Part shown: positions 1 through 64,000 of the stretch, piece by piece
Numbering within the stretch: position 1 is the first letter of the stretch
Layout: each line of letters begins with the position of its first letter
Source of the DNA: Candidatus Omnitrophota bacterium
GTDB taxonomy: Bacteria; Omnitrophota; Gorgyraeia; Duberdicusellales; 4484-171
Assembly: GCA_043823745.1 (NCBI GenBank)
Contig: JBDRAN010000005.1
Span: 4,459 to 68,458 of the forward strand
Length of the DNA stretch: 64,000 nucleotides
Reading direction: 5' to 3'
The notes under the pieces: generated by a model
Database searches by the model: none
What the model was told of the DNA's origin: nothing
The model's input: the letters and a program-made list of their open reading frames with translations, nothing else
Program-made: the position numbers and the translations under genes

Positions 1-1134
1 CCGTGTTTACGAGAAAAAATATAATACGATTCTTTGCCGCCTCCGGAATAAGGCCAGCCGCCACGCAACACATTGTCAAGGTATGTTTGCCCCACGTAAT
101 GGCTCAGTTCGCGTGAGCTTGAAACACACAACGCCTCGGTCTTAATGTCCCTGATAATTTTTTTATTCTCCGCTTCCTTCTGCGCAAGAAAAGCAGCATT
201 GACGTTCGCGACGAACTTCTCGATCAACGTAAGCTTAAATGAGGCACCAAACATACTATAGAAGACTTTTTCCTGGCCGCTCGCCAGATGCCAGGTAAAG
301 TGGCTGAATGCACAGGGGGTTTTCCCGCAATCGATCTGGGGGCACGGGGTTTTGAAATCATCACGGAGAAATTTAACCGGGATCGCATACGATTGATCGT
401 GCCCAAACAATATATCCGGATCAACGATATGATAGGGGTACACGCGAAGGCCATCCTTCTCGTAAAACGAATAATTAAAGTTAGCGCCTTCGATAAGTTT
501 TGTTTGGCTTGCGTCAACCGGATCAACGATAAGCCTGAACAACGCCAAATTATTTTTCACCGAGCAATGCATCCAGGCTTCAAGCGTTCGCGCGAGGTCC
601 TTCAAGAAAAGATTATTGGCGCCAAAAGGGATAATACGCGGAAGGCCATCAACAATTTCAAGGTCTACCGGTTTATCCGAAATATTCCTAATAGAAAACA
701 CGCGCACCAGTCCTCCTACCGGCGCGTTGGGCATCGTAAAGTACCGTATGGTAAAAGCCAGTCCGAGATGATGATTAACCTTGCGAATCGTCAACGAATC
801 GCTTTCAATAATCATTTCCTCGTCGCGCTTATGCCCCGAGACGACGCGAAACGGCTCATGAAATGTCGCACCGTTGATTTTTAAGAACGTGCGAAAGCCG
901 ATACTTGAAACGAGCGCGTAGGCTTTATTGGCAGGAAAGAATTCGCCGATGCAATGATCTTTATCCTGGAGGCCAAAACTAATAACACCCTGGGCACGAT
1001 TAACGTAAAAAACCCACACGGGAACCCCCCAGGCGCCGGCAATACCGGGAAGAAAATTAGAAAACGGAGCGGTTCGATTATAATCTTTAATGTGAAAACT
1101 ACCTTCATGCTCAAGCACGTAATCTCTACTCATT
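1..1134 (-). CDS. large hypothetical protein, N-terminal 378 codons only (gene continues beyond window start); weak resemblance to glycoside hydrolase/phosphorylase N-terminal domains
   Basis: Hand translation gives an uninterrupted minus-strand frame from ATG at 1134-1132 (MSRDYVLEHEGSFHIKDYNRTAPFSNFLPGIAGAWGVPVWV...) to the window edge. It is absent from the ORF track because no stop lies inside the window. Track ORFs 224..526(-), 288..884(+) and 881..1114(-) are other frames of this region. The product guess rests on pattern memory only. Confidence 0.5.
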
Positions 1135-1172
1135 GATCGCCTCGTTCGTTATCGCTGTTAGTATACGTTCAG

Positions 1173-1814
1173 CTACCGATAGATTTTCAGAATCTCCATG
1201 AGCGAAGAAATTACCCTTTTATTTTTATACGTCGCAACTTCCGCTACTCCTGAAGAACCGCCCTTGATAAACACCGCATCAACACCGGCTCTGTGCGCGG
1301 TTTCAAGATCGATACCCATATCCCCGATATACACAGCCTGGGCGCGGGAGGAGCCGAACCGCGCAAGGATCGCGTGCACCATTTTTGGATCGGGCTTGGT
1401 ACCGTTAATTTTATCGGCACACCAGATACCATCAAAATATTTTTTTATGTCCAGGTGCCGGACAATAATATCGGTAAAACGCGCCGGCCGGTTCGACGCA
1501 ACGGCAATTATTTTATTTCTTTTCTTCAAAAGGTAAAGCATTCTTTTTGCGCCTGATTTGGAGCGCGTATACCGGGCAAGTGACCACTCATGGTGCACCC
1601 GATATATACGAAGCGCACGGCGGAATTCATTCTTTTTAAAAAACATCTCCATAAAATGCTTATCACCCGTGCCAACCTTACGCTTTGCTTCCCGATAGCT
1701 GACCGCGCGATACCCAAGTTTGCGTAAGGTAAAATTAAGGCTTTTCTCAATCGCCCGATACGCGTCCACAAGAGTCCCGTCAAGGTCAAAAATAAAAATT
1801 TTCTTCTCAATCAT
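1173..1814 (-). CDS. HAD-superfamily hydrolase (phosphoglycolate phosphatase-like)
   Basis: FIFDLDGTLVD motif I, later K...GDxxxD motifs. The start is moved to the internal Met (MIEKKIFIFDLDG) preceded by GGAAGAG. Confidence 0.8.
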   Translation of the reverse strand: MIEKKIFIFDLDGTLVDAYRAIEKSLNFTLRKLGYRAVSYREAKRKVGTGDKHFMEMFFKKNEFRRALRIYRVHHEWSLARYTRSKSGAKRMLYLLKKRNKIIAVASNRPARFTDIIVRHLDIKKYFDGIWCADKINGTKPDPKMVHAILARFGSSRAQAVYIGDMGIDLETAHRAGVDAVFIKGGSSGVAEVATYKNKRVISSLMEILKIYR

Positions 1815-2000
1815 AGAAACTCTTCCGGGCACCACGCCGCTGCCTGCTACGCAAACCAAGCCCCGATCACGACGCCACCTATACCGATAATGCGAAAAGG
1901 TATTACGGGCAAGATTGGCTACTCAAGAATAAACACGTATGTTCGTATACAAAACGCACGCTGGCGGAAATTGGAATCATGATACAACATCCAGAGTCTT

Positions 2001-2924
2001 TCATGAACCCACACGGTGTTTGCCCCTCAGAAAACTTAAAGAAAAAAACTTCCGGTACCGCTCCCGCTTTAAAGCTTTTAAAATTCGCTCTCCTTCCTCA
2101 AGCGTCTGGCGCTCACCCATCGCCACCAATTCGTTCGCTCGGTCGAAACTACCCCAGGAGAATTTTTCCAAGTTTGGAAAGATAAGATAATCGGCTTCGC
2201 GCACATTATCATCAATTATTTTCTTATAACGGATCTTATCGGTAAGGCATAGCGTTTCCACCGCATTCTTCGGCTCAAAATACACATGCTTCGTTGTTTC
2301 AAGGTTAATGCCGAGGATAAAGCTCGCTTTACCCACAAGGGCTTTCGTTGGTAACGTCTCAATGGCGCCTCCGTCAACGAGCACCTGGTTTTCTAAGGTC
2401 AGTGGTGGAAAAAAACCGGGCAAGGCGGTTGAAGCGATAATGGCGCGATACAACGCCCCGTTTCGCAGATGCACCAGTTTTCCCGCCACAAGGTCGACGC
2501 ACGTCGCTGAAAACGGAATTTTACAATCGGAGAAAGAATGCCCCTCAAACAGCTCTTTAAAAATTTTAAAGAAAGGCTTCGGCTCGATAAGGTACGGCTT
2601 GATAACACAAAGATTCCAGAGATAAAATTGCTGAATCATATTAAATGATTTTTCCAGAACCGCCGTGTCATCACCGAACGTCGCGGAACCAAAATGACGC
2701 TTCAATACGAGGATTTCTTTCTCATGCTTGGTAAATGCCGCAAAAAGTTTTTTTTCAACATGCCGGATATCAGGACAAAGCGCGTAGAGGCCTCCGATAA
2801 CCGCGCCGATAGAAGTTCCGGAGATAATATCGGGCTTAATTTTTAACCGCTCAAACGCACGCAACGCTCCGATGTGAAAAAATCCGCGCGCGCCGCCGCC
2901 ACCAAGCGCCAAACCGAGCACCAT
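2001..2924 (-). CDS. patatin-like phospholipase
   Basis: GGGxRG oxyanion motif (LGLALGGGGARG), GTSIG nucleophile elbow, and a strong SD (GGAGGAGG) before the ATG. Confidence 0.85.
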   Translation of the reverse strand: MVLGLALGGGGARGFFHIGALRAFERLKIKPDIISGTSIGAVIGGLYALCPDIRHVEKKLFAAFTKHEKEILVLKRHFGSATFGDDTAVLEKSFNMIQQFYLWNLCVIKPYLIEPKPFFKIFKELFEGHSFSDCKIPFSATCVDLVAGKLVHLRNGALYRAIIASTALPGFFPPLTLENQVLVDGGAIETLPTKALVGKASFILGINLETTKHVYFEPKNAVETLCLTDKIRYKKIIDDNVREADYLIFPNLEKFSWGSFDRANELVAMGERQTLEEGERILKALKRERYRKFFSLSFLRGKHRVGS

Positions 2925-2952
2925 CCTGCCACCTCCTCCAGGGTCTAAACCT

Positions 2953-2991
2953 AAAGAAAAAAGGCAGACCCGGAATGAGTCTGCCTTTTTT
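2953..2991 (-). terminator. rho-independent terminator (works on both strands)
   Basis: Stem GGCAGAC / GTCTGCC with a 9-nt loop, flanked by an A-run (2953-2962) and a T-run (2986-2991). It lies between the small membrane ORF and the patatin gene. Confidence 0.6.
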
Positions 2992-3006
2992 AGATTATAT
3001 ACATTC

Positions 3007-3243
3007 TTATTCTTTGGCGATCGCGATAAAAATTAATCCTGCCAAAGCTAAAAACAAACCAATGCAACCCTTAATCACCATCAAAAGACTTCCCCACCAA
3101 CCAATAACTGCCCACAACCCAAGGCCGATCAATACAACACCAATGACGACTTTCATCATCATTTTGTTCGAATCGCAACACCCTTTCTGTTCCGATGCGA
3201 CACCTGCTGCTGGCACTTCCACTGGTTTCGTTTGCTCTTCCAT
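3007..3243 (-). CDS. small hydrophobic membrane protein, unknown function
   Basis: 78 aa with two predicted TM helices (VVIGVVLIGLGLWAVIGWW; LFLALAGLIFIAIA). Strong SD (GAAGGAGGG) upstream and the terminator at 2953-2991 downstream. The overlapping plus-strand ORF 2975..3283 is rejected. Confidence 0.55.
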   Translation of the reverse strand: MEEQTKPVEVPAAGVASEQKGCCDSNKMMMKVVIGVVLIGLGLWAVIGWWGSLLMVIKGCIGLFLALAGLIFIAIAKE

Positions 3244-3386
3244 AATAACCCTCCTTCTTTACGTGATACGCAACGTATCGTGATTAATCTTATATATTTT
3301 CTGCCTATTTGTCAACATTAAAGTGATATAAAGAACAAGCCCCTGCGCCAGTAGAGCGCAGGGGCTTGCATCAGGATCATCCAGCG

Positions 3387-4973
3387 TTACTTAAGAATCT
3401 TTTCGGCTTCTTTACGATATGCGTCCATAACATACGGGATGCCGGAAATTTTAGTAGCCTCTTCAGTCAGGCTCATAAGATCTTTCCGGGAAATACTCTG
3501 GAGGCTAAAGTTACGCGAACCAGCCATAAGCTGCTGGAGGCCAACTTTAATTCTCTGAGAGAAAGTGTAAATGGCAACCGCGCCCAGCGGGATCTCATTG
3601 ATATCTTTGCCATATTTTTCTTTCAACTCTTCATAGGAGACAAAGATCTCTTCTGCTTTTTTGCCAAATTCGGAAACGGTGGGCGGAAGCGTGTTGTTCT
3701 TGATCCAATCGCCGATATTTTTACCGACAAAACCGGGGATCATCAACGCTCTTCCCATGCACACCGCTTTAACGTACGGTGCGCCCAACGCTATGACCTT
3801 AAAAATATGGTCTTCAAGAGCGAACCCTCCGGCAATCGCGATATCGGGAATACGCATTTTTTTCTTAGCCAACTTCTCGCAGAACTCATACGTAAGAGCC
3901 TGAAGATAGAAGGTCGGGATTCCCCACTCCTGCATCATGCGCCATGGACTCATCCCGGTTCCGCCCGGAGCGCCGTCAATCGTTAAGAGATCGATTTTGG
4001 CCATTGAAGAAAATTTGAGCGCCTGTGCAAGTTCAACCATGGAGTACGCGCCCGTCTTAAGGGTAATGCGCTTAAAACCCAGATCCCGCAGCCGCTTGAT
4101 CTCCTTCATGAAGCCTCCCTCGGAAACAAACCCCAAACGCGAATGACGCTCAAATTCCTTAATCGCGCCCGCCTTAAAGGCTTCTTCGGTAGCTTTGACT
4201 GTCGGATCGGGCGTTACGATGTATCCGCGCCGTTTCAATTCTTTGGCGCGCGCTAAATCTTTTACTTTAATTTCGCCGCCGATGCATTTTGCTCCCTGAC
4301 CCCACTTTAATTCGATTGTATCAAGTTTATGTTTTTTGCGCACATATTCGGCAACGCCTAAGCGAGTGTCCTCAACGTTCATCTGCACGAGTATCTCGCC
4401 ATAACCGTCATGGAAACGCTTATAAAGCTCAATGCGCCGGTCCATATCGGGGGCGTTGGCAATCTTTCCTTTCGCGTCGAGTTCAAGTTTTGGATCGATA
4501 CCACAAACATTTTCACCGCAGACGATCGTGACGCCGGAGATAGCAGCCCCGACCGCGAAATGCTCCCAGTTTTTACGGGCAATTTCTGTTGAGCCCAGCG
4601 CCCCGGTAAAAATAGGAACTTTCATCTTAACTTTTTTATCCCAGCCATAGTCGGTCTCGGTGTTAACCGAAGGGAATGTTGCCGTGTCGGGATTTGCCTG
4701 GACACCCTTCGGCAAGCCATGTGCGCCGGCGGCATAGCCCTGGATATTCAAATGGGAATAATCGACCGGGTAATCCTTATCTCCCCCTGCGGTCATTTCT
4801 CCGAAAGGTCCCGGATAAATTACTTCGCGTCCGCGGAATGAAGACTTAAAAACTTCGCAATTTCCACGGCATGATTCTAGACAGCGAGAACAGAGCCCCG
4901 AACATGGAACAACGTTTTTTGAGCGATTAAAAGTCCTAGTCGCGTCATTGCCGGCCGGTGAGCGTAAATTCAT
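3387..4973 (-). CDS. glutamate synthase-related protein (GltS FMN-binding domain, archaeal GltB type) with N-terminal Cys cluster
   Basis: A Cys-rich N-terminus (CSGLCSRCLESCRGNCEV) followed by glutamate-synthase central-domain signatures (GAxxxGGxG..., DLLTIDGAPGGTG). SD AAGGAGG. Confidence 0.75.
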   Translation of the reverse strand: MNLRSPAGNDATRTFNRSKNVVPCSGLCSRCLESCRGNCEVFKSSFRGREVIYPGPFGEMTAGGDKDYPVDYSHLNIQGYAAGAHGLPKGVQANPDTATFPSVNTETDYGWDKKVKMKVPIFTGALGSTEIARKNWEHFAVGAAISGVTIVCGENVCGIDPKLELDAKGKIANAPDMDRRIELYKRFHDGYGEILVQMNVEDTRLGVAEYVRKKHKLDTIELKWGQGAKCIGGEIKVKDLARAKELKRRGYIVTPDPTVKATEEAFKAGAIKEFERHSRLGFVSEGGFMKEIKRLRDLGFKRITLKTGAYSMVELAQALKFSSMAKIDLLTIDGAPGGTGMSPWRMMQEWGIPTFYLQALTYEFCEKLAKKKMRIPDIAIAGGFALEDHIFKVIALGAPYVKAVCMGRALMIPGFVGKNIGDWIKNNTLPPTVSEFGKKAEEIFVSYEELKEKYGKDINEIPLGAVAIYTFSQRIKVGLQQLMAGSRNFSLQSISRKDLMSLTEEATKISGIPYVMDAYRKEAEKILK

Positions 4974-5192
4974 AGCCCCTCCTTTTATACAAATTATTTA
5001 TACAAAATATGCCTATTCCTTAAGGCACGCATGGTTAAAAATTAAAGGCTCATCCGGAGCCTAAAATAAAAAAAGCATCCCCCTCTACTTCAATGTAGAA
5101 AAGGACGCCTTTGTCCTTATAATGCGAAGGTATTCTACTTCCCGCGCGTTAGTTGTCAAGAAAAAGATTCGCCTTCAAAATAAGCGATAACC

Positions 5193-5564
5193 TCAACGCG
5201 CACCGCGATGTGCTAAATAATTAAGCAGCATCTGCGCATGCCCTTCGCTCTCGCTGGAAAATTTTATAACCGCCGAATACCATCCATGCCCACCCTGCCG
5301 CCAGCTGCGCAATACTTTCCCGCGCAACAGGAGCTCTTCTGACCTGCCGGATATAGCAATTCGCAACTCAACGAAAATGCCGACGCCGAATTTCTGTTTA
5401 TTCACCGATATCAATGCGCCGCTTTGTGAGGCTTGCGTCACATAGACGAGAAAGCCTTCCTGGCCAAGCTCTTTGCACGAACAGATACCTTTGAGCGGAG
5501 GCACAGGGTCAATCCGCTTTGAAGCGCGTCGCTCGAAAAACCCAAGTTTACGTAAAAAGTTCAT
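5193..5564 (-). CDS. PilZ-domain protein (putative c-di-GMP receptor)
   Basis: RRASKRI (RxxxR) and QASQSGALISV (D/NxSxxG-like) motifs. The start is moved to the internal ATG 9 nt after AGGAGG. Confidence 0.55.
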   Translation of the reverse strand: MNFLRKLGFFERRASKRIDPVPPLKGICSCKELGQEGFLVYVTQASQSGALISVNKQKFGVGIFVELRIAISGRSEELLLRGKVLRSWRQGGHGWYSAVIKFSSESEGHAQMLLNYLAHRGAR

Positions 5565-5580
5565 ACCAAGCACCTCCTAG

Positions 5581-5690
5581 CGCAGTAAGCGCATGTCGGC
5601 TGTTCCAATTAAGCCGGATATTGCGCAGTAAGCGCATATCGGCTGTTCCAATTAAGCCGGATATTGCGCAGTAAGCGCACACCGGCTATT
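5581..5690. repeat. tandem direct repeat, 43-bp unit x2 plus a diverged partial third copy; each unit contains a short hairpin (CGGCTG...AGCCGG)
   Basis: 5581-5623 and 5624-5666 are identical except one base (CGCAGTAAGCGCAT[G/A]TCGGCTGTTCCAATTAAGCCGGATATTG). 5667 onward begins CGCAGTAAGCGCACACCGGCTATTG. Confidence 0.9.
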
Positions 5691-5837
5691 GTAACGCAGA
5701 AGCGTACATACCTCGCCTCAAAGGAATGGCGAGTATGCGCCTTCTGCGCTACCGGCGCAATTTTTGCCTAGAAGGGCAATACTGGCGCTATGCCTCTTAG
5801 CGCCAGGTGCGATTACGCCGGGTATCGTGCAAAAGCG

Positions 5838-6371
5838 TTATTTTATTTTTTTAACGCGGTAACGGTAAATCGTAAGGCGCCCCGCTTCAGAAACGTTTAA
5901 TTCCCAACTATATCGATACTTATAATCAAAATTTTTTCCCGCAACGCCGGTACCTTTATGCCGGGCAACAATCTCGACCCTAAAGCGCTCACGCGGAAGT
6001 TGCTTGATCTTTATCTCGCCGACATCATATTCGTTGCTTAAAATTTCCGCGCGCTGTACCGCATACCAAGCGATAAAATCCTGATGAGTCCTTATCGTGG
6101 CTCCCGGCACTTCCATCTGTAAATCATTTTTAGCAAGATGGTAAAGAAAAAGAAAATCCTCAACCTGATGATCAAGCCAGGCAAACCAACGATAGACGAA
6201 ACTTTTAACATCGTTGTTGGTGGGGACATAGTGGCTGGTTGCGTCTGTTACTTGCGCGCGGGCCTGGATACCTTTCGTTTGGTTTGTGGGTAGCTGCGGT
6301 GTAGCGCCGAGCGAAAGAATCAACATAATAGCTACTATACTATAGCAAAAAAAATAATTTTTCGTTTTCAT
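5838..6371 (-). CDS. secreted hypothetical protein (signal peptide)
   Basis: N-terminal signal-like segment FFCYSIVAIMLILSLGATPQ. No recognised motif. Confidence 0.5.
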   Translation of the reverse strand: MKTKNYFFCYSIVAIMLILSLGATPQLPTNQTKGIQARAQVTDATSHYVPTNNDVKSFVYRWFAWLDHQVEDFLFLYHLAKNDLQMEVPGATIRTHQDFIAWYAVQRAEILSNEYDVGEIKIKQLPRERFRVEIVARHKGTGVAGKNFDYKYRYSWELNVSEAGRLTIYRYRVKKIK

Positions 6372-6386
6372 GGTATCCCCCCCACG

Positions 6387-7046
6387 CTAGGCCGATAGAA
6401 CCGGCGCCCCGGGCTTAACGGACGCATTATCTTGTCGCAACGCATGATATACGTAGGCGAGTGCGACCATCGTTGTCGGAACCGTAGCAAATAACCCCAC
6501 CAGGAGACAAAGCGCGCCGGCAAGATTAAGTAAAAAACAAAGCAGATGAAAACACAATAAGTCCCATTTTACTCCGCCTGTCAAGGCCGAGCTCTTTGAG
6601 AGAGACTCAATAATCCCCACCTTTTCATCGACGAGATAATACCCGTAGAATCCGAATTGTATTGCCCAGATAATCCCCGGAACGATCAGCAACAGAAGGC
6701 CTCCAAACACAATAAGAGCGTACAAAAGAGAAGCAAACAAATATTTAAAAAATAAAGGATAGCAATTTACCAGATCGTTAAAATTGGGTTTTTGGCCCCG
6801 AGCGCACGATAACGCTATTTTAATCATCCCCATGCTGATTAAGATGTTAAGGACAAGAGAAATAATAAAAACTACAAAATTCATTAATCCCGAATGTGCC
6901 TGCTCGGCCATTTTTTGCATAGCATCGAGAATGCCGCCGGTAATACCGCAAATCAAAAGAAGCGCGATGAAAAAGCCGATATTTTTCTTCATGCTCTCCC
7001 AGCCAAAACTGATCGAATCGCTTATGGAAAATCCTTGGTTTGCCAT
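6387..7046 (-). CDS. integral membrane protein, unknown function
   Basis: Multiple hydrophobic segments. ATG at 7046 is preceded by GGGGGA. The end is adjacent to the next gene. Confidence 0.5.
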   Translation of the reverse strand: MANQGFSISDSISFGWESMKKNIGFFIALLLICGITGGILDAMQKMAEQAHSGLMNFVVFIISLVLNILISMGMIKIALSCARGQKPNFNDLVNCYPLFFKYLFASLLYALIVFGGLLLLIVPGIIWAIQFGFYGYYLVDEKVGIIESLSKSSALTGGVKWDLLCFHLLCFLLNLAGALCLLVGLFATVPTTMVALAYVYHALRQDNASVKPGAPVLSA

Positions 7047-8467
7047 CAATCCCCCTTTGCGGCGAAGCGCTTTATGATCGCCGCCGCGGCCCGTTTAGCC
7101 ATACCCATAGCCTCAATAACCGTGCCTTCCCCTCCCACGATATCACCTCCCGCAAAAACATTCTCTATGGACGTTTCCATCGTATCGGGATTAACAATAA
7201 TGTCTCCGTATGCATCAACCGTAAGCATTGCGGTCGCAGCCGTAAGCAGGCGATTCGCACGAAGGCCGATCGCGATGACCGCCACATCGCAGGGTAAAGT
7301 ATATTCGCTACCGGGAACATCAACCGGCGCGCGCCTTCCCGATTGATCCGGCTCGCCACGTTCGCAACGCAATAACGTTATCTCTTTTAAAAATCCATCA
7401 GGGGCTCCACGTAATAAAAGAGGTTTGACGAGAAATGAAAAGATCACCCCTTCCTGTTTGGCATGTTCTATCTCAAGCCTGCGCGCAGGCATTTCAGTCT
7501 CGGTGCGCCGGTACAACAGCGTCGTATCGGGAGAAAACCCACGTATCTTTTGCAGGCGTAACGCGACCCGCGCCGAGTCAATCGCGGTATTTCCGCCACC
7601 GATCACCACTACTTTTTTCCCGATGTTTACCGGCGTATGGAATTGAGGAAATTGCTCCGCACGCATCAGATTAATCCGCGTTAAAAATTCATTGGCAGAA
7701 TACACATTACACAACGTCTCGCCCGGCACCCCCAAGAATGACGGTACGCCCGCGCCCAGACCAAGAAAAACCGCAGAGAATCCTTGCGCGAATAAGTCAC
7801 CAAGTGCACAGGCCCGGCCCACCACAAAATTCGTGACAAACTCAACACCCATTGCTTCCAAGTTCTTAATTTCAACGTCAAGAATTTCGCGGGGCAAACG
7901 AAACGCGGGTATTCCGTATTGCAAGACTCCGCCCAGTTTATGCAAGCTCTCAAAAATAACCACTTTTATGCCGGCACGCGCCAATTCTCCGGCACAACAG
8001 AGCCCTGCCGGCCCCGAACCAACAACGGCAACCCGGGGCGCGCGCGCAGCCGGCGCGCTCACGGTTGAGGCCTGATGAAGCAGGCCCCAATCGCCAATAA
8101 AACGCTCCAAAAAATGAATATTAATTGCGCTGGAAGCAGCAAACGAGAGTCCTTTTTTTGTAAATACGCAGGTCCGACGACACTGGTACTCAGCAGGACA
8201 TACTCGTCCGCACATTGAAGGAAAGTTATTTTTCTGGCGAATAGTCCGGTATGCCGCGGCGTAATCCCGCGCGCAAACCTCTGCGATGAACTTTTTTATG
8301 TCAATACCCACCGGACATCCGGAAGCGCACGAGGCAACAGCACACTGCAGGCATCGTGAAGCCTCACCAATTGCTTCGTCCTCGCTATAGCAAGAAACAA
8401 CTTCATCAAAACTCTGAATACGTTTTGAAACTATCTGCTCTTTTGGTTGTACGGGTTCTTTCTTCAT
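7046..8467 (-). CDS. GltD-family NAD(P)H-dependent FAD/Fe-S oxidoreductase (glutamate synthase small-subunit-like; NfnB/SudA-type)
   Basis: N-terminal Cys clusters (CLQCAVASCASGCP; CGRVCP...C), two Rossmann GxGxxG motifs (VAVVGSGPAGL, VVVIGGGNTA), and the C-terminal GGD motif typical of GltD. Confidence 0.9.
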   Translation of the reverse strand: MKKEPVQPKEQIVSKRIQSFDEVVSCYSEDEAIGEASRCLQCAVASCASGCPVGIDIKKFIAEVCARDYAAAYRTIRQKNNFPSMCGRVCPAEYQCRRTCVFTKKGLSFAASSAINIHFLERFIGDWGLLHQASTVSAPAARAPRVAVVGSGPAGLCCAGELARAGIKVVIFESLHKLGGVLQYGIPAFRLPREILDVEIKNLEAMGVEFVTNFVVGRACALGDLFAQGFSAVFLGLGAGVPSFLGVPGETLCNVYSANEFLTRINLMRAEQFPQFHTPVNIGKKVVVIGGGNTAIDSARVALRLQKIRGFSPDTTLLYRRTETEMPARRLEIEHAKQEGVIFSFLVKPLLLRGAPDGFLKEITLLRCERGEPDQSGRRAPVDVPGSEYTLPCDVAVIAIGLRANRLLTAATAMLTVDAYGDIIVNPDTMETSIENVFAGGDIVGGEGTVIEAMGMAKRAAAAIIKRFAAKGD

Positions 8468-8473
8468 GAAACG

Positions 8474-9337
8474 TTAGAATAATTTTTTAAGTTTACAAAC
8501 ATGCAATTCATCACTGCTATAGATTCTACTGCGCGCGAGAAGTTCCTGCCAGTCGACCTGGTGCGCATCAAACTCCGGGCCATCGATACAACTAAAATAT
8601 ACGCTTCCCGCAACGCTTACCCTGCAGGAACCGCACATACCCGTGGCATCGACCATAAGCGCGTTTAAGGACACAACCGTCTTAATGTTCCGGCTACGCG
8701 TTACCTCACTAACCGCGCGCATCATCGGGATAGGGCCTACCGCATACACGCAACCCGGGGCCTGGTGAGCATACTCTGTGGCAAGTAACGCCTGGAGCGC
8801 CTCGGTCACAAAACCTCTTATTCCTTTACTTCCATCATCAGTGGCGCACTGCAGGCGATCGCAGAACGCTAAAAGCTCCTCTTCAAGAATCAGGAGCTGC
8901 TTGGTGCGGGCGCCGATGAGAGCGGTGACCTTATTCCCTGCCTGTTTAAACGCTCGCGCTACCGGAAGAATTTCAGCGACACCAACACCGCCACCGATCA
9001 CGATTACATTTCCATAATTCTGTATTTCGGTCGCACGCCCGAGAGGGCCGGCAAGGGCAAAAAGTGCCTGGCCAACAGTCATCTGGCCAAGAAGACGGGT
9101 TGTCAAGCCCAACTCTTGAACGATAAGCGTAATGGTCCCCCGCTGCGTGTCCCGATCAACAATGGTCAACGGTATCCGCTCTCCTTCGGACACAACCATA
9201 ACTACCACAAACTGCCCGGCTTCCGATCCTTGCGCAATACCGGGAGCATGCACTTGTATTTTCGTTATCCGCGCAGACTCATCCTGCGACAGAATCTCCC
9301 TGTCAACAATTTTAAAATCCTGCGCTTTCATATCCAT
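8474..9337 (-). CDS. ferredoxin-NADP reductase-like FAD/[2Fe-2S] subunit (NfnA/SudB-type; dihydroorotate dehydrogenase electron-transfer-subunit fold)
   Basis: FAD/NAD-binding fold signatures (VIGGGVGVAEILPVARA) and a C-terminal Cys cluster (CGSCRV...C). It sits directly upstream of the GltD-like gene, as in nfnAB/sudBA operons. The start is moved to MDMKAQ. Confidence 0.75.
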   Translation of the reverse strand: MDMKAQDFKIVDREILSQDESARITKIQVHAPGIAQGSEAGQFVVVMVVSEGERIPLTIVDRDTQRGTITLIVQELGLTTRLLGQMTVGQALFALAGPLGRATEIQNYGNVIVIGGGVGVAEILPVARAFKQAGNKVTALIGARTKQLLILEEELLAFCDRLQCATDDGSKGIRGFVTEALQALLATEYAHQAPGCVYAVGPIPMMRAVSEVTRSRNIKTVVSLNALMVDATGMCGSCRVSVAGSVYFSCIDGPEFDAHQVDWQELLARSRIYSSDELHVCKLKKLF

Positions 9338-9338
9338 A

Positions 9339-9965
9339 TTATTTAAACACGTATTTAAGCACCAGGAACCCTCCGACCAACAGCACCAGAAAAAGAATCG
9401 AGATAATATCAAAATATTTTTCTATTGAATCTTCGATTCTTTTCCCAAAAATCCTCAAAGCTCCGGCTACCAAAAAAAACCTGCCGGCGCGGCCTACGAT
9501 AGACGCGGCCAGGAGCGTGGCGATAGGAATCTTGAAGAGACCTGCGGTAATAGTAATCGCTTTATACGGTATCGGAGTAAACGCCGCGGAGAAAATAGTA
9601 AAAAAAGCGTTGGCCGCGTACATCCGCCCGAGCTTTTCAACCGTTGCCTGCATGTGGTAGGTTTCAACGATAAACTTTCCAACCGTCTCATAAAGACCCC
9701 AGCCAATACAATAGCCAAAAAGCGCACCGACGACTGAGCCGAAGGTGCATATCAATGAATACCGGATCCAACGCTTACGCTGGGCCATAACCATGGCGAT
9801 CAAGAGCACGTCAGGCGGGACCGGGAAAAAAGAACTTTCAATGAATGCAATCCCGAACAGCGCGTAAGGCGCCTGTTTGGTCTTTGCCCAATGTAACGTC
9901 CAATCGTACATCGCTCTAAACCAGCGAACCGGGGTTTTCACAACATACACAATTTTATTCTTCAC
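9339..9965 (-). CDS. DedA/YqaA-family membrane protein
   Basis: 208 aa, 4-5 TM, with an ESSFFPVPPD-type motif characteristic of the DedA/YqaA family. Confidence 0.6.
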   Translation of the reverse strand: MKNKIVYVVKTPVRWFRAMYDWTLHWAKTKQAPYALFGIAFIESSFFPVPPDVLLIAMVMAQRKRWIRYSLICTFGSVVGALFGYCIGWGLYETVGKFIVETYHMQATVEKLGRMYAANAFFTIFSAAFTPIPYKAITITAGLFKIPIATLLAASIVGRAGRFFLVAGALRIFGKRIEDSIEKYFDIISILFLVLLVGGFLVLKYVFK

Positions 9966-9990
9966 GCTCTTTTCTCCTCATAAATCGATA

Positions 9991-10644
9991 TCACGCGTCG
10001 CGGAAACCGTATTTTCCTATCAAAGGAACAAAGACACAACGACAGAGCTCCTGCTGCCTGTTGTGTGTTACAGAAACTTTTTCAACTACCGTAAGCGCCT
10101 GCGTAAACTCATCCCCCACCGGGATAACCATCCTGCCGCCAATGACAAGTTGATCGCTCCAGGCATCGGGTATCATAGGCGCAGCTGCGGTAACAATAAT
10201 TTTATCATACGGCGCCTGAGCCGGCCACCCCAATGTGCCATCGGCCGTTTCTATTATCACTCGATAACCGAGCTCCCCAAGCACCACGGCCGCCGATTGC
10301 GCGAGATGACCGATACGCTCAACGCTGTAAACAACCACCCCAAGCTCTGCCAAGAGCGCCGTCTGATACCCTGAGCCCGTGCCTATTTCAAGCACGCGAT
10401 CGCCGGAGGCGACCGACAACGCCTCGATCATCAATGCAACGATATAAGGCTGCGAAATAGTCTGACCGTGACCGATCGATAACGGATAATCTTCATACGC
10501 CAGAGGCCGCTGGACCTGGGGCACAAAAAGATGCCGCGGAACATGGCGAAATGCCGCACAAACGCGCTCGTCGGTAATCCCGCGCGCGATGATCTGACGC
10601 GCCACCATCTCCTCGCGTAGCCGCTCGTATTGATCAGGTTTCAT
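9991..10644 (-). CDS. pcm: protein-L-isoaspartate O-methyltransferase
   Basis: VLEIGTGSGYQTALLA SAM-binding motif and overall PIMT length and pattern. Confidence 0.9.
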   Translation of the reverse strand: MKPDQYERLREEMVARQIIARGITDERVCAAFRHVPRHLFVPQVQRPLAYEDYPLSIGHGQTISQPYIVALMIEALSVASGDRVLEIGTGSGYQTALLAELGVVVYSVERIGHLAQSAAVVLGELGYRVIIETADGTLGWPAQAPYDKIIVTAAAPMIPDAWSDQLVIGGRMVIPVGDEFTQALTVVEKVSVTHNRQQELCRCVFVPLIGKYGFRDA

Positions 10645-11302
10645 GATTAAGTAAAAAAATAAAACGTAAAAACCTCAACGTATCCACGATCGGCCTGATC
10701 TTTGAACGCTGACCTTTAAAATAAATACTCTCGATTGAAACGCTTGAAATAGCGTAACCCTTGCGCGCGGCCTTGACAAGAATCTCCGACTCTACTTCAA
10801 ACTTGCTGGTTGTTATTTTGATTGCCTCAAGGATCGTACGGCTAATAAGGCGAAATCCACATTGCGTATCCGGGATCTTCTGGCCTGCGAGGCGCGAAAG
10901 AAACCACGACATACATTTATTGGTGATAACGCGTATGCCCGGCATACTGCCATGATTATTCATGCGATTCCCCACAACAAAATTTTCCCCTGCCGCAGCC
11001 CGTGAAAAAAATGCATCAAGGTCACGGGGAGCATGCTGCCCATCCGCATCCATAGTGACCAAATAATCAAAATCTTTTCTCTCCAAAAGATACACAATTC
11101 CTCGTTTAAGCGATAAACCCTTACCGCGATTGACGTCGTTGCGCAGAACCACCGTTGCGTATCGAATGGCAATCTGGTAGGTTGCGTCAACGCTGCCATC
11201 ATCAACGACCACAACGGAAAGTTTTTTTTCCGCTAATTCCTGCAGTAGCCGCGCAAGCGCTGCTGCCTCGTTGTATGCGGGGATTAAGACCCAAATATTC
11301 AT
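10634..11302 (-). CDS. family 2 glycosyltransferase (dolichyl-phosphate/polyprenyl-phosphate sugar transferase-like)
   Basis: IPAYNEA start, DDGSVD, DADGQH (DxD) motifs. Confidence 0.85.
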   Translation of the reverse strand: MNIWVLIPAYNEAAALARLLQELAEKKLSVVVVDDGSVDATYQIAIRYATVVLRNDVNRGKGLSLKRGIVYLLERKDFDYLVTMDADGQHAPRDLDAFFSRAAAGENFVVGNRMNNHGSMPGIRVITNKCMSWFLSRLAGQKIPDTQCGFRLISRTILEAIKITTSKFEVESEILVKAARKGYAISSVSIESIYFKGQRSKIRPIVDTLRFLRFIFLLNHET

Positions 11303-11361
11303 AATGTTAGCTCTCAGCCGTCAGCCATCAGCTTTTCCTATCTGCAATCCTTCCTACGAAC

Positions 11362-12201
11362 CTACTCCTTCCAATACTTCTGAAACACATACCACTGTTC
11401 AGGATATTGCTCGATATATCGCTCAAGGATCTTCGCGTACGCACTCATAATACACGATTCGATATCCGGGCAAACTACATCATAGACGATCGGTTTCTCT
11501 ATGATGAGCCGGTAATAATATTTTTTATCCCGTACAAAAAAACAAGGGATAACGGCGGCGGCGGTCTTACGCGCAAAAAATGCGGCGCCGCGCGGAAGCA
11601 AGCAGGAACGTGAAAAAATCTGCGCCGATGACCCCTCACGAGTAAAATCACGATCACCGAGTACCCCTACAATACCTCCCTGCTTGAGTATTTGGATACA
11701 CCGTTTGACCGTGATGCCGGTAGAAACAACTCGTAACCCGGCCAGCTCCCTCTGCCTGACAAAAAAATGAGTAAGGCGCTCATCGCTATGAGGCAACGCA
11801 ATAACATGACAAGGGTAACCTCGGAGAGCCACAACCGCACCTCCAAGTTCATAATTACCCAGATGTGCGCTTACGACGATAACGCCTTTTTTCTCCTGAA
11901 GAGCTTTGTCTAGATATTCGAGGCCTTCGATGCGTACGTAGCGCTCGATAAACTGCGCATTAAGCTTCGCGTAACGAAAAAAATCAGAAAGATAATACGC
12001 GAAGTTTATAAAAACTTCTCGCGCAGAATGCCGTAAGCAAGGAACCGAGCCAAGAACCGGCGTAAGATTATATATAACGTTATTACGATCCTTGGAAGAA
12101 CAATGAAATTGAATAATCGCAAGAATTCGAGCGACCGCGTAGCAAAGTTTTCGAGGTAATGCCAGTGCGAGCTTTCTTCCGATAATAAATAAATAATACA
12201 T
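11362..12201 (-). CDS. lipid A biosynthesis lauroyl/myristoyl acyltransferase (LpxL/HtrB family)
   Basis: Acyltransferase HX4D-like region (SAHLGNYE) and LpxL-family length and pattern. This implies an outer membrane. Confidence 0.75.
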   Translation of the reverse strand: MYYLFIIGRKLALALPRKLCYAVARILAIIQFHCSSKDRNNVIYNLTPVLGSVPCLRHSAREVFINFAYYLSDFFRYAKLNAQFIERYVRIEGLEYLDKALQEKKGVIVVSAHLGNYELGGAVVALRGYPCHVIALPHSDERLTHFFVRQRELAGLRVVSTGITVKRCIQILKQGGIVGVLGDRDFTREGSSAQIFSRSCLLPRGAAFFARKTAAAVIPCFFVRDKKYYYRLIIEKPIVYDVVCPDIESCIMSAYAKILERYIEQYPEQWYVFQKYWKE

Positions 12202-12243
12202 GTTTTACGTGCACGCCTTTAGGCTATCGGGGTCACCGGACCG

Positions 12244-13353
12244 CTAAAGCCCCAGTACCATATCCGCAATACGCAACGAAGAATCAATAAACGAAACCTT
12301 CCGGGCATTCAACTTCAACACCGAAAGCTTCTGTCGATCGCCAAGGAGGTCCTCGACCGAACGGATAACGGCAGGGATACCATCAGCATGAACGATTGCC
12401 CCGCGCGACGAAAGATATCGTACGTTATGCTCCTCCTGGCCCGGAATAGGCTGGATCGTAACGATCGCAAGGCCTTTCGCTAAGGCCTCCGAAATCGTAA
12501 TGCCGCCCGCTTTCGTAATGATAATGTCAGCGCAATCCATCAGCCGCGCGATCGCATCGGTATAGGCAAGGCACGTGATGGGCTTGGTGAACGTCGATGT
12601 ATGCTTCTTAAACCACGAGTATAACTTTTTATTTTTCCCGCAGACGATAATCATTTGGAACGTCCCCGGTAACGCATCAAGCTGGGAAGCAATTTTCTCC
12701 ATAGGCCCAAGCCCCCAACCTCCACCCATGATAAGCACCGTCGGAACATCCGCGCGTAAACCAAAGTCTGCGGCAGCTTCGATGCGGCTACATGCAGTCA
12801 TAAATTTTACGGAAATCGGTATTCCTAAAAGCTCAATTTTCGAGGCCGCGACCCCCTCCGCAACAAGACTTTCGCGTGCCGCGTCACAGGCAACAATATA
12901 TTTATCGACCGCCGGATGAATCCAAAAACGATGTGGATGATAGTCGGTAACCACCGCGAGTAAGGGGATATCCAGGGAATGGCTGGCTTTAAAGTCAGCG
13001 ACAATACCGCACGGAAATGCCTGTGTAGCAATAAAACAATCGGGCCTAAACTCGTCAATAAGGGCCGACAATTTTGAAAACGTGAGCCGGTTGATACACG
13101 CGCGAAAAGGATTTAAGCGACGCACCAGAGTTTTACGATCATACAACCTTCCCCAAAGCCAAGAAACATGTTTAATGACAAACGCGTACACCGCATCAAC
13201 GAACCGTTCACTCCATGGATAAAAATACCCAAAGCCATTAAGGCTGCGTACGGCCAGGTCCGGTTTTCGATATAAGAGGGCTTCCTTAATGTTTTGCGCG
13301 GCCTTGCTATGACCGCCGAAGTCAGAAATATGAAAAATAAGAACGCGCTTCAT
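12244..13353 (-). CDS. GT28-family glycosyltransferase, MGDG-synthase/UgtP-like (diacylglycerol glycosyltransferase)
   Basis: MGDG-synthase-like N-terminal domain plus a C-terminal GT-B nucleotide-sugar motif (IITKAGGITISEAL). Confidence 0.7.
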   Translation of the reverse strand: MKRVLIFHISDFGGHSKAAQNIKEALLYRKPDLAVRSLNGFGYFYPWSERFVDAVYAFVIKHVSWLWGRLYDRKTLVRRLNPFRACINRLTFSKLSALIDEFRPDCFIATQAFPCGIVADFKASHSLDIPLLAVVTDYHPHRFWIHPAVDKYIVACDAARESLVAEGVAASKIELLGIPISVKFMTACSRIEAAADFGLRADVPTVLIMGGGWGLGPMEKIASQLDALPGTFQMIIVCGKNKKLYSWFKKHTSTFTKPITCLAYTDAIARLMDCADIIITKAGGITISEALAKGLAIVTIQPIPGQEEHNVRYLSSRGAIVHADGIPAVIRSVEDLLGDRQKLSVLKLNARKVSFIDSSLRIADMVLGL

Positions 13354-14621
13354 GGCTCCTTATAACCATCGCGCGCGCGCGAAACATCCCGCGTCCGATC
13401 GCCTCGTGATACAGCCTGACGGGTTTTCCGAACGCGATGAGGGTATATTTTTAAAAACGCATCAACCACGCACGGCGTAAACTGTCTGCCTTTATTTTTC
13501 TTGATTTCGTCGATTGCCGACTGAAGGCTTAACGCTTTCTGGTAAGGCCGGTCAATAGTCATCGCGTCAAAAGAATCGGCGAGGGCGATAATCGAGGCGA
13601 TGAGCGGGATTTGCTGCTTTTTAAGCCCCGCAGGATAGCCGCTACCATCATACCGTTCATGATGGTATCTGACCCCCAACAAGACATCTTTAAATTCCTC
13701 GACCTGCTGCAAAATATTCGCGCCAATAAGCGGATGCTGTTGAATAATAAGGCGCTCTTGGTGATTTAATGACGAGACTTTGCAAAGAATACTTTCCGGA
13801 ACTCCTATTTTTCCGATATCATGCAAGAGAGCCGCGGTGCGCACATCCTGTAAGAACTTCTCACTATTATCAGGACGGAGCCGACCACGCAGATTATTCG
13901 CAATAGCAAGAGCGTGTTTGACGACCCGCTCGGTATGCCCAATGGTATATTTATCTTTTGCTTCGATGCTTGACGCAAGCGCTGCGACCGTCTGAACAAA
14001 AAGACGCTTATTGAGCGCAAGCTGGTGATTAAGGTCCTCGATGAGCCATGCATTCTTAAGCGACATCACCACATCGCTTGACAAGACCGAAAGTACATCT
14101 AACTCTTCAGGATTCAACGCGCGATTGTTCTTCTTTGCTCCCAAAAAAAGAAGGCCAATCAAATCTTTTCTAAAAAAACCCGGTATGCACGCACACGCGC
14201 CATACAAAGAAAGATTAACCTCAAGGCTTTCAAGGAAATTTTTTACGCGCTTATCGCGCTTGGCGCGCGAATGCCGCTTGAGACCCCCGATACGCTCGAG
14301 CAACAAATTATCTTTCGTGAAAGGAAGTGTCTTATCGGTAAAATAGCGAATAAGGGGATTATGGGGCCGTATCTTGGCAAAACCCGCCGGAATCCGCATG
14401 CCGGAAGCACCTCGGGAAAACTGTGCTACATATTCTTTGCGATTCTTATCATAAATGAACATGCCCGCGTGCAAAAGTCCCATATTAGTTACAATCGTGC
14501 GTAAAATCATACGCACAAGAGTATCTGCACGATGATACAGAATCGTCTGACGGGCAGCTTTCTCCAGATACGTTAGGTGTGAAGATCTCATATTGCCATC
14601 GTATGGCTCACCGATACTCAC
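13350..14621 (-). CDS. HD-GYP domain c-di-GMP phosphodiesterase with N-terminal sensory (GAF-like) region
   Basis: LHDIGKIGVPESIL (HD) and HHERYDGSGYP (GYP) motifs. GTG start at 14621, with an alternative ATG 10 codons in. Confidence 0.85.
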   Translation of the reverse strand: MSIGEPYDGNMRSSHLTYLEKAARQTILYHRADTLVRMILRTIVTNMGLLHAGMFIYDKNRKEYVAQFSRGASGMRIPAGFAKIRPHNPLIRYFTDKTLPFTKDNLLLERIGGLKRHSRAKRDKRVKNFLESLEVNLSLYGACACIPGFFRKDLIGLLFLGAKKNNRALNPEELDVLSVLSSDVVMSLKNAWLIEDLNHQLALNKRLFVQTVAALASSIEAKDKYTIGHTERVVKHALAIANNLRGRLRPDNSEKFLQDVRTAALLHDIGKIGVPESILCKVSSLNHQERLIIQQHPLIGANILQQVEEFKDVLLGVRYHHERYDGSGYPAGLKKQQIPLIASIIALADSFDAMTIDRPYQKALSLQSAIDEIKKNKGRQFTPCVVDAFLKIYPHRVRKTRQAVSRGDRTRDVSRARDGYKEP

Positions 14622-14626
14622 CAGTA

Positions 14627-14989
14627 TTACAAAATATACTGCTTAACTTTTCTATCGAGCTCCTCAAGGTCAAGCGGCTTGGTAATATAATCAAACGCTC
14701 CATACTTTTTTGCCCGTTCCTGGTATTCTTTTTCTTCTTTGCCGGTAATCATCATAACGCGCGAAAGTGGGTTTATTCTCTTTATTTCCTTAAGAACCGA
14801 AAGCCCATCTTTATCCGGCATGGTAACGTCAAGAAATGTACAATCGGGATGATGCATATTGTATGACTCAATTGCTGCGGCACCGCTGGTTGCTTTCACA
14901 ACATCAATTCCATGTCTTTGAAGGAACCGCTCCAGAAAATCGACCACCTCCGGCTCATCGTCAACAATCAAAACTTTTTTTCGCATCAT
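14627..14989 (-). CDS. stand-alone response-regulator receiver (CheY-like)
   Basis: VLIVDDE, phospho-acceptor Asp context (FLDVTMPDKDG) and a conserved Lys (YITKP). Confidence 0.9.
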   Translation of the reverse strand: MMRKKVLIVDDEPEVVDFLERFLQRHGIDVVKATSGAAAIESYNMHHPDCTFLDVTMPDKDGLSVLKEIKRINPLSRVMMITGKEEKEYQERAKKYGAFDYITKPLDLEELDRKVKQYIL

Positions 14990-15081
14990 TCCTCCGTTCG
15001 CGATACACCGTGCCTATCAAGGGAGCCTGCCATCCAAGAAAAAAATGATTCTCTGAACAAACACTGTCCACATGAGAAAAC

Positions 15082-16443
15082 TTATATCAAATTAAGATAC
15101 GCCGCGCCTTCGACTAACGGGTTAAGCGCACCTTCTATGGATACGCTATCTTTTAGGAACCAAAGATCTATGAGCTCACGTTGTGACCCTTCAGAAATTA
15201 TCTCGACTTTTGGCAGCCAAATATCACCGGGATTTTGTTCCCGAACGATGCCAATCCGGCCGTCAACAAGCCTTACGATGGTACCCTTAGGCCAGATACC
15301 GAGTGACGCAAAGAAACGTTCCAGAAGGTTAGGATCAAAAAAATCACCTTTCTTTTTCATCATGATATCGTAAATCATATTGGGCGGATAATCACGTTTA
15401 TAGGTGCGCCGCTGAGTAAGGGCATCATACACATCGCAGATCGAGACGATTAAAGAAACCACATGAGGCTTATGAGCAAATCTGGTCTTAGGATATCCCG
15501 ATAAATCATAGCCGCGATGGTGCTCAAGCGCAACCACAAAAGGAAGGATCCCCATCGTATCAACATATTTGAGCAGAAACTCAGCGCCAAAACTAGTGTG
15601 GCTCTGGACTACCCTATATTCCTCGTCGGTAAGCTTTTTCGGCTTTTTGATAATCCGGGAAAGGTATATTTTACCGATATCGTGGAACAGCGCCGCGATA
15701 CCAACATCAAGAACGTCCTCTCTCGTAAACCCCAGTTGCGAAGAAAAGTACATTGAAAGTATCGATGTATTCAACAGGTGGATAAACGTAGCTAAATCAT
15801 ATTTCTTTGCGGCGCTCAACTTTAAAAATTCGCTATACCGACTAAGTAAACCCTCCATCACGTCAACAATATTTGTACGTAATTGCAAATAATCAACACC
15901 TTCGCCGCTGAGCAATGTGTCAATATAGCCCGGAAGCTCCTCAAGCGATCGTTCGTAACGGTAGAATGCCTTATCTGCGGAAGATAAACCGTCACCGGCG
16001 CCCTCGTTTTCCCGAAAGCCTTTGATTTTGCCGATCGAAATATTTTTTACCCCTAAACTCGAAAGATAATCCTGAAGGTCCTTCCCTCCTGCCACATATG
16101 AATCGATTTTTTCTTCAGGAAGTGCTATGAACGCAATAAATTCGATTAATTCCTCTTTGCTGACACCCCGCGAAACAACAAGCCGCTCGATATGGCGACG
16201 AGAAAGATGTTGGATTACTCCTTTTATTTTTTTGCTTAAATCAAAAAATATCTCTTTATCGCAGGCCAATTCATCGCCAACAATCCCCACCACAAACTCA
16301 TCGCGAACCACAAGCACTCGCTCAAAACTATCATGAGCTCTCGTAATCGCTTCAGCAAAAAGAGGGTGCTGTTGCGTGTAGATTTTCATTACCTGCAAGG
16401 CTACCGAGAAGTCCCTCAATGCCTTTTCAATAATTTCATACAT
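15082..16443 (-). CDS. HD-GYP domain c-di-GMP phosphodiesterase with DUF3391-like N-terminal domain
   Basis: FHDIGKIYLS and HHRGYDLSGYP motifs. The N-terminus (ALQVMKIYTQQHPLFAEAI) resembles the N-terminus of the adjacent 641-aa protein. Confidence 0.85.
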   Translation of the reverse strand: MYEIIEKALRDFSVALQVMKIYTQQHPLFAEAITRAHDSFERVLVVRDEFVVGIVGDELACDKEIFFDLSKKIKGVIQHLSRRHIERLVVSRGVSKEELIEFIAFIALPEEKIDSYVAGGKDLQDYLSSLGVKNISIGKIKGFRENEGAGDGLSSADKAFYRYERSLEELPGYIDTLLSGEGVDYLQLRTNIVDVMEGLLSRYSEFLKLSAAKKYDLATFIHLLNTSILSMYFSSQLGFTREDVLDVGIAALFHDIGKIYLSRIIKKPKKLTDEEYRVVQSHTSFGAEFLLKYVDTMGILPFVVALEHHRGYDLSGYPKTRFAHKPHVVSLIVSICDVYDALTQRRTYKRDYPPNMIYDIMMKKKGDFFDPNLLERFFASLGIWPKGTIVRLVDGRIGIVREQNPGDIWLPKVEIISEGSQRELIDLWFLKDSVSIEGALNPLVEGAAYLNLI

Positions 16444-16486
16444 ACGACACTATCCCATCCTCGTTATTACGCGCCTGCCCAAACTC

Positions 16487-18412
16487 TTAACCGTCAACAC
16501 CCGCCTGCCACCGCGCCAGAACTGCTTTAATGTCCCGGCACAACGAAATATTCCAGAACGATTTTTTTGTAAAAGCCAGAAGTATGGAGGCTGCCTCAAC
16601 AAGATTTAACTCCTGTATAATCCGTAAATTTTGGCGTACGCGAGCGTTGCGGATACCGAACGGATTAAAGATATTAAGAAGTGTGCTGATGGCGCGCATC
16701 ATTGCACTGTCGCTGCGGCGAACGATCGTCAATGCTTGCTTTTTTGAAAAAGTATCCCCTGTTCTTAAAATTATATGCATAAAATCCTCATCGAACACGG
16801 AAATATACTGCATCGCATTCAAAATCTCCCGTTTGAGCATCGGTCCCGAAAAAGAATACATAAAGCGTAATACCTGAAGGCTTGCCGGCCGATCAACCTC
16901 ACCGAGAGATTCGATGATTTTTTTCAAATAGACAGTATCAACATACTTCCGGCGCAAAGCGTTACACAACGCCTCGGTCCCGCCAGGAAAGAATATAAAG
17001 AATAATTCGAGGATCTCGGGCTGCGCTTTCGCTTCTTCGACAATTTTCCGCACATAAAAAAAACTATCGTGGTGACTCGTCGTAAACGCCCGTATAAATA
17101 ACTTCTTCTCGGGCAACAGGCCTCCGGATAATACAAAATCTTCAAGCAAAACGGAAAGATGGTTATAAATAGCCTTAAAGTCACGATGCACGCCTTCGCG
17201 CTCCAATTGAAAAAGAAACTCAAGGATAACCTCGATCGCTGCAAAATCGCGCGCATGAACCAGCTCATACAATTCCGCTATAATTTTTTCGCGTGCGCGT
17301 GTAATAACAAACGCTGATGACTCAGTCCCGAATAAATCAAGTAACGCAAAACGATAATTCCGACTTAATTCCACACGGTCAAAAACAACGGTGCTTTCAT
17401 TGAGTGTTGTATCAAGGAGCGGCGCGAAGACGTTTCGGTATACCTCAAGAATGAAAGGGGTAGTTACCTCGGTGAGTAGCTCCCTGACCTTCTTCTTCAT
17501 CCGGGGAGTCGCCTCTTTGCTGCGGGCGGAAACCACACCAGTCAAAATAGACGCAATTTTCCCGTGTCGTTCTCGATCGATAAGGCGGCTAAAGAGATTG
17601 AAACTCGCCGTATCAAAATCCTCAGCGGAAAGCACCTGCTCACCCAGAATATGGGCAAAGTCCTCGTCGCTGATTTTCGCAAATAGTGATTTCAGTTTTT
17701 CAAGTTTTTCTTCCGATGGAACGCTCTTATCCCTCAAGATCGCTTTCCCAAGCTCGCGCGAACAGGCATGGAACTTCTCTTTCTCGACATGTTTCAGATA
17801 ATCGAGAAACATCATTACATTTTCGCGTAAACTGTCGCGGTCGATAAAGTCTTGTATTTTAAATTTTCCAAGAATTTTCGGAAAGTTATCGGCCAGCGCA
17901 TTAATATCTTTTGTGTCGCGCCGCGTGACAGCTGAACCCAACAGGAAAGTCCAGATATCTTTATACTCCTCTCCCTCTCCGACGAGAAGTTGCGAATAAT
18001 CAAGCTCTTCAACCGTGATGGTAGAAATTCCCGCGTGATGGATCATGCGGACAATACCACCCTGCGCAAAGACTTCACGGGGAGACCGAGCGACAATATT
18101 GATAAATGAGGCAAGTTCTCCAGGGGTGGTACACGGAGAAAACTCAACCGTTTTGAGTTTGCGCGAATGAAACATCTCTGCCAATTCGCGATACACACGC
18201 ATACCCTCAAAGGGCATACCTGCAATATGCAAGGAATGAGGAGCGATATCGACACGTAACGGAATTTCCAGCGAAACCGCAGTGGTTATACGGGCATACA
18301 GGTCGTCTATCGCGCGAATAAACATAGGATGCTCAATAAAATAGGTAGCCGCATGGTTGAGTGTAATTCGTAAATTTTTAAGTAATTCCTCTAGGGCTTC
18401 TGCCTTATCCAT
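16487..18412 (-). CDS. 641-aa all-helical protein of unknown function; N-terminus paralogous to HD-GYP N-domain, no catalytic motif seen
   Basis: Long ORF with SD. The N-terminal ~60 aa (LNHAATYFIEHPMFIRAIDDL) parallels the N-terminus of ORF 15082..16443. No HD, GGDEF or EAL motif found. Confidence 0.7.
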   Translation of the reverse strand: MDKAEALEELLKNLRITLNHAATYFIEHPMFIRAIDDLYARITTAVSLEIPLRVDIAPHSLHIAGMPFEGMRVYRELAEMFHSRKLKTVEFSPCTTPGELASFINIVARSPREVFAQGGIVRMIHHAGISTITVEELDYSQLLVGEGEEYKDIWTFLLGSAVTRRDTKDINALADNFPKILGKFKIQDFIDRDSLRENVMMFLDYLKHVEKEKFHACSRELGKAILRDKSVPSEEKLEKLKSLFAKISDEDFAHILGEQVLSAEDFDTASFNLFSRLIDRERHGKIASILTGVVSARSKEATPRMKKKVRELLTEVTTPFILEVYRNVFAPLLDTTLNESTVVFDRVELSRNYRFALLDLFGTESSAFVITRAREKIIAELYELVHARDFAAIEVILEFLFQLEREGVHRDFKAIYNHLSVLLEDFVLSGGLLPEKKLFIRAFTTSHHDSFFYVRKIVEEAKAQPEILELFFIFFPGGTEALCNALRRKYVDTVYLKKIIESLGEVDRPASLQVLRFMYSFSGPMLKREILNAMQYISVFDEDFMHIILRTGDTFSKKQALTIVRRSDSAMMRAISTLLNIFNPFGIRNARVRQNLRIIQELNLVEAASILLAFTKKSFWNISLCRDIKAVLARWQAGVDG

Positions 18413-18458
18413 GACAACACCTTAATCGAGACACGGTAGCATAAACACCTACCGGACG

Positions 18459-19607
18459 TTAAAAATATTCACTATACACGTGCATAATCTTCTGCATCAA
18501 GGAACGAGTGACACAATGGTCGTTCTCAAGAAACCGATGAACGCCATACGAAAGGCATCCGAACGATGCCGATGCAGCGCGCCCATTTGCCGGGATAAGG
18601 GTTTCTTCGCCGGCACAAGTCTTAAAAAATTCAAGAAACCCTTCGTGGGTTGTTAGTTGACTCACGCAACCAACAGCACATGCCATGATTTCCCGTTGCC
18701 TCTTGATATCCGCTAAAATTTCGCGCACCTTACCGCGAACAAACTCGCATACAAAAGCATTAAAAGTCTGCGTGCTGAGGCTGGCATAGGTGTCGCCGTT
18801 TTTAACGCTAATTTCCTTATAATGGGGTGTATCCGTAAATGAAAGATACCGGTCCGCGATCTCTCCGGCAAGACCGGGGGCCAACAAGAATTTTTTCTCG
18901 ATCTCCCGAAAAATATGGTACACGCTGAAACTATCATTACTCACGAATTCCAGAGAACCGCTCCTATATACACTGACATGCATGTCGCGGGCGCCGATCG
19001 TCAGGATAATCTGCGGCAGAACGATGTGTGGCTGTGAATTAAAAACCGAGATGCTGCTTATGCCGGCACTCACAAAGCCTCCGAATTCTCTATCAAGATT
19101 ATCAAAAACATCTTCCGCCTCACGCCGCAGTTTTTCCTTTATATAAAAAAGTAACGAACGAGTATTTATTTTTTTTGCTTGCATCCCAATCGGCGGCCGG
19201 AGGAAATGCTGGCCCTCAATCTCATAATCAAGAATCAAATGGTGTACGCACGTATCATCCCAGTCAAGCGCCAATTCTTGAATATACTTTCGGGCATACC
19301 CGATGTCTCCCGCGGAAACCTTTTTACGACTCTTAAAGGGGACTGTCTCATCGATCTGCGTACGCTGCTGGACGCTCCAGGGAAGGACACAAAAAACCTT
19401 TTCTACCTTGAGAGAATACGCAATCTCTTTTTCCTGTATACGCTGCTCGATCAGATAAGCATTTTTCTTGAGCGTATCAATAAAATCAACGCCGGCATTA
19501 CACGCAATTTCCAGCTCCTCAATAAATCGAACCACTCCCCGCTCATAAGCCGCCAGGGCCACATACGCGCGCGCGCCATCGATATCAATACCGCAAAACC
19601 CTCTCAT
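18459..19607 (-). CDS. ftsA: divergent actin-fold cell division protein FtsA-like
   Basis: Position immediately after ftsQ. Phosphate-1-like GIDIDGARAYVALA and phosphate-2-like LTIGARDMHVSVY motifs of the FtsA/actin fold. Sequence is otherwise divergent. Confidence 0.6.
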   Translation of the reverse strand: MRGFCGIDIDGARAYVALAAYERGVVRFIEELEIACNAGVDFIDTLKKNAYLIEQRIQEKEIAYSLKVEKVFCVLPWSVQQRTQIDETVPFKSRKKVSAGDIGYARKYIQELALDWDDTCVHHLILDYEIEGQHFLRPPIGMQAKKINTRSLLFYIKEKLRREAEDVFDNLDREFGGFVSAGISSISVFNSQPHIVLPQIILTIGARDMHVSVYRSGSLEFVSNDSFSVYHIFREIEKKFLLAPGLAGEIADRYLSFTDTPHYKEISVKNGDTYASLSTQTFNAFVCEFVRGKVREILADIKRQREIMACAVGCVSQLTTHEGFLEFFKTCAGEETLIPANGRAASASFGCLSYGVHRFLENDHCVTRSLMQKIMHVYSEYF

Positions 19608-20356
19608 CGTTTCCTTCCTAAATATACTTTGTCATACCGTAAATCAATATATTCAACGAGTGCCAAATCACCCTTAAGCTCACCGCGCAAGATTGTTTCC
19701 AAAGTTCCAAGTTTACGTTTAAAATCATTTTTCCCGAGAATTATTTTCGTCTGATCAATCATCATACACATGACCTCAGGCTGCGTAGCATTAATCGATT
19801 GCACTGAAAATTTTCGCAGGAACCGCGCTTTATATAATTCCTCAATGAGTACAAAAGCGGTTTCAAGGCGCACGTCAGCCACGCGCTGGCCCGGTTTCAG
19901 GCGCCGGTTATAATCGTCAATCTCAATGAGCACGAAACCCGGCGCCGCGCTTTGATCCTCGGTAATAACAACACCCTCCCGGTCAACAGGATAATTTTTA
20001 TCCCCCTTAAGAAGCGCAAAAGGTTTTCTTATCACGATCGTAATTCGCACCGCGCTGGGAAATTCTTTAGACAGATAAACTTCTTTGTACTCCGGATGCT
20101 GACGGTAAATCTGCGCGCGGATACCCTCGAGATCAACGTCAAACAACGATTCATTTCCGGTAAGCGTTATCGCATTATTATCGATCGCGACATTCGAACG
20201 CAGCTCTTTTACCATAAATATCGATGAGCTGGAAAGCTCTTTGCCCAGATACACCGCAAACAACACAAAGAGCACGCAAAAAAATCCGATCACCGCCGCT
20301 TTGGGAGTCGGGATAAGCTTAACTTTTTTTAACTTCTTGAATTTGGTTTTTGCCAT
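19604..20356 (-). CDS. ftsQ: cell division protein FtsQ (POTRA domain)
   Basis: N-terminal basic segment plus a single TM (VIGFFCVLFVLFAVYL), a POTRA-like region, and position between ddl and ftsA. Confidence 0.75.
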   Translation of the reverse strand: MAKTKFKKLKKVKLIPTPKAAVIGFFCVLFVLFAVYLGKELSSSSIFMVKELRSNVAIDNNAITLTGNESLFDVDLEGIRAQIYRQHPEYKEVYLSKEFPSAVRITIVIRKPFALLKGDKNYPVDREGVVITEDQSAAPGFVLIEIDDYNRRLKPGQRVADVRLETAFVLIEELYKARFLRKFSVQSINATQPEVMCMMIDQTKIILGKNDFKRKLGTLETILRGELKGDLALVEYIDLRYDKVYLGRKR

Positions 20357-21272
20357 AGAAAGCCGCTCTGATCATTTCCATAATTAATTCATTGAACGAT
20401 ATGCCGCATGCAGCCGCTGAAAGCGGAAGAAGACTATGCGAAGTCAGGCCGGGAATCGAATTAACTTCCAGCACATAGGGCACCTCATCCGGGCTAAGAC
20501 GGATGTCTACCCGCGAAAAATGACGACACCCCAGGGACCGGTGCGCTGCTACTGCCGTCTTCTGCACGGCCCGATATACTGCCTGTTTGAGTTTTGCCGG
20601 AGCGATAAGGTCGGCCAGTCCATCGCTATATTTAGTCGTAAAGTCAAAGTAGCCTCCGCGAGGTACGATCTCAACCACCGCAAGCGGCTCTTCCTTAAAA
20701 ATACCGACCGTTAACTCTCTGCCTTCAATATATTGCTCAATCAAAAGCTTATCCTGCACACGAAACGCAACGTCAATGGCTTGACGCAAAGACATATCAT
20801 CGCGGACGATTGAAACCCCGATACTTGAGCCGGCGCAATATGGTTTCACCACTACCGGATACCGAACCATCGTTGACATTACCTGGCCGCGCGCGAGCAT
20901 ACACGAGGGAGCAATGGGAATGCGTTTCTTCGCAAACACCTCTTTAGAAGCGATTTTATCCATCGCCAGACGACTTGCAACAGGACCGGAACCGCTATAC
21001 GGTATATCAATTGACTCAAGAATCCCCTGGATGCTGCCGTCTTCTCCGAACTCACCGTGCAACGCGATAAAAACTACGTCGGGAGCATGAAGTTTAAGCT
21101 GCGCTTTTATAACAACGTCATCACGACTGGTAATATCAATAAAAACAGCCTCCACGCCGCGGGAATCAAGCGTCCGGCAAACCTGCGCTCCTGATTGCAA
21201 CGAAATGTCCCGCTCTGAAGACACTCCGCCGGCCAATACCCCGACTTTAATATTGCTCAAATCGAATGACAT
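20319..21272 (-). CDS. ddl: D-alanine--D-alanine ligase
   Basis: VGVLAGGVSSERDISLQSG N-terminal motif and ATP-grasp signatures (EQYIEGRELTVG, LEVNSIPGLT). Confidence 0.95.
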   Translation of the reverse strand: MSFDLSNIKVGVLAGGVSSERDISLQSGAQVCRTLDSRGVEAVFIDITSRDDVVIKAQLKLHAPDVVFIALHGEFGEDGSIQGILESIDIPYSGSGPVASRLAMDKIASKEVFAKKRIPIAPSCMLARGQVMSTMVRYPVVVKPYCAGSSIGVSIVRDDMSLRQAIDVAFRVQDKLLIEQYIEGRELTVGIFKEEPLAVVEIVPRGGYFDFTTKYSDGLADLIAPAKLKQAVYRAVQKTAVAAHRSLGCRHFSRVDIRLSPDEVPYVLEVNSIPGLTSHSLLPLSAAACGISFNELIMEMIRAAFYGKNQIQEVKKS

Positions 21273-21400
21273 ATGGTTATCGGTTACTTTCTATCCACGC
21301 CTTATGATGTCAAAGTGTCAGACGTCAGGGTGTCAAAATGTCCAGTCATTTTCCCTACTTTGACGCTTTGATACTTTGACACGTTGACGCTTACTGCGCC

Positions 21401-22255
21401 CTACATCCATCGCTCTATTTCTTCTTCCAGTATCACTCCAAACTTTCGATGCACCGTATCTTTAATCCTACCAATAATACAATCAACGTCGGCATACGTT
21501 GCTCTCCCGGTATTGATAATAAAATTGGCGTGTTTAGATGAAACCTGCGCGTCGCCGACGGTAAGCCCCTTTAAACCACAAGAGTCAATAAGAAATCCGG
21601 CAGCGTACCCCGTGGGATTCTTAAAAACAGAACCGCAGCTGGGATAGGTAAAGTCCTGACTCTGGTAGCGCCGGGAAAGAATATTCGCGATTTCCGCTCG
21701 AAGAGCCTGATGCGGAGTGACACGAAACCATGCGCGCGTAATAATCAGGTTTCCAAACGACGAACTCCGGTAACCAAATACCATCTCATCCCGGGATATC
21801 CGCACGCACGTGCCGGTTCTTGTCACCGCTTCAACCGCCACAAGAACAGAACAAATCTCTCGGCCGAACGATGACGCATTCATGCGCACCAAGCCCCCGA
21901 TGGTCGCAGGGATTCCTGCCAGCTCATGCAATCCACCCAAATTATGCTTTACGCAATACTTAAGGACCGCGGCTAACTTCGTTGCGGCGCCGGCCTCAAG
22001 CAAATCTCCGGCGCATCTGGTGTAATCAAATTCTTGCCCAAGCGTAACAACCGACGTACGCAGCGCGCCGTTACGGATTAAAAGATTCGAGCCCCCGCCC
22101 AAACAGTAATATGCGCCGACTGTATCCGCAAGAACTGCCTGAACGTCGTCAAGGCTATGCGCGTGAAAGAAATACTGAGCCGTGCCCCCGATTTTTATCG
22201 TGGTGTAGGGGGCCAACTCAACGCCCTGCGCTAACTCTATTCTTTTTGTACCCAC
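21401..22255 (-). CDS. murB: UDP-N-acetylenolpyruvoylglucosamine reductase
   Basis: FAD-binding GGGSN motif and the C-terminal MurB signature CGSVFKNP. Confidence 0.95.
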   Translation of the reverse strand: MGTKRIELAQGVELAPYTTIKIGGTAQYFFHAHSLDDVQAVLADTVGAYYCLGGGSNLLIRNGALRTSVVTLGQEFDYTRCAGDLLEAGAATKLAAVLKYCVKHNLGGLHELAGIPATIGGLVRMNASSFGREICSVLVAVEAVTRTGTCVRISRDEMVFGYRSSSFGNLIITRAWFRVTPHQALRAEIANILSRRYQSQDFTYPSCGSVFKNPTGYAAGFLIDSCGLKGLTVGDAQVSSKHANFIINTGRATYADVDCIIGRIKDTVHRKFGVILEEEIERWM

Positions 22256-23603
22256 TGATAACTTCCTCCATGATCGTATTGATATCTCCCGCGCCCAAAC
22301 CCATCACTAGATCTCCCTCTTGAAGAAGCATCGGCAATTCTTCAACGATCCGCTCCCGTGCGATATAACGTGCTCCTTGCGGAAAAAACTTTTTTATGTG
22401 GTCCAGAAGAAACAACGCATCAATGCCCTCGATCTTTGTCTCTGACGCGGCGTACACATCCGTAAGGATCACTTCATCCGCATGCGCGAAACACTGCGAA
22501 AACTCAACGCATAACTGCTTGACTCGCGAAAAGCGGTGCGGCTGGAATACTGCCACCAGACGCCGGCATGAAAGCAAACGGGCGGCCTTAAGCACCGCGT
22601 TAATTTCCGTGGGGTGATGCGCGTAATCATCAACAAAGGTGACGCCGGAAACCACCTCTTTAATCTGGAAGCGACGCTTCGTTCCTTTAAACGTACTAAG
22701 TGCCCCAAGCGCTCCCGTAACGTCGAGTCCGTGATAATAAAAAAACCCGAGCACCGCGAGCGTATTTAATGCGTTATGTTCTCCCAGAAGCGGCACCCGC
22801 ACCACTCCGATGCTTTTACCTTCAATGATGACCTCAAACACGCTACACGTTCCATCGAAGGAAAATTGCGTGGCCCGTACCACATTGTGCTCGCCAAATC
22901 CATACGAAATACCTCCCACCTTATCAAGAATAATACGCACACTCGCGTCATCGCCGCATCCAAAAACTTTGCCGCCGGTATTGCGAGCGAAACGCAAGAA
23001 ATTCTCCTTAAGGTGCGCCATTGTTTTATGATAATCAAGATGCTCAGAATCAATATTGGTAATAATAGAAGACCACGGCTTACAATACAGAAAACTTCCA
23101 TCGCTTTCGTCGGTTTCAACCACAAAATAATCCTTTCCCCACCAGGCATTACGGCCGCAATTAAGGGCTACACCCCCCACACATACCGTCGGAAACAGGC
23201 CAAGCGAGGTTAAAAGATGCCCCATGAGCGCGGTAGTCGTGGTTTTACCATGACTTCCGCATATCGCGACCGTTTTTTGGCCCTCACATAAAAGGCCCAG
23301 GAGTTCTCCGCGCTTAAGAATCGCTATCCCGCGGCGCCGAGCCTCGATAAGCTCGGGATTATCTTCTTTGACCGCAGACGAATACACCAAAAGTTGCACC
23401 TCGGGCCCGATATTGTTCGGGGCGTGCCCAATGTCAACGGAAATGCCGGCCGATGTAAGCATCCGGACCGCATACGAATCAGAGACATCGGAACCGCGAA
23501 CCAAAAAACCCCGTTCGCGAAGCAGCAGCGCCAAGCCACTGGTGCCGATCCCCCCGATCCCCGATATATAGATTGCCGTTATTCCAGATAAAACTTTTTC
23601 CAT
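22218..23603 (-). CDS. murC: UDP-N-acetylmuramate--L-alanine ligase
   Basis: N-terminal IYISGIGGIGTSGLA, Mur ligase P-loop GSHGKTTTT, and C-terminal domain motifs. Confidence 0.95.
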   Translation of the reverse strand: MEKVLSGITAIYISGIGGIGTSGLALLLRERGFLVRGSDVSDSYAVRMLTSAGISVDIGHAPNNIGPEVQLLVYSSAVKEDNPELIEARRRGIAILKRGELLGLLCEGQKTVAICGSHGKTTTTALMGHLLTSLGLFPTVCVGGVALNCGRNAWWGKDYFVVETDESDGSFLYCKPWSSIITNIDSEHLDYHKTMAHLKENFLRFARNTGGKVFGCGDDASVRIILDKVGGISYGFGEHNVVRATQFSFDGTCSVFEVIIEGKSIGVVRVPLLGEHNALNTLAVLGFFYYHGLDVTGALGALSTFKGTKRRFQIKEVVSGVTFVDDYAHHPTEINAVLKAARLLSCRRLVAVFQPHRFSRVKQLCVEFSQCFAHADEVILTDVYAASETKIEGIDALFLLDHIKKFFPQGARYIARERIVEELPMLLQEGDLVMGLGAGDINTIMEEVISGYKKNRVSAGR

Positions 23604-24379
23604 TTCTCCTCTAACTCGCTCATTGACCGTATCGATTGAAAGCTTCGTGACAAGGCATCTTCTATCGTAGAGCCGTTACGCAGGAAATATAAAAATTGAG
23701 AAAAATGATCCCTGCCGTACCGCCCCACTAAAAAAGAAATAATAGAATAGGACTCAAGGTAAAAAAGACTAACCGAGCCAGTTCCCGAACTCGACAGGCC
23801 CTCTGGGCGCATCTGATTTAAATCAGAAAATTTGATATACGTATTGTCCTTAATCGCCCGGCGTATCAGATACATGCTTCTGGCGTACGGATTCGAAACA
23901 TGTTTGCTTTCAACATACAACGCTGCCGCCTCATCAAGCCACAGCGGTAATTTTCCGCTACCTACATATTCCCGAAAAATAATGTGCGTTAGCTCATGGG
24001 CAAAAATAGAAGCGCGATTGTGCTGATGAGGGTACGTGTATATAATTTTATCCCGGTAATCAACACACGCTCCTGACCATGACGGGCATTTGAAAGTACT
24101 TACATATTCTTGCTTATCCGCTGCTATAAAAACTTTTGCCCGATTATCCCACAACCACAGGTTGTCTCTCACGAGATTAAATTCCTGGGTAATATCTCGA
24201 TAATAACCCTCAAGCACATCGGCGGTAGAACGAACGTATCCCTCATCAATTGAGGCTGGATAATAAATTAAAAAATGTTCCGAACGCAATTCGCGATAAC
24301 CCTGCGGAATCTGTGCGCACAGCGGTGAAGCACCAAAAAGGATAACGCTAAGCGCACACCGCGCGATAAAATTTTTCAA
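23579..24379 (-). CDS. secreted zincin-like metallopeptidase (HExxH...E, peptidase-MA-like), unknown specificity
   Basis: Signal peptide (ALSVILFGASPLCAQ), HELTHIIF followed by LWLDEAAALY (Glu 19 residues after the second His). It is inserted between murC and murG. Confidence 0.55.
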   Translation of the reverse strand: MKNFIARCALSVILFGASPLCAQIPQGYRELRSEHFLIYYPASIDEGYVRSTADVLEGYYRDITQEFNLVRDNLWLWDNRAKVFIAADKQEYVSTFKCPSWSGACVDYRDKIIYTYPHQHNRASIFAHELTHIIFREYVGSGKLPLWLDEAAALYVESKHVSNPYARSMYLIRRAIKDNTYIKFSDLNQMRPEGLSSSGTGSVSLFYLESYSIISFLVGRYGRDHFSQFLYFLRNGSTIEDALSRSFQSIRSMSELEEKWKKFYLE

Positions 24380-25376
24380 TGCCCACCTCTATGTCCATGG
24401 CGCTCAAGTTCTCTCTAAGCCGTTCCCTCAATTGTGTGTTAAACAGAACCTGCGTCAATACCTCTGCAAATTCATCAAACGAAAAATTTTCCTGCGTAAA
24501 CATAAATGCGGCGCCGCGCTTCCTGAAATATGCCGCATTTGCTTCCTGATGCGCACCCGCAGCTGGATAAGGCACCAGGAGCGCAGGAAGCTTATAGTAG
24601 ATAATCTCCGCAAGCGTCGAAGCGCCACAGCGGGTAATAACCGCATCGGCGGCGCTATATAACAACTCCATGGAATAGTAAAAATCACGTACGAACGTTG
24701 TTTTTTCTATTGTATTATAGAATTGCGTAATTTGGAAGTATTCTCTTTTTCCGGTTAAATGAATTATCTGAAAATCCTCTTTTATCTCACGAGCCAGGCG
24801 CAGGCACGTACTGTTTAAAAACGCTGAACCCTGGCTGCCGCCAAAACAAAAAATGACCGGGGACTCAGTCAAACCAAGCGCCGCACGCGCACGCGTTTTA
24901 TCGATGATCCGAATGGTATCACGCAACGGGATGCCAACGGCCTGCGCGCGCCTCGTCGCTGAACGTAAAGGGAACCCTACGAGAATCTTTCCCGCAAATA
25001 TCGAAAGCACTCTGTTGGCGCGGCCCATCGTGGCATTCGGCTCATAAATATAGGTTTTGCGCATACACAAGGAGCCGAACAATACCAGAAAGAAACTATC
25101 TCTGCCGCCGAATCCTACAATTTTTTGCGGGCGTTCGCGCACGATAAGATATGCTGCCTCCAGCAAACGAAATATCATCTCAACCAGCACGTTTCGGGAA
25201 GGGAAAACTTTTCCGGAAACGCAAAAACCCTCCCGCGCCAGATGCTCCTTCAAAAAAGGAGCCGTGACAAAGAAAGAAACCGTAGCTTCCGGTGAATGTT
25301 CTTTTATTTTTTTTGCCAGCGCCAATGCCGGAAAGACATGACCGCCGCTGCGGTCGCACGCGAGTAAAATACGCAT
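24348..25376 (-). CDS. murG: UDP-N-acetylglucosamine--N-acetylmuramyl-(pentapeptide) pyrophosphoryl-undecaprenol N-acetylglucosamine transferase
   Basis: GGHVFPALA N-terminal motif and GT28 C-terminal region. The start is moved to MRILLACDRSGGH. Confidence 0.9.
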   Translation of the reverse strand: MRILLACDRSGGHVFPALALAKKIKEHSPEATVSFFVTAPFLKEHLAREGFCVSGKVFPSRNVLVEMIFRLLEAAYLIVRERPQKIVGFGGRDSFFLVLFGSLCMRKTYIYEPNATMGRANRVLSIFAGKILVGFPLRSATRRAQAVGIPLRDTIRIIDKTRARAALGLTESPVIFCFGGSQGSAFLNSTCLRLAREIKEDFQIIHLTGKREYFQITQFYNTIEKTTFVRDFYYSMELLYSAADAVITRCGASTLAEIIYYKLPALLVPYPAAGAHQEANAAYFRKRGAAFMFTQENFSFDEFAEVLTQVLFNTQLRERLRENLSAMDIEVGIEKFYRAVCA

Positions 25377-25383
25377 AGCCCTC

Positions 25384-26532
25384 TCACGTTTCCTTTGATG
25401 CATTAAAAAACAATCCCAGCAGAATAAAATGCGTGATCAGATTTGAACCACCGTAACTCATAAAGGGAAGCGGCAGGCCTTTCGTCGGGAAAAGCCCGCA
25501 GGAAACTCCTATATTGATGATCACTTCAAGGAAGAAAATAAAAATAATTCCCCAGAGCAAGCCGCGCCTGAACTCGTCGGTAGAGCGTTGAGCAATGCCG
25601 ACCATCGCATTAATTAAGAAGAAAAATAGCGCGAAAAGAGAAAGCGAGCCCCACAGGCCGAATTCTTCAGCAATAATAGAAAAAATAAAATCGGTATGCG
25701 CGGCGGGGAGAAAAAAAAGTTTCTGGCGGCCCTCCCCTAATCCCACCCCCCATAGGCCTCCCTCGCCAAACGCAATTTGGGATTGTATGATCTGGAACCC
25801 GGTGTTGCGTGGGTCAGCGTACGGGTTAAAGTACGCGGTGATCCGCTTGAAACGGTACGGGTAAAGCGTGATCAAGAAAAAAAGTAATACGACTCCAAAA
25901 ATAACAATCAAGAAAATATGCTGTTTGCGCGCGCGGTGCAGAAAAAGAAAAAACAAAGTCCAGACCACCCAAAAAATCGACGAACCTAAATCAGGTTCAA
26001 GAAGCAACAACAACGACGTCACACCGAGAATGAGGCCCAAAGGAAGCAAACCCTGACGGAAATAGCGGATAAGGTTTCCCTTGCGACGGCAATATTCGGC
26101 GCAATACACCAGAAAGGTTATTTTAAGCATCTCCGAAGGCTGGAAGTTAAAAAACGGGGAATGAAACCAGCGCCGGGCTCCGCCGGCGCGCTTCCCGACA
26201 ATTAAAACGGCAAAGAGCAGAATAATAGTGATAGCAAGAAAAACCTTGTTGTTGCGACGTAAAAAATCCAAGTCAACAAAAAGCATTGCGATAAACAATG
26301 CAACACCTACCGCGCAATAGCTAAGCTGCCGTGAAAAAAAATACATCGGGTCCGAAGAAATTTTATACGCGTAAATACTCGACGACTCATAGACCATGAT
26401 GAGGCCAAAAAGGCTCAAGAACATAACGGTTAAAAATATGAAACGGCGCTGTTTTTTTATATCAAACGTCTTCATCACTAAAAGTGATACGTTCGGAGCA
26501 TGTGTGGGGCCTTGCTCCTTAACTAAAAACAT
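25384..26532 (-). CDS. ftsW: SEDS-family peptidoglycan glycosyltransferase FtsW
   Basis: 10-TM SEDS pattern with conserved HTDFIFSIIAEEFG and PFMSYGGSNL motifs. The true start may be the internal Met (MKTFD). Confidence 0.9.
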   Translation of the reverse strand: MFLVKEQGPTHAPNVSLLVMKTFDIKKQRRFIFLTVMFLSLFGLIMVYESSSIYAYKISSDPMYFFSRQLSYCAVGVALFIAMLFVDLDFLRRNNKVFLAITIILLFAVLIVGKRAGGARRWFHSPFFNFQPSEMLKITFLVYCAEYCRRKGNLIRYFRQGLLPLGLILGVTSLLLLLEPDLGSSIFWVVWTLFFLFLHRARKQHIFLIVIFGVVLLFFLITLYPYRFKRITAYFNPYADPRNTGFQIIQSQIAFGEGGLWGVGLGEGRQKLFFLPAAHTDFIFSIIAEEFGLWGSLSLFALFFFLINAMVGIAQRSTDEFRRGLLWGIIFIFFLEVIINIGVSCGLFPTKGLPLPFMSYGGSNLITHFILLGLFFNASKET

Positions 26533-26652
26533 ATGTCGCAGGCATTGTTTGCCCGGAATACACCCGCGGAAATACCTTCAGAAAATTTCTGGACATGGCG
26601 GAACGCCGAAAAACATGACCTCTTTTACCTTAACGGACAAGAACGCCCGGAG

Positions 26653-27933
26653 TTATGTCATTTGTGACGTTTCAATTGCATTGTCCCGGCTCAGACTGTT
26701 GACTGCTGCCATAAATTTTCTACCCCTATCCATATAATTTAAAAACATGTCAAAACTCGAGCACATAGGAGAAAATACTATGGTATCACGCTTGCGTGCC
26801 TGGCCGAAGGAAGCGCGGACAACGGCTTCCAACGAAGGAAATATCTCAACCGGAACCCGCCCCCCGAGTGCCTGCTTTATTTTCTCGGCAGCCTGGCCGA
26901 TCAGATTAACTTTTTTAACCCTCTTCAGATACGGAATAATAACCGCGTAATCTACTCCTTTATCCTTGCCTCCGGCAATTAAAATAATATCGCCCTTGAG
27001 CGCCTGGAGGGCCCACATTGTCGATGAAGGATTTGTTGATTTTGAATCATTGATAAACCGAACCCCCGCGAGATCTCTAACAAGCTGCAGACGATGCGGA
27101 AGCCCGCGAAACTCTGAAAAAACGCCGACACAATCAGCCTTGCTTAAACCGAAGATGGTGGCGGTACGGTATATACATGAGAAGTTTTCATTGGGAAATT
27201 CGTCAGAAAAGTAAACGATGCGCGATGTAATACGTTTTTCGATATCGCCACGCATAGCGATATTCTTATTAACCACCGCGTAGTCCCGTACGGTCTGATT
27301 CCTGAAAAGATTCATCTTCGCGTTATAATAATCGGTAACGGTCGGGTGCCGGTCAAGGTGATTCGGCTCGAAATTTAAAAGGCAGCCCACAAAGGGACGA
27401 AACTCAATAATAGACTCGAGTTGAAACGAACTTATTTCAAGGACGATTACGTCACCTTTCTTTGTAGCAAGGATAAATGAAGAGACGGGAATACCAATGT
27501 TACCGCCTAAAAAAACCCGCTTACGTCTACTCTTTAAAACTCGATACGTAAGAAACGTGGTCGTTGTCTTCCCATTCGTGCCGGTAATAGCTACAAAATG
27601 AGCCTTGGTTAACCAGAACGAGAACTCGACTTCTCCAACGCACGGTATCGCACATGCACGCGCGATCGATACCGCGGATGACTGCGCCATGTCCACGCCG
27701 GGGCTCACAACAACTAACTGCGACTCTTTAATGAATTGTTCGGTGTGCGCGCCAAACTCAAAACGGACGCCCCGTTGCATAAAAGCATTAATCGGCCCTG
27801 AAGCAAAACGTTCACGCGGCTTCTCATCCGTAAGCAAAACTTCCTTGCCCAGAGTACGCAGGAGCGTACATAACGCGATGCCACTTTTACCCCACCCGAC
27901 AACGCATACTTTTTTTAGAGCGTCAATATTCAC
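26653..27933 (-). CDS. murD: UDP-N-acetylmuramoylalanine--D-glutamate ligase
   Basis: VVGWGKSG N-terminus and GTNGKTTTT P-loop, in dcw order. Confidence 0.9.
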   Translation of the reverse strand: MNIDALKKVCVVGWGKSGIALCTLLRTLGKEVLLTDEKPRERFASGPINAFMQRGVRFEFGAHTEQFIKESQLVVVSPGVDMAQSSAVSIARACAIPCVGEVEFSFWLTKAHFVAITGTNGKTTTTFLTYRVLKSRRKRVFLGGNIGIPVSSFILATKKGDVIVLEISSFQLESIIEFRPFVGCLLNFEPNHLDRHPTVTDYYNAKMNLFRNQTVRDYAVVNKNIAMRGDIEKRITSRIVYFSDEFPNENFSCIYRTATIFGLSKADCVGVFSEFRGLPHRLQLVRDLAGVRFINDSKSTNPSSTMWALQALKGDIILIAGGKDKGVDYAVIIPYLKRVKKVNLIGQAAEKIKQALGGRVPVEIFPSLEAVVRASFGQARKRDTIVFSPMCSSFDMFLNYMDRGRKFMAAVNSLSRDNAIETSQMT

Positions 27934-27943
27934 AATTATACCG

Positions 27944-29026
27944 TCAGCGCAATTTGAGCGTCAAAAGTGTTGCTACAGCGCAAATAATCGAAATGATCCA
28001 AAATCGTACAATAATTTTCGGCTCTTTCCAGCCTAAAAGCTGAAAATGGTGATGGAGCGGCGCGGCGCGAAACAGCCGCTTTCCCCAAATCTTCACCGAA
28101 CATATTTGCAATATCACGCTCAGAGCCTCGGCAACAAAGATCCCGCCGCTTATCAGCAAAAGAAATTCTTTCTTTATCAGAAGTGCGATGGTCCCCAGCA
28201 AGCCACCGAGAGCAAGCGCGCCCACATCACCCATAAATACCTGCGCCGGATAGGCATTAAACCACAAGAACGCCAGCGCCGCGCCCACTAAGGCCAGACA
28301 TAATACCGTCAATTCCCCTGCTTCCCTAACAAAAGGGATAAAAAGATAGTTAGCGAACTTCGCGTGGCCGACAAGATAACTTAAGAATCCAAACATCAAC
28401 GCATTGGTCACCAATGCCCCCGTCGCAAGGCCATCAAGGCCGTCAGTGAAGTTGACCGCGTTAGACGTTGAGATCATGACCAATGCAGCCCAAAAAATGT
28501 AAAAATAGCCAAGATCCTTGATGAGATTCTTAAAAAAAGGAAAATCCAGGGTTGTCGAGAAATTTTTATTAATCAGTATTAAGATACCAAGCAACCCCCC
28601 GATAAGAACCTGGTAGAAAAGTTTTTCCGAACGCGTAAGCCCTTTTCCTTTCTTGATCTTTAAAAGGTCATCGCGTAAACCCACGATGCCCAGCGTCACC
28701 ACTACAACCAGGCAAACCCAAATAAAATAATTATCCCAGCGCGCCCACAACAAGGTGGAAACAATAATGGCTCCGAGGATTAAGATTCCTCCCATGGTCG
28801 GAGTCCCCTTTTTGCTTTCATGAAGAGCCTCCAGACGGAGATGACCATACATATCGATTTTTTCTATAAGCTGCATCCGCCTAAGTTTTTTAAGTGTAAA
28901 CTGCCAAAAAAACATAACCAGAAGGAACGCGGTAATAAACGCGCAGCCACCGCGAAATGTAATATATCGAGTTACATTGAGAAATGAAATAACTTTGGAA
29001 AGGGGGTACAATAGGTGATACAGCAT
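27944..29026 (-). CDS. mraY: phospho-N-acetylmuramoyl-pentapeptide transferase
   Basis: MraY signatures (NAVNFTDGLDGLA, HHHFQL). Confidence 0.95.
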   Translation of the reverse strand: MLYHLLYPLSKVISFLNVTRYITFRGGCAFITAFLLVMFFWQFTLKKLRRMQLIEKIDMYGHLRLEALHESKKGTPTMGGILILGAIIVSTLLWARWDNYFIWVCLVVVVTLGIVGLRDDLLKIKKGKGLTRSEKLFYQVLIGGLLGILILINKNFSTTLDFPFFKNLIKDLGYFYIFWAALVMISTSNAVNFTDGLDGLATGALVTNALMFGFLSYLVGHAKFANYLFIPFVREAGELTVLCLALVGAALAFLWFNAYPAQVFMGDVGALALGGLLGTIALLIKKEFLLLISGGIFVAEALSVILQICSVKIWGKRLFRAAPLHHHFQLLGWKEPKIIVRFWIISIICAVATLLTLKLR

Positions 29027-29029
29027 GAG

Positions 29030-30385
29030 TTATGATTTGTTTTTACAATCCAGATGCGCGAGCACCTTTTCTAGTTGCGTGGCTCGAGAACCCTTCAGAA
29101 AGATCAGCCAACCAGGATGTGCTCGCTGATTAATTGATGCGGCGATCTCCTCATGAGACGCGCAGCAAAAAGCATTTCGATAACCGTGTTTTTTTAGCTC
29201 CTCTACCAGGTACGGCGCGTGCTCGCCCAAGGCAAAACAAGATTCAAATCCCACGCGCAAAATGTGGCGCGCAAGTGCCTGATGATAGGCGACGCTACGG
29301 GAACCTAACTCGCGCATATCCCCTACAACAGCGATTTTTTTGGATGGGTACCTCCGCACAACACGCAATGCCTCAAGAAAAGAATAGGGATTTGCATTAT
29401 AGGCGTCGTTAAAAATAAAAAAACCTTTATCGTGGGTACATTGCGCCCGCTGCGAAGGAAATTCACTAAAATCATTCAGCCGCTCGACGCACTGGGCAAG
29501 CGGCATGCCGGCCTGGTGAGCAGAAAGTATCGCCGCCAAAGCGTTATAGATAAAACCGCCAAAGGGAGTGCGCAGCGTAAGCTTAAATTCATTTTGTACC
29601 AGGAATGTCGAGGAACTCGTATCACAAGAGACCCCTCGCGCGCCAAGATCGCTATTCTTATGTTTCCCGAACCACCGTATCGCGCCGCGTCGCGTAACCT
29701 TACGTAAATACGCATCATCTCTATTCAATATCGCGCGCATACGGGCATTGACATCAAAAAGCGAAATCTTCTCTTCAAAAATACCCCGCATACTACCCAA
29801 CCCCTCAAGATGCACGGGCTTTATAAACGTAATAATGCCCGTGTCGGGCACGACAATATCGGCAAGCATCCTGATCTCTCCGGGGGCGTTCGTGCCTAAT
29901 TCTAACACTACTGTTTTTTCGTCGCGCAAGGAAAAACAGGTTTTTGCGACTCCGAGAATATTATTTTCCGTTTTATAATTTTTTAAGACGGGGCCGTTCG
30001 CCTCGAGTAAAAACGCAAGCATCTCTTTCGTTGTCGTTTTACCGACCGAACCGGTGATCGCGTAGACATACGGTCGCTTTGCCTTGATCGCATAACGGGA
30101 AAGAACCGCAAGCGCGCGATACGAATCCTCTACGAGAAAATAAGGGACTCTCTGCGTACTATGAAATTCCCGCTGGGCGATGACAAACCTCGCCCCTTGC
30201 GCAATAGCATGGGCAATGTATTGATGACCATCATGATGTTTTCCTTGTAACGCGATAAAACCGTTCCCTGCCACGATAGTCCGTGAATCAATCGAAAACC
30301 CGTTCAGAGGCATAAAATGATAAATATTAGCGATCGTATATGGTCGCAACAATTTTTCGAGAATCTTAAAATCAGTTATATACAT
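29030..30385 (-). CDS. murF: UDP-N-acetylmuramoyl-tripeptide--D-alanyl-D-alanine ligase
   Basis: ITGSVGKTTTKE P-loop, in dcw order. Confidence 0.9.
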   Translation of the reverse strand: MYITDFKILEKLLRPYTIANIYHFMPLNGFSIDSRTIVAGNGFIALQGKHHDGHQYIAHAIAQGARFVIAQREFHSTQRVPYFLVEDSYRALAVLSRYAIKAKRPYVYAITGSVGKTTTKEMLAFLLEANGPVLKNYKTENNILGVAKTCFSLRDEKTVVLELGTNAPGEIRMLADIVVPDTGIITFIKPVHLEGLGSMRGIFEEKISLFDVNARMRAILNRDDAYLRKVTRRGAIRWFGKHKNSDLGARGVSCDTSSSTFLVQNEFKLTLRTPFGGFIYNALAAILSAHQAGMPLAQCVERLNDFSEFPSQRAQCTHDKGFFIFNDAYNANPYSFLEALRVVRRYPSKKIAVVGDMRELGSRSVAYHQALARHILRVGFESCFALGEHAPYLVEELKKHGYRNAFCCASHEEIAASINQRAHPGWLIFLKGSRATQLEKVLAHLDCKNKS

Positions 30386-31853
30386 GCGTAAGAATATTTC
30401 GTGCGACGCAGGTGTCGTTAAAGGGAATTTTTTTGGTACCGAAAATCTGGAAGTCTTCGTGGCCTTTTCCGGTTATTAACACGCAACACTTATTATATCC
30501 TTTTTCCCTGGTCTGTGAATATAATTCAAGGGCTTTTTCAATGGCGCGCCGGCGGTCGATAATAACACGCGAACGCCCGGCTGCAATACCCTTTTGTATC
30601 TGCCGGCAAATATCTTGCGGCTTTTCCGTGCGCGGGTTATCCGAAGTGATAAAAATCGCCGCTGCGTAACGCGCGGCAATCGCTCCCATTTGCCGGCGTT
30701 TACCAACATCACGGTTACCACCGCAGCCAAAAACGCAAATAATTCTTTCGTATCCTATATCCCGCAAGGTACGCAACGTTTTCTCGAATGCGTCGGGCGT
30801 ATGCGCATAATCAACAAAAATATGCGAAGAAACTCTCTGGAGCCTCCCCGGAGCGCCGCGAAAAGTCCTTACGCAACGCGCTAACAGACCCAGCGGCAGC
30901 CGGAGCGCGCCGAGCGCCGCCAATGCCGCCAGGATATTTAAAACATTAAACCTTCCCACAAGCAACGAACGTATGTGCTGTTTTCTTTTTCCGATTACCA
31001 TCTCAAATTCAGTACGTGCTGCCGAGAGCGCAATCGCCTGGGCGCGAATACGGGCAGAAGGCGCGATCCCAAAGGAAATCGCGCGGGGAAATAAATGAAG
31101 CAACTTTTTCCCATACGTATCATCGCCATTAATAATCATCGTGGCCTTGCGATTCTTTTGAAACAAGAGCCGTTTTGCGGCAAAGTACTGCCTCATGGTC
31201 ACATGATAATCGAGATGATCGCGAGTCAGATTGGTAAAGATACATACCGCAAAAGGAATACCCTCGACGCGACCCTGCGTCAGGGCATGGGATGAGACCT
31301 CCATTACGATATATTTCACCTGTTTATTTTTTGCGATGGCAAAAAACTTACGCAATGCCAGATAATCGGGTGTTGTGTGGGTTGCGGCAAATTTTTTTCC
31401 CCCAATGTCATAGCACACGGTTCCAAAAAGCGCTACGCGAGCACCGTGTTTTTGTAATACATAATGGAGTAGCGTGGCAACGGTCGTTTTACCATTCGTA
31501 CCGGTTACGCCGATAAAAATAAAATCGTCTGCCGAAAATCCGTAGAAGCAGTCTACGACCCGGCGAAATTCCTGTTCAATGTCATCGACCACAATAAGCG
31601 TTGCGCGCGTAATAATACGCCTTATTTTTTCCTGATGAGCGCGCTCCACCACAAAGGCGCACGCGTCTTTTTCCAGCGACGCAAGCACGGAAAAAATATC
31701 GAACGAAGACCGCTCTTTAACAAAAAAAACGTCGCCGCGTTTAAGAAGACGGGAATCATCTGCAATGCCGTGCACCGGCAGCCGGTGCGCCGAAGGAGCA
31801 AGTGCGTAGCGCGGGAAAAGTCTTCCAAGCGTTATTGCTGAATGATCTTTCAT
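30372..31853 (-). CDS. murE: UDP-N-acetylmuramoyl-L-alanyl-D-glutamate--2,6-diaminopimelate ligase
   Basis: GVTGTNGKTT P-loop and a DNPR-type motif (TSDNPRTE) suggesting meso-DAP specificity. Confidence 0.9.
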   Translation of the reverse strand: MKDHSAITLGRLFPRYALAPSAHRLPVHGIADDSRLLKRGDVFFVKERSSFDIFSVLASLEKDACAFVVERAHQEKIRRIITRATLIVVDDIEQEFRRVVDCFYGFSADDFIFIGVTGTNGKTTVATLLHYVLQKHGARVALFGTVCYDIGGKKFAATHTTPDYLALRKFFAIAKNKQVKYIVMEVSSHALTQGRVEGIPFAVCIFTNLTRDHLDYHVTMRQYFAAKRLLFQKNRKATMIINGDDTYGKKLLHLFPRAISFGIAPSARIRAQAIALSAARTEFEMVIGKRKQHIRSLLVGRFNVLNILAALAALGALRLPLGLLARCVRTFRGAPGRLQRVSSHIFVDYAHTPDAFEKTLRTLRDIGYERIICVFGCGGNRDVGKRRQMGAIAARYAAAIFITSDNPRTEKPQDICRQIQKGIAAGRSRVIIDRRRAIEKALELYSQTREKGYNKCCVLITGKGHEDFQIFGTKKIPFNDTCVARNILTHVYN

Positions 31854-31856
31854 ATT

Positions 31857-33557
31857 CTACTCATCACGCGGCGCTATGCGGTCGCGGTTAAACATTCGTT
31901 CACTCTCAAGATACCGAGCGGTTTTCTCGGCAATCTTTTTAAAGAGTGGCGCTGCCACCACGCCGCCAAAATGCGACTTTTTCGGTTCATACACCGTAAC
32001 GGCAATTACAATCGGCGGTTGAGTGTTGCTTACAAAACCGACAAACGATGCCCGGTAATCGGTCGCTGAATATCTGCCAATTTTAGGATCAAACTGCTGC
32101 GCAGTCCCGGTTTTACCTCCGATAGTCAGTCCCTCGACGCGCGCACGCACCCCTGTTCCGTCTTCAACAACCGCGATCAAGATATTTTTCGCGCGCGACG
32201 CTACCGCCTCGGATACTACTCGTCTGCGCTCCACAACGGCATTTTTGGAAAAAAACGGAGAATTGATACTCTTAACAATATGGGGTTTGACGAGATACCC
32301 TCCGTTGGCGACAACAGCAAATGATCGTGCCAGCTGCAAAAGATTAACGCCTACTTCCTGGCCTATCGGCATAATAAAACTTGAGGTTTTCGACCAGGCT
32401 GACGGCGGTTTAATATTGCCGGTAACTTCACCCGGAAGATCGATGCCGGTCTTCTCGCCAAAACCAAGCTTCCGCATACAACGATACATTGCATCCTTAC
32501 CAAGGCTACTTGCAATCTTCGCAATACCGATATTGCTTGATTTCTTAAAAACTTCTTTAAAGGTCAGGTTTCCGTAAGGCTTCCAATCGTGCAGCGTGCT
32601 TCCCGGTATTTTAAAGCTGCCGTTTTCGCAAAAAATTATTTGTTCATCAGAGAACTTATTGCTTTCGATGGCCGCAAGGAGGGTAACCTCCTTAAAAACG
32701 CTGCCGGGCTCGAACATATCACACACCGCCCTGTTTCGACGAGCATCAACGGAATAACCGCTCAGATCGTTGGGATTATAAAAAGGGTAATTTGCTAAAG
32801 CCAATATCTCGCCGTTCTCGGCGTTCATTACCACCGCGCCCCCTTCCGTGGCGCCAAATTTCTTGATTATCTCATCAAGATAATTTTCTACTCCGTATTG
32901 AATTTGAGCGTCAATCGTGAGGGTTACATCCGCACCCGCTTTCGGAGCGATAATTTGAGGACTGATAAGCACCTCGCGAGCGCGCGAATCCTGCAACACC
33001 CGCGCCAGGCCGTTTTTACCACATAAATATTTATCATAATAGAGCTCGAGGCCGTCAAGACCCTTGTTGTCAATGTCAACCAGGCCAAGGAGAGAAGCCG
33101 CAAGCGCCTCCTGCGGATAAAAACGTTTGCCCTCTCGCAGGAAACCAACGCCTTTTATTTTTAACGCTTTTATCTTTTCTTTCTCGGACCACGATACTTT
33201 ACGCTTTATCCATACGAATCGTTTTTTCTTACTCACGCGTTGCTGGATGGGCGCATACGGAAGTTTCAGGCTCACAGATAAAATCCTAGCCACCTCATCG
33301 GGGTTCTTGATCAGGGATGGATCGGCGAAGATTGAATAACTGTTGATTGTGGTAGCGATAACTCGGTTACGACCATCAAAGATTTTCCCGCGCTTCCCTT
33401 CAAGAGGGATGAGCCGGTAATATTGACTATGCGCTAAATTCTGGAGGAATTTCTGCCGAAATACCTGAAGATAGATGATGCGTGCCGAAATAATCAAGAA
33501 GGAAAAAATAAAGAGGAAATAAACATAGCGGATTCGTAAGCGATCACTTGCTTTCAC
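31857..33557 (-). CDS. ftsI: peptidoglycan D,D-transpeptidase FtsI (class B PBP)
   Basis: N-terminal TM, SxxK (PGSVFK), SxN (SSN) and KTGT (GKTGTAQ) motifs. Confidence 0.9.
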   Translation of the reverse strand: MKASDRLRIRYVYFLFIFSFLIISARIIYLQVFRQKFLQNLAHSQYYRLIPLEGKRGKIFDGRNRVIATTINSYSIFADPSLIKNPDEVARILSVSLKLPYAPIQQRVSKKKRFVWIKRKVSWSEKEKIKALKIKGVGFLREGKRFYPQEALAASLLGLVDIDNKGLDGLELYYDKYLCGKNGLARVLQDSRAREVLISPQIIAPKAGADVTLTIDAQIQYGVENYLDEIIKKFGATEGGAVVMNAENGEILALANYPFYNPNDLSGYSVDARRNRAVCDMFEPGSVFKEVTLLAAIESNKFSDEQIIFCENGSFKIPGSTLHDWKPYGNLTFKEVFKKSSNIGIAKIASSLGKDAMYRCMRKLGFGEKTGIDLPGEVTGNIKPPSAWSKTSSFIMPIGQEVGVNLLQLARSFAVVANGGYLVKPHIVKSINSPFFSKNAVVERRRVVSEAVASRAKNILIAVVEDGTGVRARVEGLTIGGKTGTAQQFDPKIGRYSATDYRASFVGFVSNTQPPIVIAVTVYEPKKSHFGGVVAAPLFKKIAEKTARYLESERMFNRDRIAPRDE

Positions 33558-33638
33558 TGTTTGTGGAATCTATTTGAACCTCACCCAACGCTGCGGATAC
33601 TCCCAAAAAATCTTACGATGCATGCTCGGCTTGCCGCT

Positions 33639-34010
33639 CTATTGCGATCGCTCCTGCGCCAATACGGTTGAAGAACCGCTTGAAAACCCAACTGCTTTTT
33701 GTAGTAACGACGCGAATGCGTGTTTAGAGACAGGCACTTTCTTGCTTCCCCGGTTAAGCGCTAACATTTTCCCCTTTTGGACCGGAGAAAATTCATTTTT
33801 ATCAACCCAGGCATTAAGCCGCACCAATGATACTTCTTTCATAAAATTATACATCAAGTGATCGCGCTTATCAACACATTCGTTATAAATCTGATAATTC
33901 TTGCTCAAACGATACGCTTCGACGTAAATCTGCACTTTTTGATGAAGATATAAAAACGTTCCCATAAAAATACATCCTGCGCACGCAAAAAAAATACCCT
34001 GTTTTCTCAT
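33639..34010 (-). CDS. ftsL: cell division protein FtsL-like (bitopic membrane protein)
   Basis: ~120 aa with a single N-terminal TM (IFFACAGCIFMGTFLYL), located between rsmH and ftsI. Confidence 0.5.
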   Translation of the reverse strand: MRKQGIFFACAGCIFMGTFLYLHQKVQIYVEAYRLSKNYQIYNECVDKRDHLMYNFMKEVSLVRLNAWVDKNEFSPVQKGKMLALNRGSKKVPVSKHAFASLLQKAVGFSSGSSTVLAQERSQ

Positions 34011-34936
34011 TGTTCGTTCTTCTCCGCAACTCTTAGTTTTGCAGACCGCGAAGCCACGTTCTCTGCGAGTTCCCCCTCGCCGGGAACAAGCGGCTTCTTT
34101 GTTAGAATTTTTACTACTCCTTCGCGCGCGTACGATCTCAATGAATGCTTAACAATTCTATCCTCAAGTGAATGGAATGAAATTACGGCAATTCTACCGC
34201 CGTTATTTAAACGCTTGACGGCAGCGTCAATACCGGCAGCGAGCGCGTCAAGCTCACGGTTAACGGCAATACGCAGAGCCTGGAAAACCCGTGTTGCCGG
34301 ATGAATCCTCTGGTTACGCCCCAGAAACGGAACGACGCGCGCTATCACCTGGACTAACTGTGTCGTGCGCGTAAGCGGCTCTTTTCTACGGACCTCGATA
34401 ATCGCCCGCGCAATGCGCATGGCATATCGCTCTTCGCCAAATTTTCTAAAGATGCTTACAAGCTCCGGTTCGCTCAAGTTATTCACCAGATCGGCCGCAC
34501 ACACATAAGCATCAGAATCCATGCGCATATCAAGAGGGCCTTCTTTTAAGAAACTAAAACCACGCTGCGCGCGCGCTAACTGATACGTTGAAATACCCAG
34601 ATCAAAAAGAAACGCGTCGGCATAATCGATTCCCTGGCCATCGAGAACGCTCTCAAGATGCGAAAAATCCTCTTTCACCAATATCGCCCGCGAACCAAAC
34701 GGCGCAAGGGTGGCGGACGCCAGCGCCAGCGACTCTGAATCCTTATCGATTCCGACAAGCACTCCCTGAGGGCCCATCGCCGCAAGAAACCGAGCGGCAT
34801 GCGCGCCCATACCCACGGTACAATCAACAAGCACCCGTCGTGATCCAACATTTAAATACTCCATAACCTCCCGGTACATGACAGGATAATGGCTAATTTC
34901 GCGCATAGGTAAGACCGCTCGTTCTACGACACTCAT
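34007..34936 (-). CDS. rsmH: 16S rRNA (cytosine1402-N4)-methyltransferase
   Basis: HYPVMYREV start and DCTVGMGAH SAM motif of MraW/RsmH. Confidence 0.95.
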   Translation of the reverse strand: MSVVERAVLPMREISHYPVMYREVMEYLNVGSRRVLVDCTVGMGAHAARFLAAMGPQGVLVGIDKDSESLALASATLAPFGSRAILVKEDFSHLESVLDGQGIDYADAFLFDLGISTYQLARAQRGFSFLKEGPLDMRMDSDAYVCAADLVNNLSEPELVSIFRKFGEERYAMRIARAIIEVRRKEPLTRTTQLVQVIARVVPFLGRNQRIHPATRVFQALRIAVNRELDALAAGIDAAVKRLNNGGRIAVISFHSLEDRIVKHSLRSYAREGVVKILTKKPLVPGEGELAENVASRSAKLRVAEKNEQ

Positions 34937-35373
34937 TGATTTTCAAAAATATTTTCCGCAACTTCTTCGAACTTTACTTTGTTCTGCTGATAAAAATCAT
35001 TCCAGCGTAGCTTATCCCAGATCTCAACGCGATCGGCAACTCCGATAATAACGATCTCTTTTTTTATCTGAGCAAATTCCTTGAGGTATCCGGGAATAGC
35101 AACGCGCCCCTGCGTATCAATGTCAACTTCCTGAGCTCCGGAAAAATACAAACGGTTAAACGACCGTGACTGTTGTTTCGCGAATGAAATGCCTTTAAGC
35201 TTCTCCTCCAGGTTTTGCCAGACGTCCTGTGAAAAAAAGAAGAGACATCCGTCAAGACCCCGCGTGAGAAAAAATTTCTGCTTTCGCGAACTCTTTATCC
35301 TTGCCCGGAATTTCGCAGGAAGTATAAACCTATCTTTATCATCCAATGTGTGTTGATACTCTCCGTACCACAT
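34933..35373 (-). CDS. mraZ: transcriptional regulator MraZ
   Basis: Two DxxxR-containing half-domains (LDDKDRFILPAKFR; IDTQGRVAIPGYL). The start is moved to MWYGEYQH. Confidence 0.9.
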   Translation of the reverse strand: MWYGEYQHTLDDKDRFILPAKFRARIKSSRKQKFFLTRGLDGCLFFFSQDVWQNLEEKLKGISFAKQQSRSFNRLYFSGAQEVDIDTQGRVAIPGYLKEFAQIKKEIVIIGVADRVEIWDKLRWNDFYQQNKVKFEEVAENIFENQ

Positions 35374-35494
35374 CCCACTTTCCTCCATTTTATTCCACAA
35401 TGTAAATATAAACCTCCACCATTACATTGTCAAGAGGTTTCCGGGAATAAATGCTTATGCCACAATAAGTTGTGGGTGGGTAGGAACGACAACA

Positions 35495-36481
35495 CTATAT
35501 TTTGAGGCAGGAGGAAAATACTTTTTTACCGCGAAAAGAGTAATTTCTTTTGATTTTCTCTACATCCTTATTGATCGCCTGGACTAATCGCGCACGTGAA
35601 GGAAATTTTCTTTCATCGCGCATACGCTTTATAAACAGTATCTCAATAGTATGACCCGTAAGCGAACCGTGGAAATCGAGACAGTGAGCTTCAACGATCC
35701 TGCGCGATAAGGGAACCACGGTCGGATGCGTGCCAATATTGACTGCGGCACGATACAGGCGTCCGTTCGCTCGAACAACAGCCGCATATACGCCCGTCTT
35801 TGGAATAACATAATCCTCACAGATAATATTGGCTGTCGGGAAACCAAGGGTTCTGCCGATACCTCTTCCGCGAACCACGCGTCCGGCCACTATATAGTCT
35901 CTACCCAAAAACCGCCGTGCCGTAGAAAAATTTCCCGCTTCTATGGCGCGACGTATCAAAGAGCTGCTAACCACGCGGCCTCTCATGGTACGCTTCTTGA
36001 TAACCTCAAGTGCAAAACCGTACCGACGAGCAAGCCGGTCAAGCGTGACACTATCGGCATGGCTTCCCCGGCCGAAACGAAACCCCTCCCCTACACACAA
36101 AAGCTTGATTGAAAAATGACGCAGAAGATGGATAAGAAAATTCTGGGCGGAAAGCCCAAGCAAGCGGTCCGTCGTACGCAGGAACCATACATAATCGATA
36201 CCTGTCCGAGTAAGGCAGGTTTTCTTCTGATCGAAATTCATGATCGTGCCCGCAAACTCCTTTTTAAGCAACCGCTGCGGCGGCACGTCAAACGTAACCA
36301 TCAAAGAAGCAATACCGCGCCCGCGGGCTTGAGTGACGACTTCTTTGAGAATATGCTGATGACCACGATGGATACCGTCAAAAACCCCGATCGTGGCCAC
36401 GCACGGTATTTTTTTATGGGGAAAATCTGAATGCAGAATGTGAGGTTCTTTAAGCGGAAGATGTTCCAGAATAATTTTCAT
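35495..36481 (-). CDS. ribF: bifunctional riboflavin kinase/FAD synthetase
   Basis: IGVFDGIHRGHQ FAD-synthetase motif and a C-terminal riboflavin-kinase region. Confidence 0.9.
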   Translation of the reverse strand: MKIILEHLPLKEPHILHSDFPHKKIPCVATIGVFDGIHRGHQHILKEVVTQARGRGIASLMVTFDVPPQRLLKKEFAGTIMNFDQKKTCLTRTGIDYVWFLRTTDRLLGLSAQNFLIHLLRHFSIKLLCVGEGFRFGRGSHADSVTLDRLARRYGFALEVIKKRTMRGRVVSSSLIRRAIEAGNFSTARRFLGRDYIVAGRVVRGRGIGRTLGFPTANIICEDYVIPKTGVYAAVVRANGRLYRAAVNIGTHPTVVPLSRRIVEAHCLDFHGSLTGHTIEILFIKRMRDERKFPSRARLVQAINKDVEKIKRNYSFRGKKVFSSCLKI

Positions 36482-36512
36482 CTATTGATCCCGGAATTAT
36501 TATATACGCCCG

Positions 36513-37202
36513 TTATGCCCGGATAAAGGGACGAAGATATTTCTCGTCTATCACATCGACATTGATCGCGTCATCGAGTTTAAACGGCCCGATGCTTAAA
36601 CGTTTAATTTTAATCACATGCGCGCCGCAACCGAGCAATTCTCCAATATCCTCGGCAAGTTTACGCACATAGGTCCCCTTGGAGCAATGGACATAAAATT
36701 CAACGAGCGGTAAATCAACGGTCTTGATTTGTAAAGAGTAAATTTTTATTTTACGTGCTGGCCGATCAATCGTAATTCCTTTCCGCGCAAGGCTGTAGAG
36801 ACGCTTTCCTCCCATACGAAGAGCGCTCACCATAGGGGGTATCTGCTCCATTTCACCGCTGAATCGAGAAAACGCTTCATCGATCTGCGCCAGGCTAATT
36901 CCCTGGTAATCAGTGTGTTTGATCACCGGACCCTGCGAATCACCGGTAGTTGTTATTTGGCCAAGTTTAAGAACCCCGATGTATTCCTTGTCGAAATTCA
37001 CGAATGACGCAAAAAGCTTGGTAGCCTTACCGACCAAAATAACAAGCAAACCTTCGGCAAGCGGGTCGAGCGTTCCGGCGTGGCCAACAGCCTTCATTTT
37101 GAACGTCCCGCGCACTATATCGACAACATCGTGCGAAGTGATGCCAATGGGCTTGTTAACCAAAAGTATTCCTTCTTTTTTTGCCACCGAATGAGTTTCC
37201 AT
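36513..37202 (-). CDS. truB: tRNA pseudouridine(55) synthase
   Basis: GILLVNKPIGITSHDVV and HAGTLDPLAEGLL catalytic-Asp motif. Confidence 0.95.
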   Translation of the reverse strand: METHSVAKKEGILLVNKPIGITSHDVVDIVRGTFKMKAVGHAGTLDPLAEGLLVILVGKATKLFASFVNFDKEYIGVLKLGQITTTGDSQGPVIKHTDYQGISLAQIDEAFSRFSGEMEQIPPMVSALRMGGKRLYSLARKGITIDRPARKIKIYSLQIKTVDLPLVEFYVHCSKGTYVRKLAEDIGELLGCGAHVIKIKRLSIGPFKLDDAINVDVIDEKYLRPFIRA

Positions 37203-37215
37203 TAATTATCGTTTA

Positions 37216-38172
37216 TTATCTCGATTGTGCGCGATGCACGTAGCTCCTGACAAAAGAAATTACTTTTTTCTGAGCGGCGGCGAGCGTCTCTTCAATGGTT
37301 GTACCGCTTGCCCGCTTGTGCCCGCCTCCTCCGAAGAACTGCGCTACCTCATTAACATCGACACGCGAGCGAGAACGAAAATTAACTCTAATTCTGTTTT
37401 TCCCGATAGTCTTGAAAAGAATAAAAACTTCAAAACCTCGAAGCAACCGCATCATGCTAAAAATAACTTCGGTGAGGTCGTAATCCTTCTCTTCCCATTT
37501 CTCGATACGGGCCCAACAGATCTTCTTCTCAACATCGTAGCGCAGCGAAGCAATAATATCGTTAATAAGCCTTAGATCCTGGGGCTGACAAAGGCTATGA
37601 AGCCGCTCATCGATACGATGAGGCTCGAGCTTGTATCGTAAAAGATTATACACAACCCGGTGCGTTTCCGGAGTAGTATTTGCGTAGGTAAAATTCCCCG
37701 TATCGGTAGAAATACCGGTATAAAGGCACAACGCAATATTTTTATCCATAATCCGGTAATGCTCGCACAATACATAAAGCATCTGGCAGGTTGAGCCGGC
37801 AGACGCATCAACCCAGTTTAAGTCGCCAAACATGGTGTTGCTGATATGATGATCAATATTAATAATATAGGGAACGTCATCCAACGCGTCTTTAACGCGC
37901 CCGGCGCGCGAAGAGTCGGAACAATCAAGCACCATTGCGACATTAAAACGCTTTCCCGCAACATCATTTTTTATAGAGCGCACATGCGGTAGAAAACGAT
38001 ACGGAGAAGGCGTGTGGTCTTGGTTGCAAATCATCACCTGCTTCCCGAGCCTTTTTAACAAAAGATAAACGGCAAGCTCTGAACCAAGCGCATCTCCTTC
38101 AAGACCCACGTGCGCGGTAATTAAAAAGCTTTTACTGCTGTTTATCTTCTTGATGATTCTCTTGATGCTCAT
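37216..38172 (-). CDS. nrnA: DHH-family phosphoesterase (NrnA-like oligoribonuclease/pAp phosphatase)
   Basis: ITAHVGLEGDALGS, DHH (INIDHH), and C-terminal DHHA1 GGGH motif (FGGGGHKRASG). Confidence 0.85.
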   Translation of the reverse strand: MSIKRIIKKINSSKSFLITAHVGLEGDALGSELAVYLLLKRLGKQVMICNQDHTPSPYRFLPHVRSIKNDVAGKRFNVAMVLDCSDSSRAGRVKDALDDVPYIINIDHHISNTMFGDLNWVDASAGSTCQMLYVLCEHYRIMDKNIALCLYTGISTDTGNFTYANTTPETHRVVYNLLRYKLEPHRIDERLHSLCQPQDLRLINDIIASLRYDVEKKICWARIEKWEEKDYDLTEVIFSMMRLLRGFEVFILFKTIGKNRIRVNFRSRSRVDVNEVAQFFGGGGHKRASGTTIEETLAAAQKKVISFVRSYVHRAQSR

Positions 38173-38524
38173 TGTTCCGCGTTTCCTCTTCCTTTTTTAT
38201 CTCCTCTATTCGCGTATAAATATCGACGCTATAACGAATCGTGTCATCGGGAATAAAGCGCAATTCAGGAAGAATCTTGAGATGAGTACGCTTGCCAAGA
38301 CTGACCCGAAGAAATTTATTCATCTTATCGAGTATATTTTGCACCCGAGCTATTTGGGTTTCATCAAGCAAGCTGAAATATACTTTCGCTTCGCGAAGAT
38401 CGTTGGTGGTGTCGACCCTGGTGATCGAAAGAACACCGACGTTTGGATCATCCACTTCCTGCTGAATTATCTCCATGAGTTGCCGACGCAACTCGCTGTT
38501 GACCTTTTGCATTCGCAGGGACAT
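38132..38524 (-). CDS. rbfA: ribosome-binding factor A
   Basis: RbfA pattern RVNSELRR...LSITRVD...DLREAKVYFS. It overlaps the nrnA start by 41 nt. Confidence 0.9.
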   Translation of the reverse strand: MSLRMQKVNSELRRQLMEIIQQEVDDPNVGVLSITRVDTTNDLREAKVYFSLLDETQIARVQNILDKMNKFLRVSLGKRTHLKILPELRFIPDDTIRYSVDIYTRIEEIKKEEETRNNEHQENHQEDKQQ

Positions 38525-38719
38525 ACTGTAATCTCCTTAAGCTTCAAGGCCCAAGCCCCGTTATGTTTGATATTTATATTGAGGTTCGGGGCGTCCCGCA
38601 CCTTATTAAATAGTATAAGAAACGGGACAGGCTGCAAGCCATAAACGTGTGCACTGATGGTGTCTACGCATATATAAAAGAGGGTAATTATAACGTAAAG
38701 AAGGACGATTAGCAACACT

Positions 38720-40018
38720 TTACTTATGCGCAGCGGGTGCCACCAAGCCGCGCCGCCGGGCGAGGACGCAAAGCGCTCGTATCTCTTCTTCCTTCGTCGC
38801 GAGCCCCTGATCGAGAACTACATCAAGAAGTTTTTCAAGAAGCCCGCCGTAGGCAGTATGCGGTTTAATACCGATGCGTTTTAAATCTTCACCGCGGACT
38901 TTAAGACGCACATGAGCGAGCGAATTCAAAAAATAACGAATGTTCGCGCGCAGGCGCGCGTTCGTATGGAAAGAATAGAGAAATACGATTGCTTCAAAAC
39001 TCAAAGGATTAAGCAGCCGGTAGATACGGTGCGTCGTAACAGGACGCGCCAGTATTTTTACTTTCGTAATATATTTTTTTATCGAAAGTACGCGGACACG
39101 CTCCCCTCTCCTAAAATCGAACGTCGAAAAAAACATATCAACCGCTCTCACCGAAGGTCTCATCAGCACCGCACTCAAGTACAGGAGCCAGATATCGAGC
39201 GGACGATGTTGCGAAAAATTCTTCTGGTATACACCAAGCGCCTGCCTGATGCGTCCGAAAAGCTTACGGCTTTCTTGAGTAAGACGGACGTTGGCAATAA
39301 AGGACAGTCCGTACATCTTTTCGATAGAGACTAAACACTTCCACGGATCGGGTTCCTTCAAAAGAAGCACGATCTCATCCCGAAGCCGATGCGGATGTAC
39401 AAGGGCCAGCGCGTGTTCCTGACGAGCGCGCGCGGCAAGCACCCTGGTACGTGGCTCGATGCGAAAACCGAAACGGTTCATAAAACGCACCGCGCGTATA
39501 ATGCGTGTGGGGTCATCACGGAAACTATTTGCGTGTAAAACTCTTATCAAACCTTTTTTAAGATCGTGTTGTCCGCCATAAAAATCGATACGTAATCCAT
39601 AATCTTCCCTATTAAGACTGATTGCCATCGCGTTAATCGTAAAATCTCGACGCAAGAGATCATCACGCAATGCTGCCGGCGTAACGCGAGGCAAGACTGC
39701 CTGTGATGCGTATGTTTCCTTACGCGCCGTGGCAAAATCAATTTTATGCGCACCGTAATAAACTGTTGCGGTACCAAAGGCATGGTGTCGTCTTAATTCT
39801 TTGTGCGCGACACGCGCAAATTCGCTCGCAAGCTTGATCGCGTCACCTTCAACAACCAGATCAAGATCGATAATTTCCTTCGCAAGGAGCAAATCCCGGA
39901 CTACACCGCCCACCAGGTATATCTTAAACCCAAGACGCTCAGATATAATACTTAAGGACTCGAGTATTTTTTTGAAATCATGATGTATGGTTGCAAGCTT
40001 AGAAATCATAATTCTCAT
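38720..40018 (-). CDS. tRNA nucleotidyltransferase/poly(A) polymerase family protein (CCA-adding enzyme-like)
   Basis: Pol-beta-type motif GGVVRDLLL...DLDLVV and RRDFTINA. Confidence 0.85.
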   Translation of the reverse strand: MRIMISKLATIHHDFKKILESLSIISERLGFKIYLVGGVVRDLLLAKEIIDLDLVVEGDAIKLASEFARVAHKELRRHHAFGTATVYYGAHKIDFATARKETYASQAVLPRVTPAALRDDLLRRDFTINAMAISLNREDYGLRIDFYGGQHDLKKGLIRVLHANSFRDDPTRIIRAVRFMNRFGFRIEPRTRVLAARARQEHALALVHPHRLRDEIVLLLKEPDPWKCLVSIEKMYGLSFIANVRLTQESRKLFGRIRQALGVYQKNFSQHRPLDIWLLYLSAVLMRPSVRAVDMFFSTFDFRRGERVRVLSIKKYITKVKILARPVTTHRIYRLLNPLSFEAIVFLYSFHTNARLRANIRYFLNSLAHVRLKVRGEDLKRIGIKPHTAYGGLLEKLLDVVLDQGLATKEEEIRALCVLARRRGLVAPAAHK

Positions 40019-40902
40019 TTTGCGCGAGGATGAAACTGCGCGTGAATCGCCTTAATCCTGCTCTTATTAACATGCGTATATATCTGGGTCGTTGTAATGC
40101 TGGCGTGCCCTAACATCTCCTGCACGCTGCGCAGGTCAGCTCCGTGCTCAAGAAGATGGGTCGCAAAAGAATGCCGAAACGTATGCGGGCTCACCCGCTT
40201 CTTAATGCCTACCTCTTTAACGGCACGTTTGATCATCTTCCAGATACTCTGACGGGATAAATGTCTCCCGCCCTGCGCCAAAAAAAGATACAACGAGGTT
40301 TTTTTGGCAAGGAGCGCGGGCCGCGCCTCGGTACAATACTTCTGGAGAAACTCCCGCGCAATACGGCCAAGCGGCACGATCCGCTCTTTTGAGCCTTTCC
40401 CCTTACATTTAATAAAACCAACTTCTAAATTAATATCGGCCACCTTAAGGTTTGACGCTTCTGAAACGCGCAAGCCACTGGCATACATCACTTCCAGTAT
40501 CGCCCTATCTCGTTTACCGTGCATATCGCGCAGATCAGGCACTTTCAAGATCCGCATTACATCATCGAAATCAAGACAATCGGGAATTTTCTTCTCGGTC
40601 TTTGGAGATTCAATGAGCTCGGTAGGATCGCTCGTCGAAACCTTTTCCCGCAACAAAAATTTATGAAAACTCTTAAGGGTCGACAGGACACGGGCGATGC
40701 TTATCGCCGACAAATTCTTGCGCAATGAAAAAAGAAAGTCAGTGATGTCTTTGCGGGTAATGGTAAGAGGGCTGGTTATCCCCCTTTGCTTCAAATGCTT
40801 TACGTAACAATCGAGATCATGCCCATAGGCATACAGAGAATTACCGGCAAGGCCTTTTTCAACCCGAAGGTAATCAAAGAATGCTTCGCGGTAGGCGTCC
40901 AT
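40015..40902 (-). CDS. xerD: site-specific tyrosine recombinase XerD-like
   Basis: 295 aa, C-terminal HTFRHSFATHLLEHGADLRSVQEMLGHASITTTQIYTHV with catalytic Tyr, and an N-terminal core-binding domain. It has no IntI-specific extra domain by length. Confidence 0.85.
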   Translation of the reverse strand: MDAYREAFFDYLRVEKGLAGNSLYAYGHDLDCYVKHLKQRGITSPLTITRKDITDFLFSLRKNLSAISIARVLSTLKSFHKFLLREKVSTSDPTELIESPKTEKKIPDCLDFDDVMRILKVPDLRDMHGKRDRAILEVMYASGLRVSEASNLKVADINLEVGFIKCKGKGSKERIVPLGRIAREFLQKYCTEARPALLAKKTSLYLFLAQGGRHLSRQSIWKMIKRAVKEVGIKKRVSPHTFRHSFATHLLEHGADLRSVQEMLGHASITTTQIYTHVNKSRIKAIHAQFHPRAK

Positions 40903-40912
40903 AATCCCATCC

Positions 40913-41533
40913 TTAAACGTGCGTCAGAAACGGGTTGTGATCCCTCTCGTGCGCGACTGTCGTGGACGACCCATGCCCGGGATAGATCAGTGTCTCACCC
41001 GGTAAGGTCAACACCCGGTTTTTAATCGAATGCAGTAATGTTTTTTGTGAAGCTAACGGAATATCAGTTCTTCCGATAGCATCGCAAAATATGGCATCGC
41101 CGCTAAAAAGCCATGCGCCGAGTTTAAGCGACACCGAACCCGGGGTATGTCCCGGCGTAGGAATAATTTCTAGGGTATGTTTTCCGAACACTATCGGTTT
41201 ATTAGAATACAGGAGAGGTTTTTTTGTTATGGTTACCAGCTCATCGAAATACAAAGAGCCGTTCAGCCGCTCATCCATTAAAAATGGCACATCGAGAGGA
41301 TGCATAGAGAAAGGGTATTTGAGACTATCCAGGCCGGCGATATGATCAAAATGGCCATGAGTGATAGCAACAAAAAGAATATCGATCTCGCGTTGCCGGG
41401 AAAACCGGCTCACTTCCTCGACACCACAGGGAGCATCGACAATAAATCCTTTTTTCTGAGTGGGGTCAAAAACAAGATAAGAATTGGTGCAGAGGTTTCC
41501 GAGGGAAAAAACTTCGAGCTTTAATTCATCCAT
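40913..41533 (-). CDS. MBL-fold metallo-hydrolase (glyoxalase II-like)
   Basis: THGHFDHIAG zinc-binding motif. Confidence 0.85.
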   Translation of the reverse strand: MDELKLEVFSLGNLCTNSYLVFDPTQKKGFIVDAPCGVEEVSRFSRQREIDILFVAITHGHFDHIAGLDSLKYPFSMHPLDVPFLMDERLNGSLYFDELVTITKKPLLYSNKPIVFGKHTLEIIPTPGHTPGSVSLKLGAWLFSGDAIFCDAIGRTDIPLASQKTLLHSIKNRVLTLPGETLIYPGHGSSTTVAHERDHNPFLTHV

Positions 41534-42006
41534 TGCTCGGCATCGCTGTATTTAAAATCTGCTTCGAACTGCCTGCGAAACTTCTCTATTTTCGCGACAA
41601 TGGAATTACGCTTCATGTCACTGGGGTTGGGGTTGGTCTCAATATCCTGTTTAATGATACGCAAATCCTCATACAACGGATACGCGTTCTCTTTACCCTC
41701 GGCGTTAAAAAAAGAGATGATCTGCTCAAAATTCATAAGGGCTTCATTCACGCCACGCTTGGCCCGCTTAAAGCTCTCTCCATGTTTTAAGGTTTCACCA
41801 AGCTCTCCGAGCCACCCTTTCACAAAAAGAAAATAATCGTTATACGCTTCCCTTGAAGGCTTTGTCGGATAGCTCTTAAAATCAACATATACCGGCGTTT
41901 CCTCTACATACTTTTTCTTACGGATAAACTTCTTACGCAATGCATAGCACCCTTGGGTGCTCATCAATGCCGCCAATAGTAGGAAAATCGTAATTTTTCG
42001 TATCAT
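41521..42006 (-). CDS. putative lipoprotein, unknown function
   Basis: Signal peptide with a Cys at +20 (LMSTQGC) and a hydrophilic remainder. Confidence 0.5.
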   Translation of the reverse strand: MIRKITIFLLLAALMSTQGCYALRKKFIRKKKYVEETPVYVDFKSYPTKPSREAYNDYFLFVKGWLGELGETLKHGESFKRAKRGVNEALMNFEQIISFFNAEGKENAYPLYEDLRIIKQDIETNPNPSDMKRNSIVAKIEKFRRQFEADFKYSDAEQWMN

Positions 42007-42055
42007 AGGATACTCTTCTCCTTTAAGAATTGAAATATTATTATACCACGCATCA

Positions 42056-42086
42056 GCAAAAAAGCTATATCTATTATAGCTTTATA
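42056..42086 (-). terminator. rho-independent terminator downstream of truA
   Basis: AGCTATA / TATAGCT stem with A-run before and T-rich after on the plus strand. On the minus strand the hairpin is followed by TTTTTTG. Confidence 0.55.
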
Positions 42087-42131
42087 TTTACCAGATGCCA
42101 TACATCAACTTCTCAAAAACGGTTAGAAAAC

Positions 42132-42908
42132 TTAACCTTTATATCCGCGATAATTAACCTTCACCAGGTACAATCCTCCTGCGGGCGCGGGCTCATTCCG
42201 ATATGGAACCGTACGCGCAAGGATCGCCTCGGCTTGCTCCAGACTTAAGATACCGGAGCCGACCTTCACTAAAAATCCAACAATATTACGCACCATAAAA
42301 CGCAGGAAACCATTCGCTTCGATATCAACATACAGAAAGCTGCCCCTCTTGATAACGCGCACCCCTTTCACCTCTCTTGCGCAATCATGATAGGTATGCG
42401 CCTCCTTCGCAAAGAGCGAAAAATCATGTTTGCCGATAAGACGTTTTGCCACATCCGCCATCGCGCGGCGGTTAAGTGGTTTTACTGTATGCCAGGCACG
42501 ATCAACCCAAAACACCGAAGGCTCTTTACCGTTTAAAATAATATACCGGTATATTTTCGAATGCGCGGCAAACCGCGCGTGGAAATCAAGCGGCATAAAA
42601 CGGGCACTTTTGACCCTGATATCCGCCGGCAGGAAAGTATTAAGCGCCCTCTTAATGTTAGACAAAGGGATTTTTGTATCAACAATAAAATTTGCCGCCT
42701 GAGCCTGAGCATGCACCCCTCTATCGGTGCGCGAGGCAGAGGTAAGCGCAACGCGCTTTTTAAAAAGCTTTTTGAGCGCCTGCTCCAGCTTCTGTTGAAC
42801 GGCAATCTCGCGCTTTCCCGACTTATTCTGGATTTGAAAGCCAAAATAGCGCGTTCCAACGTATTCAATAGTAAGAAGAATGTTTTTTTGCATAGTAATC
42901 GCTCTCAA
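42132..42908 (-). CDS. truA: tRNA pseudouridine(38-40) synthase
   Basis: LTIEYVGTRYFGFQ N-terminus and a catalytic RTDRGVHA motif. Confidence 0.9.
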   Translation of the reverse strand: MRAITMQKNILLTIEYVGTRYFGFQIQNKSGKREIAVQQKLEQALKKLFKKRVALTSASRTDRGVHAQAQAANFIVDTKIPLSNIKRALNTFLPADIRVKSARFMPLDFHARFAAHSKIYRYIILNGKEPSVFWVDRAWHTVKPLNRRAMADVAKRLIGKHDFSLFAKEAHTYHDCAREVKGVRVIKRGSFLYVDIEANGFLRFMVRNIVGFLVKVGSGILSLEQAEAILARTVPYRNEPAPAGGLYLVKVNYRGYKG

Positions 42909-43098
42909 TTGCCAGATTCTCTATATTCCATGTATTCCGTATTTTGTGATATTATAGGGTAAATATGGTGCGATTCAAGAATTTTCATTGTTTCCAAGCA
43001 GAAACTTCAGTATAATTAACATGAATAGTTTTAGGCTTAAAGCAAACACGGATTCCGTATATTAATTGTTAGGTTAATAAGCAGAAATAAAAAATGCT

Positions 43099-43428
43099 AT
43101 GAAAAAATCAGGTTTCAATCGGAGACAGAAAATTACCATAGGCATAATTATAGCTCTTCTATTGCTCGTTATTATTTTTCCACCTCAAGTAATTGTGAAC
43201 GCCGGAAAAAAATGGTCGGGACCGTCATGGAGACCAATTTTCTACGTGGGACAAGTTTTTCACGATTTAGATAGACTTGATGGGCAAGAGGCACGGGGAT
43301 TTAAAGTCTCTGAAGATAGGGAATTTCGCGTTGAATTAGCCTGGTCGGTACTTTTTCTTGAATTATTTAGCATCCTTTTGATTGGTGGAATATTGACTCG
43401 TAGTTTTAAATCAAAGAATAAAACCTAA
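43099..43428 (+). CDS. cassette ORF: small 2-TM membrane protein, unknown function
   Basis: 109 aa. The TAA stop (43426-43428) lies inside the ACCTAAC box of the downstream attC-like site. Confidence 0.6.
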   Translation: MKKSGFNRRQKITIGIIIALLLLVIIFPPQVIVNAGKKWSGPSWRPIFYVGQVFHDLDRLDGQEARGFKVSEDREFRVELAWSVLFLELFSILLIGGILTRSFKSKNKT

Positions 43429-43497
43429 CAACTTCATCCAGCCGACCCAACTCGCCCCTATCGGGGCTTCGTCGTGCGGCTGATGTCGGTGTTATGT
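43423..43497 (+). repeat. attC-like site 1 (75 bp)
   Basis: ACCTAAC...ATCCAGCCGACC...GCGGCTGAT...GTTATGT. The L'' and L' arms pair with one bulged C. Confidence 0.65.
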
Positions 43498-43525
43498 GAA
43501 AATAAAAATAAATAAGGAGGTGCGT

Positions 43526-43903
43526 ATGCGTATCTTGGGGAATATCGTATGGATGATACTCGGTGGAATATTAATATTTTTATACTATTGTCTTGGATGT
43601 ATTGTTCTCTGTATAACAATTATCGGAATACCATTTGGTATTCAATGTTTTAAAATGGCGACTCTAGCTCTGATGCCTTTCGGAAAAGAAGTAAAAAATG
43701 AAGAGAAAAGCACAGGCGCTATACCAACTATAATGAATGTTCTCTGGTTGCTCTTTTTTGGAGTTGAAATAGCAATTGTTCACTTATTTTTTGCCTTAAT
43801 ATTCGTCATTACAATAATTGGGATACCATTTGCTAAACAACATATGAAACTTGCAGCATTAGCGTTAACGCCCTTCGGGAAAGAAATAATAAAAATCACA
43901 TAA
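43526..43903 (+). CDS. cassette ORF: YccF-like (DUF307) inner membrane protein with internal duplication
   Basis: ATG 5 nt after AAGGAGG. Two repeats of ITIIGIPFG...K(M/L)A.LAL.PFGKE, characteristic of the YccF family. The track's GTG start at 43496 lies inside the attC and is rejected. Confidence 0.7.
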   Translation: MRILGNIVWMILGGILIFLYYCLGCIVLCITIIGIPFGIQCFKMATLALMPFGKEVKNEEKSTGAIPTIMNVLWLLFFGVEIAIVHLFFALIFVITIIGIPFAKQHMKLAALALTPFGKEIIKIT

Positions 43904-43974
43904 CAAAGCAATCCAGCCGACCTTACCTCCGCCCTATCGGGCTTCGGCAAGGCGGCTGATTTCGAGTGTTATAT
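43898..43974 (+). repeat. attC-like site 2 (77 bp)
   Basis: ACATAAC (contains the ORF stop)...ATCCAGCCGACC...GGCGGCTGAT...GTTATAT. Confidence 0.65.
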
Positions 43975-43997
43975 GAGAAAAATAAAAAGGAAAATCA

Positions 43998-44444
43998 ATG
44001 AAAAAGACCTTTATTTTATGTTTAACAATATTATTTTTTACAAATTTTTCTTACGCTGAAACAGAATATGAAAAAGGAGGTATCATTGTTGGTATTATTA
44101 GCAAAAAACAGCCAATCGCAATCGGTGAACAAATCTGTTCGGATACGGTAACGTGGGGAATAATTAAAAATGGGGAATTTATAGGAAACAATAGCGAAGA
44201 GAATGTTGAGATATATACATATGAGGGAATAGAAGATAATGAGGTAATAATGTCTACTAGAGGAAGATCATATGGTTATCTTAAATTACCATTAAATAAA
44301 GATAATCAAGCAATATGGCATGTTTCCTCTGAGGCGGACTTTATCATTTCTGTTATAGATAAAGAAAAAAACATAACAGTTAAATTGACAAATGGTTTGG
44401 ACAGCTGGAAAAGCATATTCTATGAAAAGGATTTAGGGAGCTAA
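43998..44444 (+). CDS. cassette ORF: secreted protein, unknown function
   Basis: 148 aa with signal peptide MKKTFILCLTILFFTNFSYA. Low GC. Confidence 0.6.
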   Translation: MKKTFILCLTILFFTNFSYAETEYEKGGIIVGIISKKQPIAIGEQICSDTVTWGIIKNGEFIGNNSEENVEIYTYEGIEDNEVIMSTRGRSYGYLKLPLNKDNQAIWHVSSEADFIISVIDKEKNITVKLTNGLDSWKSIFYEKDLGS

Positions 44445-44499
44445 TACAAAACAACCAATCCCAAAGTAAAAGAACAATTTAAAGAATGAATAAAAAACC

Positions 44500-44574
44500 A
44501 TATAACAAGTCAATCCACCTGACCCTCGAAGCGCGTTAAGCGCGCCTCTCGGGCAGGTGATTTTTATGTTAGAT
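44500..44574 (+). repeat. attC-like site 3 (75 bp)
   Basis: ATATAAC...ATCCACCTGACC...GCAGGTGAT...GTTAGAT. Stem bases covary with sites 1 and 2. The central hairpin is GCGCGTTAAGCGCGC. Confidence 0.65.
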
Positions 44575-44848
44575 GGAAAAAATAAAAATATAAATGAAAT
44601 CAATTAATACTATTTTAAAAATTGCCAGTGTTATTGTAATCGGTTTTCTATCTGAAATGCTTAGTAAATTTATTATTCTTTACTGCTCCTACCATTTATA
44701 GCTATAATTCAGTAGGCAGGCTAAGCGGGATGGGTTCGATATATCTGCTTCTGTTAGTTTTTCTTTACAGCAGTTTCACCTGTGCCATTTTTTTATTTAG
44801 GAAGGAAAAAATAAAACTTACTCTCCTATCCTAATTGTTGGCGGGTTT

Positions 44849-45247
44849 TTGTTGTCTGGTATGATATTTTTAGCTATGCCTGGCAAATCCTTAAAATTTC
44901 CTCATAATGCACCCATGGATGAACGTAATAATTGGGCTTTACACAACCTTAACCCATATTATTCGATAGCCGTTGAAAAAATAAAAAGCCGAGAGGCTAT
45001 ATTGAACGATGTGGGAGAAAATATAAAAATTGCTCCTAGCCCGTATTCCAATAATGGCATGTATGATGGCATAGTAGAATTTACCTTTGACATTGAAGGA
45101 AACAAAGGGCGGGGACAATGCGAAATAGCATATAGACACTATGGTTCAAAACCACACCATTGGTATAAAATAAAATGGAATTTTAATGGAGAAAGCAAAT
45201 TTTTAATAGGTCAAAATAATTATATTTTTAATCCTGTCGAACAGTAA
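44849..45247 (+). CDS. cassette ORF: hypothetical protein (start uncertain: TTG 44849 or ATG 44861)
   Basis: 132 aa. The frame is open from 44801 after a GGAAGGA SD-like sequence. No motif recognised. Confidence 0.5.
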   Translation: MLSGMIFLAMPGKSLKFPHNAPMDERNNWALHNLNPYYSIAVEKIKSREAILNDVGENIKIAPSPYSNNGMYDGIVEFTFDIEGNKGRGQCEIAYRHYGSKPHHWYKIKWNFNGESKFLIGQNNYIFNPVEQ

Positions 45248-45277
45248 TATTGAAAATTATTTGTATGCAACAAAAAC

Positions 45278-45352
45278 ATCTAACAACTCACTCCACCGGA
45301 TCCAATGAGCGGCTTTTCAAGCGTTCATCGTGCCGCTGATACGGTGTTAGAT
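45278..45352 (+). repeat. attC-like site 4 (75 bp)
   Basis: ATCTAAC...CTCCACCGGATCC...GCCGCTGAT...GTTAGAT. The terminal boxes are near-perfect reverse complements (ATCTAACA / TGTTAGAT). Confidence 0.6.
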
Positions 45353-45361
45353 TATAAGGAA

Positions 45362-45967
45362 ATGAAAGCATTGGATTTAAAAAAATTCCTGGAAGATGCC
45401 CCTTTCCCAAAAAGAGAGATATTCCTCCACGGACTACACTGGCAACCCTCAAGTGATAGCTTGCCAATGGAATTAAAGATAAACAATGCAGCGCAAACAA
45501 CCGTTGGGCTATTTTTTCTACCTTTATCTTTGGCTCTTTTTCTCTTGGGAATACCCCTTATATTTTGGGCTAACGAAATGGGTTTTATAGCTATTATAAT
45601 ATCTTTAGTGCTTATGGCCCTTGGCGCTATGGGCATAAAATACTCAATAGAACAAATTTTCAAAAGGGAAAAATTAATTATATCGCACAGTTATGTAGAG
45701 CTTATAAGTACAATGTTTCGATCAAACAAGAGCTGGAAAGAACCTCTTGAAAAATACAAAGGTGTTCTGGGATACAAACAGCGCTCCTGTACGGTGCAAG
45801 GAATCTATATGCCGGGGGTCTGGTGCATTATACTTTTACACCCCGAGCATGATAAGTCTGTATTACTGTACTTACACAATTCTGAAGAAAAAGACTCTAC
45901 ATTCGAGACTAAGCTTCAACGTTTCTCAAAATTATTAAAGAAAGGAATTATCCGGGAGGGTGCATGA
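45362..45967 (+). CDS. cassette ORF: 2-TM membrane protein with cytoplasmic N- and C-terminal regions, unknown function
   Basis: The ATG at 45362 follows ATAAGGAA. The track's longer version (45305) begins inside the attC and is rejected. It overlaps the next ORF by ATGA. Confidence 0.6.
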   Translation: MKALDLKKFLEDAPFPKREIFLHGLHWQPSSDSLPMELKINNAAQTTVGLFFLPLSLALFLLGIPLIFWANEMGFIAIIISLVLMALGAMGIKYSIEQIFKREKLIISHSYVELISTMFRSNKSWKEPLEKYKGVLGYKQRSCTVQGIYMPGVWCIILLHPEHDKSVLLYLHNSEEKDSTFETKLQRFSKLLKKGIIREGA

Positions 45968-46695
45968 AAAAATTATATTTCTTGCTTGGGGTCATTGTCG
46001 TGGGTATTTTTTTTAATGTTCCTACAACGTACGGCGAAGGCTTCCTTGATAAAACAATCGATTACCTTAAAAATAAAAGAATTGATGCTCTGGAACAACA
46101 AGCACGCAGTGTGGTACGAATAATTATCCGTGGCATAGAAGGCTATACCGATGATCATGGTGGTGCCTGCCCTCAAAGCGTAGAAGAGCTCACGAAAGGA
46201 AATCCACCCTACCTTACTCCCGGGATCCTTAGCCTCGCAACCGAAAAATATATATATTCGATCGAATCCGGACAAAATAGTTGTAAGGTTTTGAGGGTAC
46301 CAAAAGAATGCGGCAAGACAGGCAATTTGATTTTTTCAATGGAAATCATGAAAGGTGAGAATCCGTGTGGGGCGGGTATACAGCCCCTAAAAAGAAGTGA
46401 GATGATGGCTCAAATGGATCTAAGCATGTTCAGCTCTGTAATTGACGAGTACATTTCAAATAATAATGGTGCCTATCCGTTAGAAGAAAATAATCTTAAG
46501 CAGGCACTTGATGTTTCGAAGTTTCCGGGGTCGGATAGGATTTTTGATGATAATGGTAAAGGTGGGTACACGTATACAGTCGAGTATAGATCAAACGGAT
46601 ATAAAATAACCGCATTGCCTACGGAGTGTGGCAAAACCGGTACCAGGATATTTACAGAGGAAATCGTTGAATTAATACAGCAGTGTAAACAATAA
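45964..46695 (+). CDS. cassette ORF: secreted protein with two tandem pseudopilin-like (GspG-like) repeats
   Basis: Sec signal peptide, then two repeats each with helix + Y..D(D/N).G(G/A).P + ...ECGKTG(N/T).IF..EI. Translationally coupled to the upstream ORF. Confidence 0.6.
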   Translation: MKKLYFLLGVIVVGIFFNVPTTYGEGFLDKTIDYLKNKRIDALEQQARSVVRIIIRGIEGYTDDHGGACPQSVEELTKGNPPYLTPGILSLATEKYIYSIESGQNSCKVLRVPKECGKTGNLIFSMEIMKGENPCGAGIQPLKRSEMMAQMDLSMFSSVIDEYISNNNGAYPLEENNLKQALDVSKFPGSDRIFDDNGKGGYTYTVEYRSNGYKITALPTECGKTGTRIFTEEIVELIQQCKQ

Positions 46696-46999
46696 TTGGT
46701 TAAGACGACACCCTCTGACAACGATACCCAGCGGGCCTAAAACCGCCGGCTGATTGAGCATATCAAAGTATTGGGCCGTCGAATCCTTGTAATGACAAGA
46801 AAATGTTCCACATTTTCGATAATGTATGGATTCGACATAATTCAACCGGCTATTCTTTGTGCCCCTGCGGCTGCAAAGAATGAGGTTTCATTAACTGATT
46901 TTTTGCATTAAACTAAAAAAAATGAAAAAAAATAAAACTATCGTAACAGTAATCTTGCTGCCAATACTCAATACTATTTATTTGTAATAAAGGAGAAAT

Positions 47000-47884
47000 G
47001 TGTTCAGCCTCATTGCGCTTGTTAAGGAACGCCCTCGCTTATACATCTTTTTAAAGATCACCGGATTACTATATATTCATAGGTATCTCCGAGATTTCTA
47101 TCATCTTTTAAGATACGGCAGAAAAAAGGAAATTATTATCAATGGGATGTCATTTATGTTTCCCATTATGGATAACGCTACACGAAATTTCTTTTTTGAT
47201 CCTTGTTGGCTTGGGGAAATTTGGGAAAAGGATGTTGTCCACCATTTCATTAAAAACTTAGAGGGATGCTCGTGCTTTATCGATATTGGAGCTCATGTTG
47301 GCTTTTATTCTCTTATCGCCGCAAAGATAATTGCCCCGCGAGGCGGGGTAGTACATGCTGTAGAAATGGATCTTGATAATATTACCCGGCTAAAATCGGC
47401 TATTCGGCTTAACAACCTGAATAATATCACCGTTCACCATGCAGCTATCGGAGATCACCAAGGGGAAGTGGAGTATTCTTGTTGCGGTGCCGAATGTAAT
47501 ACATTAAACATAGGAAGTGATAAGAGGGTTTATACTAAACGATCCGTTCAAATGATAACCTTGGATAATCTTGTCGCTACAGAACGGCTCAATCCAGATA
47601 TAATAAAAATTGACGTAGAAGGTGCTGAATATTTAGTCTTACTCGGAATGAGAAAAGCACTCCGCTTAAACAACCTTAAAATCTATTGTGAGGCTCATCT
47701 ACATCAAGACAGAGGAAGTTTATCCTCTTTCGGGCATTCTCCGAAAGATGTAGTGCAGGTATTAAAAGAATATAGTTACACAATTGAGCAAATAGGCCTA
47801 AAACAAGGCAGTAAGATAAAACAAGGCATTATCCATGATCTTCAGGACACAAAAGAAAATGTAATGCTTTTTATACATAGGTAA
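47000..47884 (+). CDS. FkbM-family SAM-dependent methyltransferase
   Basis: IDIGAHVGFYS and IKIDVEGAE motifs. GTG at 47000 follows AAAGGAGAAAT. An internal ATG start is possible. Confidence 0.75.
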   Translation: MFSLIALVKERPRLYIFLKITGLLYIHRYLRDFYHLLRYGRKKEIIINGMSFMFPIMDNATRNFFFDPCWLGEIWEKDVVHHFIKNLEGCSCFIDIGAHVGFYSLIAAKIIAPRGGVVHAVEMDLDNITRLKSAIRLNNLNNITVHHAAIGDHQGEVEYSCCGAECNTLNIGSDKRVYTKRSVQMITLDNLVATERLNPDIIKIDVEGAEYLVLLGMRKALRLNNLKIYCEAHLHQDRGSLSSFGHSPKDVVQVLKEYSYTIEQIGLKQGSKIKQGIIHDLQDTKENVMLFIHR

Positions 47885-47922
47885 GTTGAGACGAAGCTTA
47901 TAGAGCAAAAGTTGGTTTTTAA

Positions 47923-49002
47923 CTATCGAGCGATGAGACACTCGGCAATCTGCACCGCGTTAAGTGCCGCGCCCTTTAGGAGATTATCCGCCACCACCCA
48001 CAGCCACATTCCGTTTTTAACAAACGGGTCTCTCCTGATACGCCCCACAAAAACCTCACCCTTACCCTCGACATCCTTAGGCATCGGATAAAGGTTCTTT
48101 GCCGGATCGTCAACGAGAATGATGCCGGGCGCGCGGGCCAGGAGGGCCTTAACTTTGGCGGGCTCCATGGGCTTTTTGGTTTCAATATAAATCGATTCAG
48201 AATGCCCGGTACGCACCGGAACACGCACCGTGGTAGCGGAAATCTTAATTTTGTTATCATGCATTATCTTATGTGTCTCGTTAACCAGCTTCCACTCCTC
48301 CGAGGTATAATCACAATCGCTAAACCCACCGATCTGAGGAAAAACATTATAGGCCAGCTGCTGGGGCATGGAGCGCTCGGCCACTGCTTGGATACTCTTG
48401 TATCCGCCGGCGGTAATCGAGGATGTTTCCTCGTTTAGCTGCTCAACCGCTGATTTTCCCGCGCCGCTTGAAGCCTGCAGGGTTGTCACAATAACGCGCT
48501 TAATACCCGCTTTTTTATATATAGGCCAGAGCGCGACTACCATCTGAATCGTTGAACAATTAGGGTTAGCGATAATTCCTTTATGCTTCTTTACCCCGTT
48601 AGAAATACCCGATGAACGGTGAAGGAACCAATTTCTAACGGGGTTAATATCCGAAGCATTTACTTCAGGAACGACCAACGGAACACCGGGCTGCATACGA
48701 AAATCAGCACCATTGTCAATAACAACCGCGCCCCGCTTGACCGCTTCATGCGCATAGGTTGCGGCTGCGCCCTTTTCCCCTTCGGTGCCGGCGAAAAGCG
48801 CTATATCGATACCATTAAAGCCTTGGGCTGATATAGCCTCGACCTTATATGATCGTCCGTCAACTTCTATCGCACGCGCCGAACGCGCGAAAACGCGCAA
48901 CGTCTCTACCGGAAAGTTAGATGCCCGCAGGCACCGCAACATCTCAATACCGACAACGCCCACACCCACCACACACACATTGTATTTAGTTTTTTTCTTC
49001 AT
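47923..49002 (-). CDS. asd: aspartate-semialdehyde dehydrogenase
   Basis: VCVVGVGVVG NAD motif, active-site Cys context (IANPNCSTI), and a C-terminal dimerisation domain. Confidence 0.95.
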   Translation of the reverse strand: MKKKTKYNVCVVGVGVVGIEMLRCLRASNFPVETLRVFARSARAIEVDGRSYKVEAISAQGFNGIDIALFAGTEGEKGAAATYAHEAVKRGAVVIDNGADFRMQPGVPLVVPEVNASDINPVRNWFLHRSSGISNGVKKHKGIIANPNCSTIQMVVALWPIYKKAGIKRVIVTTLQASSGAGKSAVEQLNEETSSITAGGYKSIQAVAERSMPQQLAYNVFPQIGGFSDCDYTSEEWKLVNETHKIMHDNKIKISATTVRVPVRTGHSESIYIETKKPMEPAKVKALLARAPGIILVDDPAKNLYPMPKDVEGKGEVFVGRIRRDPFVKNGMWLWVVADNLLKGAALNAVQIAECLIAR

Positions 49003-49051
49003 CGCGCTCCTTACCGTAATACCATTATCGCGGTTGTATGACGCCTTTACT

Positions 49052-49726
49052 TTACCGCACGCTCATCTTAAATTTCTCAGCATCAGCGAACATAGAGTTT
49101 GCAAAGAGAGTACGCATCTCCTCCTTATTAAAACGGGAAATAAAGAGCTTAAAAGTCTCGATCAACTCTTTAGCGCCAAACCCATACTCGATAAACTCGA
49201 GTTGCAACCCCGCAACGTGCCTGGTGTCCAACGTATTATTACGAACAAGGTCTTCTATGCGACCGCGAACATCCGCGGCGTTACCTTCTTTATCAAAAAT
49301 AAAAAAGCAGCGGGTATTTTCGCTATCGATACGATCAAGGATGTCAGGAATGGTGCGTAACTTCGCGTCAATAAACGGCCAAAACGTAATCGCACTGCCT
49401 TTATGAAAACCAAAAAGCTTTTTGGCTGGCTTCTCGTAGTGCAATGTACTTGAGGCCGGGATATACTGGCGCGCGCGCTCCAATTTCTCTTCCGGTATGC
49501 CGTCAAGGGTGGTTATCGGAAACGATGAAACCATAAAACACATATCACCCTCGCCCTTGGCATTCTTGATCAACTCAGCAAGATACCCTTCACGATAAAA
49601 GGTGCGCAGGTCGAAAGTAATATTAATGACCCCCATCACCGATTCTTCAAATGTGATATCAAAAATCAGATATTCCCACCACGGAACTCTACTCTTGATA
49701 ATATTAAGAGAATATTTCGTCGCCAT
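49052..49726 (-). CDS. hypothetical protein
   Basis: 224 aa ORF with no recognised motif. It is preceded by a ~315-nt structured leader. Confidence 0.5.
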   Translation of the reverse strand: MATKYSLNIIKSRVPWWEYLIFDITFEESVMGVINITFDLRTFYREGYLAELIKNAKGEGDMCFMVSSFPITTLDGIPEEKLERARQYIPASSTLHYEKPAKKLFGFHKGSAITFWPFIDAKLRTIPDILDRIDSENTRCFFIFDKEGNAADVRGRIEDLVRNNTLDTRHVAGLQLEFIEYGFGAKELIETFKLFISRFNKEEMRTLFANSMFADAEKFKMSVR

Positions 49727-50042
49727 AGTTTTTACGTAAGTGGGTACCCACGGATGCGCCGTGACATTTTTTGCATATACCCCGACTCAGCTAAAAATAC
49801 GCTAAAATTCTCTACGACCCTCTGGAATTTCCTATCCTCATGACGCACTAGTTGTGCTACCAAAGTAGGAAATTCCGAGGACTAAGCCCCGGAAATCCTC
49901 CGGATTTCTCGGGGTAATTTTAGCGACTTTGCCGGGGTTATTCGTTTTACGCATTCACCCACGGCCAAGACCGTGGCATCACGCAAAACGAATAAAAAAA
50001 AGAGGCAACGCATGACGCATGCCCCTTTTTATACGATACTGA

Positions 50043-51107
50043 TTATGCGCCGATAGCGCTTACCACCAAATCGCCTACCTCTTCGGTGGAATAACCCATT
50101 TTTCCGGCGGCAAGGTTCGTCAGTTTATTTGTAACGATGTCAATGACGGCTGCCTCAATCGCCTGCGCCGCATGCGCCTGACCGAGCGTATCAAGCATCA
50201 TCCCCGCGGCGCAAACCGCAGCCAAAGGATTAATTACATGTTTACCCGTATATTTAGGCGCGCTTCCGCCAATCGGCTCAAACATCGAAACACCACCCGG
50301 ATTAATATTACCTCCGGCCGCGATACCCATACCACCCTGGATCATGGCGCCCAAATCGGTAATAATATCACCAAACATATTGTCAGTCACGATAACATCG
50401 AACCATTCAGGGTTTTTAACGAACCACATGGTTGTTGCGTCAACATGAGCATAATCGGTGGTAATATCGGGGTATTCTTTGGCAACCTCGTTAAACGTCC
50501 GCTGCCAGAGATCCCAGGCGTACGTTAAAACATTGGTTTTTCCGCATAGCGTTAGTTTCTTTCTCTTGTTACGTTTCCTGCAATACTCAAACGCGTAACG
50601 AATACAGCGTTCGACGCCGTACCGTGTATTGTAGGAAAGTTGAATCGCCACTTCGTTCGGCGTACCCTTATCCTTAAACTCTCCCATCCCCTTATACAAG
50701 CCTTCGGAATTCTCACGCACCACCACGAAATCAATGTCCTGGGGCAATTTACCCTTCAGCGGACAAAACGCTTCATTATAAAGTTTGACGGGACGCAAAT
50801 TAATATATTGGTCGAGGGCGAACCTTAGTTTAAGCAATATCCCGGTCTCTAAAATTCCCGGCTTCACATCAGGGTGCCCGATCGCACCCAGATAAATTGC
50901 GTTATAGTTAAGCAACTCCCTAATATCAGCTTCATCAAGCGTTTTTCCGGTTTTTAGATAGCGCTCGCCGCCAAATTCAAACGACGTCGTTTCATACGAA
51001 AACTCGAACTTCCTTCCGGCAGCCGCTAAGACTTTCAGGCCTTGGGCGACGACTTCCGGGCCCGTCCCGTCACCGGGGATAACCGCGATTTTATATTTCT
51101 GTTCCAC
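50043..51107 (-). CDS. leuB: 3-isopropylmalate dehydrogenase
   Basis: KIAVIPGDGTGPEV start and the NMFGDIITD motif. Confidence 0.95.
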   Translation of the reverse strand: MEQKYKIAVIPGDGTGPEVVAQGLKVLAAAGRKFEFSYETTSFEFGGERYLKTGKTLDEADIRELLNYNAIYLGAIGHPDVKPGILETGILLKLRFALDQYINLRPVKLYNEAFCPLKGKLPQDIDFVVVRENSEGLYKGMGEFKDKGTPNEVAIQLSYNTRYGVERCIRYAFEYCRKRNKRKKLTLCGKTNVLTYAWDLWQRTFNEVAKEYPDITTDYAHVDATTMWFVKNPEWFDVIVTDNMFGDIITDLGAMIQGGMGIAAGGNINPGGVSMFEPIGGSAPKYTGKHVINPLAAVCAAGMMLDTLGQAHAAQAIEAAVIDIVTNKLTNLAAGKMGYSTEEVGDLVVSAIGA

Positions 51108-51110
51108 AGA

Positions 51111-51371
51111 TCAAACCTCCTCCACCCATTTGATTGATTCTTTGCTCAAAAGAATAACTTCCTTCCTCTTTGCCATTTCACTGACCAGCTTAAACGAATG
51201 AACCGCATGCAAGTTCTGAAAAGAAGCATCCGTCACGGCAATAAAATTTCCTTTGATGTCGTTAAAAAATTCAAGCACGCGCAGGCCCTCTGCCACGTGG
51301 ACAAACCCAATGATGAAAGAACCATCGGTGCAAATGATCTTTACCTTATGTTTTTCACGCGGTATTTTCAT
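51111..51371 (-). CDS. small hypothetical protein embedded in the leu operon
   Basis: 86 aa ORF tightly packed between leuD (17-nt overlap) and leuB (3-nt gap). No motif recognised. Confidence 0.45.
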   Translation of the reverse strand: MKIPREKHKVKIICTDGSFIIGFVHVAEGLRVLEFFNDIKGNFIAVTDASFQNLHAVHSFKLVSEMAKRKEVILLSKESIKWVEEV

Positions 51372-51864
51372 GGCTCACCTCTTTTTTTGCCTTTATCCAT
51401 TTTATAAGCCCACCCCTATCGATTATCTCCTGCATGAAGGCGGGAAACTTTTCACAATGAAATACTCTCGTATTAACCGTATCGGTAATAATACCGCGTT
51501 CCAGGTCAACAACGAGCGTACTACCCGCAGGTATCGCTCCGGCATCCTGACAAACTAAAATCGGCAAACCCACGTTAATGCAGTTACGATAAAAAATACG
51601 GGCAAAACTTTTTGCTATCACCAGCGAGATCCCGCACCCCTTAAGCGCGACCGGGGCATGTTCCCTGCTTGAACCACAGCCGAAGTTAGCCCCTCCTACA
51701 AGAATGTCGCCGCGTGCGACTTTCGCAGAGAATCCCGGATCGATATTTTCCATGCATTTCGACCCAAGAAATCTTTCATCCTGCGAATCAAGATATTGTG
51801 CGGCAATAATATCATCGGTATTAATATTATCCCCAAACACATGCACCGTGCCTTTCACTATCAT
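51355..51864 (-). CDS. leuD: 3-isopropylmalate dehydratase small subunit
   Basis: LeuD pattern (VFGDNINTDDIIAAQYL, GANFGCGSSREHAP). Confidence 0.95.
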   Translation of the reverse strand: MIVKGTVHVFGDNINTDDIIAAQYLDSQDERFLGSKCMENIDPGFSAKVARGDILVGGANFGCGSSREHAPVALKGCGISLVIAKSFARIFYRNCINVGLPILVCQDAGAIPAGSTLVVDLERGIITDTVNTRVFHCEKFPAFMQEIIDRGGLIKWIKAKKEVSHENTA

Positions 51865-51868
51865 TCTA

Positions 51869-53179
51869 TTATACCTTTATTTTTGCAGGATGGGTAATTT
51901 TTCCGGTTATCGCACTTGCCGCGGCGACGACCGGGGAGCTTAAATATACAAAACTCTCCGGATGCCCCATTCTACCGATAAAATTCCTGTTCGTTGTGGC
52001 GAGTGCCACTTCCCCTTTATCAAGAATACCCATGTGTCCGCCCAAACACGGACCGCAGGTAGGCGGTGACACGATGCAGCCTGCCTCGTGGAACGCCGTA
52101 AGCAACCCCTCGCGCTCGGCCGCCGCATAAACCGTAGGAGTTGCCGGAATTATAATAACGCGTAATCCCGATTTTATCTTTTTGCCTTTAATGATCTTTG
52201 CCGCGGCGCGCAAATCAGAAAGCCGGCCGTTTGTGCAAGAACCAATGACTACCTGGGTAAGTGAAACATCACGCAATTCTTCAACAGGCTTAACGTTACT
52301 GGGCAAATGCGGACAGGCAACCTGAGGCGATAGCTTCGTCACATCTATTTCTATTATCTCCTCATAGTGCGCGTCGGCATCACTTTTTAATTTAGTCCAT
52401 AGTCGATAGTCAGCAGCCGACGTTTTCCTGCCCCCTGTATGGACCATGGACCCTGGACCATGGACTTTCTTTAAGTATTCAATAGTGACCGCATCCGGCT
52501 CAATAAGACCGGTCTTTGCGCCGGCCTCAACTGCCATATTGGTCATGCTCAAGCGCTCATCAAGATTCATCGCACGAATTACCGGGCCGGCAAACTCCAT
52601 CACCTTATAGAGCGCGCCGTCGACACCGATTTTTCCGATCGTATGAAGGATCAGATCTTTTCCGCTTAGATATTTCCCCGCTTTTCCTTTATATACAAAC
52701 TTAATTGTTTTTGGCACACGCAGCCAAACACACCCTTCCTTCATCGCCACGGCCAAATCGGTAGAGCCGACGCCGAAACCCGCAGCGCCGATGGCACCAG
52801 CGGTACAGGTATGAGAATCAGCCCCGATGACAAGATTGCCCGGCTTAATCAGGCCCCGTTCAATCAAAAAGATATGTTCTATTCCGCACTTATCAATATC
52901 GTAAAAATGCTTTATTTTAAAACGCCGGGCGAACTCGCGTAAAAGCTTAATATTATTGGCGGCTTTAAAATCACGAGCAGGTAAAAAATGATCGCAGATA
53001 AAACCGATTTTTTTGGGATTAAACACCGAATCAAATTGAGCGTTTAGAAATTCTTTAACGGCAAGAGGCGCCGTGATATCGTTACCGAAGCAGAAATCAA
53101 CCTTGGCGTAAACAAAATCGCTTAAGCCTCGCTTGTCCGATGCTTTCAGTAAGATTTTTTCGATTAACGTCAATCCCAT
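51869..53179 (-). CDS. leuC: 3-isopropylmalate dehydratase large subunit
   Basis: Aconitase-family Fe-S ligand motifs (GSCTNGR; CGPCLG). Confidence 0.95.
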   Translation of the reverse strand: MGLTLIEKILLKASDKRGLSDFVYAKVDFCFGNDITAPLAVKEFLNAQFDSVFNPKKIGFICDHFLPARDFKAANNIKLLREFARRFKIKHFYDIDKCGIEHIFLIERGLIKPGNLVIGADSHTCTAGAIGAAGFGVGSTDLAVAMKEGCVWLRVPKTIKFVYKGKAGKYLSGKDLILHTIGKIGVDGALYKVMEFAGPVIRAMNLDERLSMTNMAVEAGAKTGLIEPDAVTIEYLKKVHGPGSMVHTGGRKTSAADYRLWTKLKSDADAHYEEIIEIDVTKLSPQVACPHLPSNVKPVEELRDVSLTQVVIGSCTNGRLSDLRAAAKIIKGKKIKSGLRVIIIPATPTVYAAAEREGLLTAFHEAGCIVSPPTCGPCLGGHMGILDKGEVALATTNRNFIGRMGHPESFVYLSSPVVAAASAITGKITHPAKIKV

Positions 53180-53262
53180 AATACCCTTTCATGCTTCAGG
53201 CTGCAGGCTGCATGATCCAGGCTTCAAAATCCTGTAACCTGTAGCTTGCAGCTTATAATATA

Positions 53263-54504
53263 TTATTTGAATTCTTTTATAAGAAGCGTTGCGTTGTGGC
53301 CCCCAAAACCTAAAGAATTTGAAAGCGCAACCTTTACATCGCATTGAACGGCCGTATTCGGCGTATAGTTGAGGTCGCATTCAGGATCGGGATTTTCATA
53401 GTTGGTCGTCGGATGTATCACTTTATTCTTAATCGTTAAACAGGAAACGACAAACTCAACCGCTCCGGCAGCTCCCAGGGTGTGCCCCGTCATCGATTTG
53501 GTCGAACTGATATAGAGATCGCGCGCGTGAGCCTTAAAGACTTTTTTTACCGCCTTTGTCTCCATCTTATCATTCAGCTCGGTCGACGTCCCATGAGCAT
53601 TAATATAGATCTTCTCTTGAAACGGGACCTTTGCTTCCTCCATAGCGTCCGCGATTGCGCGCGCCGCAGCCCCACCCTCAGGGTCAGGCGCCGTTATGTG
53701 GTGCGCGTCACAGGTTGCCCCATACCCTGCCATTTCAGCGTAAATCACAGCGCCTCGCCGACGCGCATGTTCCAGTTCCTCAAGTACGATCACCGCCCCG
53801 CCCTCCGCAATAACAAAACCGTCTCTGTCCCGCTCAAAAGGCCTGGAGGCGCGCTCTGGTTCGCTGTTACGTTTAGAAAGAGCGCGCAGGGCGCAAAAGC
53901 CGCCCACGCCAAGATGCGTAATGCATGCTTCGGAGCCGCCGCAAACCATAATGTCTGCACGATTATGCTGGATCGCCCGATACGCTTCACCGATGGCATG
54001 CGCACCGGATGCGCATGCGGTCACCGTACAATAATTGATACCTTTAAGCTTAAACTGTATCGCAATACAGCCCGCTGCTTCATTGGTAATAAGCATCGGG
54101 ATCATAAAAGGAGAAAACCTGCTCGGACCTTTTTGCAAATAAACGTCATGCTCCTTCTCGACCGTTTCAAGGCTCCCGATACCGGATCCGAAAATTACGC
54201 CAACCCGGTACGGATCGAAAGGCTGTCGCGTAAAACCGCTCTCTTCCATTGCCTCTTCGGCAGCCTTAAGGGCAAATTGCACAAAACGAGGGGTTCTCCG
54301 TATATCTTTAGGAACAATAAAGGAAGGTGGGACAAAATCTTTCACCTCGCCGGCAATTCGAGAGTCAAACGCACTCGCATCGAACTGGGTAATCATCCCC
54401 AGGCCGCTCTTACCTTGCGTAAGGGCGCTCCAGAAAGAACTCTTACCTATGCCGACAGGAGAGACTACTCCACATCCTGTAACGACAACTCGCCTCTCCA
54501 TCAA
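53263..54504 (-). CDS. fabF: 3-oxoacyl-[ACP] synthase II
   Basis: RVVVTGCGVVSPVG start, active-site Cys (VTACASG), and HGTST/GHTLGAAG motifs. Confidence 0.95.
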   Translation of the reverse strand: MMERRVVVTGCGVVSPVGIGKSSFWSALTQGKSGLGMITQFDASAFDSRIAGEVKDFVPPSFIVPKDIRRTPRFVQFALKAAEEAMEESGFTRQPFDPYRVGVIFGSGIGSLETVEKEHDVYLQKGPSRFSPFMIPMLITNEAAGCIAIQFKLKGINYCTVTACASGAHAIGEAYRAIQHNRADIMVCGGSEACITHLGVGGFCALRALSKRNSEPERASRPFERDRDGFVIAEGGAVIVLEELEHARRRGAVIYAEMAGYGATCDAHHITAPDPEGGAAARAIADAMEEAKVPFQEKIYINAHGTSTELNDKMETKAVKKVFKAHARDLYISSTKSMTGHTLGAAGAVEFVVSCLTIKNKVIHPTTNYENPDPECDLNYTPNTAVQCDVKVALSNSLGFGGHNATLLIKEFK

Positions 54505-54509
54505 AAGAA

Positions 54510-54755
54510 CTATTTATCCTTCTTTGCTGACTTATCGTCGATATATTTAATTGCTTCTCCGACGGTTGTAATTTTTTCAGCATCCTCGTCGGGAATCTCT
54601 ATACCAAACTCTTCTTCAAGCGCCATAACAACCTCAACCGTATCTAAAGAATCAGCGCCCAGATCATCAATGAAAGAACTTTCCGGCTTGATCTCTTCTT
54701 TCTTAACTCCCAGCTGTTCCGCGATAATTTCCTTTACTCTTTCGTCAACACTCAT
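54510..54755 (-). CDS. acpP: acyl carrier protein
   Basis: [10 protein letters not shown] phosphopantetheine-attachment motif. Confidence 0.95.
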
Positions 54756-54819
54756 TATTCCCTCCTTTTCTTGAAATCCTTATTTTCCTCATGACGTCGA
54801 ACATCTCTAATCGAAACGG

Positions 54820-55554
54820 CTATACCAATCCGCCGTCTATAACTAAAACCTGGCCGGTAATATACTCGGCGTCCGAAGATGCCAGAAAAAGCACACCGCG
54901 TGCGACATCGAGGGGCTCGCCAAACCGTGCCAAGGGGATGCGTTCAAACATCGCTTCTTTCACTTTATCGGAAAGTTGCTCGGTCATCACCGTCCGAATG
55001 TACCCGGGCGCGACGGCATTAACATTGATGTTACGCGACCCAACCTCTTTAGCCAAAGACTTTGTTATACCGATAAGACCTGCTTTAGAGGCCGCATAAT
55101 TGATCTGACCCGCGTTACCCATGATACCGATAACTGAAGAAATATTGACTATTTTCCCGGAGCGCTGCTTGACCATATACTTAATAACTGCCTTACAGCA
55201 ATTAAATGCGCCCTTAAGGTTCACCGCCAACACCCGGTCCCAGTCATTTTCAGAGAGCCGCAACAACAAATTATCGCGGGTAATCCCCGCATTGTTAACT
55301 AATATATCAACTCTCCCAAAGTTGTCAATAATTTTGTTGACATTTATCTCGGTTTCCCCCAGGTTAGTCACATCAACCTTAAAGCCAATGGTTTGGGAAT
55401 AGCGCGAAAGTTCGGAAACGGTTTCTGCCAGCACCTGATCATTAATGTCAAAAACAACCACCCGGGCTTGCAGGCGCGCAAACTGGAGCGAAATCTCTTT
55501 GCCAATCCCTTGAGCTCCTCCGGTTACGATAACAACTTTATTTTTGAACTCCAT
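54820..55554 (-). CDS. fabG: 3-oxoacyl-[ACP] reductase
   Basis: VVIVTGGAQGIG and YAASKAG SDR motifs. The start is moved to MEFKNKV. Confidence 0.95.
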   Translation of the reverse strand: MEFKNKVVIVTGGAQGIGKEISLQFARLQARVVVFDINDQVLAETVSELSRYSQTIGFKVDVTNLGETEINVNKIIDNFGRVDILVNNAGITRDNLLLRLSENDWDRVLAVNLKGAFNCCKAVIKYMVKQRSGKIVNISSVIGIMGNAGQINYAASKAGLIGITKSLAKEVGSRNINVNAVAPGYIRTVMTEQLSDKVKEAMFERIPLARFGEPLDVARGVLFLASSDAEYITGQVLVIDGGLV

Positions 55555-55621
55555 ACACCCTCCGTTATTCGAATACACCGGTCATTCGCACCAGGCCTGA
55601 CCGATACTATGCCAGGTTCTG

Positions 55622-56548
55622 TTACGTCGATTGCTTCATATTCGCAGCAAGGCTATCGAGATCTTCCTTTTTCTCGACGTTGGTAACCTTAAGGACCGGA
55701 TTAATCTTTCGGATAAGCCCGCGCAGCACGCGTGAAGGGCCAACTTCGTAAAACGCGTTTACTCCGCGTTTAACCAGAAACTCAATACAATTCTTCCATA
55801 ATACCGGCGACGTAAGTTGTTCGGCAAGATTAAAACGTATCTCGCGACTACTCGTATGCGCGCGAGCCGTAAAATTACTTACCATGGGGATCTTCGCATC
55901 ATTAAAGGGGATACTTTCAAGAACTTTCTTAAGATGGTCTTTGGCTTGCGCCATAAACGGGGAGTGAAATCCTCCGCTCACCTCAAGCTCAACGGTGCGC
56001 GCGCCCATCTCAAGAAACATATTAAGAAGCCGGGTGCGGTCTTCCCGTTTCAAGGAAATAACCACCTGGCCGGGAGCATTGACGTTAGCAACATAAAAAT
56101 GCTCCTGGAGCGCTTTCTGCTCCAGGACCGCATGATCAAGGCCGAGCACCGCAAGCATTGTTGCCGGATGAGCACGAGCTGCCTCTTCCATCGCCTGCGC
56201 GCGTTCTTTCACCAGATAAACCAAGCTTTCCAAATCGAGCACGCCGGCGGGATATAAACACGTATATTCGCCAAGACTAAGCCCCGACACGTAAGAAATC
56301 TCGGGCATCTTTTCGCGGAAAACTTCATACGTAACCAGGGAAGTCGCCAGAATCGTCAGCTGTTGATAATAGGTGCTCTTTAAGTCCTCGTCACTTCCCG
56401 AAAAACACAATTCAGAGATTTTAATACCAAGCGCCTTATCAATGCGCTCAAAGAGCGCGCGCGCAACCGGGAATGCATCGTACATTTCCTTACCCATCCC
56501 CTTGTATTGAGCGCCTTGACCCGGAAACACAATCGCATTCATTGTCAT
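55622..56548 (-). CDS. fabD: malonyl CoA-ACP transacylase
   Basis: FPGQGAQYKGMG and GLSLGEY active-site motifs. The start is moved to MTMNAIVF. Confidence 0.9.
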   Translation of the reverse strand: MTMNAIVFPGQGAQYKGMGKEMYDAFPVARALFERIDKALGIKISELCFSGSDEDLKSTYYQQLTILATSLVTYEVFREKMPEISYVSGLSLGEYTCLYPAGVLDLESLVYLVKERAQAMEEAARAHPATMLAVLGLDHAVLEQKALQEHFYVANVNAPGQVVISLKREDRTRLLNMFLEMGARTVELEVSGGFHSPFMAQAKDHLKKVLESIPFNDAKIPMVSNFTARAHTSSREIRFNLAEQLTSPVLWKNCIEFLVKRGVNAFYEVGPSRVLRGLIRKINPVLKVTNVEKKEDLDSLAANMKQST

Positions 56549-56549
56549 A

Positions 56550-57530
56550 TCACACCCATTTAATAACGGTGCTGCCCCAGACAAGGCCTCCGCCAAAAGC
56601 GTCGAGCAGCACGATGTCGCCTTTCTTGACTCTCTTTTCCTCCCAGGCTTCGCAGAGCGCTACGGCGCTGGAAGCGCTGGACATGTTGCCGTAACGAGAA
56701 ATATTAATATACATACGTTCCTCATGAATATGCAGCCGCTTGGCAACCGCGCTGATAATGCGCTCATTTGCTTGATGCGGAATTAAAAGATCGATATCGC
56801 CGGTTTTAAGATGCGCTTTCGCGAGCGCTTTCTTTGCCGCCTCAACCATAACCCTGACCGCGATACGAAACAATTCATTACCCTGCATCTTAATATAATG
56901 CAACCGCCCGTCAATCGTCTCTTTTGACGTTGGATTTCGAGAGCCGCCGCCGGGTAGAATCAATAAATTCGCATTCGCGCCGTCAGCTCCCAGGTAAGAA
57001 CTCAAGAAACTCTTCTGCGCTCCAGCGGCTAATACGGCGGCGCCGGCGCCATCGCCGAACAAAACACACGTGGAACGATCGCGCCAATCGGTTATGGAAG
57101 AGAGCACCTCGCTCCCGACAACTAAAACGTTTTCATAGAGGCCGCCGGAAATAAATTGCCAGGCGGTCGTCAACGCGTACACAAAACCAGCGCAGGCAGC
57201 GGAAACATCAAGACAAGCCGCGTGGCGCGCTTTAAGGAGGTTCTGCAAGTAACAGGCTGAGGAAGGAAATTGTGTATCGGGGGTGATCGTCGCAACAATG
57301 ATAAGGTCGATATCGTTCGCTTTAAGGCCCGCGCGCTTTAAGGCGATGACGGATGCTTCATGCGCAAGATGAGAAACCCCAGTCCCTTTTTCGGCGATTC
57401 GACGCTCTTTAATACCCGTACGCGTGGTTATCCAGTCGTCCGAGGTATCGACCATTCTCTCCAGATCACTATTCGTTAAAACTTTCGGGGGTAAATATTT
57501 ACCCAAACCTACAATTTTAGGATATTTCAT
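56550..57530 (-). CDS. fabH: 3-oxoacyl-[ACP] synthase III
   Basis: IVGLGKYLP start and AACAGF active-site Cys. The start is moved to MKYPKIV. The longer version overlaps plsX. Confidence 0.9.
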   Translation of the reverse strand: MKYPKIVGLGKYLPPKVLTNSDLERMVDTSDDWITTRTGIKERRIAEKGTGVSHLAHEASVIALKRAGLKANDIDLIIVATITPDTQFPSSACYLQNLLKARHAACLDVSAACAGFVYALTTAWQFISGGLYENVLVVGSEVLSSITDWRDRSTCVLFGDGAGAAVLAAGAQKSFLSSYLGADGANANLLILPGGGSRNPTSKETIDGRLHYIKMQGNELFRIAVRVMVEAAKKALAKAHLKTGDIDLLIPHQANERIISAVAKRLHIHEERMYINISRYGNMSSASSAVALCEAWEEKRVKKGDIVLLDAFGGGLVWGSTVIKWV

Positions 57531-57553
57531 AGCATGCAAGCGATACCGGTTAT

Positions 57554-58594
57554 TTATGCCCCTAAAGCACCTAAGGTTTGCTGTACTTTGGGGCTGGAGC
57601 AAATTGCGTTGATGCTGGTTTTCATTTGCAGGTTAACATCGTGCGTTAGCTCCTGTATCGCAACACGAACTGCGTTTTTAACCGCCAGAGCGTTGGACCG
57701 GCCGTGCCCGATGATCACAATACCGTCAACGCCCAGAAGCATTGCGCCCCCATGTTCGGAATAGTCCATCAGACGCTTGACGCGCTTTAAGCTATTCATA
57801 ATTAAAAGAAGACCTATCTTACCGATAAAACCCTTCTTGATTTCATCAAGAAGAAATTTCCCCATCGTCTCGGCGACACCTTCGGAAACCTTAAGCGCAA
57901 CGTTACCGACGAAACCATCACACACGATACAATCGCAAAGCCCCGAAAAAATATCTTTCGCTTCAAGATTGCCGATAAAATTAACATTCGTTTCAGCAAA
58001 AAGCTTATGTACGCTGCGAATATATTCGGGACCTTTGGACTCTTCTTCTCCGATATTAAGAAGCCCGACCTTGGGATTGTTTTTCCCGAGCACCAGATTC
58101 GCATATACTGAAGCCATGATCCCGTATTGGAACAAATGAATCGGTTTAGGGTCAATATTAGCTCCCACGTCAACGATCATCGAGATTCCCTTCTTCGTAG
58201 GAATTACCAGGCCTATCCCGGGCCGCTCCACGCCTTCCATAAGGCCTACCTGCAACGTCGCACCGCAGACTGCGGCTCCGGTATTGCCGCAGGAAACAAA
58301 AGCATCGATCTTCTTATCCCTCAACATCTTCATGCCGATCGTAATCGAAGAATTCCTCTTTTTGCGGATGCTTGTTGCCGGAGACTCTCCCATCCCGATT
58401 TTTTCGGGAGCATCAACAATCGTAAAACGGCCGGCGTCAACGTTGTGCTTACGTATTTGCTCTTCAATCTCGGACTGAACGCCAATAAGTACGATGTCGT
58501 CTTTAAACTGCTTTCGCGCCAGGAGCGCTCCCTTAAAAATTTCCTCAGGGGCGTGATCTCCGCCGGAAATATCAAGCCCTATCTTATATTTCAT
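57554..58594 (-). CDS. plsX: phosphate acyltransferase
   Basis: KIGLDISGGDHAP start and the PlsX family pattern. Confidence 0.95.
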   Translation of the reverse strand: MKYKIGLDISGGDHAPEEIFKGALLARKQFKDDIVLIGVQSEIEEQIRKHNVDAGRFTIVDAPEKIGMGESPATSIRKKRNSSITIGMKMLRDKKIDAFVSCGNTGAAVCGATLQVGLMEGVERPGIGLVIPTKKGISMIVDVGANIDPKPIHLFQYGIMASVYANLVLGKNNPKVGLLNIGEEESKGPEYIRSVHKLFAETNVNFIGNLEAKDIFSGLCDCIVCDGFVGNVALKVSEGVAETMGKFLLDEIKKGFIGKIGLLLIMNSLKRVKRLMDYSEHGGAMLLGVDGIVIIGHGRSNALAVKNAVRVAIQELTHDVNLQMKTSINAICSSPKVQQTLGALGA

Positions 58595-58791
58595 CGTTTC
58601 CTTTTTTTCTCTTTAAGCTCAATTTTGACTACTTCCCGGCCTGCATAGTACCCGCAGAACGGACAAACCACATGCGTGAGTTTCATCTTCCGGCATTGCG
58701 TACACTCAACGAGAGCCGGAATCGATAACCTTTGATGCGTTTGTTTCTTTTTCTTTCGTGAAGGCGAGTGTCGCCGTTTTGGATGTGCCAT
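58591..58791 (-). CDS. rpmF: 50S ribosomal protein L32
   Basis: MAHPKRRHSPSRKKKK N-terminus and a Cys4 zinc ribbon. Confidence 0.9.
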   Translation of the reverse strand: MAHPKRRHSPSRKKKKQTHQRLSIPALVECTQCRKMKLTHVVCPFCGYYAGREVVKIELKEKKRKR

Positions 58792-58886
58792 ACGTAACCT
58801 CCGATTATTTCCTTCTTTCCTTTATTGTTTTATTTCCTCTTCTGCCTGTATCCTGATAGGGAATAGGTAGTTACCGGGGAATGGTA

Positions 58887-59324
58887 CTATTGTTCTTTTT
58901 TACGCGTTCCTGCATCGCGAGCGCATACGCACTGCTGGTGATTTAAATTGACGCCGCAGCCGGCGCACAACCCCTTACATTCTTCCTGACAGAGCACGTG
59001 CATAGGAAAATTAAGCACCAGCTCTTGCCGGATATCGCTATCCATCTCGAGAAATTCACCGAGCGTGGTGCTGTCGTAAGTAAACTGAAATTTCAGGCTT
59101 TCTGACCGCGGCACCTCATCGAGGCAACGGCCGCAAGTTACTATCATACGGGTTACAACTGCCGCGTCAACAACAATTTCTTTTCCGAAGCGCACAAACG
59201 TACAGGCAAGCTCAATCGTGTCGATAAACTTGATTTCAGAGCTATCCAGATCCCACTGAACCGCGGGAATTGTTTCTTCAGCCTTAAATTCTTTATCGGT
59301 TATTTTTTCTACCGCAACTCGCAT
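58887..59324 (-). CDS. YceD/DUF177-family protein (23S rRNA accumulation protein)
   Basis: C-terminal Cys cluster CxxC...CxxC (CQEECKGLCAGCG) and conserved synteny upstream of rpmF-plsX. Confidence 0.8.
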   Translation of the reverse strand: MRVAVEKITDKEFKAEETIPAVQWDLDSSEIKFIDTIELACTFVRFGKEIVVDAAVVTRMIVTCGRCLDEVPRSESLKFQFTYDSTTLGEFLEMDSDIRQELVLNFPMHVLCQEECKGLCAGCGVNLNHQQCVCARDAGTRKKEQ

Positions 59325-59796
59325 TGATTTTATTCCGTAATGCCCGCGCTACGCTGCCGGGCAAGAACTGCTTCAGGTTCGCTCCAAGCGAAGCTGCTTC
59401 TTTGATGAGGCGGGAGGAAATATATGAATATTGAGGATGCGGCATAAGGAAAATGGTCTCAACGGTGCTGGCAAGATTACGGTTGGTAAGGGCCATCTGA
59501 AACTCATATTCAAAGTCAGAGATCATGCGCAAACCACGCACGATAACACGTACCCCTTTCTTGCGGGCATAGTCCACGACCAAGCCGTCAAATCCCTCTA
59601 CGGTAATACCCGCTATCCCCCGTAAGGCACCCTTCACTAAGCCGAGGCGCTCCTTGTAATTAAAAAGGGGATTTTTTGAGGGGTTTTTCACGACCGCAAC
59701 GGTTACCGCGCCAAAGATAAGCACAGCGCGCTTGATAATATCGATGTGGCCGTTCGTAATGGGGTCAAAGGTACCTGGACAAATCGCTCGTTTCAT
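59293..59796 (-). CDS. coaD: phosphopantetheine adenylyltransferase
   Basis: AICPGTFDPITNGHIDII motif. Confidence 0.95.
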   Translation of the reverse strand: MKRAICPGTFDPITNGHIDIIKRAVLIFGAVTVAVVKNPSKNPLFNYKERLGLVKGALRGIAGITVEGFDGLVVDYARKKGVRVIVRGLRMISDFEYEFQMALTNRNLASTVETIFLMPHPQYSYISSRLIKEAASLGANLKQFLPGSVARALRNKINASCGRKNNR

Positions 59797-60337
59797 TCTT
59801 CCTGTATATTAAAAGCAACGTCTGGCCGTATTGCTTACGGGTAATCAGAGAAAAAGCCTTGCTCTCCTTAAGAAAATCGTCTTTATAGTAACAAAACCCT
59901 ACCAGATAACCAAAGGGGGTTACTATATCATACTCCTCCAGGCTTTGCAAGATTTTTCTCAAAAGCCCTTGATAGTACGGGGGATCAAGAAAAATAAGGT
60001 CAAAATGCTGACCTGCCGCGGCAAAATCCTTTACTGCGCTTGCCGCATCCTTTATAAACACGCTCGCCTGGCCGATGATTGAAAGGATCTTAAGATTGCG
60101 CCGCAGGGCTTCAATGGAAGGCCTTTGCACGTCCACAAATACGGCGGATTGCGCTCCTGACGATAACGCTTCAATGCCCAGGGCACCGCTTCCTGCGAAA
60201 AGATCAAGCACCCGTCTGCCGGATACCTCCTGACTTAAAATATCAAAGCAGGCCTTCCTAACAAGAACGGACACCGGCCGGATATCACGCGGCGCAACCA
60301 GATTCCTACCCTTGTATTCTCCTCGAAGGATCCTCAT
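59765..60337 (-). CDS. rsmD: 16S rRNA (guanine966-N2)-methyltransferase
   Basis: VLDLFAGSGALGIEALSSGA SAM motif and DPPY motif. Confidence 0.9.
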   Translation of the reverse strand: MRILRGEYKGRNLVAPRDIRPVSVLVRKACFDILSQEVSGRRVLDLFAGSGALGIEALSSGAQSAVFVDVQRPSIEALRRNLKILSIIGQASVFIKDAASAVKDFAAAGQHFDLIFLDPPYYQGLLRKILQSLEEYDIVTPFGYLVGFCYYKDDFLKESKAFSLITRKQYGQTLLLIYRKNETSDLSRYL

Positions 60338-60621
60338 AATAGTATATACGACTGCCCGCTCAACTCTACTCGGGATATTCTGAACGTTATACGTCTAACG
60401 GTTGCGCAACTCGTTACGTCATTGACACAAAAGGTTGCGTCAAAAAATGCCTTAAAAATAAAGCTGGTTGACGCTTAGCATAACCCCTGTCTGCGACAGA
60501 CAAAAACACGAGCCTCGCAACCCCAACCGATAGACGTAGCTCGATACAAGCTATTGTAAAAACAAAGGGCGTGACCCCTATGTTGTACCAATATCATGGC
60601 AAGCGTTAGGATGACTCTCAA

Positions 60622-62706
60622 TTAATGCCTGCTTTTTAAAGCCTCTTCTTCCTGCTGGGCTTTAAACCAAAAATCAAGATGTTCGCGTATCATCCGGTGC
60701 CCCGCTTCGCGTAAATCCGGATCACGCTTTATTATGTTGTAAGCATTGACGCGCGCGGCGGCAAGCAATTCCATATCCCGTAAGGGATTGGCAATTTTAA
60801 GTGCCGGGAGGCCATGCTGGAGCTGCCCAAAGAAATCACCCGGCCCGCGTAGCTTTAGGTCCTCCTCGGCAATGACAAAACCGTCGCTGGTCTTCACGAT
60901 AATCGAGAGGCGCGTCTCTATTTCTTCAGACAGTTGGTCCGCGCTGATCAGAATAAAATACGGCTTGAAACTCGAGCGCCTGATCCTGCCGCGTAATTGG
61001 TGTAACTGAGCAAGGCCGAAACGTTCGGGGTTCTCGACAATCATCACGGTAGCATTTTCCACGTTGACGCCGACCTCGACCACGGTCGTAGAAACTAACA
61101 TATCAATTTTTTTTGCGCGAAAACGTTCGATGACCGCAAGTTTCTCTTCTGCTTTCAGACGGCCATGGAACATACCCAGACGATACGAAGAAAATTTCTT
61201 CTTAAGTTTGACAAACATCTCTTCAAGTGATTTCACCTCATCAAGCTCACTTTCCTCGATCACCGGATAAATAATATAAGCCTGTCTTCCTTCGGCGAGC
61301 CTGCTCGCTAAAAACGCATACATCCAGGAACGTTTTTTCTCGCGCAACCAGAGCGTCTCGGGGCTTTGCCGCGCCTGAGGAAGAGCATCGATCACCGAAA
61401 GGTCAAGGTCACCATACAGCGAAAGCGCCAGGCTGCGGGGAATCGGCGTTGCGCTCATAACAAGATAATGCGGATTTTTTCCTTTTTGGGGAAGCATCGC
61501 CCGCTGGGCGACGCCGAACTTATGCTGTTCGTCAATAACGACAAGGCCAAGTTTAGAAAACCTGACTTCTTCCTGAATAAGCGCGTGCGTTCCCACCACA
61601 ATACTAATCGCCCCGCTCTTTATTCCAGCCTGAACCTCGGCAATGCGCGTATTTTTAAGCGAAGAAACAAGCAACCCGGCCCGATAGGGCATACCTTTAA
61701 AAATCTCTGAAAGCGTTTGGACATGCTGATAGGCAAGCACCTCAGTCGGCACCATGAAAGCAGCCTGAAACCCCGCGTCCACGCACGCAGCGAGCGCAAA
61801 TGCCGCAACCACGGTTTTACCTGAACCGACATCACCCTGCAGGAGCCTGTGCATAGGATATGGCTTTGCCAGGTCCGCGAAGATCTGGGTAAGAACCGTA
61901 TCCTGAGCAGCCGTTAACGTAAACGGGAAATTCCTTTTGATCTGCACAAAGGACCGGGGCGCAAGCTTAAGCACAGCTGCCTCCTGCATCCGCGTTTTTG
62001 CCTTGCGTAGATACACAAGGATTTGTGAAAAAAACAACTCCTCAAAAATAAAACGCTCGCGGGCACGCTCGGCATCGGCAAGGGCCCCCGGAAAATGAAT
62101 CGCCTCAAGGCTCTGGGCAATATTGGAAAGATTACGCTCCCGGCGAATGTCAAACGGCAAAGGGTCGGCCACCTTTGTTTTGTATTGGCCAAGGACGTCA
62201 AAGATGATTTTACGCAAAAACTTCTGCGTTAGGGGTGGGCTTGTGTGATACACCCCTACGATGCGCCCGATATTAAGCGAACCTTCACCTTCTTCGATCA
62301 TCTCAAATTCAGGCGCGATAAATTTTAGATTTCCGTCGTAACGACGGGGTTTTCCGTAAATGATAAGCTCGCTATCCGCCTTGATGATATCCGCAAGATA
62401 GCCCTGGTTAAACCAGGTGCAACGTATCGTGGCGCTGGCGTCACTGACTGCAATTTCGTATATGTTTTTCACACGCGAGCGCCTGAAGTAAGGCATTTTT
62501 TTAAGATGCCGCGCCATAACGCGTGCCCTGATAACCGCGTACTCTCCTTCGATAAGGTCCTTGATTGTTTTAAAATTCGTTCTATCTTCATATCGGAACG
62601 GGTAATAACGCAAGAAGTCAGCCGGACCATTAATACCCAGACGCTTGAACACTTCTTCTTTTCTTGGCCCAACGCCTTTTAAATAACGTAATGATTGAAC
62701 TTCCAT
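60622..62706 (-). CDS. recG: ATP-dependent DNA helicase RecG
   Basis: N-terminal wedge domain, Walker A GDVGSGKT, DEQHKFG, and helicase C motifs. Confidence 0.9.
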   Translation of the reverse strand: MEVQSLRYLKGVGPRKEEVFKRLGINGPADFLRYYPFRYEDRTNFKTIKDLIEGEYAVIRARVMARHLKKMPYFRRSRVKNIYEIAVSDASATIRCTWFNQGYLADIIKADSELIIYGKPRRYDGNLKFIAPEFEMIEEGEGSLNIGRIVGVYHTSPPLTQKFLRKIIFDVLGQYKTKVADPLPFDIRRERNLSNIAQSLEAIHFPGALADAERARERFIFEELFFSQILVYLRKAKTRMQEAAVLKLAPRSFVQIKRNFPFTLTAAQDTVLTQIFADLAKPYPMHRLLQGDVGSGKTVVAAFALAACVDAGFQAAFMVPTEVLAYQHVQTLSEIFKGMPYRAGLLVSSLKNTRIAEVQAGIKSGAISIVVGTHALIQEEVRFSKLGLVVIDEQHKFGVAQRAMLPQKGKNPHYLVMSATPIPRSLALSLYGDLDLSVIDALPQARQSPETLWLREKKRSWMYAFLASRLAEGRQAYIIYPVIEESELDEVKSLEEMFVKLKKKFSSYRLGMFHGRLKAEEKLAVIERFRAKKIDMLVSTTVVEVGVNVENATVMIVENPERFGLAQLHQLRGRIRRSSFKPYFILISADQLSEEIETRLSIIVKTSDGFVIAEEDLKLRGPGDFFGQLQHGLPALKIANPLRDMELLAAARVNAYNIIKRDPDLREAGHRMIREHLDFWFKAQQEEEALKSRH

Positions 62707-62782
62707 GGTATGTCTTTAATATTTATTTTAGCTCTTAAGCTGATGAGCTCATGAGCTGACGAGCTTCTACTATTTGCTATCT

Positions 62783-63796
62783 CTATATGTTTGTCTTTAT
62801 CGTGGTGCCGTTCACCTCAAAGATCTCACCCAAGAATTGTTCACAAACCCAAATGTTGGTCAGTATGTGCTCGCTTATTGCCGATGTTGTGATCTGGCCG
62901 CCGACAAAGGCAAGATAAGGTATAAGATTGTCCGCGGCGTGAACGTCGCAACAGGCAGTGCTCTGGAACGTAGCCAGCAACGCGACTGCGGCATCTTTGC
63001 CGACATCCTCTGCTTTTTTTGAAATCTCGCCCAACCCGTCAGCCCACAGCCGGCTTCCATCAACAAAAGTAGCGCACAATTGGATTTCCGAACCAACGGA
63101 AAGTGTATCGCAATAATGCTCCTCCTCTTCCAGGATAAGCGGGACTTTCATATTATCTTTTAAAAAATCACTGGCAGCAAGCGATTGGCGCTCGGCAACC
63201 CTGCGATCTTTAAGTGTTTCGGAAGCAAAACTTGTAATTTTTATCTCTTCAAGAGCTTGACGCTCAAGCAGCTCAATACGGGTAAGTGCGAATTTCTTAA
63301 ACGACACCGAGACGCTGCCTCCTCCTTGCGGGTAGTAACCGCGGCGGGTAACCTGCACGTCGGCTTTTATAGAGGCAAACGGAAAGATTATCTGCGGATA
63401 AAATTCAACGGGCGGCGCCCATTTTCCGGCTGTACCTCCATGTATCTGGAGCGTTATCGGCGCATGAAGAAAACAGAGCGCCGGCGCAAGTGCCTGTATG
63501 ATCAAACCGATAGATGCCGCGGTCTTGCCGGCGATAACGACGTGTTCGCAGGTTACCTCCTGGCGCGGATAAAAGATAATCTGGCAAGAGCCAAGCCTGT
63601 CACCTTCGCAGGTTGCGCCAAAAATATTCTTAAACGCCTCGATGCCGCGCAGGTGCTGTTCGGCAAGGCCGGGATTTTTTCGGGCTTTACGGATATTGGT
63701 GATCATAACCGGTTGGCTGAGAATCGTTGAAAGCGCCAGCGTTGTCCGTACGATTTGCCCCCCGCCCTCACCGTAACTGCCGTCAATGGTAAGCAT
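62783..63796 (-). CDS. rtcA: RNA 3'-terminal phosphate cyclase
   Basis: LTIDGSYGEGGGQIVRTTLALS start and an RtcA-family adenylation His region. Confidence 0.9.
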   Translation of the reverse strand: MLTIDGSYGEGGGQIVRTTLALSTILSQPVMITNIRKARKNPGLAEQHLRGIEAFKNIFGATCEGDRLGSCQIIFYPRQEVTCEHVVIAGKTAASIGLIIQALAPALCFLHAPITLQIHGGTAGKWAPPVEFYPQIIFPFASIKADVQVTRRGYYPQGGGSVSVSFKKFALTRIELLERQALEEIKITSFASETLKDRRVAERQSLAASDFLKDNMKVPLILEEEEHYCDTLSVGSEIQLCATFVDGSRLWADGLGEISKKAEDVGKDAAVALLATFQSTACCDVHAADNLIPYLAFVGGQITTSAISEHILTNIWVCEQFLGEIFEVNGTTIKTNI

Positions 63797-64000
63797 AATA
63801 AAATATATTGTAATCGATATTGCTTATTTGGCGAGAGTTTTTTGCAGCATCATGAGCATATTCAACAAAACCCGCACCCAGAGGCTACGTTGGCGATAAC
63901 CGGTTTACACGAGCTTCTATCGCTATCGAAAATGACTACTAGCATATCTCCTTAAAAAATCCGAGCAGCGCCTCCCAGGATCTCTTGTCAGCTTTTTCGT

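Follow-up and report, generated by a model that had tools for sequence, protein, structure and literature searches.

The DNA analysed here, referred to below as the window, is a stretch of 64,000 nucleotides from the genome of a Candidatus Omnitrophota bacterium. Situated between truA and asd is a cassette island with a GC content of 31-40%, compared to 47% for the window, and this island carries an array of four attC sites of the same type (43423-45352) that are oriented like the genes. Downstream of the fourth site, two ORFs were identified on the forward strand, ORF A (201 aa) followed by ORF B (243 aa). The coordinates of these genes and of the features identified within and around them are presented in Table 1.

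Table 1. Features identified at the ORF A and ORF B locus and in the array preceding it (positions are those of the window)
Feature	Position	Strand	Basis
attC-like site 1, R'' ACCTAAC ... R' GTTATGT	43423..43497	+	Pattern match, alignment, bottom-strand hairpin (z -4.05)
attC-like site 2, R'' ACATAAC ... R' GTTATAT	43898..43974	+	Pattern match, alignment, fold (z -4.71)
attC-like site 3, R'' ATATAAC ... R' GTTAGAT	44500..44574	+	Pattern match, alignment, fold (z -5.58)
attC-like site 4, R'' ATCTAAC, R' GTTAGAT	45278..45352	+	Pattern match, alignment, fold (z -1.9)
Shine-Dalgarno-like AAGGAA, abutting the ATG of ORF A	45356..45361	+	Sequence reading
ORF A, 201 aa; predicted inner-membrane protein with N-terminal strand, TM hairpin, PH-like beta-sandwich and C-terminal helix	45362..45967	+	ORF
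ORF A N-terminal family motif HGLHWQPSSDSLPM	45428..45469	+	Family alignment
ORF A TM hairpin	45500..45637	+	Hydropathy, model helices, charge counts
ORF A PH-like domain, residues ~101-192	45662..45937	+	Alignment, AlphaFold2, Foldseek
Shine-Dalgarno GGGAGG for ORF B, within the 3' end of ORF A	45954..45959	+	Sequence reading
ATGA start/stop overlap of ORF B with ORF A	45964..45967	+	Read from sequence
ORF B, 243 aa; predicted export signal and two tandem pilin-head units	45964..46695	+	ORF, repeat alignment, homologues, model
ORF B putative N-terminal export signal MKKLYFLLGVIVVGIFFNVPTTYG	45964..46035	+	No N_methyl match; homologue leaders; model
ORF B pilin-head unit 1, residues 25-138	46036..46377	+	Long helix, short helices, three strands
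ORF B pilin-head unit 2, residues 139-243	46378..46692	+	Layout like unit 1
Decayed attC after ORF B	46713..46766	+	Alignment; not matched by the pattern search

Both ORF A and ORF B are real genes. The start giving ORF A a length of 201 aa lies just 3' of the R' box of attC site 4 (GTTAGAT, 45346-45352) and agrees with the N-terminal lengths of ORF A homologues. An alternative start from the public annotation, giving 220 aa, was considered and dropped, as it falls within the attC site and as the homologues possess short N-termini. The end of ORF A and the start of ORF B share an ATGA contained in GTGCATGAAAA (45960-45970), confirming an overlap that had been described in an earlier reading of this DNA made from its letters alone (hereafter the sequence-only reading), and the Shine-Dalgarno sequence of ORF B is spaced 4 nt from its ATG. 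The same reading had held this cassette, the fifth, to be the only one with two ORFs. Two overlapping ORFs are indeed present there, but cassette 4 was found to contain more than one small ORF as well, these probably being pieces of one broken gene. Promoter-like sites were no commoner than in shuffled sequence, and an Rfam scan of the region from 40 to 50 kb returned one chance match to a snoRNA only.

The 5' half-site pattern of attC-like sites was matched four times in the window, with 0.02 matches expected. The array resembles integron cassettes and CALINs in possessing small ORFs on the same strand that are split by sites of 75-77 nt with RYYYAAC ... GTTRRRY boxes, these sites having attC-like hairpins on the bottom strand. 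Site 4, which forms the 5' boundary of the unit containing ORF A and ORF B, possesses perfect R'' and R' boxes and a hairpin weaker than those of sites 1 to 3. The decayed attC that follows ORF B was found to retain its R''/L'' (CTCTGACAACGATACCCAGCGGGCC) and L' (GCCGGCTGAT) boxes, while its R' GTTRRRY box is gone and its folding is no better than that of shuffled sequence (z -0.86). The cassette is thus open at its 3' end, and the unit would no longer be excisable.

An integron integrase was not found in the 64-kb window, and the array is therefore of the CALIN type. The sole tyrosine recombinase of the window (40015-40902) was examined as a candidate integrase and rejected, as it passed the XerD equivalog model TIGR02225 (369 bits) but reached only 153 of the 265 bits required by the model for integron integrases. 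In another Omnitrophota MAG, the same type of attC site was identified beside a bona fide integron integrase (TIGR02249, 400 bits). Cassette arrays of the integron type are thus shown to be present in Omnitrophota. The present array is unlike integron cassettes and CALINs in the window being without an integrase, in the decay of the site 3' of ORF B and in the presence of two overlapping ORFs in one unit.

Hydropathy analysis of ORF A revealed two TM segments, at approximately residues 47-68 and 74-92, in agreement with the two TM helices of the sequence-only reading, and the AlphaFold2 model of the protein (pLDDT 92.8, pTM 0.83) places helices at residues 43-73 and 75-100. The loop of this hairpin consists of five residues (WANEM) and contains no lysine or arginine, with four such residues being present in the C-terminal flank. 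On the basis of this charge distribution and the positive-inside rule, both termini of ORF A are predicted to be cytoplasmic, and a cytoplasmic tail leaves it with no obvious means of acting as a periplasmic partner for ORF B. The PH-like domain contains the family motif W-x-E-P-L-x-x-Y-x-G-V. Among the residues of the N-terminal motif, L34 and P35 were found to be nearly invariant in the family alignment, and the residues that follow (36-39) form a strand in the model. The PH-like sandwich may be completed by this conserved segment, both termini being predicted to lie in the same compartment.

Eighteen remote relatives of ORF A were identified, with E values from 1e-17 to 6e-4. Scans of Pfam and NCBIfam assigned ORF A to no significant family of any kind, and did not return the EROS/Ycf4 family for ORF A or any of its eighteen relatives. 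Likewise, the family profile matched nothing among PDB sequences, a search of metagenome contigs with ORF A alone found nothing, and Foldseek comparison of the model to BFVD produced no significant match, with entries named 'Bacterial PH domain protein' among the weak ones. One remote relative (P0029) passed the threshold for DUF6101 (PF19596; 28.9 bits against 27) over residues 89-227, a match covering the region homologous to ORF A, and long relatives matched DUF2244 in a second module. Bacterial PH-domain membrane proteins and the proteins of these two families are like ORF A in being small and in possessing a hairpin of two TM helices followed by a PH-like domain, and unlike it in that ORF A itself matches none of them. 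To our knowledge, no function has been assigned to families of the DUF6101 and DUF2244 type, and belonging to one of them would leave the mechanism of ORF A unexplained.

EROS (CYBC1) is the chaperone of NOX2 and belongs to the chaperones of eukaryotic membrane complexes. It was the top match of the ORF A model in a Foldseek search of the PDB (8kei_D, E 3.7e-4, probability 1.0, 183 columns), with PTB and PH domains ranking after it. As judged from the model, ORF A would share with EROS an antiparallel TM hairpin, a cytoplasmic PH-type sandwich and a terminal helix. The two are dissimilar in that identity in the structural alignment is only 12%, with TM-scores of 0.40 and 0.47, and in that the Pfam scan returned no significant family for ORF A. 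The structure of EROS has been described as antiparallel TM helices with a cytoplasmic PH domain, in which the TM helices contact the client, and EROS was named an ortholog of plant Ycf4 (doi 10.1101/2023.09.11.557130). Purely by analogy with EROS, the membrane helices and the cytoplasmic domain of ORF A would serve to bind a partner. An orphan cassette family thereby gains a confident predicted architecture, namely an EROS-like transmembrane hairpin with a PH domain.

The two halves of ORF B were found to align with each other (28% identity over 96 residues, E 3e-11), bearing out the two tandem copies of the sequence-only reading, and the motifs which that reading had quoted (GYTDDHGGACP, SNNNGAYPLEE, ECGKTGNLIFSMEI and ECGKTGTRIFTEEI) are all present. 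Full-length homologues with 58% and 51% identity possess both units. In the AlphaFold2 model of ORF B (pLDDT 84.5), each unit consists of a long helix and then three strands, and a hydrophobic helix is absent from unit 2. Each unit carries a pair of cysteines 19 positions apart (116/135 in unit 1 and 222/241 in unit 2), in columns that are nearly invariant in the family. Each head would probably be closed off by a disulfide in its C-terminal region, between Cys116 and Cys135 in the first and between Cys222 and Cys241 in the second.

Scans of Pfam and NCBIfam yielded no usable match for ORF B itself. Its relatives include pilins. A search of 5.8 billion sequences with the full protein matched P0004, which consists of one unit and possesses a genuine prepilin N-terminus (E 1e-8), and a profile search returned further single-unit proteins (E 5e-19 to 6.5e-8). 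Five relatives (P0004, P0006, P0007, P0012 and P0015) scored 22.9-28.2 bits with the N_methyl model, above its cutoff of 21.2. Furthermore, a family member at one locus (L139) is situated in a row of pilin genes immediately upstream of pilM (PilM_2, 167 bits), with hhalign matching the pilin of that locus to the heads of ORF B (P 1.6e-18), and at another (L003) an ORF B relative adjoins a prepilin gene. On this evidence from sequence comparison, ORF B comprises two tandem copies of a globular domain of the pilin or pseudopilin type.

With regard to GspG, near-threshold matches to T2SSG were found for seven of the fourteen family members, the best of these being 3.7e-4. A profile of the ORF B heads aligned to E. 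coli GspG with hhalign over 67 columns in register (P 1.3e-4, 54% probability), compared to P 0.23-0.76 for the controls GspH, GspI, PpdD and bacterioferritin. Against PDB sequences, the top match of this profile, with no other protein appearing, was XcpT/GspG (2KEP), again in register, at a non-significant E of 0.19. The proposed link of ORF B to GspG and T2SSG thus rests on sub-threshold matches in its relatives and one pairwise hhalign comparison. In a Foldseek search of the PDB with the whole two-domain model, no pilin was returned and nothing was found at E <= 0.001; the top matches, phiKZ neck proteins and LolA, had TM-scores of about 0.2 and were judged to be meaningless. The GspG-like heads envisaged by the sequence-only reading are accordingly borne out by family homology and by the hhalign result, but not by the structural search in which that reading had expected the fold to be seen.

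The units of ORF B are like type IVa pilins and GspG (PF07963 and PF08334) in possessing an amphipathic alpha1-C helix that ends in Y-x-x-x-N-G-x-Y-P, an alpha-beta loop, an antiparallel sheet and a C-terminal pair of cysteines. They are unlike them in that ORF B has no prepilin cleavage/methylation motif, no Glu5 and no continuous hydrophobic alpha1-N, and in that two heads are present on one chain encoded in an attC array rather than in a pilus or secretion operon. A pilin head produced without its polymerisation helix has a precedent in Geobacter PilA-C (GSU1497), which consists of the globular part of a pilin with its own removable signal peptide (PMC5174107). It differs from ORF B in consisting of one unit and in always adjoining GSU1496, a truncated pilin gene with which it is functionally linked, whereas ORF B carries its domain in tandem and has no pilin of the helix-only kind in its vicinity. 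By analogy, PilY1/PilC may offer a precedent for a protein of the ORF B type, as these proteins depend on Sec and signal peptidase I for their export, are often disulfide-rich and are active at type IV pili while not being prepilins (PMC12918778). PilY1 is dissimilar in being large, with a beta-propeller, and in docking by beta-strand complementation, whereas ORF B is small and consists of pilin heads.

We consider it probable, if not strongly so, that a CALIN-like array terminates in this unit, in which an EROS-like ORF A is accompanied by an independent ORF B, a soluble and non-polymerising double pilin head. According to this account, the locus would be the final unit of a chromosomal integron-type attC array with its integrase not nearby, and ORF B would descend from a type IVa pilin of a family specific to Omnitrophota. 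Its globular head would have been duplicated in tandem, with loss of the hydrophobic polymerisation helix and of Glu5, and its prepilin leader would have decayed to what resembles a normal Sec signal, with cleavage following Gly24. Once processed, the protein, acidic and of 24 kDa, would most likely be soluble and non-polymerising, located in the periplasm or on the surface and displaying two heads. Both this localization of ORF B and any role for it at or near type IV pili are ones that we infer.

An alternative, which we regard as unlikely, is that ORF B is not secreted in soluble form but is a membrane-inserted minor pilin, incorporated in the tip region of a type IV pilus, where its second head would be an additional tip domain. 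Tip minor pilins of the GspK and PilX type are without Glu5, as is ORF B. The single hydrophobic segment that hydropathy identified in ORF B is N-terminal and runs for about 20 residues from Tyr5, a length similar to that of the alpha1-N segment of pilins. One homologue (P0002) has the leader MKKSFTLIA, and the first 30 nt of its gene, Shine-Dalgarno sequence included, differ very little from those of the adjoining prepilin gene (MKKSFTLIE). In addition, the family member at L139, which stands third in its pilin row just before pilM, was found to have a degenerate leader with no N_methyl match.

Several features argue against a minor pilin. ORF B begins with MKKLYFLLG, placing Leu rather than Gly, Ala or Ser at position -1 of the would-be prepilin site (KKL/YF), and it gave no match to N_methyl at E <= 0.1. 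Its T-Y-G/E-G junction, of which Y-G/E-G is conserved, has small residues at -1 and -3 and Pro at -5, and fits signal peptidase I. The AlphaFold2 model shows a helix at residues 4-18 and another at 27-64, separated by coil at residues 19-26, with low confidence for the first 30 residues (pLDDT 50-67). Furthermore, unit 1 has a hydrophilic extension of its helix in place of alpha1-N, which is also found in P0008, a single-unit relative with a Sec-type signal, and neither pilin genes nor genes of pilus or secretion assembly were found in the 64-kb window. It is therefore plausible, as the sequence-only reading had proposed, that ORF B carries a Sec signal and not a functional prepilin leader; the segment is probably a decayed prepilin leader that has come to resemble a signal for Sec and signal peptidase I, and cleavage would take place at this junction. 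A lipoprotein signal was also considered and was rejected, as the signal region contains no Cys.

The leaders of ORF B homologues include MKKNYTLIA in addition to that of P0002, K-K-S/N-F/Y-T-L-I being retained in two homologues. On account of these two, ORF B could remain anchored in the membrane or be cut by prepilin peptidase.

The sequence-only reading had presented ORF A and ORF B as a dedicated two-protein module, a view that was to be abandoned if the pair were never found together elsewhere. In its most specific form, the EROS-like ORF A would bind ORF B within the membrane, by the N-terminal helix of the latter, and so govern whether ORF B is inserted, retained or released, in the manner of EROS, which binds its client by TM helices. 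The presence of both genes in one attC-bounded unit is in keeping with this, and the ATGA overlap and the GGGAGG within ORF A suggest coupled translation. When 15 context loci and 120 loci bearing attC sites were searched with tblastn, relatives of ORF A and ORF B did not co-occur in any of them. The three full-length homologues of ORF B (L001, L003) have no ORF A upstream. Relatives of ORF A were likewise found to be solitary, in a cassette (L007) and at L010, with the homologue P0017 being alone in its own cassette. The pairing is thus unique to this locus among the loci examined, and the proposal of a module did not survive this comparison. The periplasmic loop of ORF A, being just five residues long, also speaks against such an interaction, and we consider it decidedly unlikely. 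ORF A and ORF B are probably co-transcribed and would have separate evolutionary histories, with translational coupling being possible. The 4-nt overlap and the strong Shine-Dalgarno sequence within ORF A suggest some shared history or function, for which a view of the two as independent genes has no explanation.

That both genes are silent, decaying passengers of a promoterless array, with no current function, is very unlikely. The window is without an integrase, the 3' attC has decayed, the neighbouring cassette 4 appears to be fragmented and promoter-like sites are as frequent in shuffled sequence, all of which would fit such a reading. It is opposed by the intact frames of ORF A and ORF B with their good ribosome-binding sites, by the confident AlphaFold2 models of both proteins and by the retention of family-invariant residues in each.

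A further proposal, which we regard as highly improbable, is that of a mobile module that tampers with pili, in which ORF A would hold or dose ORF B, a spine-less double mimic of pilins directed at type IV pili. If it were true, ORF B would cap, poison or decorate the type IV pili of the host or of a neighbour, which would be relevant to a nanobacterial lineage that is believed to be reliant on cell-to-cell contact. It would also provide the first bacterial client of an EROS/Ycf4-type chaperone architecture, and a new form of type IV filament regulation originating from an integron cassette.

Integron cassette arrays carry adaptive and defence genes, and a soluble mimic of pilin heads might hinder pilus-dependent phages or partners, but a role for the pair in anti-phage defence, exclusion or surface modification, as the sequence-only reading had suggested for a mobile cassette, is scarcely credible: PADLOC models matched neither ORF A and ORF B nor three neighbouring cassette proteins (E <= 0.1), a PHROGs scan of ORF A and ORF B gave no match, tblastn of both against plasmids and phages found no match, the ORF B family was not found in viral contigs, the pairing is not conserved and P0003, the nearest ORF B homologue whose surroundings are available, is a regular gene of the chromosome, preceded by a promoter-like sequence (TTGACA-17-TATATT).

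The account of an EROS-like ORF A beside a soluble double pilin head leaves current concepts unchanged, and its value would lie mostly in annotation and in providing a lead for pilus-associated proteins of uncultured nanobacteria. It would describe a route by which a type IV pilin can leave filaments, with the head doubled, the polymerisation helix gone and a class III leader converted to a Sec-type signal. Intermediates of the leader are visible among the relatives of ORF B, running from MKKSFTLIE through MKKSFTLIA to MKKLYFLLG.

The two genes previously read from the sequence alone, ORF A (a predicted membrane protein of 201 aa) and ORF B (a predicted exported protein of 243 aa), were confirmed to overlap by a shared ATGA, with GGGAGG situated 4 nt upstream of the ORF B start (public database locus tags of the proteins, ABH865_01700 and ABH865_01705). 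The ORF A start that gives 201 aa directly follows an attC (integron recombination) site and agrees with homologues, the annotated 220-aa start being rejected as it falls within attC. Hydropathy analysis likewise upheld a pair of membrane segments for ORF A and, for ORF B, a single hydrophobic stretch at the N-terminus, and the halves of ORF B were found to be repeats of each other (28% identity across 96 residues, E 3e-11).

These genes lie on a low-GC island (43.0-47.9 kb; gene GC of 31-40% vs 47% window-wide) of a Candidatus Omnitrophota metagenome-assembled genome. All island genes are encoded on the + strand, and the small ones are set apart by four attC-like sites of 75-77 nt each.

Features of the low-GC island and its flanking genes
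Feature	Position	Strand	Remarks
truA	42132-42908	-	Pfam; one flank of island
attC-like site 1	43423-43497	+	RYYYAAC-like start box, GTTRRRY end
Cassette 2	43526-43903		YccF-family gene
attC-like site 2	43898-43974	+	RYYYAAC-like start box, GTTRRRY end
attC-like site 3	44500-44574	+	RYYYAAC-like start box, GTTRRRY end
Cassette 4	44575-45277		132-aa TTG-start ORF at 44849-45247
attC-like site 4	45278-45352	+	RYYYAAC-like start box, GTTRRRY end
ORF A	45362-45967	+	201 aa
ORF B	45964-46695	+	243 aa
Site 3' of ORF B	46713-46766		5' half and L' part kept, R' box lost
FkbM-family methyltransferase gene	47000-47884		TIGR01444, 104 bits
asd	47923-49002	-	Pfam; other flank of island

A pattern search for the 5' half-site common to the four sites gave four occurrences in the window vs 0.02 expected. 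The bottom strands of sites 1-3 adopt the bulged hairpin that characterises attC (z -4.05 to -5.58), with site 4 giving a z of -1.9. As the site behind ORF B has lost its R' box and folds no better than shuffled sequence, the ORF A/ORF B unit is closed on its 5' side and decayed on its 3' side. No integron integrase was found in the 64-kb window, and since the sole tyrosine recombinase there is XerD, the array can be categorized as a CALIN-like cluster, in which attC sites occur with no integrase. At least 120 loci in genomes matched the half-site pattern, many of them from lineages in which chromosomal integrons are known, and in another Omnitrophota metagenome-assembled genome (JAWOBO010000055.1, locus L074, 1-2200) it adjoins a 429-aa integron integrase that passes TIGR02249 (400 bits vs a cutoff of 265). 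Integrons of Omnitrophota seem to be little described in the literature, a full-text search yielding a single paper that mentions both.

Searching ORF B against 5.8 billion protein clusters returned, besides itself, only three relatives. P0002 (58% identity) and P0003 (51%) are full-length, two-unit proteins, and P0004 is a single unit of 133 aa with a prepilin-type N-terminus, MNKKSYTLVEIMIVMGV. A profile search added ten further family proteins, among which those of 131-148 aa carry GFTL[IV]EIM leaders (Pfam N_methyl 22.9-28.2 bits vs a cutoff of 21.2), the single-unit P0008 has an ordinary-looking signal peptide, and others join the head to a membrane protein with a zinc ribbon and a TM2 domain. 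This fusion is a third way of anchoring this pilin head without a prepilin leader. In four such Omnitrophota proteins of 252-264 aa (P0009, P0010, P0011 and P0014), the head is preceded by a zinc-ribbon/B-box and a TM2 domain together with a helix resembling that of pilins (AIAIPNLLRAR).

Near-threshold matches to Pfam T2SSG were obtained for seven of 14 family members (best 3.7e-4), hits to ComP_DUS were obtained for four, and these survived removal of the hydrophobic N-terminus. A head-only profile (built from alignment A5) placed XcpT/GspG (2KEP) first among PDB sequences and in register, but with an E of only 0.19; aligned by hhalign, the same profile matched E. coli GspG over 67 columns (P 1.3e-4), the values for GspH, GspI, PpdD and bacterioferritin being 0.34, 0.76, 0.23 and 0.44, respectively. 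At metagenome locus L139, three head-to-tail genes stand immediately upstream of pilM (PilM_2, 167 bits), two of which encode prepilins by N_methyl, while the third retains the family head (head profile match, P 1.6e-18) behind a degenerate leader that has lost the N_methyl motif. The domain and GspG profile matches and the linkage to pilM together identify this, at the level of sequence, as a type IVa pilin family with each ORF B unit as one of its heads, so that the pseudopilin-like character first proposed for the repeats is borne out by homology. L139 itself is a type IVa pilus locus (3812-6280 on JGI metagenome contig Ga0172371_10028772). In the AlphaFold2 model of ORF B (pLDDT 84.5, pTM 0.76), each unit is built from one long and two short helices together with three antiparallel strands. 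A cysteine pair with 19-residue spacing (116/135 and 222/241) is present in both, at family positions that are almost invariant; the C-terminal region of type IVa pilins is disulfide-bonded, and the ORF B pairs are placed likewise.

The N-terminus of ORF B, MKKLYFLLG, is without Glu5 and has Leu at the position where the peptidase requires a small residue. P0003 starts MKKNYTLIA and P0002, counted from internal Met13, MKKSFTLIA; P0002 is immediately preceded by a prepilin gene starting MKKSFTLIE, and the two starts have some 30 nearly identical nucleotides in common, ribosome-binding site included. Given these leaders and this neighbouring gene, that of ORF B is a further-decayed prepilin leader. 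Real weight remains with a rival reading, in which ORF B would stay in the membrane as a minor pilin lacking Glu5, on account of the P0002 locus (L003) and L139. Sec export with cleavage after Gly24 is favoured, because all three full-length proteins keep a Y-G|E-G junction, in which positions -1 and -3 hold small residues, and AlphaFold2 places a low-confidence coil there in ORF B; the predicted product is a soluble, acidic protein (24 kDa, pI 5.1).

For ORF A, a word-indexed search returned only the protein itself, and HMMER, run exhaustively on 1.84 billion representatives, identified 18 distant relatives (E 1e-17 to 6e-4), the family features being W-x-P-x(3-5)-L-P-M, two membrane helices and W-x-E-P-L-S-x-Y-x-G-V. 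As the relatives of 363-426 aa (P0021, P0025-P0027, P0029-P0031 and P0033) hold two consecutive modules of a TM hairpin and a PH-like domain, the family has one-module and two-module forms. ORF A has no significant match in Pfam or NCBIfam; one relative passes DUF6101 across the homologous region, and the second module of two relatives weakly matches DUF2244. The AlphaFold2 model from the family alignment (pLDDT 92.8, pTM 0.83) opens with a short N-terminal strand and continues into two long helices that run antiparallel (43-73 and 75-100) and then a sandwich of seven strands, with a final helix at the C-terminus. Its top Foldseek match in the PDB was EROS/CYBC1 of the NOX2 complex (8kei_D, E 3.7e-4, probability 1.0; 183 columns, TM 0.40/0.47), followed by PTB and PH domains. 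EROS, termed an ortholog of plant Ycf4, consists of antiparallel TM helices and a cytoplasmic PH domain (doi 10.1101/2023.09.11.557130), exactly the architecture of the predicted ORF A model. The inter-helix loop of ORF A has five residues and no positive charge vs four Lys/Arg in the C-terminal flank, so the termini and the PH-like domain are predicted to be cytoplasmic.

The sequence-only reading had put the genes forward as a two-gene module and had named absence of the pair elsewhere as an outcome that would speak against it; that outcome was obtained. Across 15 context loci and 120 attC-bearing loci (790 kb), tblastn never found the two families together, and no relatives of either were detected in plasmid, phage and viral collections, PADLOC or PHROGs. 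P0003 is a lone gene between fpg and dcd with its own promoter-like sequence (TTGACA-17-TATATT), P0002 stands behind its prepilin gene, and P0004 and P0006 each stand by themselves; among the ORF A relatives, P0017 occupies by itself the space between attC-like sites of another array, and P0019 is also a lone gene. The evidence says that the pairing is unique. An uncalled ORF downstream of P0003 and overlapping its end (L001, 6662-7156) codes for a protein of ~150 aa with several TM segments, which has no Pfam match and, by tblastn, no kinship to ORF A.

The following picture is, as a whole, held to be slightly likelier than its opposite. ORF A and ORF B would be co-transcribed from a decayed cassette, the 4-nt overlap permitting coupled translation. 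ORF A would insert as a hairpin with its PH-like domain in the cytoplasm and, by analogy with EROS, probably bind some membrane partner; nothing in this analysis points to ORF B as that partner. ORF B would be exported by Sec, cleaved and folded into two disulfide-locked pilin heads, unable to polymerise because it would have no spine helix, and would most plausibly work in the vicinity of type IV pili as a soluble or surface-associated pilin-head protein. Other proteins that are not prepilins are known to cooperate with pilins: Geobacter PilA-C/GSU1497 is a pilin head that comes with a signal peptide of its own (PMC5174107), and the PilY1 tip proteins are exported by Sec (PMC12918778). The CALIN setting is already known; new are the Sec-type tandem pilin-head protein and the uncharacterised PH-hairpin membrane family, of value as annotation and as a lead, and not surprising to a specialist, the roles of both proteins being proposed only.

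Among the other island genes, that of cassette 2 codes for an inner-membrane protein of the YccF family (Pfam YccF, 2.5e-39; NCBIfam NF008740, 153 bits), with an internal DNA repeat (86 nt, 71% identity) due to the two YccF domains of the protein. Cassette 4 has the appearance of a disrupted gene, with a 35-aa ATG ORF at 44596 for a membrane-like peptide followed by further short hydrophobic frames; the sole Pfam match of its TTG-start ORF is weak and Coa1-like (E 0.0044). The FkbM-family gene, of the same low GC as the array (38%), follows the decayed attC and directly precedes asd with no attC behind it, and may be a former cassette that is now fixed.
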